A stretch of 64,000 nt of DNA from Adineta vaga (taxonomy: Eukaryota; Animalia; Rotifera). The translations under genes were made by a program, and so were the position numbers. The notes below the pieces were generated by a model. It worked only from the letters and a program-made list of their open reading frames with translations. It did no database searches and was not told the DNA's origin. The stretch is from positions 7,440,001 through 7,504,000 of the forward strand of contig CP075495.1 in NCBI GenBank assembly GCA_021613535.1. The letters are read 5' to 3'. Shown here in pieces: positions 1 to 64,000 of this stretch (positions are counted from its first letter, which is position 1; each line of letters begins with the position of its first letter).

Positions 1-221
1 AATTTTAACCTTCATACTCTGACAATACCATCTAATTGAGATGAATTCGATTGTATATTCTAGACTTGAAACGTTTGACTTTCTAAATATAAAACTTTAT
101 CTGACATATTGACACTAATACGTTTTATTTTTATGCATATGTCACAACATCAAAGACAAAAAATTTCATTATCCAGAAATTATACAGAAAAAAAAAACTT
201 ATCTACATAGATAATAATTAT

Positions 222-3200
222 TCAAAGTTTCGTTTTATTTGCAATACATTTCCAAACATAAACTGTTGGTAATGATATATGTGTAACATTAGTTTCAATT
301 TTTCGTTTGGCTAAGTCAATTTTTTCAAAAGTTTCATCTTTTTCTCCAACACAATGTGTAATACGAGATAATTGTGTATCATTATTGATATCTTTTGTTG
401 ATAAAACTTGACCACCATATGCTTCAATATGTCGTTTTAATTTATTGTATTCATCCATAGGTAATTTTGATGATAAATGAATATATTGATTAACAAAAAT
501 ATTTGGAAAATGTAATTTTAGTAAGCTATTTGATACAGATTTTCGGAGGATCTTATTATCCGTCGGTTTAACATCAATATCATCGTCATCATCATCATCA
601 GAATCGATTTCGAGAAGTTTTCGTTTAGTTGGTGAAGATTTTGTTGGTGTAGAATTATTATTCGTATCACCAAAATGAAACTATAAATAAAGAGAGACAA
701 ATATATTTTGAGTTTTGTCCTAAATTTGAATACATACAACGTTTTCTTCATCTTCATTATCATTAGCATCTTTTTTCGATGGTTTCGATTTTTCGAAAAG
801 TTCTGTTAAATATTGTAGATTTGTTGCTTCTTTCCATGTTTTATCTTCACGTACTTTTGTTATACGAGGAAATCGAATCGATATTCCATTAGCAGTATGT
901 TGTTTCGATTGAGAGAATTCTGCACCCTAGTAAAAAAGAAACATAGATTAGATGAAAAAGGTGCAAGTATTCTGACAAATCCATACAGTTATTTCCCAAA
1001 CAGGTGATTTTTTTGGATCAATTACAATGAAATCTGGAACAAGTTCACGACTAATATTGCACCATTTTGGAATTTGATTAGGATTTTTAGAAATTTTTGT
1101 TATATTTGGTTTTAAATCAATTTGAAGTTTTTCTAATGTTGCATCATCAAAACCATTACCACATTTTGCTCTGAAAACAAAACTAGTAGATGCTCATTTG
1201 TAAAAGAAGAGTGTAATAACTTACACAGTATACCATTGATCAGTTTCAGGATCATGACAGCCGAGTAGAAAAACACTCATTAAGCCACCTTTTTTACCAG
1301 TACCATAATAAGCACCAAGAACAACTAAATCAGCTGTATCAGCCATGGTACCTTCCATTAAATAATCTTTTTTAACTTTAAGCCAATGACGTTTATTTGG
1401 TTCATAGTTTCCTTCAGGATTCTAGCATAGAAAGAACAGATATGTCATGAGAAATTTTGCTCTAATCATTATCTTATTTTCATTTTTCGGCATGGCAAAT
1501 AAATACTTACTTTAAGTACTAAACCCTCAAGTCCTTCAGCAATGGTAAAATTAATTAAATGTTTCAATTCACTTTTTTTATTGATTGTTTTTAAATCCGA
1601 AAGAAGAATACGATTTTCAATTGGTGTCATATGTTGAGCAAGAATTTCACGTCGTTCTTTCAATGTTTTGTCTGAAATACAACAAGATTTTTCTCAGTTA
1701 CATAATCTTATGTAGAGAATAAAATCGACTGCTGATTTTCTTTAGCGTTTCTCAACAAAAATACATTGCTCGAATACATCAGTAAATTAGAATTCTGTTA
1801 GATTGTACTAATTTTCTTCTATAAACTTACGCAAAAGACTTTCTCCATTGTAATAAAGACAATCAAAAATGAAAAAAGCTTCATTTGCTTCAGAAAATTC
1901 TTTCTTCTTATGTACACCAAGTGTTCCAAATGGTAATGGTTTTTTCGTTCTAAAAATAATAAGAAAAGAAACACGTGTTCTTAGAAACAAAAAATGAACT
2001 TTACTTTCTATCAACTAATAGAATTTCTCCATCAAGTATCATTGATTCACCTTTTGGAAATGCTTGTAAAACGAATTGACTTAATTGTTCAATTTTATGT
2101 TCAGTTACTGGTTTTAAACTTCGAGAGAAAAATTTAAATTTATTTGCTTTATCTTTATGTAATTGTAAACGTTCGCCATCGTATTTAATTTCAGCAAAGA
2201 AACCCTTTGGACAACGTTTAAATGCAAAATCAACTGATTTACATGGTTCAGCTAACATTGGATGAACTGAAATGAAGATTTCTGTATGATAAATATTTGA
2301 ATTATTTAATAAGAAAGGTTTACCTGGAGTCATCAATTCAATTCTAATGGATAATTTTTTACTCAGTTGTGTACCATTATCAATCGAAGTTTTATGTTCT
2401 AAATATCGTTTTATAAATGATTTTAAGTCATTTGTAGCTTGAAAACTTTCATAAGCATTTGTACCAAGACTTTCAATAATATGTTTTGGTCCAGCATTGA
2501 TTTTCTAAAGTAAAGAGAAACGATATTTCTTCAATATCTATGTATTCAAAAGATAATCAATAATATTTACGAGATCTTTTTGAACAAGACGAATAAACAT
2601 ACGTAAATCATTTACTGTCGATTTTTCAGTTATTTTACGTAATAATTGAATTTGATCTTGTTCACGAGTTATTTTTCCTAATTCTTGTAAATAAGTGTCA
2701 ACATCATAATTAGATAAGATTGTTTTTGGTGGTGGTTTAACATGAGTCGTTGAAGAATAAAATTGAGCTATCGTTTCAGCAACATCTGATTCAAAGAAAA
2801 TATAAATGATCAAGTTTTTCCTGTGAAGAGAAGAGTATAAATCATACCGCCACATTCCTCGCATTTTTGTATCATTGCAGTGACATTTTCATGAAAAATA
2901 GTTGAAAAAAGTTTGCACAATTGTTTAGCTTTCAAGTTATAAATAATAGATTTATAACCTTTGCTCGGTAAGAGAAGATGAAATAAGAGACTCAAATTAC
3001 CTAGAAGAAGAAGAAGCAAAGAATCTTGTAACTGAATATATTTTCGAAATAGTCTTACCTTTAAAACTCTCTCCATCAGTTCCATAAGTAATAAATTGTT
3101 CAACAATCGATGTTTTAGCTAAATGTCCATTTGTTTCAGCAATTTTTGTACAAAGTGCACGAAATTGTCGAAATGCATTATCCGGATGTTTAGGATCATC

Positions 3201-3758
3201 ATTTAACGGTGTATGAATTCCATTTGTCTTTGTATCAATATCCTTTTCATCATCAACATCATCTTCAATATCAATAGTTTCGATATCATTATTATCAATT
3301 GTTGATTCATCATCATCGTCAACGTTTTTTGGAACAGATTTTGATGATGATGCTTTTGTCGTCGTCGTCGTCGTTGTCTTCGTTGGTGTCTTCTTTGTTG
3401 GTGTTGTTACTGATTTAGTCGCGGATTTAGTTGCTTTTTTTGTTGGTGATTTAGTTACTCGTGCTGTTTGAATTTGTTTGATTTGTTCGAGAACAATCTC
3501 TCGATCAGCAGGACTTATATTTGACCATCCATCAAGATCAGTTGAACTTTCAATAATTTTTGTTGTTGCACGAGCATGAAGAAATGTTTCAAATATACAA
3601 GGAACATGATGATAAACTTTCATTGTGTCTCCTTCAGAAAATGGACTGGGTGTGACTTTTGCAATACGTATTTCATTTTTAGTAATTTTTGTTTTACATT
3701 TTTTACATGCTGATGTTCCAAGTTTGGCATAATCAATAGAAAAACGATTGTCTGCCAT
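222..3758 (-). CDS. LIG3: DNA ligase III (PARP-type zinc finger, DBD, adenylation domain, OB fold, C-terminal BRCT), multi-exon
   Basis: Starts MADNRFSIDYAKLGTSACKKCK...YHHVPC (zf-PARP). Has catalytic EIKYDGERLQLHK, MILDGE, EGLEGLVLK, KRHWLKVKKDYL and SIRFPRI motifs across GT-AG introns (e.g. 3001-3058). BRCT-like end LKRHIEAYGG...WKCI, stop at 222-224. Confidence 0.97.
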
Positions 3759-4132
3759 GCTAGTTAACCAGATGAATCAAAATTACAATCTGAAATGAAC
3801 TTTATTTAGATAGAAACAGATGAAAAATTCGATATGATAAATATCAGAAAGCGCCAGAGGATAAATAGATACTGCATAATATTCTCGTCATACATTTGTC
3901 AAATGATAATATTGAATGTTTCATCCAAAATCATTTACTAATCTACAAAAATAAGACATATGGGTTTCATTGATTTGTTTATAAATCAACTTAACAAATA
4001 CAAAAATATCTGAACAACAAATCAAATTTATAGATTATATAGATTCAGTTTTTCACTGTAAAACTTTTCAATGACTAGAAGAACATTCGAATATACATAC
4101 ATAAAATAATATGAAACTGAAAATATTCTTTG

Positions 4133-5535
4133 GTAGCAAAGCTTTATTGTATAAAACAACACTACTACATAAAGTCAATGGATAGTATCGTTATTATACA
4201 CAAGCTAGAAGAGAGAAGAACGGATACATGACGTATGTCTTTTGTCCGTAGGAAAATGAGAAGAATGGGAAAAATCATATGTAATAATAGTGAATGTATA
4301 TGGAGTGACATGTGTATAGTCTTAGTGATGTGGTAAGGAAAAGAAAAGGATATAATAGTAGTAGATGGATAGACTAGAGAAGAAAAGGAAAAGAAGCTGG
4401 GTTACATGTGAAAAATTTAAATCGGTAAATACATTGACTCGATATCATATTGCATATAAGAACGAACAAGGAACTTACTGGTTATTTTTTAGATCGGTAT
4501 AAACGTTGACTCGATATCATATTATATATATAAGAATGGTATTCTTTCTCGATGTTAACCTTAATATAACGGTGGTGATTTTTTTTAAATTTTGTTTAAG
4601 ATACACTGTAGATGATTCTTCAGTGTAATGTCATTGTTTGTTGTTGCAGTTTGTAATGAATGTTTAAGTAGTCCTATTGCATAATCTTTGATTTTTGGAA
4701 TGTTGCTAATCTTGTGAATGTATTTTACAGATGTGTATATGGGAAGACCGAGTGCAGCTCTAATTGCTCTATTCTGCATAATTTGTAGACGGTCCCATAT
4801 TTTGAATCAGAGGTAAGGAGAAGAGAATGTCCGTAAATGATAACTGTGCGTACAATTGATTTGAAAATATTTATCATCGTCTTGTTATTGATTTGATATG
4901 CTGTTCTTGAAAGCTATCGAAGTAGACCGATCCGAGGAGCAATCTTGCTTTCGATATGATCGAGATGTGTTCGCCATTTTAATCTGTTGTCTATAGTTAA
5001 ACCCAAGTAACGTGTGGAATCCAGTGGTTTGATGATGGTATCTTCAACTTTAACTCAGTTCACTGGATGCTTGTATTGTTTTCTTGGATGTATGCTGAAG
5101 TGAATCAGCTCTGTCTTTGTTGGTTGTAGTTTTAATTTCCATGACTTGCACCAACTTTTGAATGCATCAATGGATTGTTGTAATCTGGTTGTAAGATTTG
5201 TTAAGGTGTTCCCAGATGTTCATAATGCAGTATCGTCAGCGAATAACCCATGTTCTGTATGAGTTGGTATTCCATTCATCGAATCTGCCATATACATGAT
5301 ATAAAGTCATGGTGATAATGGAGATCCTTGTGGTGTACCGCTCTTCAGATTGAATGGACGTGATAATATATTTTCGATTTCAATTTCAGCCGTTCTGTTT
5401 CTTAAGAACGAGATCAAACAATTGACGATGTATCGGGGAAGACGTAGATCATTAAGCTTGTATATCAAACCATCGTGCCATACTGAATCAAATGCTGCTT
5501 TGATGTCGAAAAGAATGACAGGTGAGTGCCGTCGT
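4133..5535 (-). mobile_element. Degenerate, 5'-truncated non-LTR retrotransposon (LINE; RT C-terminal half plus 3' UTR)
   Basis: RT motifs FDIKAAFDSVWHDGL, GTPQGSPLSP, LFADDTAL, YLGLTID and LQIMQNRAIRAALG are broken by stops and frameshifts. A 3' UTR-like region follows, ending at AATAAA (minus strand, ~4143-4148). Ends are approximate; no TSD found. Confidence 0.9.
4421..4536. repeat. Imperfect ~42-bp direct repeat in the LINE 3' UTR
   Basis: atcggtaaatacattgactcgatatcatattgcatataagaa (4421) versus atcggtataaacgttgactcgatatcatattatatatataagaa (4493). Confidence 0.8.
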
Positions 5536-7136
5536 CGAAAACTAAAAAAAGAAATATGTATAATAAATAAAGCCATGACTAATTAAAGAGAATAGTCGTA
5601 AAATTTCATTTTAAATATTATTTATCAATAGCGACGATATCTTGCCTGTTCTTCCCTTCACTTTATATTCTAACTAAATGAAACATTAAAAAGAATGATT
5701 TTTAATTTTCTCGTCTTACTGTTGAATGTGGTTCACTAAAATGATTATTTAAAACAGCCGTCATTGCTTTAGATAATTGTTCGGATTTATAACGACGATA
5801 ATTGCCTCGTTTTGAACGCATTTTTTTCCCATGGATATCAACAATCGTTTTACTTTTAACAATCATTTCCACTCGCTTTCTATTTGATTTAGACACAGCT
5901 TCATTTTTAGTTCGAATGGATGATGAACTTGATATGGATCGATTGAGTACGTTACTATTCTTGATAAAGAGGAAAAAGAGATGATAAATTAATTTTATGT
6001 GCTATATTTAGATCAAACAGAGAAAAACCGCAAGCTATTCATACTTAAATGTAAAGATTTTATTTTAGGTGTGTGCTTTCCTATAACATTATCTTTTCAA
6101 GATCTCTCAATCTTCTTTAGAATCATAAATAATTTAGGATTAGGTAAAGACCGTGCATATCGATTTAAGAGGCCATGTTGTCTTTTACATTTTCCCTTCG
6201 AGATAAGTCTAATTATGATTTTCAATTTTCTTTTAACGGAAATTAAAATATTTAGTTCGTTGAATTTGTTTTTGTATTATTCAGTAAAGCAAATTTTTAA
6301 CGGTCTATGGAACAATCAGTTATCCATAGAAGTTACATACCTTGTATTCGTCATTAGTATTGACATAAACATTATTAATGTCTTGTCTATTTTCGACTAT
6401 TTCATTTAATATTTTTCTCATAATACCATCAAGTACATGACTGACATTGATCCATTGGGATGAAAACGATGATGATTGATGAAAGATTTTGATTTTTGTA
6501 TTATCACGTTGATATTCAATTTCTTCAATCATTTTTGTATAAGCCATTCGTTTAGCTAATTGAGCAATATGTTTTTCTGATACAGACAAATCAGTTTGAT
6601 ATGTTGATGCAAAATGATTATTGTTTGGCCATGATTTCGATAAATAATCTGAATTTGTGCAATTCAATGAAGTCAGACCCTCAAGTTGATAAATTAAGGG
6701 AAAATATGATGCACTAAAAAGAAGATTTTTAAAACAAAACAAATAATTGATATTCATTTTGCTTTACTAAAGATTCGAATTGAAGTTCATTAGAACATTA
6801 TCTTCATTATTGAAATAAGTGTTATGAAGGAATCTTTGATCTGCATAATATTCTTCTCGATTAATACAAAACAAGCAGATTTTACTTGGGTTGAAATCAC
6901 TTGGAACATGTTTTTCTACAAAAGATAAAACGATCATTTTCTCTGTACAAGAAATCAACTGTTTATCTTTAAAACATACCAATCGTTTGGCTGAATATTT
7001 CGATATCATGATGACAATGATATTTTGATATTGTTTCCAAACCAATCTGTAACAGGATATTTTTGGTCCATTTACCAAACTCTCGTCGAATAAATTTTCG
7101 ATCTTGTTGACATTGGTTTAAGTAACATTCTGACAT
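5465..7136 (-). CDS. E93/Mblk-1/LCoR-family pipsqueak HTH transcription factor with shortened HTH; 3' end uncertain
   Basis: Phase-consistent exons at 7136-6980, 6915-6768, 6713-6341, 5959-5720 and 5673-5646. N-terminus MSECYLNQCQQDRKFIRREFGKWTKNILLQIGLE and DFNPSKICLFC resemble the E93/LCoR N-terminus. C-terminus KRGNYRRYKSEQLSKAM...PHST|LEYKVKGR is the psq motif. Ends at 5611 if unspliced, or at 5465 via a GC-AG intron (5645-5542). Confidence 0.8.
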
Positions 7137-8718
7137 CTAGATATTTTAACAATGAACGTAAAATGAATGGGAAAAGATAGTAAAGAACAGACAAAGTAGT
7201 CTAGAGGAAGAGCAAAGGGAAGGAGAGAGCATTTATCTTACAATCACACACATAAAAATAATATTTCCGCCAATTGATAATCGATATGACAATGTGAATG
7301 AATGAATAAATATCGTTTAAATTTGAATTATTAAAAAATAAACAGATGGCGTAAGAGGGCTGATTTTGCATACTAAATGGTGTTTCACTGACTGTACTTT
7401 CTAGTTCTAAATAGTTCGTACAAAGATACAAGTCCTTTCTTGTCAAAGGTGTCCCGTCTCTGCTCATTTAAATTAAACCTAACGGAAGAAAGATGATCAC
7501 AGGAACTGCCAAAGGCAAAACCTTTCAGACAAATCTATTCATGTAAAAAGAAACATAATTATAAATTTTTATTACTTTTATACTATTACTTATCTATTCT
7601 TTTTTTTTTCATAAGAAATAATTCTCAATGAATTCATGATTCTGTTATAAAATAATTTACATAAAAGAAAAGCACTTTATACAGGCTACTTTTGAACAAA
7701 CGAATTTTAAATCTGCATTAATATTTATCCTAAAATATATTTCCGAGATAAAAAAAAGAATCTTCTTTTGTGTTGAGATTCAAAAAGATACTTTTCATAT
7801 AATCATAGTCTCAGTGGTAATAATAATCCACTAAATACAACTAATTATTTTAGTATACATAATAATATATTCGTTTTTTATTATCACAGTCATTTGAACT
7901 TCTGGAATTCATGGAATGTTTTCAGAGAACTCTGCTTATGTTATTCGCCCTTTTTTCATAAAAAGAAATGGTTGTATTTATATACTTACTACTAATCATA
8001 ATCTCCTATATTCCACCGATGTTCAACTTTCGTTCTCCATCAGACAGACACTAGATTGTATTAGCACGCAACATGACCAGTCATATTACGATTAATTAAG
8101 AAAGAAAATAACCATTGGTACCTTTTTTTGTTGATATATTTTAATTCGAACCAAACATTAATATCTACCATTGTGTTATTGATCGTCTGCTATATATTGA
8201 TATAGAACAGGAAGAATAAATGGATTATTATTACGCAGTAGTTGTGCAAGAACGATAAAAGCCATTTTCGATCATAGCATCCATGACAACTGTGATTTTA
8301 GGAAGGATTATAAATGATGAAGAACACAATAAGAAGGAGACCCTATTAAAATGACTAAATATAATAAAATATTAATAAATATATCCATATTAGTTTTGAT
8401 AATTTTCGTAAGAAATAATTTGGTAGCGCTGTTAAACTTTTCGAGTGACTAACAAATATTGATTGGTTGATTTTTTATCACTGAAAAAAGATGGAAGGTG
8501 AAGGTGTGTCGTAGGTTTTACTTTTATCGAGATAGTTTGGTTTTATTTTACTTTCTATGTTATCGTTGTTTATATTTCTTTGCCATTTCTTATCTTTAAA
8601 CCTTTAAATCGTGTGTTTTTTACGGACATATTGCCGAGATAATATAAACAAAAATCAAAGTGGTTTGTTTTCTTTCTATTGTAGATATCCAGAGTAACTT
8701 AAAATATCATCACTAAAA

Positions 8719-11110
8719 ATGATTGGTTTTAGTTCCCGATGTAATTCACTATTTCATTCCGTTGGTGCAAGAAATCTTGCTGTAAGTAGAAATTCCTCAT
8801 TGATGAAAATAGATATCACGGAAATAAATTTAGACTTCAACATGGATTCGATGTGCTAGTTCTTCATCAAAACCTGTAAGTTTGATTTTTTTACAAAAAC
8901 TACTAGAAAAGTAGATTCTTATATTTATTGTTAATAGCCAACTGTAAAAAATTGGATTGATGGAAGAGCTGTGGAATCGAAAACAAAGGATTGGATCGAA
9001 CTTACCAATCCAGTAAATAATAATATTTAGAAAATAGAAAATTTCAATAATATTTTTCCTAGGCAACCAATGAAGTTATTGGTTTAGTTCCAAAAAGTAC
9101 TCAAGAAGAAATGAATGAAGCTGTTGAAAGTTGTAAAAAAGCATTTCGTACATGGTCAAAAACAACTATTCTTCAACGACAACAAATTATGTTTCGTTAT
9201 CAAGATCTTATCAAGAAAAATATGGTTTGTCGATTCCTTTTCATCTACCCCACAAACTAAATGCGCATGTATCTATATATTTCTAGCGAAGAATTGCAGA
9301 AAATATTTCCAAAGAACAAGGAAAAACAGTTGCTGATGCAGAAGGTTCAACTTTACGTGGTTTACAAGTTGTCGAATCATGTTGTTCAGTAACATTTTTA
9401 CAAACCGGTGATACAATGCATAGCGTTGCAAAAGATATGGATATTCATAGTTATCGAGTACCATTAGGTGTTACAGCAGGGTTAGTTCCGTATCATATGA
9501 ATGAATAAAAATTTATAAAAATAACTTATGATTCTAGTATTGCACCTTTTAATTTTCCTGCAATGATTCCACTTTGGGTAAGTTGATAATGATTATTAAT
9601 GAGTATGACTAAAGACCTTTTTTCCTGTATAGATGTTCCCGGTGGCAGCTGTTTGTGGTAATACAATGTTAATGAAACCAGTAAGATGTTTTATAATAAA
9701 AGTAGACTAGTAAAATTGAAGAGTTCAACAATAGTCTGAACAAGATCCAGGTGCATGTATGATGCTTGTTGAATTAGCAAAAGAAGCTGGTTTACCTGAT
9801 GGTGTGGTGAATTGTATTCATGGTCAAAATGACGGTATAGGAAAGAAACTTTTGTATTCACATTGACTTTATGACATTGATCTTTCAGCTGTTACATTCA
9901 TCTGTGATCATCCTGATATTCGAGCTATATCATTTGTTGGTTCAGACACAGCTGTAAGAATGATTTCGATGAAAAAACCAAATTCTTTCGTGACCGAAAG
10001 TGTTTATTTAGGGTAATTATATTTACGAACGTGGTTCAAAAAATGGCAAACGTGTACAATGTAACATGGTATACAAGCATATTAACTTATTTATTTGTTT
10101 TTTAAATTATGTTTTTCATTTGATTTTAGGGCGCAAAAAATCATGGTGTTATCATGCCTGATGCTAATAAGGACCAAGCTTTAAATCAAGTATGTGGTAG
10201 AAAAGCTACTATAGTGAAGAGATAATTTCGTTTTTGTTTAGCTTCTTGGTGCAGCATTCGGTGCTGCTGGTCAACGTTGTATGGCTTTATCTACAGCTAT
10301 ATTTGTTGGTAAAGCACGAGAATGGATACCGGATTTTGTTGAAAAAGCGAAAAAATTACGTGTTAGTGCTGGTCACGAACCTACAGCTGATTTAGGACCA
10401 GTGATATCCAAGAAAGCAAAAGAACGTGTTCTTGATTTAGTTGAATCCGGTGTTAATGAAGGTGCAAAACTACTTTTAGATGGACGTAATATCAAAGTAC
10501 CCGGTTATGAAAATGGTAATTTCGTTGGACCTACAATTCTTCATGAAGTTACAGTGAGTGTTTATTTCGAAATATTTTCTGACAAATAAGTTTTTTCTCT
10601 TTCAAGCCAAACATGCAATGTTACAAGGAAGAAATCTTTGGTCCCGTACTTGTTTCAATGGCTGTTGATACGTTAGATGATGCTATTAAAGTTATCAATG
10701 ATAATCCATATGGTAATGGTACTGCTATTTTTACAACCAATGGAGCTACTGCAAGAAAGTTCACTCAAGAAATTGATGTTGGACAAGTAAATGAAAATTT
10801 GTGTGCATAATCATAGAAGAATTGAAAGAATACTTTCTTTTGTTTAGATTGGAGTCAATGTTCCAATTCCAGTTCCACTTCCCATGTTTTCATTTACTGG
10901 TTCTCGTGGTTCATTCCGTGGTGACACAAACTTCTATGGACGTAATGTAAGAAAAAACAACATCTGACATGCTTCTTTCCATTGTAAAAAATATTCTTCT
11001 CTCTCCATTAGGGAATGAACTTCTATACACAATTGAAAACAGTGACATCACAATGGCGACAAGAAGATGCAACACCAATGGATGCTCAAATGTCAATGCC
11101 AACAATGTAG
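8719..11110 (+). CDS. ALDH6A1: Methylmalonate-semialdehyde dehydrogenase (acylating), mitochondrial
   Basis: Multi-exon gene with [71 protein letters not shown] and [12 protein letters not shown]; basic N-terminal leader. Confidence 0.96.
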
Positions 11111-12299
11111 TAAAAGCAAAAGAATAAAAATACTCGATAGCTCTTTTCTTTACAACTATTAGTAAACGATCCTATTTTAGTTTTCGTTTGTTGATTTATG
11201 TTATAAAAAAAATATCGAGATATGATTTAAATAAAATTAATTGCTTTCAATATCATCTGGTTCTACTGCATTTGATATTACAATAAGGCAGCTAACAAAT
11301 AGGACCCTTTGAAGTCAACATATTTCATGTCTTAGGAATAAATCATTTTCATCTGATCAAAATCTTTTGACTGATTCTGCAATAGTTTCATATACTAAAT
11401 TAAACAAATGAAATTTATATCACGATATTATAGCAGCTTTACTTAGAAACTATTAATATAGAGTGAAGATTAATTTATGGAATAAAACTCATCGATTCAC
11501 ATATAAAGTAAACTGATAGTAATCTAATTTAGAGTCTGTTGTAGACCACATCGTTCATTTTTGAACTTACTTTAATAATAATGTATATACGATTAGGAAT
11601 TATTTCAGTCATTATCACAAGATACTCATCTACTTAATTCATTACAGTGTCGCATCGATCTAGAGGACTCGAATACCTTACTATTTAGAAAATAAAATCA
11701 ATTATATTCAACTAGGTTATGGGCTTTAACTTAAATAGTTATTCTTTGTATATTTCTCGATGTTACCCAATTGTTCAGAAAAATAAGCAGATGGCTATCG
11801 CAGTTGCAAACAGAATGTATATGACTTGTTTTCTGTCTCTTTATCGAATGGTTCTGAAATGTTAACGGGAACATGGAAAAAAGTTGTATTTTAAAGTTAG
11901 AAGGTACTGGATATAAGGATCCAGATAAATTCCTACTTTTTATTCTTTTTTTTGGTGAATTATATACATACATGTCAACTTCTTAAAACATGTACTTCAT
12001 ATTATATCTACTATATTTTTTCTCTACAGCCGTTAATTTCGTAGAAATGATTATAACATTGGGTACGTTTTCGAAATTACTTAACAGTTGGAATGAACAG
12101 AAACAAATGTCTATCATTATTTTAGTCACTTGTTTTAAGACAATACGTATGGATTCGTTCCTTTCAATATATTTAATGTGATTTCAATCGTATCTGATGT
12201 TCGTTCCTTATTAAACGCCAGAAACTGAAGTGGTAGCTGTTTAAAAACCCTAAAACATTTCAACAAAGACCTTTCATTAGCTTAGTATTTAAAAGTTTA

Positions 12300-12730
12300 C
12301 TTATGATGTCAGATACTGGTCGACTACTGTCGTTTTGAATTATCGTTAGCGTTTTTCGAACTCTTTCGCTAGGATTTAATTTATAATTTGTTGATGAACT
12401 AATAATAACTGCTGTATTTCAATAATCAACATGAATGAACGGTTTTTTGAAAAAGAAATTTGTCAGAAGGAATTCGACTCATTAGATTTATAACTGATGG
12501 TGATGCAAAATGTTTCCTATAAATATATGTGTGTAAGTATAATCTTATCTTGGATATCAATTATTTAAGTTATGCTTTTCAGATACAACATACATGTACA
12601 TAAAACGACGTTGAATTTCATTCTCATTGCTAACAATAGCTAACATTGATCAATCAAAACATGACTTCGCAAAGTCAGATATATGTCCAAAGGACCGACA
12701 AAATTATGAATCGTGTACAAAAATATAGGC
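12300..12730 (+). pseudogene. Heavily decayed DNA-transposase-like relic
   Basis: Residual peptides FITDGDAK (~12487) and KHDFAKSDICPKDRQNYESCTKI (~12657-12725) recall P-element-like transposase segments. No open frame; family call is from memory only. Confidence 0.35.
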
Positions 12731-13801
12731 ATTATCGATATGCTATTAACTTCGGGGAAAATATTTGACAGCTGATCTGAATACATATATTGTCTTGAAC
12801 GTCAGCCGATCAATATAATCTATTGCTACGTATAGTTATATCTCCCTTCATGCTATAGCTGGACAACAAGATTACAGAAGAACAAAGATTTTTGAAAAAG
12901 TCAATCCAAGAAGTCATCATTACTTATATAATATTATGTCGATAATCACACCTCAATCAATCCATCTGATTGATTTTACTGTCGTAAGTTCATGATCTTT
13001 TCTACGTATATTTTTCAATTGTTGTATATGTGAAAATTTAGCCCACTTATTCAACCATATTTATAGTAAAAGTGAAAGGAAGTCTTCAATTTAATGATAT
13101 CAAAATATTCGCATAGACAAAGAAAGTTCTTAACCTTTGCCTCGCATGTAAAAAATGAAGAACTTAGTACAATCGGAATTACATTAATCACGAAGAAACA
13201 ATATCAACCAAATAGAATGTGATTTTTACAATTCAAATTACTGATTGAATTACAAATTTGGACATCGATCGCTAGACTATTAGAATGTCATTCAAATAAG
13301 TAAATTGAGTGTTTATTGTATATGAAATAACATATTCCCACAAACGAAACTGTGAAATTACTTGTCATAGAATCTGTGGGTAAGAACACTTACCAGTCTG
13401 TTTGGTAAATATAAATAACGCTCGTCGAGGGTGACTCTCTTGACACTCGACTGAAGGATTAACTAAACCAAACTTAGTGACTACTTTCGCTGAAAAGATT
13501 TTTGCTTTGAAAATGAATCTTGTATAGATTATGGAATACTTGTTACATATCGATTGATAGACAATCAATAGTTTCTCTAACATACAATTGTTCACTAAGA
13601 ATTATTTTACTTATAGATCGAACTATTTCATAGATTCTCAAGTGTCACGAGTCTCACCTATTGCAATAATGATGGATCTCTTAAATTAATGTCTACTCGT
13701 TCGTCGACCTGTCTATGATTGACCACTCACGGTCACTGGTTTCCACTTACCAATTCAAGATATTCGTCACTAAGAATTCAAACGCGGGAAGAATAACTGA
13801 A

Positions 13802-13987
13802 CCGATCCAGGATGAATAATCCGACGGTTGGATCCCACAGGATCATGTCGGAAAAACCATCGGATTTTATCGGATCTGACAGGAAGTTGTCGGATGTCGG
13901 AAAGTATCGCAAACCACTGAGATTCTGTTGGACCCTTGAAAATCCGACAACTTGCTATCGGATCCGATGGGATTAGTTTGACCTGGG
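13802..13987. mobile_element. MITE/non-autonomous transposon fragment
   Basis: GC-elevated ~185-bp patch with many TCGGA/TCCGA motifs in both orientations, ending in a TIR-like TTGACCTGGG. The other end was not found. Confidence 0.55.
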
Positions 13988-14773
13988 GAGTTTTAGTGTT
14001 TCCTCAGTAGCTTCTGGTCTTTTATCAATACAATAAGTGAGAGAAATTCAAAAAGGAGAACGATTTCTTGAACACCTACGCGTCGAATGCATCACTGGGT
14101 GACTCTGTGAAAATTTTTGTCCCACTTGAATTTTACAATGACCTTGATGCATAAGAAGATTCTACCAAAACTTAACCAGTGACCTTTTTGAACACCTTTC
14201 TAAACAAATTTCTCTATTTAGATACACAGTTAGATACTTTGTTTCATGGAGCATTTCGATCTCGAAGTACATGATTCCCAAGGATGTTCTTATAAAGCGG
14301 TTTTTCTGAAATTTGTTTTTCCATTGACGATTATTAGCCCTTTTGACCTTTCAACCACACTCGCTCATCGCTCCACCCTCATCCTCAAGATGAAGAAAGC
14401 ATGGATTCGTAAAAACTTTTTTTCCCACTTAACCCTCCTTTCAGTCGTGGGAACAAATCTTTGATTCAAATAATAAGATTATTGACATTAGCCAAGATAT
14501 TATTTAATGTTTAAAATGATAGTTTATATGAAGAAATACTACTTAGAACGAAGAAATATACAGGCAACATACAATACAATATTTTAAAAGTTTTTCTTCT
14601 TCAGTCTAATTGTAAATATATGTTTGAAAATGAAGATAAGAAGCATGAAAGAAAGAGAAAAAAAGAAGAAAAATTCATCATATCTGTAACACATTCTTCA
14701 CGAACAATGACATAAAGATATTAACGACTATGATTAAATAAATGATGAAAGTCAATAAGATTTTATAGAATAT

Positions 14774-15059
14774 TTATTTATGTCCATGTAATCGATTCTT
14801 TTCATTATTAGCCATAGCCGTAACAATCTTTCGTGTATCACCACCAGCATCATAACGTTGTGAATTGATTGCAACTTCTACTTTACTACGTTGTTTACCA
14901 CCACTATAAAAAAATTTAAAAGAACATACAATAAAAATGAATCTAATTAGAAAATTTGATTTACCTTCCAGCATGAAAATACTTTTCATATTGTTCATAA
15001 GTATCTTCAGCATTTTGTTCAGCTATTTCACTAGCTGAAATCGAGTTCATTGTTGCCAT
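14774..15059 (-). CDS. NUPR1: Nuclear protein 1 (p8)-like stress protein, 2 exons
   Basis: Exons 15059-14965 and 14903-14774 give MATMNS...YEQYEKYFHAGSGGKQRSKVEVAINSQRYDAGGDTRKIVTAMANNEKNR, matching the p8 pattern GKGRTKREA...GGHERKLVTKLQN. Confidence 0.85.
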
Positions 15060-15443
15060 TAATAAATTATCTAGAAATAGAGACATATACATTTATTTGA
15101 GTTAAATCAGAAGTACGCATTAGAAATAGACGCAATATCGAATGATATTACAGCCCTCGATAGAAACGAACGCAAAAAAAGACATTAGTCGTTAGTCTGT
15201 ATTTTTATCGTCGTCATTTCTATCAACTATAGAAGAGAGCAGCTGCGCTACTTTAAACTATTTCGGTTACTGATGTTAGTAGCGGTTGTAGCGATCGTAT
15301 ATAGGATGTCGCTTTTGATAGAAGTAGAAGAAGAAAAAGAAGAACGACGACGACCAGCATAAAATTAACTCACAAAAGAAATAGATACGTGTGGTCTAGA
15401 ATAAAAATTATAACTTATAATTTACATAAGATTCTATTTTAGT

Positions 15444-17518
15444 ATGACAATTGTATTCGCTGTAGGTTTGTTTTTAAAGTGTCTTATTGCAATCACTGAG
15501 TTTTCTTATATCTATTCCAATTATTGAAACGCGCTCAGACTATTAAAAATGAATTTTACAGTAGAATTGAAATCACTCACATTTAATCAAACATCACAGT
15601 TTCGTGAATTAGTTCAGCACATCCGTCGATGTATTCATCATCGTGCACAAACAAAAGAACAACAACATTATATGAAAATTTATTCTATAACTCATTATGT
15701 TGAACAACTCAGACGAGTTATGAATGAAAATCCATTACTAACTCGTGCACTCTTCAGATTCTATAACATCATAAAAAAGTTTTCCATATCAAATAATCGT
15801 ATGAATTTATATTTCATTGATTTAAATGACTATTTTCTTCTGTTATTGAAATGAAAAGGATTCTCTTCAACAATTGTTTTCGATCAGACAGATTCGAAAC
15901 TTAGTTTAGATGAAAAGACATCAGTTGATAATCTATATACAATTGAGCATGATACGGATCTGAAATCTGATCTATCAAAAATCAGTTTAACATTTTCTCA
16001 ATCAAATGAAGAAATTCATTTACGACCAACAAAATCGACTACTCACTATATTCAACCAACGAATATTTCTGAAGAAACAAGTGGCTTATTAACAAAAGCA
16101 ACTTTGGCTGCAATTGATAAGGTTTTCTAAGAGAATGATTTCTTCTAGCAAGAATATACCAACGAAAAAACATATTGTTATTCAAGGCAACACATCAACG
16201 TTCGTCGCGTGATATTCAAATTCTTGAACATCTACTAAATCATTGTGAAAGTTTTCGATATTTACCCACCCATGTTCGATATTATGCTGGTTAGTTAAAA
16301 TAGAATTTACTATCAATAAATTGATTTGAATATCAGCTCGTTCACTTCTACTTTTTACTTATCCATCAAATACGATTGTCACTCGTCAAAACTGTCCATC
16401 GTTTTTTGTTTATATAATTGTATCTGGTATTATTCCACTATTTTTCTCTTCAAATCTCTCTCTCTCTCTCTCTTTACAGGTCAATGTAAACTATTACTCG
16501 AAACTCAAGAAACAGCAATATTTGGTGATGAATTGAATATTGGTGATGTTTATGGTGATGATAATCTTGAGCATCATCTGAATGGATTGATTACCAATGA
16601 AACCACTCATTGCAAGTTCGTAATTTTTTCTCGAAGAGATATTCGAGTATGTTAGAAAGATTGATTTTCTAATATTGTTACCATTGAACAATACAAGGCA
16701 TATGACAATTCTTTATCTGATATGATGAAACAATCACTATTAGAACAACTTCGAGCACAATCGACATTTATTGCTCTTCACTGGCGAGATGACATCTTCG
16801 AATATTTTGTATTTTCTTGCTTTAAATTCTTTCAAATACATAAATAATTGTTTTCTTTGTAGTTAAAATGGTCGAAATATAAACAGTATTTAGCTGATGA
16901 AATAATCTATGGCAATGAAAAATATCAACATGATAATCTTTATTTTATTTTGCATGGTCAAATATCGTTTATATGTTTATTAGATTTTCCATTGATGGTA
17001 ATTGAACATCCTCAATTGAGTGAACTTTATCAAACATGGAATCATTCCGAACATAAAATGGAATCAAAAGCAAGAATTCACAAAGCTACAAAAGGTAAAA
17101 CAGCATGGCGTTTCTTGGATATTTTTAATCTTTCAAATGGACATTATTTTGGATTTGAATCAACAACAACGCATGCATGGTATCTTGCTCGAACTATTGT
17201 CGATATTATTTCCAGTAAGATTTCATCTTTTTCATTGTTTTTTCTTGTACTTCTCCTTTCTTTTAAGTTCCAAAAATTCGTTTTAAAGAACTGGGTCATT
17301 TTGCTCCCATGATATTCGAAAAACTTCGTGTAGATTTTCTTGATATTTATCCCAACGAAAATTTCATTCGTAATTCTTTTATAAAATATCTTCGTACAAA
17401 CAAATCAAATGAAAATGAACTATTAACAATGAAATTTAGTAATCAAAAGCAACGAATAGTAAGAAATAATGATAATAATATAAAGTGGATTCCTGAACAA
17501 AATCTTCTCAGTATGTAA
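15444..17518 (+). CDS. Cyclic-nucleotide-binding-domain protein (CNBD1/2-like), multi-exon
   Basis: Segments CESFRYLP...YPSNTIVTRQNCPSFFVYIIVSG|QCK...GDVYG and DNLYFILHGQI...LSNGHYFG fit two cNMP-binding beta-rolls. Splicing and frame near 16120-16150 are unclear, and the start is tentative. Confidence 0.6.
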
Positions 17519-17601
17519 AAATAAATATTCTTTAATTATCACATAAGCATATTTTCAAATAGATCAGTATAAAGAAAAACTTCATCTATCAAAAATAGAA
17601 T

Positions 17602-18802
17602 TTAAATCTTTGTTCCACGAACAACCAATCCAGCTTTCCGATAGATCTCATCAATGATTTTCATATTATGTATACCACTTGTTCCAGTTGTATACGCAAT
17701 TTCATATGCTTTATCAATCGAATCTTCCTTTTCAAAACATCTGATTGCTTCTATACATGCTCTCAATTGATAATAATAAGTTGATTGATTATCAGCATAG
17801 TTTTTTATTGTACGAGTTTGTCCATTATCTCGTTGGCGTATTGTTAAATAGTGATAAAATACTGGTGCAATCAGATATGCAATTGTAATTGTAGCACGTT
17901 CGCATTCGATAATGATTTGTTGTTTAAAAAATGACCAATCATTAGTAAATTCATTATGTATATTACATTGAATGCCATCTAATTTAAATTCGCTTCTCAT
18001 ACCATGATCAATTTGAGGATTAGTGGATGAAACTCGTAGAGGTTCTGCCTTTTGTATTTCAAATGAACCTTCATTTTGTTCAGTACGATTGTTATACGTA
18101 TTAACAATAAATCGACACATCGAAACCAAATAACAACCAATATCCATTTGAGCACCACCACCGAGCGAATATTGAAAACGAATATCATCATTTTTAAAGA
18201 ATCTTGCTGGAACAAGAAAAACACCGGTAATATTTTGAATAGCACCGATTTCATCTCTTTTGTAAGAATATCTTTCAGTGTTTCCGACAAAACGGATGAT
18301 ATCTATAATGAAAAGCTTCGACTAATAGACGATTTTGTCTTTTAGCTTCTTCAACCATTTCACGAACTTCTTCAGCATTATTTGCTAACGGTTTTTCGCA
18401 AAGAACATGTTTACCTAATCGTAAAGCTTTCATTGTCCATTCATAATGTAAACCATTCGGTAAAGGATTATAGATCATAGTAATATCGGGATCAGCTAAT
18501 AATTGATCATAGTTATCATAAACCTTAAGAAGAAGAAATGTTTGTTTTTTTGAGAAAGAATCGAACGTTCGAACTTTTACTTTGGGTATGTAATGTTTTC
18601 GGGCAAAAGCTTCTGCCTTTTGTCGATCTCTAGCAGCAATTCCATAAATCAAAACATTAGGTAATTTACTGGCGGGATTAAGTAATGCCATGTTACAAAT
18701 ATTGGCTGCACCAAGTATACCGATTATTAAAGCATCAGCTTGCTTGTGTAATTGTTTTGTATCACCACTAAAATGTGTCCATAGACGATTTAAAAGAGCC
18801 AT
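17602..18802 (-). CDS. Gfo/Idh/MocA-family oxidoreductase; one 57-nt intron, frameshift near 18255-18292
   Basis: GILGAANI, YNPLPNGLHYEW, GKHVLCEKP, EAFHYRYHP and DIRFQYSLGGGAQMDIGCY motifs. Intron at 18524-18580. The frame breaks just after HYRYHPF. Confidence 0.9.
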
Positions 18803-18837
18803 TGAATAATCTAAAAGAAATGAGAAGAAGTATGTTG

Positions 18838-19797
18838 TTAACGAATTAAACGTGATAAAGAAAATAATTTCGCAATCGGTCGATGATCACTAAAACGTAT
18901 CATCGATGTTGTCCAATAATCGATAGGTTCGATTCGACATTGATGATTTCGATATAGAATTCTATCTGTCCATGAAGAACGACGTAATGAATTATATGTA
19001 TCAGAATTTAGTTTATATTTATATGTTGGTGGAAATTTAATTGATAATTCAGAATAAGTTTTTAAGATATTCGTTTTTTCTTTTAATTCTTCTTTGTTGT
19101 CTTCAGTTTGACGATAATTTAAATCACCAAAAAGAAATAATCCATTATGTTCATTGATATTCCATTGCAGATTTTTATTTGAAGATTTGAATAACATACG
19201 TTGATGAATTGCGGAATATTGTTCATTTCTTAATTGAAAAGCTCGAAGATTTTCACCAGCTGATAAATGACAATTTAAAAAACAAAGAGATGTTCGATCG
19301 AATTCAAATCGAATACCAACACTTCCTTTATTTCCATAAATATTCATAAAACCCTGAAAAACAATTTTTTATTTAGTTTTTCTATGAAAGTGAGAAGTAC
19401 AAACGAACTGTTGGAACTTTTGAAGATGCAATAGATGAACATTGATCGAAATATGTTGAATGAACATAGATGAAAAGAATTATTCCTATATGAATAGATT
19501 TATAAATTATTAGAAAATAGTTAAGGATTTACCATTTAATCGAACATGAGATAGTAATCGATAATTTGGTAGAGTTTTTTCAATTAATTCTATCCATTGA
19601 TATTCAGACTTTTGTTGATTCGTTGTAAAAGCTAAAGGTAATTCCTGAAGACCGATCGCAATGATTTGAGGAGTAATATGTGGATAGATTAACCATGAAG
19701 AAAGATTGATATCTGAAGGTGGATAGAGTTTATGAGTATTGAATGATCCAATTAAAATTGATAGATCTGAAGAAACCTTGGATTTTGTCGCTGTCAT
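18838..19797 (-). CDS. Inositol polyphosphate 5-phosphatase (catalytic domain only), multi-exon
   Basis: IAIGLQEL, GNKGSVGIRF, CFLNCHLSAG, FLFGDLNYR, FPPTYKY, SWTDRILY and SDHRPI motifs. Confidence 0.93.
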
Positions 19798-20215
19798 TGT
19801 GTATAATAATAATAAACCTGCTTGATAAAAAAAAGAAAAGAAAGAAAAGTCTTTTTTTTCGTTCTGCTGCTTTGAATCATACATTATAGATGAATCATTG
19901 ATGTTAAGTTTTAGTAGAAAGCCTAGTAAAGACAGAATACGACAATATTTGCTTGAAAATCTAGTGACTATGGAATCTTGAAAAAGGACAGATAATTTAT
20001 TCGTACATTTACTTGAAATATAAAAATTGATTTATATATCTATATACTAAGAAATTTATTAAAAGTTTGAGTAATTATATAGATTATGAAGTTTCGCGAT
20101 GTTCATATTTATATTGAAAATAACACGATGACATTAGCATTTTTATGTAAAACGCAATGTCATTCTCCTCACATACGATAGGTACAATAAATAAAGAACA
20201 TTACTCATAGAAAAG

Positions 20216-20224
20216 TATATAAAG
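20216..20224 (+). promoter_or_regulatory. Candidate TATA box of the MDR dehydrogenase gene
   Basis: GTATATAAAG about 85 nt upstream of the ATG at 20306. Confidence 0.5.
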
Positions 20225-20305
20225 CACGCGTTTCTAGTACATAACCATCCAATTTTCTGTACGTAAAATACACTTCTTATTTCTATCGTCGATTTTATGT
20301 AAAAA

Positions 20306-21362
20306 ATGTCTAATCAAGAATACAAATTATCCGATGGTTCAGGATTTGATTCTCTTAAATTACACAAATCATCAACGATTCCTCAGCCGAATTCAGGTGA
20401 AGTTCAAATTAAATTTCATGCCTGTTCTCTTAACTATCGAGATTTACTCATCACCAAAGGATTATATCCATTATCATTGAAAGCAAATGTTGTACCATTA
20501 TCCGATGGAGCAGGTGAAATTGTAGCTGTGGGTGAAGGTGTTACACATTTGAAAATTGGTGATCGTGTTTCACCTAATTTTACTCTAGATCATATTAGAG
20601 GACAACTACCAGAAGGTGCATTTGCATCTACTCTTGGAGGTGGACATGATGGTTGTCTTCGTCAATATGGCACTTTTCGAGCTCTTAGTTGTGTGAAAAT
20701 TCCAAGTACACTTTCATACGAAGAAGCAGCAACGTTATCTTGTGCTGCTCTAACCGCTTGGAATGCTTTATACGGAATATCTGATAAAGCATTAAAACCT
20801 GGTCAAACTGTTCTTGTTCAAGGCACTGGTGGTGTAAGTCTTTTTGGTGCACAATTTGCATTAGCAGCTGGTGCAAAAGTAATTCTGACTTCATCATCTA
20901 ATAAAAAAATTGCTACTATTAAAAAAACATTTTGAAGAAAAGAATATTATGACAATTAATTATTCAGAATTTCCTGAATGGAGTACAAAAGCGAAAGAAT
21001 TAACCAATGGACGAGGTGTTGATCATATTCTCGAAGTTGGCGGTCAGAATACATTAAAACAATCAATTGAAGCACTTGCATTAGGTGGTTCTATTCATGT
21101 TATTGGATTTCTTGGTCATGGTAATGGTCCGGAAATGAGTGCATCCGAATTAGCTAGAAATACACTATATAAAAATGCTTGTATTCGTGGAGTTCTCATT
21201 GGTAGTGTTGAACAATTCAAGGCAATGAATAGTGCTATTGAAGCAAATAATATAAAACCAATTATTGATAAAGTCTTTCAATTTGAAGATGTCAAAAGTG
21301 CTTATGAATATCAATGGTCACAACAACATATCGGAAAAGTTGTGATTCAAATACCACAATAA
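20306..21362 (+). CDS. MDR-superfamily (MDR7-type) NAD(P)-dependent alcohol dehydrogenase-like protein; intronless, frameshift in A7 run at 20921-20927
   Basis: SLNYRDL, VPLSDGAGE, CAALTAWNAL, QGTGGVS, GVDHILEVGG and HIGKVVI motifs. Removing one A joins ORFs 20306-20935 and 20910-21362. Confidence 0.92.
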
Positions 21363-22754
21363 AAAAATAATAAACTTAGATAAACATTGCGATGCGTCAT
21401 TAAATTACTTGATCATTTGAATAGCTCACTCTTTGTAAATATGCGAATTTATTCAAATAAAATAAAGCAAAACAAAACAATGGATAGTCATATGGATGTT
21501 CTTCTTCAGTAGAAAAATGGATTTTTGAGATAACAAAAAACACGAAATATATTGAATATCTCCATTTTTGATTGTTTCAATGAGCTTTTCTTCCTTCATG
21601 AACATATTGCTTACCGCATGAATTGAATGACATTCGTTTATCAACTTTGTTTATGGAATTTTCCGATGTTAACATTAGTTTCGGTTCGTCAATTCGTTCA
21701 AATACATGTCTGTCTTGGATATCTATCAGTTTTTCGTCCAATATTAAAGAACATAATAATAATTGTTTAGAGATTACAAGTGATGATAATTGAGTGATAT
21801 CTAAATATTTTGCAATGGAGAACAAACAACATCTATGTGTTAGTGTCTCATTCTATTGGTTTTCATAATGATATCAATGGCATAAAAGCAAAACAAAGTC
21901 TGTTTCTAATCATCTAATAAAAATGTCTATACATTGTACGCATACAAAAGCCGTGATTAGATCTTCAAAGGAAGAGTTAAAACATTCTCTGTTGAAAATC
22001 TCTGATGAAATCTCGGATAATTCTTGTAGAATTTGTAAGTACTCATTAGAAGTTCTCCTAAACACATTTCTTTTACTAGAAGAAAAATTTCACATTGAAA
22101 TGTATTACGTGCTCAAGATGTGGATTAGAATTGAAAAAATCGGAACTTCACTCATGTAACTGAATATAGACCGCATTTCATCTTGTTCGGTAATGTTTTT
22201 ACCAAGATTAAGAATACAGCTACTGACGCAATTATCAAAATAGTACGGAAAAGAATTTTAAAATGTATCTTAATAAATGATAATCGAACTCATGAGCTCA
22301 TCTGATGATTAAATCGACACCTGCGATTATGAAGCTAAATAGTTCGTTTTAAGTGACCTGAATAATGGGTCTTTCAATAAAAAATAAAACAAATAGCGAC
22401 TTGAACGCTGAAATTAATTGTAATCATATCTTCTGTATCGAAAAATAGGCTATTCTTTTATTAGTTCATTAGAAGTACCAAAACAAAATATATCAATTCT
22501 TGGATCGAACGTAATATTTTTCATTGCAATATGTTAATTGAAGTCTATTGGAAATTTCAGCAAATATACAGCTGCATTGATGGAGAAAAGGAACAATTAT
22601 CTAATAGACTACCGGACGTGAGCGACTTATTGAATTACAGAGATATTTATTAATTCGTCTCTGGTACCTTAATGAAAATTTTCAATCGAACAATTCCTAT
22701 TTTCAATATTAGCTGTTGTTCCTCAATAAGAGTTATATCGCATATAGTAAACCA

Positions 22755-23316
22755 TGACGTTTCTTCATGGCATAAAAGGAACAACTGGCAATGTACCATT
22801 TTTTTGGTGGTGGTCGAAAACGATATGTGTGGAACTTTCTAAGTGCGCATTCATTTTTAAATGATAAAAAGTTTTTAAATTTGCTGTATTTTTATTCAGT
22901 TAAAGTAAGTGATGAATATAATGGACATCGATCACAATGGCAGCTTAGTGGAATGGAAAGGCCATTGTTTGTTATATCAATGGTGTTCGATCGATTGAAA
23001 AAGCTCTCGCCACATTTGGTAACGATGGTCGTTTTCAAAGTTGGTGTTGTCTCGCTTGTAAGTACGTATTTTCGATATGTTATTCGTTATAATGATAAGA
23101 TTTTCGTTGTTGTTTAGATTACATTTACTGTCAAATTGGTTTCGGTTATTAGGTCAATGTAGTAATGCATGTCTAATACAATTCTATGATCCATTGAATA
23201 GTTGTTTCCGTGAAGAAAAACTGAATCAATTCATCGTCAATATTTTAGAATCTGTTGAAGATTTTGGGTTTGCTCATTTGGAACCGGCATTACTCAAAGG
23301 TCTTGCTGGTATTTAA
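22755..23316 (+). pseudogene. RUN-domain gene fragment, frame-disrupted
   Basis: FLHGIK...FFWW, GRFQSWCCLA and LHLLSNWFRLL...FYDP..SCFREE resemble the RUN core blocks. Intron-like gaps are present, but frames shift around 22840-22960. Confidence 0.5.
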
Positions 23317-24275
23317 ATCTTTGGTCTATTTCTTTCGATCGTGTGAACTATTTTTTTGTTGTTGTGTTTGTCTGTATATAAAGTCCAACAAACAACAGTG
23401 TCATACACAAAAACCGAGTCGGCCTTCTTTCGTTGCAATACAATATATTTCTTTTTCTTTTTTCAATCATTAAATAAATATATATGAACTATTTCAGCGA
23501 TGCTTCCTTCTTTAAAATCAATCGGATGTAACTATCATTGTTATGGATAGGTAGAGAATGGCAATGGTCTTTCTCATCAAATTGAATGGGCGTTAAGGCA
23601 TGACTATATGTGATGAATGTTGAACATAATTTATAAAGCATATTAGATTATTGTGTTGAACAACATGTATGGTTTTCTATAATCAAGTGTTATTGACAAA
23701 TTATTAGCCAAAAGAAAAAGTTGAAATTATGAACTTCAACTATTCTTGCGCACCAATCAACGAATCATGTAAGATGAATTATGAAGACATTAGTATTTTT
23801 CATTCAGTTTAGTTTCGGTTGAATCTATTGTGTGAAAGAATGACAACAAAAGATAGAATAAATAGAATGATCCATTGAATCATGTCGATTTAGTGTCAAT
23901 AAATCTGTATGCAATAGAGAAATAAACATTTGCTACTATACTTACTTTTACACTAAAGTCCATTTCTAAATTTTTCTCCTATGGACACTAACTAATCTTG
24001 TGTTCTACACGACGATAGAGAAAAAAAAGAAAATCACTTTCTTTTGCATTTTATTGTTTTGCATCGCGTGTATACACATGATCTAGGCTATCTTAAACGA
24101 ATGATTCGTCTCTTCTACATTGACTGAATTTCGTTATGGCAAAACGAAAAGCATTTTCGATCATTTTACTTCTTTTCTATTTGAAAAACGTAATATAATG
24201 GATATTAAACCATTCGATTTCTCTGTCTATATAACGTGTGTATATTCTTTTTTCTTTTCAGCTTGTTAACTCGCC

Positions 24276-27200
24276 ATGCTATCTATTACAGATACATACA
24301 ACCGTCAATGTTCATACTATTATAATGAAATTTCAGAACATATCCCAGAACCACGGGTAAAACAGTTTTTTTTAGTTCTTTTGCATAGAACATAGGTACA
24401 CATCAATCGTACCGTTCAATTGAACTAGAGTCATCTTCTTTTTAAGATCATTTGAATTTTAATGCATTAATGATGTTGCTCAATGCAACTTGTTAATCGT
24501 ATCGTCTTAGGCAGAGATGGGCAGCTCCGACTCCGGAGCGACCGCTCCATGGAGCTAGCTCCGCTCCAGGAGCGGAGCTGGAGTGGAGCGATACATTGGA
24601 ACGTCGGAGCTGGAGTGGAGTCGGAGCGACTTTTTATTTTCAATTTAGCTTCCGCTCCTTTTTTTTCTTCAGTGTTCTCATGCGATACATAGAAAAATGA
24701 ATGAAAAAAAGGCTGGTCATTGTACGCTCGTCACATTTATTATCTTGTTCTTGCTTTTACGTCATTGACGGGATCTCAGACAATGAATGACCGCCCATTT
24801 ACGATCTTTTTATCTGACTAATTGGCTGACATATCGTAAATTTCAGACAGAAAAATAAGGTTACGCCCAAGAGAAAAAAGACATGATATAAAATGCGACA
24901 CGTGACCGGTGTATAATCAGAACAATATCTCTCAGCTAAATACGAATTGAACAAAAACGATTATCATGGAAACACAAACACATGATCTTCACATCGATGA
25001 ATTATCTCCTGTTACTATCGTCGATAATAACGATTCAATATCGAAGAACAATGAAAAAAAAGGTAATACTATTCTTGAAAAGTTCTTCGAGGATATGAAA
25101 ACGCACGAAGACGGCTCGAAATCTGCCAAATGCGTATTATGCGATACGATCGTTAAACAATCCACAACATCAACCTATAATTATGGGCGTCATGTTCAGC
25201 GTAAACACAAGACGGATATGGAATTATGGAAGGCCGAATCAGAATCCAGAAAAGCAGATGATAAGAAGAAACAACCGACAATTCACCAATCATTTGGTAA
25301 TCGATGTAAGTTTGTTAATTAGAAGTGTACATACATTTATGTTCATTTTAGTGAACGAGAAATATAGTGCTCGTAGTGGTCGTCAACTAGAACTTACTCA
25401 AATGATTGTACACGACTTAATAATTGATTTGGGATTACCATTATCTGTTGTCGATCATCCAGCATTTCTACGTGCAATGAACATTGTAGATCCAAGGTTT
25501 ACTGTCATGTCTCGGCGTACTCTTTGTCGTGAAATATTACCATCAACTCTTGATCGTATCATGGCGAAAGTAAAACAAGATTGTAAGAATGCGAAGTTTG
25601 TAGCGTTAACGCTAGATGTCTGGACAGACCGTAGAATGCGCGCGTTTATTGCGATTACCATGCACAAAGTTAATGATAGTGATGGATCGACTGAAAATTG
25701 TCTTTTAACGTTTCAACCTCTTTCAGGTAAGTTGATATACGTTGCTATAATATTTGTAAAAGCATCTATTTTAGGACCACATACTGGTGAAAACTTACGT
25801 CGACAGCTTGAAGATACTATTGCGGCTTTTAATATAGAAGAAAAGTTAGTCAGAATTGTTACGGATAATGCATCAAACAATCTCAAAGCATTTGATGAAC
25901 TTGTAATACCTGGTTTTGAAGTTTATTTTGAACCCGAAGACGATGACGACGAACATGATGATGATGATGATGATTCACCCGAGAATGGTGAAAATGATGA
26001 ACAAGTTGATGGAACAGATCAAGAAGAACGACTTCGTATTCCCTGTTTTTCACACACGTTACAACTTGTAGTTGGTGATGGATTGAAGGGCTGTGAGACT
26101 GCAAAATCATCTCTTGCCAAAGTTGCAGCAATAGCAAAACTTAGGTAAGATGACGAAGAAAATTTCTAGTAATATAAATTTTCACTCAGAGAAATTATCA
26201 CTGTATTAATAACTTTGTCTGTTCTAGTCACAAATCGTCATTATTTGCGGAAAATTTGCAAAAAGAAAACATTAGTATTCCAATAGCTGTTAAGACAAGA
26301 TGGAATTCTCAACATCATACCATTTGCAAAATTCTTGAAATATCTCACGCATTACTCAACGATTTATTGCGCAATGTTGGTCGTTCTGATCTTATTCTCA
26401 CGGCTCGTGATATTATTATTCTTCAGGAATTTGCTAGTATTTTTGCTTTATTCGCTGAAGCTACAACACGTTCACAAGCTGAAAAAACTGCTTCAATTTC
26501 GTTAGTTGCACCAAGCATTCTTTCTATTTATTTTGATCTCGAACGAGAACGTACTAATTGCAAATATCTTGGATCACTCTGTCGTACATTACTCAACTCT
26601 TTACATGAACGATTTGGTGGCCTTCTTGAACGATGCGAAGTCTTTGCTGATGATAATATTAAGATAAAGAAACTTTCTACATACGACCTTTACAAAGATG
26701 ATCTTTTCTTAATTGCGCCTTTTCTGGATGGTCGATTCAAGCTCAGCTGGGTGCTCGCATCTGATCTGCCTGATTCAGCAAAAGAACACTTAACAAATAC
26801 GATTAAAATACTTATATCAAAAGCGGCGTTGCAATTATATGGCTCACTAAATCATATGTTAGATTCGGATACGGAATCGTCTGCTACTGATCGTTGTGCT
26901 ACTGAAGATGAATCATTGAACAATTTACCAAGCTTCAAACGAAAACGGCTATTTTCCGGTTATGAAGGACAAAAAACACCGGCAAAGAAGAAACGTTCAT
27001 GCATCTCAGAAGCAATCGCAGGTGAAGTTTGTATGTTTGAAAAGGAAGATAATGGTGATTCTACTTTGGTCTTCAAAAAGAAAAATGCTTATCCATATTT
27101 ACAACAGCTTGCCACTAGAGTATTTTGTATACCTGCCACGTCCGCACCAGTTGAACGCGTGTTTTCTTCAAGTGGAATATTAATGCGTCCTCATCGTAGT

Positions 27201-28561
27201 CGATTATCGAAGAATACGCTTTCATTGCTCACTTTATTAAAATGTAATCGTCACTTGTTGTAGTTTACTAATCTATTTAATATGGCTACTAATGTGTTTC
27301 ATATTGTATTCTCGCTAAGTTAAATATATAGTTAATCAGTGTTTTTTGGTACTTCATATACATGCATTTATATGTAGACTAAGATGAGAGATTCAGTGAA
27401 CATGACTAATCATAAAGCATAATCAAGAAAATTTGATTTAGGAGCGGAGTCGAAACAGAGCTGGAGCGGGGTCGGAGCGAATTTTTTAAATTAAAGCTAG
27501 AGCTGGAGCTGAGCTGGAGCGGCTATTATTCATTGGGAGCGGAGTCGAAAGTCTATTTTTCTATATTGAGCGGAGTCGGAGAGGAGCGGTCTGATATTGT
27601 TTGGAGCTGGAGCTGAGCTGGAGATCGAAAGGGTCGGAGCTGCCCATCTCTGGTCTTAGGCTTCAAACAGACAGAAAAAAATCCGTCGGATTAAAATTGA
27701 ACTAAAGAGAAAATCGTCGAGAATACACGATTTAAGTCCAAACAGACCAATCACGTTAATATTTCAACCTTAAGTTAATTCACTTTTCTCTTCCTGTTTG
27801 ACCCTTAGTGTTTTTTATGCCTAAAATTAATTGGACAAGAATGTGATCCTTTGTTTTTATTGTCTATGTTTCTTCATATAAAATGTAAACAAATTCAGAT
27901 CGATACCATTATTTTCAAATACTTTATTTGTTGTCATTATGTGTATTCAAGAGCAAGTATGTGAAAAATAGAAGTTCTTTTCTGTTTAGTCAACGTATAA
28001 GTGGCAGATGTCAATCGCTAGTGATGGAAAGTTCAGAATAGCCTGTACATTCGAATAGACAGTTTCTTCTAAGGATCATAATAAGTTGTCTCTTTAATTT
28101 TTAAATTATTAATAAAACGTCACAGCTTGTATTTGTTTCTTTTTCAGGCAATTCGTTATTCATCCAGCAACGTCACCGGTCGATTCCCGGATACTTTCGG
28201 ACATCGTTGGCAAGGTGTTGTAATTGAAAACCTTTACTTAACTCTTTACTTATTCTTCCTACGTTTAGAAGCTGCAAATCACCTTCAAAAAATCGCTCAT
28301 CCATTTGGCTCAATTATTAAAATTGATATAACACGATCACAAAATGATATTGGGTTTCTCAGCTTTGTCATTTTGTAAATTTTTAATTGTTATAATACCT
28401 GTACTTTTCAAGTAGATATTTCTTTTTCTTTTAGTTATGATGATGTAGCTGCAGCAAAAAAATTTGTCGAAGTGATTCAAGCATTAAGTTACTGGACATC
28501 TGGTCCCATCATTCTACTATCATTGGCTTATCAGGAAACGCCTCGACAAAATGAAGACTAA
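24276..28561 (+). CDS. Small RRM-like protein gene; intron 1 carries the hAT element
   Basis: Exon 24276-24356 (phase 0) joins exon 28148 onward, then 28435-28561. PFGSIIKIDI...GFLSFVIFYDDVAAAKK resembles RNP1 and helix 2 of an RRM. Confidence 0.6.
24512..27652 (+). mobile_element. Full-length hAT-superfamily DNA transposon (3141 bp)
   Basis: Perfect 20-bp TIRs CAGAGATGGGCAGCTCCGAC (24512-24531 and 27633-27652). Identical 8-bp TSD GTCTTAGG (24504-24511 and 27653-27660). Subterminal GGAGC/GCTCC arrays at both ends. Confidence 0.98.
24966..27263 (+). CDS. hAT transposase (BED zinc finger, DDE, dimerisation domain), 4 exons, 706 aa
   Basis: Exons 24966-25305, 25352-25726, 25775-26144 and 26228-27263 splice in frame (2121 nt). 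Has CVLC...HVQRKH, TLDVWT, VTDNASN, CFSH, KTRWNS and PATSAPVERVFS. Confidence 0.96.
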
Positions 28562-29284
28562 ATGAAATATTTTGTTTTTCTTATTATAAGAGAAAACCAG
28601 TTATCCACTTGACTCATCTCATTTTGTTATTGTCAACTAAAAGAAATAAACAAAAAACTTTATTATATTTCGAAAAAATAAAGAAACCAATTTTCTGTCT
28701 AGACGAAGACAATCATAATTTCTTCAATTTTTTAGTGTTGTTCTAAATATCTAGGTAATCATACATACTGTACTGTTCGTTCCATTGCTGAGGAGTAATG
28801 GCATATCAATTATTTAGCCAATTAACACTATTCTCTTTAGATCATTATCAGGATATTTAATAATTAATTGGTAGTTTCGGGAAGAAATATATGGCTCAAA
28901 TTATTCTCTTTCTTTCGTTTGGACGCTAGATGTACACGTTGATGGTGGCGCATTTTTTTATATGTTCATGATTGGTGAGATGAATTGTACCATTCTAAAT
29001 AATATATAATATCACATCTTTCACACACACTCACACTAACTAACGATATGATAAGCCTATGACTATGACTATAAAGAATGTAGATGTAGATGTAGATATA
29101 CAATTACATTTTTTCAATTTGAATCAATCTCTATTGTATAAAATGTGAATACAGATCTGAACTACATGTTTGTAATCTATTCAGATAGTGAAAAAAACAG
29201 ATTTTGACGAAAATAGTAGACAAGATGTTTGTAGTCTATATTGAAATGTACTGTTTTAGATATTTATATTAAAAGAAAGATCCA

Positions 29285-32200
29285 ATGCCGGCACCGTTAG
29301 TTACTGGTATATCACCTCGTGAAGGTTGTCCTGGTATAAAAATAACTATTCGTGGTGAAAATTTGGGTCTCGATGAAAAAGATTTTATTGGTTTGAAAAT
29401 TTGTGGTGATGATTGCCGAGCGTCAGCTACTTGGGTTAGTCCAACGAAAATTGTTGCTTATGCAGGTAATGGTCAAGGTAAAGGTGATGTAGTTGTTATT
29501 ACAAAAAGTGGTGGAGTTGGCTCGTGTTCTGTTGGATTTTATGGACGCGTTGAACAAGCAGGTAAATTGAAAAATGACTTTTTTAACTGAGAAAGTGAAC
29601 TGTATTTCTTGTTCAAAGGACAATTCCAAGAAGTTGCCGTATGGATTGAAGAAGATGCTGTTGCTTTGTTTGGTTTAAATGCATCCAAAACACCAGCTCT
29701 ATTACCTGGAAGTGGAGATACATTGAGTGGATCAACAACAGATAGCTCGTAAGATTTAATTGAATTAAATGAATATCTATGTAAAAAAATATTTTCTTCT
29801 TCTTTTTCTAGGAATGCAACTCAAGCAGAAGAACTATATGATATGTTTCCAACAAGTAACTAGTTTTCTTGTGTTTTATTTTCTCTAATAGCGTTAGAAT
29901 TGCCACTGAAAAGATTATTGAAAAATCCTCCAATGCCATTCGAAGATACATTAGTTTGATTCTTTTTATAAAGAAATGCACCGATAGCAGCACCAATGAT
30001 GCCTAAGATACCCGTTGGAGCAACAATAGAAGCAATAAGACCAGCTTTAGAACTAGAATTTGACGTAGCTGTGTCTTTTATTGAACGATCATTTCCTAAT
30101 TCATTTGTGATTAGTTTCGTAGTTGTTGAAAATAATAGATGATATGTAGTTGTATGTGTTGTCAATGATGCTATCATGTTATTGTTATTATTACTACCAA
30201 ACACATTATCACTACCAGGTGGTTTAGAAGCTACGCCATCATTTTTTGCTGTTCCATCTAAAAGCTGTCGTCGTTGAATTAAAGATTTCAGGAGTGGTGA
30301 TTTTAAAGAATCTTGAACTCGAACGGATGAAGAAATGATGAGAAGAGAGGTGAATATTTGAGAGAAAATAATTAGATACATTTGTATTTAATGAAACAGT
30401 TGGCGCTGATGATGTTAATGAGACAATTCACTGGAAAGAATTCTTATGATTGTTTTTATCTTAGGTAGTACCGATATTACTCAACCAAATTTTAATCCAT
30501 ATTATTATCTACTTGCTTATAAATCGAATGCGAAGTATGTTCACTGTTGTAAATAAAAGTCTCAATATCATCTATCGAACTACATTTAGTTTTGATGAAT
30601 TGCGTAAAAATTTGGACCATCTGAAACGAACACAAGTTGATAACAAAGGTGCATCGACGACATTAGTTAAAAACAATATCGCATCTTTCATGGAAGCTGT
30701 TGATATAATGAAAGGTTTGTTATAATCGGAGGAGGAAAATGAAGACAACTTTTTTTATTTTTAGACATTCGACGTTTCTCAGCTGATGATCGAAAGAAGA
30801 ATTTTTATAATCCAGTTATTAAATTAGTGGAAGGTTTGCATTGATTAGAGATGCTTGCGAATACATTCGACTTGTCCTTTCTCTTTTCAATAGAAATTTC
30901 TCGCATTGCTCATTCAATGTATGATACTGATTTAACACGCAAAGATTACTCTGATACCATTCGTAATGCATTGAATGTTATACAAAGATATAAATTTATA
31001 TTTCATTTACCACAAACAATTGAACGAAGTGTTAAACGAGTATGTCAATCATAATTAGAGCGAAATAGTTCGTAGGATGTTTTTTTTTAAATAGGAAGAA
31101 TATGAAAAAGTAATTAATGATCTTGTTCGAGCACGTGCAGCATTTGAAACTGTTGATTCTAAAGTTTTTCGAAATAGTATGTTATGTCCGAAATGATAGA
31201 TATAAAACTAAATCACAAATGTCGTTTTTTTTCTTTTATTTTAAAGTTCAACGAGAAGTTGAACAACAAATTCAAAATTTACGTACATTATTTCGACAAC
31301 GTCTTACGGAATTTCCCTCGTCTATTGATGATCAAAAACTATTCATTCGTTACTTACATTCACTTGATCCAAAAGCAGATCCAGCATGGGATTGTATTAT
31401 TCATCAAAAAGCGGCACTTATCGATGTACTTCGATCATGTATAGTTGATCCTAAACAACAACAACAGCAACAGGGTAAATATAAATGTTCATTAGGAAAT
31501 GTGTTTTTTTTTCTCATCTATATGGATTTCATATTTTCCTACAGGACATGATATCAAACTTCATCATCATGATCAAGCAACTGCAATGGTTGATCAAGCA
31601 TGTGATGTTCTTACAACAGCTTTTCCTGATCTTTGGTATTTAATACAATTATATTTGAAAAAGAAACTCTATCCATTATCTGAGGTAAAATCTTCAGAAA
31701 ATGTTTCTTCATATAAATCTATTCTTTTATTACAGAGATCTGATGAAATCGATCGTACATATACACATAAAGCACCAGAATTTCTGGCAAGTATTTTTGT
31801 TCATCAAATCAGATATGTTAACTTCAATAAGGATGTTTCAGGCTTTAACAAAAGAAATCATTCAAACATTTATCAGTGTTGTTCGACGTAATTTATTAAC
31901 TCGTTCGACAGCTTCAGAATCTGACATGTCATCATCACAAGTCGATGATCTCTATACAAATGCTGATGAAATCTATCAACGTGTTAAAACATTACCACAT
32001 TGTGTTCAAAATTGCCGGTAGAAAAAGAACAACTTTAATATGTATTCTTTCAATTTGTTATTCTTTCCTCTATAGTTTGTGTGTATTACATCTTGTTTCT
32101 CTTGATATTCAAGCTGATTTCAAGAAAGATTTACAACAACTAATGTTTGATCTACGTTTAGAATGTTTTAAAGTCATCATGGATCATGCATGTTTAGGTA

Positions 32201-33358
32201 AACTACGAGATCTTCTTTCTTATTTCTTTTAAGGAATAAGAAACGCAATTGAATTGGAGAATATATCACATGTGAATAATTGATTTTATAAAAAAAATGT
32301 TTTCTATATATTGTAGAAGTATCTCGTTTGAATACTCAAGAAACATGGGAATTGGAATGTGATGAAATTCTTGGTTCTCATACAAAATTACCAAATTTAT
32401 TTCATGATATGATTGTAACCAAAGCAAATATAATCTATGAAAATGTTCTATCTGTTAATGTAACCAAAGGTGAACGAAAAGTAAGTTGATTGATGAACAA
32501 AAACGAAAAGACAAATATTTCTTTTAGTTTTTCGAAGATAAAGAAGCAACCAAACAAGCAGCGATTGCTGTGTATCGTTTATTGGGTGATTTTGCATCTG
32601 TATTTCAAATTTTAATCAAAGATTGTTCGTCTTCATCAAATTCAATTGAACCATTATCATCATCGACAACAATGATCACTTCTTCAGAACATTTATCAAA
32701 AACTCTTCGATTAATCATTATTTTGAATAATTTTGCTTATACACGTCGATTTATTCTTCCACGTTTGAAAAAAATCTTTCTTAATTATGGCTTTCGTGGA
32801 ATGGATCGTGTCTACGAAGAGATTGAAAATATTTATAAACGTATCGATGAACAAATATTAGATACAGTACAAAATGAATATCTTCGACCATTTTTACACC
32901 GTTTAGAGTCTCGTATGTATGCAGGAAGATTTGATTGGGCAACACATTCACGTGTAACATCCGTCAAAGATTATGTAAAACATATTATATTAGATTTAGC
33001 ACGTGTTCATGCTGAAGTTTATTCCATTAGTAGTCAATTAGTTTATCTTGTTTTATCAAGACTTTTATCAACATTAGTTAATGAATTAGCTAAATTATAT
33101 TCGAATATTAATCAATTTAGTAAAGCTGGTAGTATGCAAGCATGTTTAGATTTAATTGCATTACAAGAATGTCTTGGACGTTGTATGGAAACTGAAACAT
33201 CAAATCGATTGAAAGAAATTATAACACAAATACCCGATGCAGCTGAACATATTAAAGCTAAAGCATTAACGGACATGTTAAATGTTTTCTTAAAACAAAT
33301 GCAACCGTATTCTATTGCTTTTCGAGATGTTATGCAACCACAAGCGAATACAAACTAA
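29285..33358 (+). CDS. EXOC2: Exocyst complex component 2 (Sec5), multi-exon
   Basis: N-terminal IPT/TIG domain PLVTGISPREG.PG.KITIRGENLG, then FNPYYYLL, RNALNVIQRYKFIFHLP, DPAWDCI, MYAGRFDW and VHAEV. Confidence 0.95.
29860..30381 (-). CDS. Intronless orphan single-pass membrane protein nested antisense in an EXOC2 intron
   Basis: 173-aa ORF with hydrophobic signal peptide, S/T/N-rich ectodomain, TM segment GLIASIVAPTGILGIIGAAIGAFLY and a KK stop-transfer. Lies wholly within intron 29856-30464. Confidence 0.8.
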   Translation of the reverse strand: MYLIIFSQIFTSLLIISSSVRVQDSLKSPLLKSLIQRRQLLDGTAKNDGVASKPPGSDNVFGSNNNNNMIASLTTHTTTYHLLFSTTTKLITNELGNDRSIKDTATSNSSSKAGLIASIVAPTGILGIIGAAIGAFLYKKNQTNVSSNGIGGFFNNLFSGNSNAIRENKTQEN

Positions 33359-33691
33359 AAAGAAATTCTTTTCTCTCTCTTCATGATAGATAGTTTCAAT
33401 GCAACTATTAGAAGTGATATTTACTCTTGTTTGTTTTATTCTTCTTGTACATTTTATTCTTTATTAATGAAGCTGTTTATGATCAAAATTTCTTTTCAAA
33501 AATTTAACTTGGAAGATTTTTTTTTCTCTAGTAAAATCAAAGTTGGGAAAGCTTTTTCTTCTAGTTGTGATTCTTTTATTGATCATAAATTGAATTTTTA
33601 AGTTCAAATCATTTGACTACTTTATAATAATTTCTATTTCTATTTATTTTATTAAAATAACTTCTTTGTTATTCGTTGATTCTATTTCAAG

Positions 33692-35753
33692 ATGTATTTA
33701 AGTTTGAACAAATTTCTACAACCTAATTTTCCACATAAAAGTGTTTTCAGTTTATCCAATGCGATTGTTGGTGCATCTGTTCTTTCAATACCATACTGTT
33801 TTCAACAGGTAATTATAAAAGCTGATAGTTGTAATCGACAGAAAGAATACATGATTTGATTGATTGTAGTGTGGAATTATTTTGGCAACAGTATTAATGA
33901 TTATGTGTGCAATAACTACCTCCTATTCATGTAAAATTCTGATTGCAAGTGCTCAAGCAACTCATTCAACAACTTATGAATATTTAGGTTTACGAGCCAT
34001 GGGTGAGAGAAATAATTTCAATTTTTAGTTCGATGAAATTAATTATTTTAACAAAAGATTATAGGACGATCAATGAAACTCATCGTGGAACTAAGGTTCA
34101 TTAATAGATATCATTTGTAGACGAAGAAAACAAACGATTTTTTTCATAGTTCAATTGGTCTTCTATGTGGTTCAATTGTTGCTTACCAAATGATTGTAGG
34201 TGATCTTGGTTCAGTCATTGTATCACAGATATTTGATATAACGGTAACGTTTTCTTTTTCATATGAAATTGTTTTTTGTTCGATTTATTCATGTTCATTA
34301 CTTTAGTTTAGAATTCACCATTGATACGAGCTTGTGTTATGCTAATTTTAACATGTACAATATCGTTTCCATTGAGTTTATCAGAAAGATTTGATCATTT
34401 AACACCAATATCGATTCAATCGATCATTTTTTATCTTCTTTTTTGTACATATGTAATATTTAAAGTCAATTAAAGATAATATTTGATGTTTATTGAATAT
34501 TTCATAGACATTTGCACAACTATGGTTGAATCCAGACGTAATATCATTTGATATGAACAAAATTGTCTATTGGAAATGGAGTGGATTATTTGTTAGTTTA
34601 CCAATTCTATCACTATCATTTTCATGTCAAACGTAAGATTTTCTATACCTTAAAACGTTGACAGTTGAAATGTAAATTGTATTTAAAAACTTTAAACAAT
34701 GAGAGTCTGCGTGTAAGGTCATTGTCTTTCATCGATGTCTATGTTCTTATTTTAGAATGTTATTTGTTGTTTTTTCTGAATTATCTGATTCAACTTCTCA
34801 TGCTATCAATGATATTATTGATTTATCAGTCACATTAGTTGGATCTATTTATTTTATTGTAAGATCAATTGATTCTTTTTTTTGTTGAATACAACGAAAA
34901 ATGATTCTTTTTTGGTTTTAGACTGGTCTTTTTGGTTATCTAATATTTTCTTCGATACATGAATTTATACCTGGAAATATAATGCAAATATTCCCAAAAG
35001 ATCTCTTTCAACAAATATTTCTTTGGGGATTTTTATTTAATTGTACAACTGGTATACCTTTCATGGTTAATCCAACTCGTGGAAGTCTATTCACATTATG
35101 GAATGATCGAGTAAAATTTTCTTTTCAAATGAAATAATACTGAATTGTTCTTTTGTTTTTCTCTAGCAACAACAATCTCTTTTTGGTGAATGTCATCTTA
35201 TTCCTCGACGATTATTTGTTATTCTTACAGCCATCATCGTTTTTATTCCTACATTTATTGCAATATGTATTCCAAATCTTGAATTTGCATTAGCATTAAC
35301 CGGTGCTACCAGTGGACAGTTGATTTGTTATATTTTACCTGCCATTATTACTCTCTATGTTCTACCACATGGAATCAATATTCTCAAAACAAAAGTTTGA
35401 ATTTTCTATCTAGATTATTTCTTATATATAATTCATTTATTCATTTTATTTAGTTATTAATGTTACTTGGTATTATCTCACTAGTCATTTGTACTTTCAT
35501 GACGTTTGAAAAAGAAATAATGGAAAATCATAGTACGTCATTAAATTTTAGTTTTTACATAGAGGAAAAAAAAGAACGAAGATATATTTTAGCTGCTACA
35601 TTATCATCTGTTATAAAGACGTCAGTTAGTTCTACATTAAAATCAACGGTACGAAAAAACATGCATCGTTTATCTGTTGTTATTTATAGGGTTTTTCTTT
35701 TCTCTTTAGAACGTATCAACGATGATGACAACTCATTGATAGTTGCGTATTAA
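33692..35753 (+). CDS. SLC38A10-like amino acid transporter (Aa_trans family), many short exons
   Basis: SLSNAIVGASVLSIPYCFQQ|CGIILA, TYEYLG, IVGDLG, LPILSLSFSCQ, GLFGYL and LALTGATSGQLICYILP. Last exons are tentative. Confidence 0.88.
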
Positions 35754-35791
35754 ACAAGATTCATCGGGTTATTAATATGTTATTCTACGAA

Positions 35792-35793
35792 TA

Positions 35794-35819
<26 letters not shown>
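35792..35819. repeat. (AT)n microsatellite
   Basis: Run of about 13 AT units. Confidence 0.9.
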
Positions 35820-35824
<5 letters not shown>

Positions 35825-36660
35825 TAAAAATACCTCGTCTATTAAGAATTTTATAGAATAAAAGAACATTTCGTATTTCTATAAATAATCATAACACATG
35901 TTCATATTTTCTTTCAGAATAAATATAAAGAAACCTAATCGTATTATCACATAGAACATTTCCTTTGAAACATGATGTTAAATCAAAGTCATAAATATGC
36001 TTGAAGAACCCGCATAAATATATTCATTGTCTTACATAAGAAATTCCAGATGAGTCCATAATTAAACTAAGAAACAAGATCCTTGTGGATGCACATTAAT
36101 TGTACGATTGATTTGGAATATTTCTGATGATTATTTTATGAAGAGATATCATTTTAATGAGTAATTATTTATTAACACAGGTGGATGGTATTCAGCTAAT
36201 ATGCATCTATAATGAAAACATCTGCTTCTGATGGAATTTTATATGGTATATCTTCCGTTTTGATAAAGAATTCAGTAAATGAGTTTTGTCTATTATTAGC
36301 CATAATAGGTTGTGAATATGTGTGTAAAATTGAATTCTTTTCATAAACTTTCAAGAGCCATTCAATGCTATATATACAATAACGAACAATAAAATTCACT
36401 TAGTATATGTCTTCTCTATTTTTTAAATACTATCTAGAATTCAGTTATTTATAATTATCATGAAAAGAAAGAAACTGAAATAAACGATACCTTACAAAAA
36501 GAAAAGAAGAAAGATCGTGATGACTTATTTTCGAGTGTTTTTCTTCTCTCTAACAGTCAGAAGCTCTTTAATTCATCTCATAAACAGATGAAAATATGTT
36601 AATACTATTCTAAGAATTATTTTTTCCGTTATATACAAAATTCGTTATACATATATGCGT

Positions 36661-36705
36661 AAATTTATTTGTTCAGAGAAATTTATTTGTTCAGAGAAAT
36701 TTATT
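36661..36705. repeat. 18-bp tandem duplication (2.5 copies)
   Basis: aaatttatttgttcagag twice, followed by aaatttatt. Confidence 0.9.
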
Positions 36706-38809
36706 CAAAAGAATCATTATCATACATATTAAAATATGTCTTTCTCTATTATCATATTTATCGCTCATCAATGATGATGTAATTCTTCTAACGAATATTA
36801 TTATTTCACTCAAGTGATCTCTATCAACATATCTCTTGTGTAGTCATTTGTTCGTTTTGGAAAAATCTTTATCCCCACACATTTTCTTTTTGTTAGATCT
36901 TATTTCTATGAATGAACTATCAATCTAATTGTATGTCTCTTTGGCACGTTTGATGATGTGTATATATCATTACATTATGATTTTTACTTAAAACATCTTC
37001 GCACACGTACTCAGATTTTCCTCATTCTTGCTTTGTTTTTTTCTCGACTCGTCTCACAGATCAACAATAAGCTAATGATCTGCAAGATTCTCTGCGTGTG
37101 TTTATGTGTATGCTAAAATTGACTATACTAAATGGCGAAGACGCAAAAAAACAACTGTGCACAAAACCGATGATGATGTTTGTAGCGAGACAAACAAATA
37201 TATATTTATATGTGCTTTTTTCATTACTGATTTTCTCGCTTGCATGTATTGTTAACTTTAAATGAGCATAAAGGCGACGAAAGATGAGTAAAATAGCGAG
37301 AGAGAAAAAAGAACAATGTTAGATTGTAGGAAACTGTGAAAAAAAAACAACAATAACAACAACAATCGATTGAAGATTAAGATCCTATCGTCTTTGCATG
37401 CATACATCTTTCTCTCTCTCTAGTCCTATTGTAATAACGAATAAATACGCATTTTTCATGATTCTGATTAGTTTTATGTTAGATTATTATTAGTATTCAA
37501 TCCTTAAGCAAATGTTAGATTAGTTATTTCTTCCACATACGTAATAATTGCACGTGTATGCTCGAATAATTACAGAGAACTTGACATGGAATATTTTCTG
37601 TCCAACGAAGGATATATAGAGACGACCATAATATTTTTTATTGTAGTTATCGTACTAAATACTATTAGCGACGAGGCAAACATCTAAGATCTTTTTTTTT
37701 ATCGATGAGAATATGACGATAATAATAATAAAATGGTATTGTATTTATCCTTAGTACTACTTTTGAGAAAAGTAGATTACAATTCATGTTAAGTCAAAAG
37801 TTATCTTGTATTAACAGAAAGTACTCATATTCCATCGCTATCAGCATAATTCTAACTGTGAAATGTGCTCTTCAGGGTAAGGAGTAGCTATAGATTAAAG
37901 AAATTTTTCAAGCACACTTTTTTTTTATAAAATATTGTTATTTAAATACAACTCTTAAATAAATCTCACGTACTAAAATATCCGTTCTTATTTCTAATTT
38001 CCATGTCGTCGTAGTTGTTAAGACATTGTGACAATCTTGCTGGGAATACCGATCGGAAACGAATGTGTTGTTTTCTTTTGAGTTCAATAAGATATTCTGC
38101 ATGTGTATTTTGAAAATAATCCGCCGACATCCTGTTTTTTCTTCGTTTCTTCATATTTTCCTTTTTCTTATTTTTTTCACACTATATCATTTCAGTGTGC
38201 GCACAGTGATATACAGAATAATCAATTGTGAACATCTCACGCAAGCGAATGAACGACTTCCGTATGTCATAGTTAGTTTTTCCTGCGTTTCTTGTTCTCT
38301 TTTCCTTCTCTTTTGTTTTTGTTTTATTATTGTCTATTTCGAAGCCAATACATATATATATATATCTATGCGAAGAAAGCCTTTTTTTTATATGACATGC
38401 CAGTTTTTATTAATTTCCTCGTCTTATGTGATAGAAAAATTCTGTATACTAGTTAATTAGTCTGAAATGACAGTATTTGTCAAAGGTGATGAGATATCGC
38501 GTAGGATAGATTGTCGTAGATATACGAGAGGCAATTGATTAAGTACGTTCAAATATTATCTTGAGTTGACTTAGATCCTTTCATATGTAAATATACATCG
38601 TTTGTTCATTCAGCATCGAATATATTCAGTTAGTAAGTAATTAGAAATATCCTTTATTTTATTTTCTATAAGTGTACAGTAAACAAATTAATTCACTCGA
38701 CATCATTCGTAAGATGAGAGTTTATGTAAACTTGTTGATTATGTGACAAGTATTTATAGATATGACAACTTCATTGTGATAAATCTTCATATTTGTGTCA
38801 GTAGCAATT

Positions 38810-39312
38810 ATGTTTTCATCACAAGCATGTTCAGGTTTGCACTCTCATCAAAAATTATCTCCATGTCGATGGTCAGCATCAGCTTCATCATTAGCGGGTC
38901 AACGTGGAAGTTCATTACTTGGTAAAAAAAATAATATATTTCAAAAAAAATAACGATATTTTATTGGTTACTTTAGATCCATCTGTTCAAAAGCCATTAC
39001 AATTATTATCATATAAGAAGGCACATCCGAAACGACATTTAGTATGTGCAATTATTTCAACATTACTTTTCTTTGCAACAGGTAAGAAAATTTTATGTTA
39101 TGGATTGTATTGATGAACATTTAAATTAAGGTATTGTTGCTGTTTTTCATGCTGCGAAATCTTTATATTGCGAACGAAATGGATACTATGAACAAGCATT
39201 AATACATTCACGACGATCATTATCTTGGTCCTTGGCAACATATGTGATTGCATTATTCGTTTATTTGACTCTTGGTTTGATTTTATTTATTCGTTCAATT
39301 GATCATCATTGA
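38810..39312 (+). CDS. CD225/dispanin-family membrane protein (PRRT1/SynDIG/IFITM-like), 3 exons; absent from the ORF track as a whole
   Basis: Exons ~38810-38921, 38977-39081 and 39132-39312 give PKRHLVCAIISTLLFFATGIVAVFHAAKS...GYYEQALIHSRRSLSWS plus a C-terminal TM segment. Confidence 0.8.
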
Positions 39313-39752
39313 CAATCCGAACATAAAACTAAAAGTTTCTTTGTTTTATTGTTGTTCATATTTTCTTCGTCTTCTTCTTCTTCGTCTGTTCCATACAAGA
39401 CAAATCAGAACATGTATATAAGTATGTGCGTTTTCTTTGGTGTCTAATATAAATATACTCTTAACAAATGAGAGTATACAGTGAATATGTTATTATATAT
39501 AAAATGATCACTGAAATATGAATGTTCAAGAATGTGGAGTTCTATTGATAGAATTTGAAAAGGCGAAAAGTTATTTAATTGTAGATAACGGTATGATTAG
39601 GACAATGTTGCTTCCATAGAATACAAAAGACAAAACAAATCATGTCAAGTTATTTATTTCGGGAATTCTAAATCAAAATATCATGGACGAGAAAATTATG
39701 AAAGAAAAACTAGCATGAATGTCAAATAATAATTCAATGTAGCTTGTATCCA

Positions 39753-42700
39753 TTATGGAGATGATATTAAAACGTTAAATGTTCGAATTTGCATTGGAAT
39801 AAGTCTAATGGTAGAGTTAGCCATTAGTTTAGCATCTAGCGAAAAAGGAACATTATATATTTATTAGAAATAGTAAATTTAAACAAATATCTACCAGGAA
39901 TATTGATATGAGATGATTCTTGTCCACCAGTTAACCATTTGAGTCGTTCTAAATCAATCAGTGCTAAATTTGCAGTAAGTGTTAATTCTACGAGTTCATC
40001 AATTTTTCCTATAGAACTGAATATAGATTGTAGATCAAATGTTACTGGATGAGAATAAGTTTCGTCTTCATTCAGTTCAAAAAAGTGTTCAACACGAACT
40101 CGATAAACGCTCGGTATCAATTGTTCAAATGTTAATAGATGGACGTTCATTGGCAATGTATCAGTCAATGCTGACCATGTTTGACGATAAGCAGCGGCAT
40201 AATTATCATAGGTTTGTTGTGTCAATGAATATGTCGGTAGTGGATGCATAAATAAACGTTGAGAACCAATTCGATGATAAGCAGCACTTGACGCTGGTGG
40301 TTCAAGAAAAAGAATATGTTTACCACGAACAACAAGACCCTCGCCATAGGCAGATTCATTTAATGGTTCACCGACGCCGAGCCGATCATCGTATAAAAGA
40401 CGTCGATGTACCATGAGTTCCACTGAACCATCATGAATGCTACTACCACCTTCGGAACGATCTACAAGTAAAAACAAACATGTCATCGAGATTGTTCTCT
40501 CTCTCTTCATACCTGTAAGAATAGTAAATTGTCGATCTTGTTCTTTGATCCAAATGCGACTGTTGACTGGATAGTAGTTTCCAGCAACTGTTTCTACAAC
40601 TGTATAGTTCCATGTTGGTCGATAATCTCTTGTTCGTTCAAGAACTTCTCGTCCATTTGCATCGGTATAGAATTTCGATGCACTTTGAATATCAGTATCA
40701 TAACGAAGAACGATTTCTTTACCAATATTGTCGTTGATAGGAATAGGTCCAACTGTCCATTCAACTTCAACATATTCTGCATCGTCATATAAGCTAATTT
40801 CTTGACTTGCCCAATCATTGAAAATAATTACAGCAGTTTGTACATTTTCTGCTTTTATACATGTACTAAATAAGATGAGATATGAGTACGAAAAAGATCT
40901 AATAAAAACAATGCATACATGGAACGTGTAGTGCTAACAGGTTGTGGACTCGGTGAGAATGGTCGAAAGATGTATGCACCAGATGCTTGAAATTCAGACT
41001 GAGAATTGTTACCGGCAAAACCTGAAAAATACATACACATGACGATACAGCTAGATTAATGAGTTTTGTCGTTAACGTACCTTGATACCAGTAGAATCCT
41101 TGACTACTAAATGATACGCCAATACTTTTGTCAGAATTTACAATCTGATGAAGATTGCCTTGATCATCAAAATCTACTCGAACATGCTGAACGTAACAGA
41201 ATAAATATTTGAGATATATGTGCAATTTCTGATTTTTACTTTATTTTGTAAAACACATTCTTCATTATGTGTAATTTTTACTGTTGATTTTTCATTCATC
41301 TTTTGATCAGCTACACAAACAGAACAAAGTAACATTATTATTGAAAGACTTGTTTTTCATATTAGAATACTATACGTTTTTTTTCGAAATAGTATGTTGC
41401 AAAACCGAGAGCTGGTAAACTGGCTTTGAAGATGATTTGTTTTTGTGTTAAACTTGTACGGCCCGGTATTTTTTGTGTCGGTTCCGATATTGGAATGAGC
41501 TAAAAAGTTACAGGAGAAAGAATATATTCAAAGAAATTCAAGTGTTGAGTACCTCTGTAAAAAGAAGTTGTCCTGTTGGATCACGAACTGTATAATCTGT
41601 TCGAACAGGTACTCGAACATGTTGAGTAACCGAATGAATGACTGGATTCCATAATATCAATGTAAACTGTTTCAGAACAAAAATCGTAAAAAGATAGAAA
41701 CTATATTTGTTATCTTACACGGTCTTGTCCTTCGATTCCTAAGCATTGACTAATATTCGATAGTTGACAAAGAAATTGGGCCTGTAACGGTGGTGATTGA
41801 CTATCTTTGGGTAAAAGTTTAGCATAAGCTTGATTGACAACATCCTTAACAAGAATAAGATAATGAATTTTTGGAACATATTTCGGTACATTGACAATAA
41901 TCAAAATACGCAATGATTTTGTTTACCATTGCTGTATGGATGCCATCAGATAACCGTTGAGCATAGTCAAAAACAACTTCTTGCTTTTCTGTTCCACTGA
42001 CTGCATCATGATGTTGTGCAACACCCATAGCTTCACCTACATATTCATTAGTCAGATAGGTAGAAGTTGAGAATGATTTATGTTCTCTTACTTAATGGAA
42101 AGATAGCATCTCGTAAATTAGTATTGGCAAAAGCATTAAGTTGTCGTGTGACTTGAAGAATATTGTTTGAATGACGTTCGTAACGTTTGAAAGCAGCACG
42201 TGAAGTGAAGTAACCAGTCCAAAATCCATGCGGATGATGAGCATATGGAAAAAAGTCGTCAGTTTTCGATTTCCAGGATCGATCAGCTTTATTCAGAGCA
42301 TATAAATAGCACGATGGTGTTGAATAAAAGACATTGACATTACTACCGTTTGCTTGCTATGAATAGAGTTATAAGAAAAGTTAGTTTAAAAAATGAAAAA
42401 AAGAATATTGAAGTATACTTCAGCATTAACATATTTGATCAATTTATCTAAATTTTTGAAATTTTGGTTGGCATCTTCGTATTGGAAATCACCACCAAAT
42501 GTCATTACTATATGATTAGTAGCATAACCAGCTGCCTACAAAGAGCAAAAGTACTCATATTTTTGACAGAACATTTAATAAAATCATGTTTTTCATTGAT
42601 TTCATATCCTTAACATGTTTCTCTATCTAGTTGGATTATTTCTGGATGAGAGATACGAACCTCATTATGAGCAGTTTGAATGAATGTCTGGACGCGTTCT

Positions 42701-43961
42701 CGAATATTGACATCATTACGACGATTATCATCCTATAGAAAACATATATATCATTATCATATTTATATTTAATAAATTGTTTTAAGTAGATATCACTCTA
42801 TCGAGTGTATAAGCAGTATATAATTGAAAGCTAAGACCAACTGACGAATATCTACATACTTACCATAATAGGATTATCACTACATCTGTAATCAAAACAG
42901 AATGAACCTGGTGCACCGTAGCCATTTGGTAAAATACCGGTAAATAGCCAACTCTGATCACCTAAAATACACTTCATTCTCAGAATACTATTCAAAACAA
43001 CGTCCATGTATCTTTCTACAACTCACCCAAGTTAGCACTTGCTTTCCATACCATTTCCATAGTTTTTGTTCGGTTTCGTGTTTGATAATCTTCATAATCA
43101 GCACGACCAAAGAATAGACCATCGAAACCCATCTACAAAACCATACAATTCAGTCATTTATCTTAGTATTTACTCTAGAAAAATAGTCCATACTTGTGCA
43201 AAGAGTGAAGCTTGCTCGCGAGAGTGTCCAAACGGATCGATTTGCCAACCGATTTTTGGTCGACCACATTCACCAAATTCTTCGTGTAGAAATTCTGCTC
43301 CAAGTGTATGTTGATCGATAATAGAATTGTAATGTGTGGATGCTTCATCGTTCATACACCATCCACCAGAGATAAATTCCAAACGACCTTATCATAAAGA
43401 TGAAACTAACTCTAGAAGATAGTTAAGAAAAGAAGCGGAACATACCTTCATTGACAAATTGTTTGACTTTATCGCGTATATCCTCCGTTTGTTGATTCCA
43501 CCAACGCCAGAAAAAGCCAATTTCAACATAGATGAATCGTCGATCAGGATTTTCATCTAATGCCACTACAACTGAATCAAGAATATATTGTACAGCCGCA
43601 TGTTGTATATCATTACGTGCTAAAAAGAAGAAAAAAAATAATAATGATGATTAAGAAGAAGTTTTATATTGACGAAATCGGTTGAAAATATAAAGATTAA
43701 TCTACATACCACCATAATAATATTGATCAACGGTTTTCAACCATCCTACATCATCATGGGTATGTGCAACAATATGCACGTTGAGCTTGTTTGGATCACC
43801 AAGGTTACAAGCCTTTTATCAACAATAAATTTGGTTAAAAGAATTCTTGAAACTTCAGTTTTACTCACTTCGTAACCACATCCATTAGTCGATCTAGTTG
43901 GGACGGTATAACATAACGAGATAAGACAAACAAGAAATCCGCAAGTTATTGAGAAATGCAT
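39753..43961 (-). CDS. MAN2B1: Lysosomal alpha-mannosidase (GH38), copy A
   Basis: Signal peptide, [70 protein letters not shown] and PMQIRTF. Confidence 0.96.
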
Positions 43962-44715
43962 AATTTAAAAACCACCACTGCATTTGAAAAAGAAAAACAC
44001 ATAAATTTATATACAGAGATAGAAGATTCATCTATGCTTACAGTATGTGGTCGATATAGAAATAAAGAATGAAGAACACTAGTAGCTATAATATATATAG
44101 AGTGAGTAAAAATAAATATTCAAGTTAATGTTACCTCTGAATTCTTATATAGAAGATATAATGACTAAATTTTACTTGCACATTGGTTAGTTACATATAA
44201 TTTTTGATAAGAAAAGTACACATAGAAAATGATATAGATAATAGTAGGCAACCGAAAAGTATTGCTAACCAAGAGATTTCATTTCGTTGACAATGTAATT
44301 GCACAAAAAGATAGATACGAACGAGAAAAAAATAGTTCGTGCATATATTTAGTAATAATTATCGCACTCCTTACTCGCATTTTTCACAATCTGAAGAGTG
44401 TGATGAGTAGAATAGTCTTATGATAATAAATAGTCTATATGTATTCTTTAGTTATAATACAGTACATGAAGCAGTTCTCTTTTTAACACTGCGATCTCCT
44501 GAAATATATATTTTATTGTAGTTTTTAAATAAATTTAAATCTTCTTTGTAATCATATAATAAATAATCAATACAAGAAAAAACTGATTTATTTTTCTTTG
44601 ATCCTAGTTATTGAATGACAATTAAGAAGAAAATTAGTAAACAAATATATTTTCTAAATAAAAAATGAAAAAATGTTTTTTTCCAAGTCAAGATTATTGT
44701 CTTTCAATTCAACAC

Positions 44716-47700
44716 TTATGTCACGGTAACACGGAATGTTCGAATTTCCATTGGATTCAAAGTGATATTTGTATCAGTCAATGTTGTTTCTTCTAATACG
44801 AAAAAAAAAGAAAATATTTCATTCGATAGTCATTTTATCAATCAAAGAACTTACGAGGAACATTGGTTTGAGCCATTTCTTCATTTCCAGTAACCCACTT
44901 GAGTCGATGTAAATCGGATAATGCTAAATTTCCAGCAAGTGTCATTTCAACCAAATTATTAATTGTTCCTAATGATTTAATGATCGATTGTAAATCAAAT
45001 GTTACTGGATGAGAATAAGTCTCATCTTCATTCAATTCAAAATACTGTTCAACACGAACTAAATACTCTTTTGGTCCTAATTGATCTAATGTTAATAGAT
45101 GGACATTCATTGGCAATGTATCAGTCAATGCTGACCATGTTTGACGATAGGAAGCTGAATAGCTAGCATAGGGTTGTTGAACTAATGCATATGTTGCAAG
45201 TGGATGCATAAATAAACGTTGAGAACCAATTCGATGATAAGCAGCACTTGACGCTGGTGGTTCAACGATAAGAAAATGTTTACCACGGACAACAAGACCT
45301 TGACCAAATGCCGATTCATTTAAAGCTTCTCCAACACCAAGAGAATCATCATACAATATACGTCGATGTACCATGAGTTCCACTGAGCCATCATGAATGC
45401 TACTACCACCTTCGGAACGATCTACAAGTACAAACAAACATGTCATCGAGATTGTTCTCTTTCTCTCTCTCTTCATACCTGTAAGAATAGTAAATTGTCG
45501 ATCTTGTTCTTTGATCCAAATGCGACTGTTGACTGGATAGTAGTTTCCAGCAACTGTTTCTACAACTGTATAGTTCCATGTTGGTCGATAATCTCTTGTT
45601 CGTTCAAGAACTTCTCGTCCGTTTGCATCGGTATAGAATTTCGATGCACTTTGAATATCAGTATCATAACGAAGAACGATTTCTTTACCAATATTGTCGT
45701 TGACAGGAATAGGTCCAACTGTCCATTCAACTTCAATATATTCTCCTTCATCATATAGGCTAATTTCTTGACTTGCCCAATCATTGAAAACAATTCGAGC
45801 TGTTTGTACATTTTCTGCTTTTAAACATGTACTAAATTATAAGAACAGTTGAAAGAATTTTTATCAATTGATATGAACACTCACATTGTACGAGTAGTAC
45901 TAACTGGTTGAGGAGTAGCTGAAAGTGGTCGGAAGATGTATGCACCAGATGCTTGAAATTCTGATCGAGAATTGTTACCAGGAAAACCTAAATCAACGCA
46001 ATCGAATGGTTGTCGTCGTAGCAGTTCTAAACATACTTTGATACCAATAAAAGCCTTGATTGTGAAATTCAACAGCAAAACTCTTTTTTAAATTGACAAT
46101 ATGTCCAATATTGCCTTGAGCATCAATTTCAACTCGAATATTCTATCGAAACAATAAATTATATGTATAAATGTAGCATAAATGCATTCTAGACTCACTT
46201 GGTTTTGTAAGATACATTCTTCGTTTTCAGTAATTTTTACTTTTGGTTCGGTACGTTCTTCATTTGCTAAAGTAGACAGAGTCGTTTAAATTGAATAATT
46301 ATAAAATAAAAATTAACAAAATGTTACTTTTAGCTTCGAAAAAATAAGTATTGAAACCAAGGGCTGGTAAGCTAGCTCTAAAGAGTAAATCATTTGTAGC
46401 AGAACTAGAACGTCCTGGAATATTTTTGGTTGCATCAGAAATTGGAATAAGCTAGAAACAAAAGAAAAGTATGAGATGATCATTAGCATCTGGTATCTTT
46501 AGGAAAATATTACTTCAGCCAAAATAGGTTGTCCTGTTGGATCACGAACTGTATATGCTCTTGTTACTGGAACACGGAAATGGTGAAGAATCGGATGAAT
46601 AGTTGGATTCCATAAGGTTAATGTGAACTAATTCATAAAAGAAGGATTTACAATCTAAGTAAATTTGAATATATATACTCGAGTTTGATCTTGAACCGTT
46701 AAACATTCACTAATGTTTGTTAATTGACATAAAAGTTGAGGTACAGACGGTGGTGGTTGACCCACTTTGGGTAAAAGTCGTGAATATGCTTGATTAATTA
46801 CGAGCTAAAAATATAACGAAAAATAATAGGTCTTAGTTACACATACAACCTTATAAATCTCTCTTATGGAATGTCACGCAAATTCATTTCTCATTGAATA
46901 CCTACATTTGCTGAGCTAATGCCTTGAGCCAATCGTAGTGCATAATCAAAAGCAACTTCTTGCTTTTCTGTTCCACTAACTGCATCATGATGTTGTGCAA
47001 CACCCATAGCTTCACCTACATATTTATTAGTCAGATAAGTAGAAGCTGAGAATGATTTGTGTTCTCTTACTTAGATAGAAGATAGAATTTCGAAGATTAG
47101 TATTGGCAAAAGCATTAAGTTGTCGTGTGACTTGAAGAATATTGTTTGAATGACGTTCATAACGTTTGAGAGCCGAACGTGAAGTAAAATAACCAGTCCA
47201 AAATCCATGTGGGTGATGAGCATATGGAAAGAAATCATCAGTTTTTGAAGTCCAAGCACGTTTAGCTTGATTCAAAGCGTATAAATAACACGAAGGAGTA
47301 GAGTAGAAAACATTGACATTGCTACCATTAGCTTGCTTTAAAAACAAAGTTAGTTAGTTTTTAGATAGAAAATCTTTCAATAGAAATATACTTGAGCATT
47401 AACATATCGCATAAGTTTATCCATATTCTTGAACCATTCATTGGCATTTTCATATTGAAAATCGCTACCCATGGTCATAATTATATGATTAGTAGCAAAG
47501 CCAACTGCCTATTAAAGAGTAATACTCTCATTATGTATCATGTAAATCTACGATAGATTTTAAAACTATTTCGATACGAACCTCATTTTGAGCAGTTCGA
47601 ATAAAACTTTGAACACGTTCTGGAACATTATAATCGTGTAATCGTGGATCATCCTAAAATATATAGATATATAAATATTATCATTAATCAAATGCATTAA

Positions 47701-48825
47701 CAGAATATGTTATGAAACAAAAGCTTTTCAACAAACCATAATAGGTGGATCAGCACAGAAGATATCGTAACAGAATGAATCTGGTGGACTATATCCATTA
47801 GGTAAAACACCAGTGAACAACCAACTTTTATCACCTAAAATACACTCCATTCTCAGAATACTATTCAAAACAACGTCCATGTATCTTTCTACAACTTACC
47901 CAAGTTAGCACTTGCTTTCCATACCATTTCCATAGTTTTTGTTCGGTTTCGTGTTTGATAATCTTCATAATCAGCACGACCAAAGAATAGACCATCGAAA
48001 CCCATCTACAAAACCATACAATTCAGTCATTTATCTTAGTATTTACTCGAGAAAAATAGTCCATACTTGTGCAAAGAGTGAAGCTTGCTCGCGAGAGTGT
48101 CCAAACGGATCGATTTGCCAACCGATTTTTGGTCGACCACAATCACCAAATTGATCTCGTAAAAATTCTGCACCAAGTGTATGCTGATCGATAATAGAGT
48201 TGTAATGTGTCGAGGCTTCATCGTTCATACACCATCCACCAGAAATAAATTCCAGACGACCTGTTTTAGTAAGAGTTGTTTAATAAATAATAGATAGTAC
48301 GACAACTAAGATGATTAACAAACCTGCATTAACAAAGTCTTTCACTTTATTACGTATTGCATCTGTTTGTTGACTCCACCAACGCCAGAAAAAGCCAATT
48401 TCAACATAGATGAATCGTCGATCAGGATTTTGATCGAGTGCATGTATGACTGAGTCAAGTATGTATTGTACACCAGCATGTTGAATATTGTTACGTGCTA
48501 TATTGAACATATTTCATGGTTATATATTTTTTGAAAACATCTCATAAGAATGATATTCTTATAGAGAGAAATGATTTACCTCCATAAAAGTATTGATCGA
48601 CTGTTTTCAACCATCCTACATCATCATGTGTATGTGCAACAATATGCACATTGAGTTTGTTAGGATCACCCGAGTTACAGGCCTATAATTGAAAGAATAG
48701 TATTTCTAATTTATTCATATGAAATTATTTACATCGTAACCACAGGTATTTGACTTCTTGGTTGGGGCTCCAAAGCAAAGAGCAATTCCAACAAGGATAG
48801 CTACAGCATAAGTTGTAACGTACAT
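44716..48825 (-). CDS. MAN2B1: Lysosomal alpha-mannosidase (GH38), copy B
   Basis: Same motifs and matching intron positions as copy A. Starts [13 protein letters not shown] and ends [12 protein letters not shown]. Confidence 0.96.
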
Positions 48826-49589
48826 TATTTAAAAACCACTATTGAAATGAAAAGAAATGATTTCTCGTTTCAAAAGATACGAGCTAATATAAAACTTTAC
48901 CTGATGTGGTTGATATAGTAGAGAAAAAGAAGACTAGAGAACACCAAAGTATGAAACACGGTTTTGTTTGAAATGAAATTATCAGCCAATATTAGATAAG
49001 GACTTCTATGTAGAAAGTATTACAGCTAAAGTTTTGGCTCGTCATTTTTTTTTCACGATAATAGATAAGAATTTATATTGAAGAAGAAAAAAAGATGATG
49101 ATAATAGTTAGTCTTTGTTAGTTGCTGATTGTCGGCACGCCCTTTATTTAACTAGAGGGTCAAGATAATTGCAAACAGTGCCCAACTGTAAGAGAAGCAT
49201 TATATAATTAAATTTTTTTATGTAAAAATAGTTGCAAAAATCATACACTCTTATAAGATTATCATATATATAACACATGAGAAATTTACAAGTTAAATTT
49301 CTATCATCTTATAATGATAATCTTTCTACTTCACACTGATTGATTGTTCATTAAACAAGATTATATCTTCATCGTTGTTACTTTATATTTATTTAAAGAA
49401 AAGAATTAAAACAGATATATGTATTATTTCTACAAGAATGACTATGACTATCTTCTCATCAATATATATATATATATTTCTTTATTGAATCAAAAAAAAA
49501 GATACAGTTCACCATACTATTTACAGAAAAACATTCTGCGCAAGATTCAGATGTAAATAAAACCGATATTAATGCATTCCTTCATTTAT

Positions 49590-50051
49590 TCATTCATCAG
49601 CTTCTCCAATTTGTTTCTTAATTTTTTCAACCATTTGTTTATCTAATGTCTTCTGTCTTGATTGAACAGTTACTATCGCCAATAATCCAAGAATAAACAT
49701 AGAACATTCAAATAGCCAAAATTGCTGTCTTTGAATATGAATAGGTTTTTGACATGAACGAGCTGTTTTTACATTTGATACTGAACAAAGTACTATCTCT
49801 CGATAACCCGTTGGTAAACAAGCATTCGCTTTCGAACGACGTTGATATGATGTACATCTCTGACACGTTCCAATTACATCGACTGGTTCATTCAAATAAC
49901 ATTCACTAATTTGTTGTTCATCCTCGATTTTTACTGATGTTTGACGTGAGTAAGATGGAACTATTCGACCAAAAAATAAAACACTCAAAATAACGAAACA
50001 GACAGCAAAAATAAAGAAAATTAAACGACGACGAGTAATAATATCAAGCAT
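49590..50051 (-). CDS. JTB: Jumping translocation breakpoint protein (JTB)
   Basis: N-terminal hydrophobic segment, six-Cys domain (CYLNE...CQRCTSYQ...C.PTGYRE.V.C...RSC), FWLFE TM segment and C-terminal RQKTLDK...KQI. Confidence 0.9.
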   Translation of the reverse strand: MLDIITRRRLIFFIFAVCFVILSVLFFGRIVPSYSRQTSVKIEDEQQISECYLNEPVDVIGTCQRCTSYQRRSKANACLPTGYREIVLCSVSNVKTARSCQKPIHIQRQQFWLFECSMFILGLLAIVTVQSRQKTLDKQMVEKIKKQIGEADE

Positions 50052-50646
50052 GGAGTCGTTGAGTTTAATTCACATTTAATTGAATTCTAAAAGTAAAAGA
50101 AAAGATAGTATACATCATCTGCATCTCAACAATAGAAGAGTAAGAACGAAGACCATTTTTGTTGTCGAACTCTTACTGAAAAAATATTTTTCACTATATA
50201 AGCAATTCGGACGAATAGGAAACTATAAAATCTTTATAAAATAGGTATTATGTTGATTTTCAATTGATTATTTATTCGTCAAATTTGATGATGATGTGTT
50301 CGATGATGAATAATATTAAAACCAGAGAGATAATTCTCTTTCATTAAATGATTTCTGATGGGATCGTAAGTATCCAATCAGATTTTCAACAGTGACATCT
50401 ATCGTTGGAAATAGAAAACTATAATTAAAATTTTACAAAAATCAAAATTCTTTTCTTATGATTTTTGTCTTATTTTTTTTTTAAATTTCAATAAAACTTA
50501 TCATCACCAATGGCAAATTATTTTGTTCTTTATTTCTATTTTATTTGTTGTTTTTTTCTCTCACTGTCTTCATTCTTTCATTTACTGATAATATTTCATC
50601 GTATCGTATTTGTCAGACATATTATTCATCTAATCATATTTGCAAA
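50052..50646. promoter_or_regulatory. Probable bidirectional promoter region between JTB and PABPN1
   Basis: Head-to-head start codons ~600 bp apart, with CCAAT motifs at ~50374 and ~50507. Confidence 0.5.
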
Positions 50647-51628
50647 ATGGATTCCAATGGTACAATAGCACAACATGGAAATGCAGGTGGTGCAGAAGTA
50701 CTTCTCAGTCCAAGTCGACAAGAAAGTCTTTCTGGATCTTTTCTCGAAGCATCCGAATTGAGTGATGAAACTGATATTGAAACAATGCGACAACGAATAC
50801 AAGAAATGGAAGAAGAAGCAGAAAAACTAAAACAAATGCAAGTAGAAGTTGAACGACAAATTCAATTACCTGGTACACCAGGAGCAAGTACGTTTATTTT
50901 TATTTGAACATTTATTTCTTCTATTCATTTCTGTTTATTTTACAGCTCAATTTCCAACCATTGAAGAAAAAATGGAAGCCGATCAAAAATCAGTTTATGT
51001 TGGAAATGTAAGTATAGAAACATTCTTTATTATTGAATAATTAATATATATTATGAATAGGTTGATTATACAGCAACAGCACAAGAACTTGAAAATCATT
51101 TTCATGGTTGTGGATCTATCCATCGTGTAACTATTTTATGTGACAAATTTACTGGCCAACCCAAAGGGTAAGAAAAATGAAAAAAATTCCCAGAAAATGA
51201 AAGAAAATCAATTATTATTTGTATAGCTTTGCATATGTTGAATTTGCTGATAAAGATTCTGTACAAACGGCTCTTGCTCTCGACGACTCATTATTCAAAG
51301 GTCGGCAAATTAAAGTAAATTATTATATCTAATATTCCTTCATATGTAAAAAAAACCCATATATTAAAGGTAATTGAAAAACGAACAAATCGTCCAGGTG
51401 TAACAACAACAGATCGCCCACCTCGTGGTAGCTTTCGTGGTTTTGGTCGTGGTCGATTTTCCCGTGGTAATGCTTATATGCCTTATGTAGCTTCACCTTA
51501 TCGAGGTCGAATTGCTCGACCTATGTTTCGGTATGTATGAACAAATTTTTCTCTTCACATTCTAGCAAGATTATTTTCCTTTTCCTAGTGGTCGCGGTCG
51601 TTCAAGTTATTTCTATTCACCATATTAG
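50647..51628 (+). CDS. PABPN1: Nuclear poly(A)-binding protein
   Basis: Coiled coil [28 protein letters not shown]...HFHGCG...[25 protein letters not shown]-rich tail ending YSPY*. Confidence 0.97.
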
Positions 51629-51989
51629 AACTTACAATTCATATATACGAAATAGACAAGAAGAAAAATATTCGGACGGCAATATTGGATCTATTTCGTT
51701 CGGTGAGGAAAATCTTCTATTATTTCCTTGTTTCGCGTTGTCTCTGTCAATTGTAGTTGTTTTTTCTGTACTTTATTTCTTTATCATTGTTGTGGGAAAT
51801 TAAGAAAACAAAATTTCTAACAGATCATAAAAGTTGCACAAAACTAGCGTTTTTTTTCTTGATAATATGTTTATTCATAACAGACTAATCCATTTGTTTT
51901 TTTTCTTTTAAAAAAAAGAACTATAGGAGATGATGCACGGAATGTATGTGTCTTGGCTACGTTTTAATCTGCGGATTTTCCACCATTTC

Positions 51990-52135
51990 ATATAAAAAAA
52001 AAAGATTTAAAAAAATATGAAAAAAAGAAAATTTAAAAAAAAAGATAAAAAAAAATAACTAAAGAAAATTAAAAAAAAGGGAAAAAAATAAGAAAAAAAA
52101 GAAAAAAAATAATAATTAAAATAAAAGAATAAATG
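51990..52135 (+). repeat. Long interrupted A-rich tract downstream of the PABPN1 stop
   Basis: About 145 nt of successive A5-A10 runs, ending in AATAAA at ~52128. Confidence 0.9.
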
Positions 52136-53609
52136 AAATGGTGTTCATTTTGCAACAAACAATCCACATCGAATGTCAAATAGTAAAGTAAATGTATAGT
52201 TTCTTTCTTATTTTTCTATATAATGTTTACAATTTTTTTATGTACTTTTTTTTCATTATTTAATACAAGTTTATACGCAGTATAACATAGAATGAGAAGA
52301 CAGAAAGAACTTTTGATTAATACGAAACGATTTTGATGATTTTTTTTTTGTCAAAATGCAGATGTGATATAAATGAAACGAAATGGAATTACTTAAATAT
52401 ATTATGTATGCATAATTGATTTACAAGTAGATCATCAAAGAACAAATGTCCAGAAAAGATTGGATATATTTGAATGAATTTTCCTCAATTTGATTATTAT
52501 TTTAGATCAATGCATACATTTATCAAATAGTCTATATGAAGTTGTTGTGTTCTCAACTATTCTGTTTTTAATCAAACATTAGTTTTAATTCCATTCATAT
52601 CTTATTCAATAGAAATAGAATAGCTGGAAATATTTATAATACTAATCTTATTTCTGAGAAGTATTTGACCTTTGATTATACTATATCTTTATTAATCGAA
52701 TAGTATCAGATTTCTATGTACAATGAATTCTCGTTTCGAAATAACTACCAATCCTATTTTTCTCTTGAAAATTTCGCAATATTATGCGTCACTGAATGAA
52801 AAATTACACCATCGATATGTAACGAATTGTCTCATATTTTGTTCAGAATTGAAATCAAAAAGAATTACATTTCAGTCTAGAAATTATCAATAGAACGTCA
52901 TAGTTATTAATCCACAGAATTGCACCATCTTTCATTCTTCGAAAGAGAGATGGAGCAAGAACAGTTATTCACCCAATGAATATCTTCCCTTTTCTTTCTT
53001 TTTCTATGTTATTTTTTCTTCCTTGCATTTATCTTCAAGGGATTGTTGATTATTTATCCTTGTGACTTGTATCATCTAATCATAGTTTTTGTTTTGTTTA
53101 TTTCTTTCTTCTCATTAATTACTTTCCATACGCCAATAAGATGCAGTTTTCGTTTTTCCCAGATAACTGGTGAAATTCTTCTGTAAAATTTTCCGTTTCT
53201 TTCATAAAATATAAAAACAAAGTCATAAATTGACTTGCGCTTGTGCAATTTTTTCTCTTTCTATATAAGAGATTCTTATAAATACATCATGCATTCTTTC
53301 TTTTTGCATGTAGATTAGTTCATACTATTTTATTCGAAATAAAGAAGTATACGAGTATAAGTTATAGATAGATATTATTGTGACATGCTTGACTAGATTG
53401 TTAACGATATGTATATTTTTGAAAAAATACTCGTCAATTTTTCCCCCTATATGTCATAGTCGTGCAATGATTTTTCTCTTCCTACTCTTTCTAATTTCTC
53501 CGTGAAGTAGACAGGTAAGCGTAAATTAGAAAAAAATAATTAGACGTAGTAATAGAGACAGTTGAAAGACAATTTATACGTATATATAATTATTTGACGA
53601 GTGAATCGT

Positions 53610-54479
53610 ATGGATAAAATGAATTCTTTTTCACTAACGTCTTTCGATGGCCTTTTTCTTGCTGGATTTCATCGACCATCAAAATATCCGAAATATCCAC
53701 GTGCGTTGTTAATAGTTATCCATGGTCTTGCTGAGCATAGTGGTAGATATGAACATTTATTTGAATTTTTTCATGATACAAATTTTGCTATTGTTTCCAT
53801 GGATCTTCGTGGTCATGGACAAAGTGCTGGAAAACATGGATATATACCAACAGCTGAAGCTGTCTTTCAAGATTTAGATCTTCTTTTGAAAGAAGCAAGA
53901 AATCTATATCCTTTATGTCGAATGATACTCTATGGACATTCCATGGGTGGTACAATAGTATTATCATATACACTCGCTCGTTTTCCAAATAAAGCAGATA
54001 CATGTCCATATGAAGCAGTAGTAGTTACAGGCCCATGGATTCGTTTAGCTGGTATACTTCAACCACCACGTCCTGTTTTTCGAATAATTCGAACAGTATG
54101 TCGACTTCATCCTTCACTTAATGTTCGACTTCGATTTGATCCACATCGAATTACTCGTGACGAAGACATTATAAATGCCTATGGACAAGATGAGCATATA
54201 CGTCGATCAACAACACTATCGCTTGCACGTAGTATAGGCGGTGAGGCAGCAAAACTTGATCGAAAGAAATGTATATTTCATATACCAATTTTAATTGAAC
54301 ATGGTATGGCTGATTCAATTACTAGTCATAATGCTAGTTTGAGATTTTCACAACGAGGAGAAAGTATTGACTTTAAAAGTTGGCCAAATTGCTATCATGA
54401 ATTACATAGTGAGCCAGAAAGAGAGGAAATCTTTAATTTTACATTCGAATGGATACGAGAAAAATTATCTTTACCCTAA
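53610..54479 (+). CDS. Alpha/beta-hydrolase (PldB/monoacylglycerol lipase, Hydrolase_4); coding region intronless
   Basis: HGLAEHSGRY, DLRGHGQS, nucleophile GHSMGG, HGMADSIT (Asp) and YHELHSE (His). First ATG at 53610. Confidence 0.93.
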   Translation: MDKMNSFSLTSFDGLFLAGFHRPSKYPKYPRALLIVIHGLAEHSGRYEHLFEFFHDTNFAIVSMDLRGHGQSAGKHGYIPTAEAVFQDLDLLLKEARNLYPLCRMILYGHSMGGTIVLSYTLARFPNKADTCPYEAVVVTGPWIRLAGILQPPRPVFRIIRTVCRLHPSLNVRLRFDPHRITRDEDIINAYGQDEHIRRSTTLSLARSIGGEAAKLDRKKCIFHIPILIEHGMADSITSHNASLRFSQRGESIDFKSWPNCYHELHSEPEREEIFNFTFEWIREKLSLP

Positions 54480-54625
54480 TTTGTTCTTTCTTCTTTCCTT
54501 CTAATGAGGTTATTAAGAAACAAAAATGCATTGTTTTTATATGCTCATTTATTAAATAATGTTTTCTTATTTTTTATTTCTTTTTAAGATATATTCACTT
54601 TTCTCTTTATCAATTTATTCTTATC

Positions 54626-56666
54626 ATGAGTGGGGAAACTATACCACAATCGGAACCATTACGAGCAGATCAAGTACAAAACAATGCCGGTAAGAATGGA
54701 TTGAATGATAAATTTATATAATTGATTCTTTTTGTTTTGTTTTCTAGGAGGTTTTGTCTGGACAGTTGATGATATGCAACGTCTTCGACGTTTTCTATGT
54801 TTGGGTAGTGAAGGTGGTACTTACTATCAAGGAGAAAAAGAACTTGGCATTGAAAATGCTCAAGCTATCTTAAAACTCATAGAAACTGGTCGAGGAACAG
54901 AAGTTGTTGATACAATCAAAACTTATTCAATTGAAGGACGTACTTCCAAACAAAATCCGATCATGTTTGCTTTGGCTCTTTGTGCAAAATCATCTGACTT
55001 AGCAACGAAACAAGCTGCTTATGGCTCTTTGTCCGAAATTTGTCGTATCCCAACTCATTTATTCATGTAAGTTCTACTTATTTTTTCTTTTTGTATTGAA
55101 ATAATTAATTCATTTGTTTTATTATTATTATTTAGGTTTATTAAATATGCTCGTGCTCTCGGTCAAAAATGGGGTCGAGCTCAACGTCGAGCTGTAGCAA
55201 AGTGGTATACTGAACAAAGTCCTAGTAAATTAGCTATGGCCGTTACAAAATATCAAAATCGTGAAGGTTATACCCATCGAGATGTACTTCGTTTATCACA
55301 TCCAAGCACAAAAGATCCCTTACTTTGCTTTTTATTTGATTACATCACACATGGCTTACAAAAAGCTACTGAAAATCTAAATAAACCCAAGGAAACAACC
55401 AGTGAAAATCAAACCATAGATAATAATCAAGAACAACAGTCATCATCACAAATACATGCAAGTAATACGGTTGATGAAGAGGAAGAAGGAAATACTAAAA
55501 AACTAGCCACTATTGAACAGTTAAAAGAATTCTTGGAAACAGTTGAAAAGGCTAAAACATCAACAAATGATGATGAACTCATTGCTGCTATTAGACAACA
55601 TAATCTTGTTCGAGAACATATGCCAACAAGTATGCTGAAATCAACAGCCCTTTGGGGTGTGTTATTAGAGAAGATGCCATTGACCGCAATGATTCGTAAT
55701 CTTGGTGAGTTGCAATAAGAAATTTTTTCAAATTGAAATCTTATTCTAACTATTCTTGTTTGTTGTTCCTTGTAGGTAAAATGTCAGAAATTAATCTATT
55801 AACAGAGAATAGTGATGCAGAAAAACTTATCGTTCAACGCTTAAAAAATCGTGAACAATTACAACGAGCACGTGTTCATCCATTCAGTATCCTTGTTGCA
55901 TTAGGAACGTATAAACAAGGTCATGGTTTCAAAGGAAAATTGAAATGGGATGTCAGTGAAAATATTAAAAAAGCTTTGGAAGAAGCTTTTTATCTTTCCT
56001 TTAAATTCGTTAAACCTACTAATCTACGTTATTTACTTGCACTTGATGTTAGTGGTAGTATGTCATGTGGAACAATCAATGGTTCACCATCTATTACACC
56101 AGCAGAAGGTTCATGTGCCATGTGTATGGTTACACTTCGAACAGAACAACATGCCAAAGTAAGTCTCTCAAAACTAGACAAATATTAGTATTTAAATGAT
56201 TTTTTTTCTAGGTTGTCGCTTTTTCTCATGAACTTATTCCAGTTGAAATTACAAAAGATGATACACTTGAAAAAGTCATGGCAACTACACGAGCTATCTC
56301 GATGGGAGGAACGGATTGTGCATTACCAATGTTATATGCTCTCGAACACAAAGGTATGTTCATTGATTTTCTCATCTTCGAAACTTATATTCATATTCAC
56401 ATTTTACGTTTTTCCTTATAGAAAAATTCGACGTGTTCGTTGTTTATACTGATAATGAAACATGGTTCGGTAAAACACATCCAACAGAAGCTTTACAAAA
56501 ATATCGTAAAGAAATGAATTGTCCAAATGCAAAATTAATTGTTGTTGGTATGCAATCCAATAGTTTCACTATTGCTGATCCAAATGATAAAGGCATGCTT
56601 GATGTTGTTGGTTTTGATTCAGCTGCACCACAAGTTATGTCCTTATTTGCCGAAGGACAGATATAA
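54626..56666 (+). CDS. RO60: RNA-binding protein Ro60 (TROVE + vWA), 6 exons
   Basis: [91 protein letters not shown] and YTDNET. Confidence 0.97.
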
Positions 56667-57380
56667 ATCATCCGCGAGAAACAAAACACTCTGCTCTTTT
56701 TTTTATTAGCGTCCATATTCTTAATCAAACACGATTTTCTTTTTGATTATGTAACTCTGTTTTCTTTCGTTTTCGATTTCTCTTATTATTCTGTTGCAGT
56801 GCTGTTTTGTTATTCTTTGAGCTTATCATCCCAAAATATTTGTTGAAAATACAACCAGGTGCATATGTAAACCATATATAATATCAGATATTTCTTAATA
56901 AAGCCGATATTTAATTGAACACCAGACATATGATTTATTCTTTTGACAATAATAGAAATTATAATAATGAATGATAGCACAGTTGTTGACATACTCCTTT
57001 TCTATAGTTGATAACGACAACTGTATCGACTATAACTCATATATTCTGTTTTTTTATGATTACAAATAGAACATAGTGATCAGACTAATCATTTCAAGAA
57101 TTTTCGAATGACATTACTGTTGTTCTATGAACTTAATCAGATCTACCAAGTGAGAAAACAACCTTAGGGAAAATTTTAACAATATCACAAATCAATGATT
57201 CTTCTACTGATGATGATGATGATGATGAAGTAGAAACTTCCGTTCGAAGTAGATAAGAGAAGAAAAAACTAATGGATTGTCACTTACTGAAAACAAGATA
57301 TCAGAAAAGAAAGAAAGAAAAAAATCTAACGCGATATACAGGCACACTTCGTCAGTTGATTTGTGTGTAAATGAGAATCT

Positions 57381-57392
57381 ACTGACGTCAGT
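57381..57392. promoter_or_regulatory. Palindromic CRE (ATF/CREB) site
   Basis: ACTGACGTCAGT is a 12-bp perfect palindrome containing TGACGTCA, with a half-site CGTCA at ~57350. It lies upstream of the gene at 58639. Confidence 0.45.
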
Positions 57393-57451
57393 TGTTACGT
57401 TTATTCAAACTCGAAGTAATTACTAGAAGGCACTTGTTTTCATCAACAACA

Positions 57452-57494
57452 ATGTTGTTGTTGTTGTTGCTGTTGCTGTTGCTGTTGCTGTTGT
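57452..57494. repeat. Compound (TGT)n/(GCTGTT)n microsatellite
   Basis: tgttgttgttgttgttgctgttgctgttgctgttgctgttg. Confidence 0.85.
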
Positions 57495-58638
57495 CATTAT
57501 TTTTTCTCTAGCAAATCTTGTCTGATTATATTTGTCTGTTAGATATATCTTACATTTCAAATACACATTGTAGTAGCGAAAGATAGCTACTCTAGTATTT
57601 TTTTGTTGCTGTTATTCTTCTTCTTCTTTGTTATAAAAGAAGAGCATTGTTATTTCTCATTTGCTTTTCATGTAAAACTTCAATGTGATTCAATACATTT
57701 GTTTTAATTTAAATGAAAAGCAAGATTTAAACTTTCTTTATTATTAGTCTTCTTCTTCTTCTTATTATTATTATTATTATTTTAATGAAGTAAGTAAATC
57801 GATAACGAGCAATTTGTAACAGATGTTTCTTATTTTCATATAAACTATATTACGAGAAGCAAACACCATTCAAATGATGATAGATGACTAATCACAGCAG
57901 GAGAACTTAATAAGTCCTTTCGTTTAAGTACATACATGCTGATAAAAATGAGTTATTAATAATTCCACCTCGAATCAATCTTCGAATGTTTATTTAGTCA
58001 TTGTTTTGTACAAACTAATATATCTAATAGTATCCTTATGTGTTTTTTTTAATTGCAGCTTCGTTTAACTTAGTCAAAGAATACCTATGAACTCATATAG
58101 AAGTATATTATTGCTAACTATTCTACACATAGGCATTTATGTTTATATATCTATCAACAAACTTCTATATTACTAATGACATTTGGTACTATTGATTGCA
58201 TGTTGTTTCTCTTACATTAATTTCTCAATACTTCTAAATGACATGACTTGAAAGATCTTATTAAAGAACTATATATCCAAAGACATACGCTTGATGAAAA
58301 TAGACTCATTTGTATGTATTCTCGCATCAAGTATCTATAGGCAACTAGTTGGAAAAGAACTATCAAACATCATCAGTAAACTCGTCATCATCATATGCAA
58401 TATCATTCTTGGTTAAGGACAAGACGAGTAAATCTGATGAAGAACATACGCATGTTTAGACCTAGACAAGATGTGTCTATATAGTAGGCATCATTAGAAA
58501 CACTTTTCCTATGATTTTCTTCGAAAGTATAGGAAAAAAAATGGGAGGAGGAAAAGGAAAGAATCGATGACAGAAAAATTCATTCTAATTATGTTTTTGT
58601 TTGATTAATATTTTTTTCTTCTTTATTTCAGTAAGATA

Positions 58639-61600
58639 ATGACCACACCGAATGAATTTCTTCAATTTGCAAAAGAAATGGGCGTTGGAAGAATTCAATC
58701 GACTCCAATACAATCATTATTAACTAATAATAATCAATCAACAGCATCAACAGGTCTATGTGTATTAAATAATTTATGTTATTTAATAGAACAAATTCAT
58801 CGTTTAAAAGCCGAAAATGATCGTCTTCGTGCCCATCTTGAATTAGATGAACAAATCAATAAATTTCGACAACGCTTTATATCAAAAGATAATTTCGAAG
58901 AAAAACAAATAATTCTTCCTTCAACAAATATTTCTAATGACGAAAAATCAAAAACATTATCACCAACAAATTCATTAAAACGTAAACAAATAAAATTAAT
59001 TCAGGAACTAAAAAGTAAGTTTGATTGTTCTCTATGACTATTTCAATCGAAGCAAAAGGAAATTACTAATAACTGTTCATTTTATCTTGACAACTGTCAA
59101 ATTTTTGACATACTTTTTATCTTTTACAAAAGGTATTCATTATAACAATCATCAAGAAGATTCTCCTCCTCCTCCTCCTCCTTCTTCAATACTTCCAACT
59201 GATCATGATCAATCGGAATTGATCGAGAATAACTCAGGTCTATTGAAATAACTATCTTTAATTATTTTGAAAGTTGTCATATATCTTTACTTTTAAATTT
59301 GTTCGATAACAGCATCACCATGGAATAAAGTTCGACATGCTTTTCGGTTTTCTCTTCGACGAAAACATGATAATACGACAAGTCCTCCTTTATCACGTCT
59401 TGATCGACAAATACCAACAATAAATATATCCATAGAAAGTGATGATGATCCTTCAAAAGATCATAAACGTTTAAAGAAGAAGAAAAAGAGAATTACTACA
59501 ACTAATGATAATCAAGCAGCATTTATCGGCGAAGACAGTGATCAAGATGATGAATCAACACAAGTTGTTCGAGCATATCATAGACGAAGACTCTATGGTA
59601 ATGATACAGCAACATCATCGAGTACTGAACGGCATGAAGCATCATCAATTACCTTACGTTCTAATACGTCGAACGTCGATGATGAAACTTTATTAACTCG
59701 TAAACAATCAAAGATAGGTATATAAGTGCAAATAGATTTTCACAATATGATTAAAGAAAAACAAATGTAGTATACTTACGTCTTCTTCTATTCGATTGAG
59801 GGTGGATCTATTTGTAATAAGAGACTCAAGGAGTACATACGACTTCAGTTTCATGATTATCACTGAAACTGATCTTATCCATAGACCCATTATTTAAATT
59901 AAAAACCATCTCTTTATTTCGAGTCTAATATCCGCTTTACATAACCTATTGTCAGTTAAGCGATTATCAAGATAAACAGAAAATGAATATATAACATATG
60001 GAATATTCTTCACATGTTAATTATTTAAACCGATGTATATGTATGTTATGATAGAAAGCTAAAAGCTTTCTTTCTATGTAAGCTGTATTGATACTTTCGG
60101 TTTTAGCTCGTTATAGACGAAAAATTCGTTCCAAACTTGATACAGTTCGACGACAATTTAGTGATCAAAGTTCATCAACATCGATACGCTTCTTTCATAA
60201 TTCACATGGTACAACTTTAGATGAAATTGGTACAGTTTTGATAAACTTTTCCTCTGTATTTCTTGATGTTTTCCCCTTATGTTACTTATTTGTGTAGGTT
60301 CCGGATTGAATCATACATTATTAACAGCACAGTTGGCACCAGCTTTAACAAAATCTTATCAACAAAAAATGCGTGAGTGGGAATTAATGCAAAAAAGTAA
60401 TTTTCTCGGTTAGTAATCAATTTTATAGTATTCAATTTTTTTCCATAAATTAAATATCTTTATAGTAAGTTATCGTCGACAATCAATCGTACCAAAACCT
60501 GATGTAAACAGTAATTCTCGAAAACCATCATTAGTTCCTTTGGTAAATGCAACATGTACAGATGACATAATTTCTTCCGTAACTACGGATCTTCATTCTT
60601 TACTAATCGAAGAATCCGATCTTGAACTTCAACCTAGTTTAATTACATTAGGACCTATTCTTTCACCTAATCAACGATCTCTAATCGTTCATCAATGGCG
60701 TGAAATAATGTCAGAAGAAATTGCACTTCGATATTGTCAGGAATATTTACAGAAAAAAACAGTTCTATTAAAAGAATTAGAAACAAATTTAAAAATTCTA
60801 AAAACCAGTATATTTTGTACGAATATTTCCAATAAATCGCAGTCGATGATTAATATTTGCAAAGATCCTTCTAAAGAAACGTTGTCATATTTACCTCAAC
60901 GTTGTCGTTCGTTGCAAACATTAATATCAATGCCTGCATCATGGATATTAGCTGTTCAAAGTGCAGCGTATTCTGATGTTCTCGATGGCACCTCAATGAA
61001 AACAACTGAACGTGCGATTTTATTCAATAAACATTTCTTTGATCAATTAGAACGATTTAAACGAAATCGACAAAAATTTGAACAAGATTCAATCAAACAT
61101 TCATCTCTTTCGAATCTTTTGAAGTAAGTTAAAGCGCACATATCAAAGGTTTATTTGTTAAATTCTGAAAATCCTATAGCTTTTTGCATCAAGAAAAGTA
61201 TTGTGTTTGATGATTATTGTTTCATGAAATAAGAAAATGAAGAAGTGAGAGTGTAGGTCTAAATCTTGCGTGTGAATCATATACTTATTTTATATTTATC
61301 CACACACACCCTCACCTTTATACCTAAACACATATATTTATTTCGAAAAATCATTATACTCGATTAGAACTAGTTGTTTTTTTTAACTTTATATATATAT
61401 ATATTTATACTGAATTTTAAAATAATTCTTTTTAGACCTCAACAAAATTCATGTACAGGTCAAGATCGAACTCACCATAGTCGATTACTTCCACAACGTG
61501 GTTATTTACGAAAATTATCATTAATAGAATCTTCTGAGTTTCCTCAACATTTTCTACCTTATCCAATAATTCCTTTACAAACGACTATTTCACAAATGCC

Positions 61601-62280
61601 AATCGTCAATTGATACTGAACATCTTTCAGCTATAAAAGTCGATGATATCACTTCGAATTTGAATGATGAAACGCCATCTTCTATAGCTAGTAATCCTAG
61701 GAAACGCTCGAAACGTTTACGTTTTGATTTCAAGGAAACATTTGATCGAAGTAGAAGTCTATGTATTGCTCAGATTAATGCGTGGCTTCAACGTCGCCGA
61801 CAGATACATGCCTTTACACATCGACGAAAATCAGCGACAGACACGAAACTATCAACACCATGTTCGACTCCAAAACTATTTGGTTCACCTCGATTAGCTC
61901 GTCTTCATCAAAGAATATTCAAACAACAAGCAACAGCATTATCACGGCCATTATTGAATCAAACTTCAATTCCAATACAATTTGTTGATGATTCAGATAA
62001 CCAATCTCTATGTGAACTTCCTGTTCGTATTTATTTTCCACCACTATCGGCTCCTGTCGTGCGTCGTGTGCGTGTAGCTGATATTAGTACAACCATAAAC
62101 AGTAATGATGATGACGATGAAGGTATGGAATTCAAACAAACAGCATCACCAATTATCGATCGAAAGCATCCATCTCTATCATCAACTCAATCTTCATCGT
62201 CCCTTAAAATGACAACTGCTAAAGAACGACGAGAAAGTTATGCAACACTATCAACTATTTTTAATAAGAGATATTTATAA
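58639..62280 (+). CDS. Uncharacterised multi-exon protein with coiled coils and long low-complexity regions
   Basis: Chain of + strand ORFs bounded by GT-AG sites. Coiled-coil segments LIEQIHRLKAENDRLRAHL, YQQKMREWE and LLKELETNLKIL. No family recognised. Confidence 0.7.
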
Positions 62281-64000
62281 ACAACTTGGAAGCTGAGATG
62301 TTTTTGCTTTTTCGTTTGCATTAATAAAAACTTTGACTTGTGCTCTATTTGTAATCATGATGAAAAAAGACTCCGTGACTTTCCCTTCAGAGACATTTGC
62401 AAAATCATGATGCGCCACGAGTATTAAGAACAATGATTCATATGATCATCGATGAGAATGTCACAACGGACTCGATAGTAACTGTCTTCTTCCTTTCACC
62501 TCCTCATACACACTCTTGTATAATAAACAAAAAGAAACATTGTACTGTTTATCCTTATACATTAAAATCTGTTGAGAATAGACAGGCATTGTCTATTAGT
62601 TTTTTTTTATAAACACGCGATGATATTGATTGATTTTTCATTCTTCAAGCAACATGATTCTTTTTCTTATACTCCCTGGAAAAACTCGGAATCATGTGTG
62701 AAAATTGCATTCAAGCATGTTTAATTTAGACATTAATTTTGATTTATAATAAGAACGGCGTCGAGTACACAGGAAGAAAAACAAACAAAAAGTTACGAGA
62801 TTATGGGTTAAATGTACTAAACTAGAGTCGAAATTTGGATAGAACAGTCTGTTTTTATTACCATTGTCAAATAAATGGACGGAAATGACGATTTTCCTTG
62901 CGAAAGTAATATTGAGTAGAATAAATTGCTGAGAACTGAAGGCGAAGTTCAAAATAGTACTCTGTTCCTTTTTTCTTTGATAACATATCGTCATATGTTC
63001 CATTGATTCAAGTAAATCCTTCAAAAGATGTCGATATAAATTTTTAGTTATATAGCATGTTTCAGAAAAGCACTTTCTCGATACAGTGTAGTACCGACAT
63101 AGGTCGTCATGTTCTTCAAGTAGAAAATCTCTTTTCTCAATTCATTTATCACCTTTACGGCTAACACTTGTATTCCCATGTGAATTCCATGATAATTGTA
63201 ACGAGATTCGGAATAGCACATGAAATTAGAATAGACTTATATGTAAATCCAATTTATGGAAAAAAAGAATAGTTTTCTCATAAATTTTTTAAGACATTAT
63301 TATTTATAACTAATCCAATCAAAACATAGATCACGCATTCATGCATTAGACTGATACATGGCAATAATGTTATTAAGTAAAGAATACGTCTTTTCGTTCT
63401 TTGCGTCGTTGATTTATTAAAAAGACGTAATATATCTACTATTTGATCAGGTTATTCTATATAAAAATATACAGAATGATGAGAAAATCGAGACTGTTTC
63501 ATCAATTTTCTTTTGTTTTTAGTAAGATCATTGATGTATAAAAGATAATCGGAAATTTGAAAGTCTACTCCAATCAACAAGAATTCATCTCAGTTAGGAA
63601 GACCACCCTGAAAGAATCATTACAGTTTAGTTTGATTTCTTTTCAGAAAAACAAAGAACAGCTTGAAGTATTTGGCATAATAATTATATCGAAATCAAAC
63701 GTCGTAGATGTATCACGTACTTTTTTACCTAAGATTTCTTATGAATGAGAATTACTTTTTATAGAAGTTTGTTCAAAATAACTTTCAGAAACTTTCCAAA
63801 TGAGACTCTGATAATTGATAGTTCTCTTACAAATACTGAAAAATGAGTCAAATCAAAATGAACTAATGATGGATGGTAATTCTTATTTATGTTTTTTACG
63901 AATATGACACGCATCTTTATCATGCTTCTTTTGTCAATATTTCTCCTACGCATAAAAATAAGAAATCCATATTTGAGAAAGAGAGCGATGGTACTCATAT

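Follow-up and report, generated by a model that had tools for sequence, protein, structure and literature searches.

An INPP5-like gene and a Gfo/Idh/MocA oxidoreductase gene separated by 35 nt and a putative trans-splice acceptor form a candidate operon in Adineta vaga, a bdelloid rotifer

The DNA analysed here is a 64-kb window of the Adineta vaga genome (positions 7,440,001-7,504,000 of the chromosome-scale contig 2 in the 100.8-Mb, six-contig assembly that was used for genome searches), and the coordinates below are those of this window. Two genes lie side by side on its minus strand. The upstream gene (18838-19797) encodes an INPP5-like protein made up of the catalytic domain only, with a 285-codon frame (285 aa) running from the ATG at 19797 to the TAA at 18840-18838. 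Sequence reading divided this gene into three exons (19797-19533, 19485-19409 and 19353-18838), and both introns between them (19532-19486, 47 nt; 19408-19354, 55 nt) have GT..AG borders and were spliced out in RNA contigs of three to four runs. A Pfam search of exon 3 returned Exo_endo_phos2 at 2e-37, and INPP5B, OCRL and synaptojanin were the nearest solved structures in a PDB search. These comparisons confirmed the predicted product of the upstream gene as an inositol polyphosphate 5-phosphatase catalytic domain. A paralogue of this gene on A. vaga chromosome 1 is 32-44% identical, and its 3.1-kb locus carries no oxidoreductase gene.

The downstream gene (17602-18802) encodes a Gfo/Idh/MocA oxidoreductase that resembles dihydrodiol dehydrogenase. 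It starts with the ATG at 18802-18800 and ends with the TAA at 17604-17602, and its two exons (18802-18581 and 18523-17602) flank an intron of 57 nt (18580-18524) that was spliced out in three runs. The A. vaga exons were searched separately, and the full-length orthologue from A. ricciae (P0002) was used as the whole-protein query. Pfam matches to GFO_IDH_MocA (8e-19) and GFO_IDH_MocA_C3 were obtained. The identities that the earlier note had assigned to the two genes are thus backed by the Pfam and PDB searches. Orthologues of the oxidoreductase from A. ricciae, A. steineri and Rotaria species are 381-382 aa long and 73-81% identical over the C-terminal 225 aa. No second copy was found in A. 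vaga, where the next best matches were paralogues of 27-33% identity.

The reading frame of the oxidoreductase gene is broken in the reference, a feature that the earlier reading had missed. Between 18257 and 18285, two single bases are lacking, one after plus-strand position 18284 and one after 18257. Both bases were present as insertions in every RNA contig that covers the region (runs X1, X2 and X11; three runs from two studies), and restoring them gave a frame colinear with the A. ricciae orthologue and a product of 381 aa in RNA. Because the RNA contigs supply both missing bases, the two frame breaks are errors of the reference assembly and the true product is 381 aa long; the alternative that the gene is a pseudogene with two frameshifts was rejected for the same reason. 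The NCBI model of the gene (I4U23_008070, 339 aa) skips 42 residues at 18257-18285. On the practical side, this analysis therefore flags two reference errors that shorten an annotated A. vaga protein. At the other end of the gene, the oxidoreductase stop lies about 83 nt from the stop of a convergent plus-strand gene (17,519-17,602), so that, judging from this distance, the predicted 3' UTRs of the two genes must be very short if they do not overlap. The stretch 17,377-17,597, across the convergent 3' ends, is covered by RNA contigs.

The two minus-strand genes are less than 100 nt apart. The TAA of INPP5 and the ATG of the oxidoreductase gene are separated by a spacer of 35 nt (18803-18837), read directly from the genome, and most of it is occupied by a pyrimidine tract that ends in an AG at 18812-18811 (18811-18830). 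If this AG served as a spliced-leader (SL) acceptor, as proposed here, 18810 would be the first base of the exon, with the ATG 8 nt further on, and the cut would fall 27 nt after the INPP5 stop. The earlier note had placed the stop at 18838, the AG at 18812-18811 and the ATG 8 nt further on, and these positions proved exact to the base on reading the minus strand. Its further statement, that the gap has no AATAAA and no strong donor nearby, also agreed with the spacer sequence, in which AATAAA and GT are both absent and the sole G is that of the acceptor AG. AATAAA is likewise absent from the last 90 nt of the A. vaga INPP5 gene taken together with the spacer. The whole 64-kb window was scanned with a pattern describing this junction (a long open frame and its stop, followed within 100 nt by a pyrimidine tract with AG, with a long ORF whose ATG comes no more than 10 nt later). 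Two places matched, the INPP5/oxidoreductase junction and 10587-10613 on the plus strand; the latter was rejected as a second such junction, being an ordinary intron within an aldehyde dehydrogenase gene.

Bdelloids have been known to trans-splice an SL since 2005. Its published sequence, 23 nt long, is GGCTTATTACAACTTACCAAGAG and has the 3' end GAG (PMC3795323). In the A. vaga genome, we found 42 SL RNA genes, each a copy of the SL exon with a GT donor behind it. The general premise of the earlier note, that bdelloids perform SL trans-splicing, is therefore secure from these copies and from the published evidence (PMC3795323, PMC1925144). The copies lie on contigs 1, 2, 4, 5 and 6, mainly clustered on contig 5 (e.g. 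at 9,884,354-9,925,971), many of them as inverted pairs about 157 nt apart; the genomic copies start with TGC and the published SL with GGC. Since the SL ends in AG, an SL-joined oxidoreductase mRNA and the genome would share the AG and the exon and would diverge at 18813. A comparable acceptor may also exist for the first gene. A long pyrimidine tract ending in AG/CAG (19818-19850) lies about 20 nt 5' of the INPP5 ATG and is likely to be the trans-splice acceptor of INPP5, to judge from its sequence; the acceptor of the A. ricciae INPP5 gene lies 7 nt upstream of the ATG. Upstream of the A. vaga INPP5 ATG, RNA of run X11 extends to about 20,096, and the contigs of X1 and X2 end near the ATG.

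RNA evidence was drawn from Logan contigs (k=31) of four runs from three studies, aligned to 16,800-21,500; RNA ends, strand and single molecules are not readable from such contigs. In these data, all three introns of the pair were spliced out with GT..AG borders on the minus strand, and the depth in silent neighbouring stretches was zero. These observations indicate that the runs represent RNA and that both genes are expressed, and the zero depth in the silent stretches shows that the coverage is not due to genomic DNA. One X11 contig (contig 12, 1054 nt) contained oxidoreductase exon 2, the spliced intron, exon 1, the 35-nt gap, 515 nt of INPP5 exon 3 and the spliced INPP5 intron 2 in a single run of sequence, which, for a k=31 contig, is no proof of one molecule. 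The depth over the gap was similar to that over the genes themselves. RNA colinear across the acceptor exists in X11.

Runs X1 and X2 belong to a different study from X11, and their contigs behaved differently at the junction. Their oxidoreductase contigs, fully aligned, ended at 18811 (X1) and 18812 (X2). On the other side of the break, an INPP5 contig of X1 ended at 18814, 2 nt before the AG; this contig is shallow (depth 3.6) and carries no poly(A) letters, and its end is a contig end rather than an RNA end. The INPP5 and oxidoreductase contigs of X1 do not overlap, and every 31-mer that includes 18812-18813 is missing from that run. A mixture of SL-joined and unspliced forms would be expected to produce a fork in the assembly graph at 18812; the X2 contig ends exactly there, and the X1 end at 18811 is one base short of it. 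The breaks at the acceptor are thus suggestive of such a fork. SL letters at 18810 were found in none of the Logan contigs from the four runs. Loose contig ends seen at 18848 and 19331 were considered as alternative continuations and rejected as an alignment artefact, because both trace to an unrelated contig whose own locus, on the same chromosome but 3.4 Mb distant, has just 18-24 nt in common with the window. RNA contigs encoding full-length orthologues were likewise sought in protein collections, and none was present, all orthologues coming from genome assemblies. An exact-pattern scan of metagenomes (the SL 3' end, 0-10 nt and the conserved ORF start) gave 11 matches, all of which were internal to long contigs and are attributable to chance.

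These contigs also bear on whether the acceptor is used in cis. Its sequence makes it a good general 3' splice site. Either an INPP5 exon or one from a 5' UTR might be joined to 18810, giving an SL-free oxidoreductase mRNA or a fusion or isoform of the two proteins, and a very short upstream exon might escape contig assembly. No joint from any donor, whether in an INPP5 exon or a 5' UTR exon, to 18810 or 18811 occurred in the four runs, yet all three true introns were recovered from the same data. In addition, no loose end was found at the acceptor, and the annotated orthologues of the pair are separate proteins of 281-299 aa and 381-382 aa. We consider cis use of the acceptor very unlikely. 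The earlier note had named a cis-spliced 5' UTR intron and an INPP5-oxidoreductase fusion as the outcomes that would overturn its proposal, and neither was found in the contigs of the four runs.

A further arrangement to be weighed against the RNA evidence is a stable dicistronic mRNA that is itself functional, from which the oxidoreductase would be translated by reinitiation or leaky scanning while the acceptor-like tract goes unused. The X11 contig would agree with such a molecule, being colinear over the gap with its introns spliced and a depth like that of the genes. The breaks of the X1 and X2 contigs at the AG would then have no explanation, nor would the presence of a tract and AG at the ATG in every lineage (see below), and scanning would be blocked by the many AUGs inside the INPP5 frame. 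This arrangement appears, if anything, slightly less credible than cis use of the acceptor.

The layout of the junction was then compared across bdelloids by tracing the oxidoreductase orthologues to their contigs. The two genes lie on the same strand in about ten bdelloid lineages, with stop-to-ATG gaps of 0-75 nt, and INPP5 is directly upstream on the same strand in every lineage in which it is intact. The gap is 35 nt in A. vaga, 36 nt in A. ricciae, 50 nt in A. steineri and 69 nt in Rotaria sp. Silwood1, where INPP5 is intact. Gaps of 0 nt (JGI metagenome contig L026, 3300024984), 21 nt (ENA contig L032), 22 nt (ENA contig L029), 38 nt (Logan contig L011) and 75 nt (Logan contigs L030/L031) were found in further contigs. 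At the 0-nt junction (L026, 2620-2625), the INPP5 stop TAG abuts the ATG, the AG of the stop is the acceptor AG and the pyrimidine tract is located inside the coding sequence. In all lineages, the ATG is preceded at a distance of 0-8 nt by a pyrimidine- or T-rich tract with AG, which is flush with it in all except A. vaga and A. ricciae. Only the long spacers, those of 69 and 75 nt, contain AATAAA, and no poly(A) signal of INPP5 was recognisable in the species with short gaps. The earlier note had looked to conserved spacing in related species for support, and the tiny spacer with an acceptor at the ATG is indeed kept in Adineta, Rotaria and other bdelloid contigs. The downstream neighbourhood, consisting of the convergent gene, a p8-like gene and an aldehyde dehydrogenase gene, is syntenic too, and gene order alone is therefore weak evidence. 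What is informative is how small the spacer is and that it carries an acceptor, rather than the order of the genes.

In R. socialis and R. magnacalcarata, INPP5 has decayed to fragments with stops at 34-43% identity (3454-4000 in contigs L009/L010 and 2380-3000 in contigs L033-L035), and the oxidoreductase gene and its flush acceptor are intact behind the INPP5 remnant. On the promoter side of INPP5, A. vaga has about 9 kb more DNA than A. ricciae (about 19,830-28,920), lying between the TIG/Sec5 gene and INPP5; the junction itself is untouched. This DNA includes a hAT transposase-like gene in split plus-strand ORFs (zf-BED, 24966-25322; DUF659-like, 25183-26148; hAT dimerisation, 26256-27263). 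A zinc-type (MDR) alcohol dehydrogenase gene, divergent from INPP5, is also part of this DNA, at 20306-21362 on the plus strand, and is absent from the matching position in A. ricciae; it is read as two overlapping ORFs near 20,910-20,935, where an A-rich run, outside the coverage of the RNA contigs, marks either an assembly indel or a true frameshift.

The comparison is relevant to a different organisation of the locus, in which the pair would consist of two overlapping units: the oxidoreductase gene would have its own promoter inside the INPP5 gene body, a short outron would be removed by the SL, and INPP5 would end independently. The acceptor, the contig breaks and the colinear RNA would fit such an internal promoter equally well, and overlapping k-mers may come from different molecules. 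Also in its favour are the difference between A. vaga and A. ricciae on the INPP5 promoter side and the fact that, in R. socialis and R. magnacalcarata, the oxidoreductase gene has outlived the INPP5 ORF. However, such a promoter would need to have persisted within constrained coding sequence in about ten lineages, including the one with the 0-nt gap, and the X11 contig extends without a break into INPP5, over 515 nt of exon 3 and a spliced intron. Consequently, an internal promoter seems unlikely to us, if far less so than either cis use of the acceptor or a stable dicistronic mRNA.

Bdelloids carry many foreign genes, and the earlier note had regarded the oxidoreductase gene as probably foreign. 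With the A. ricciae protein as the query, the best relatives outside bdelloids scored about 245-270 bits and were those of Mortierellomycota and Agaricomycetes (36-40% identity) and of bacteria, Myxococcota among them (41-45%). Among the best 120 matches, bdelloid rotifers were the only named animals, and the monkey dihydrodiol dehydrogenase (DHDH) scored 84 bits against about 270 for the fungal and bacterial matches. A tree was constructed from 28 rows that were hand-picked from the 120 matches and include no animal rows. In this tree, the bdelloid proteins formed a clade (100/100) on a long branch of 0.99, outside the fungal clade (95/93) and beside, not within, a bacterial group. Since the nearest relatives outside rotifers are fungal and bacterial, a non-animal origin of the gene is plausible, with no donor placed by the tree. 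Hence, the taxonomy of the best matches agrees with the earlier suggestion, and the tree adds no placement within a donor clade.

Our preferred reading, to which we assign a probability of roughly 65%, is that INPP5 and the oxidoreductase gene form a dicistron of the Ciona type that is resolved by SL trans-splicing; from the evidence above, we infer SL use at the site, a single precursor and the lack of a separate promoter. The proposal of the earlier note that a dicistronic transcript is resolved by trans-splicing gains from the SL RNA genes, the conserved layout, the X11 RNA across the gap and the X1 and X2 breaks at the acceptor, and the part of it that concerns the joint itself is without a counterpart in the contigs, where the SL letters do not appear. 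The dicistron also draws support from the junction left untouched beside the extra 9 kb and from the acceptor kept behind the INPP5 remnant in R. socialis and R. magnacalcarata; what speaks against it, besides the missing SL letters, is that INPP5 has no recognisable poly(A) signal in the short-gap species and that the papers found give operons as unreported in rotifers. Under the dicistron reading, the two genes would be one transcription unit that starts upstream of INPP5, and the primary transcript would be cis-spliced. The 23-nt SL would be trans-spliced to the acceptor at 18812-18811, so that the oxidoreductase mRNA would be capped and would begin 8 nt upstream of its ATG. The INPP5 mRNA would end at or within a few bases of the acceptor, or would read on into the next gene. 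One precursor would probably give rise to either the upstream or the downstream mRNA and not to both, as has been argued for Ciona (PMC1488885).

A wider proposal may be built on the dicistron reading, and we put it forward tentatively, as one that we would stop a little short of favouring. Bdelloids may have true gapless polycistronic operons, and a foreign gene may have been domesticated behind a native gene, with the SL supplying both its cap and its 5' terminus. INPP5 would later have decayed to an outron in R. socialis and R. magnacalcarata, where the foreign gene alone would now use the unit.

Operons resolved by an SL are familiar from nematodes, tunicates, chaetognaths and Hydra. In rotifers, operons are unreported according to the papers found (PMC7986045), and the gapless type represented by the A. 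vaga pair would probably be new for this phylum. Because the pair persists in both Adineta and Rotaria, and its gap can shrink to zero, it would help to establish operons in another animal phylum, and it would bear on whether gapless operons have originated more than once.

Operons without intercistronic DNA were described in Ciona intestinalis by Satou et al. in 2006 (PMC1488885). In these operons, AATAAA is usually missing from the upstream cistron, RNA carrying both cistrons can be detected, and one SL serves both monocistronic and operon genes (PMC1488885). The A. vaga pair is similar in that same-strand genes are directly juxtaposed and AATAAA is absent from the end of the upstream gene. 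It differs in phylum and in SL sequence, and also in that the SL junctions and poly(A) sites of Ciona were mapped on cDNA clones, whereas the A. vaga pair is known from the genome and RNA contigs. The SL1-type operons of C. elegans, to which the earlier note had compared the pair, also show little intercistronic sequence, or none, and use a general SL rather than an operon-specific one (as cited in PMC1488885), the latter being proposed for the A. vaga pair as well. Furthermore, forming the upstream 3' end and trans-splicing the downstream gene may be mutually exclusive on each SL1-type precursor (PMC1488885). The comparison is apt in these respects, but in the characterised SL1-type cases the upstream gene carries a canonical AATAAA (PMC1488885), unlike A. 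vaga, and because this signal is absent from the end of INPP5 and the spacer, the Ciona type fits better.

One gene of the bicistronic RFC140-flp operon of Hydra was acquired by horizontal transfer (Dana et al. 2012, PMC3273482). There, as in the A. vaga candidate, an apparently non-animal gene occupies the downstream position of a two-gene unit in an animal that performs SL trans-splicing. The Hydra operon was tested with transgenes in Hydra, whereas that of A. vaga is a candidate whose downstream gene is plausibly foreign, to judge from best matches and a tree. The downstream slot of an SL-resolved unit would offer a simple route to expression for a promoterless foreign ORF, and Hydra provides the one precedent that we found (PMC3273482).
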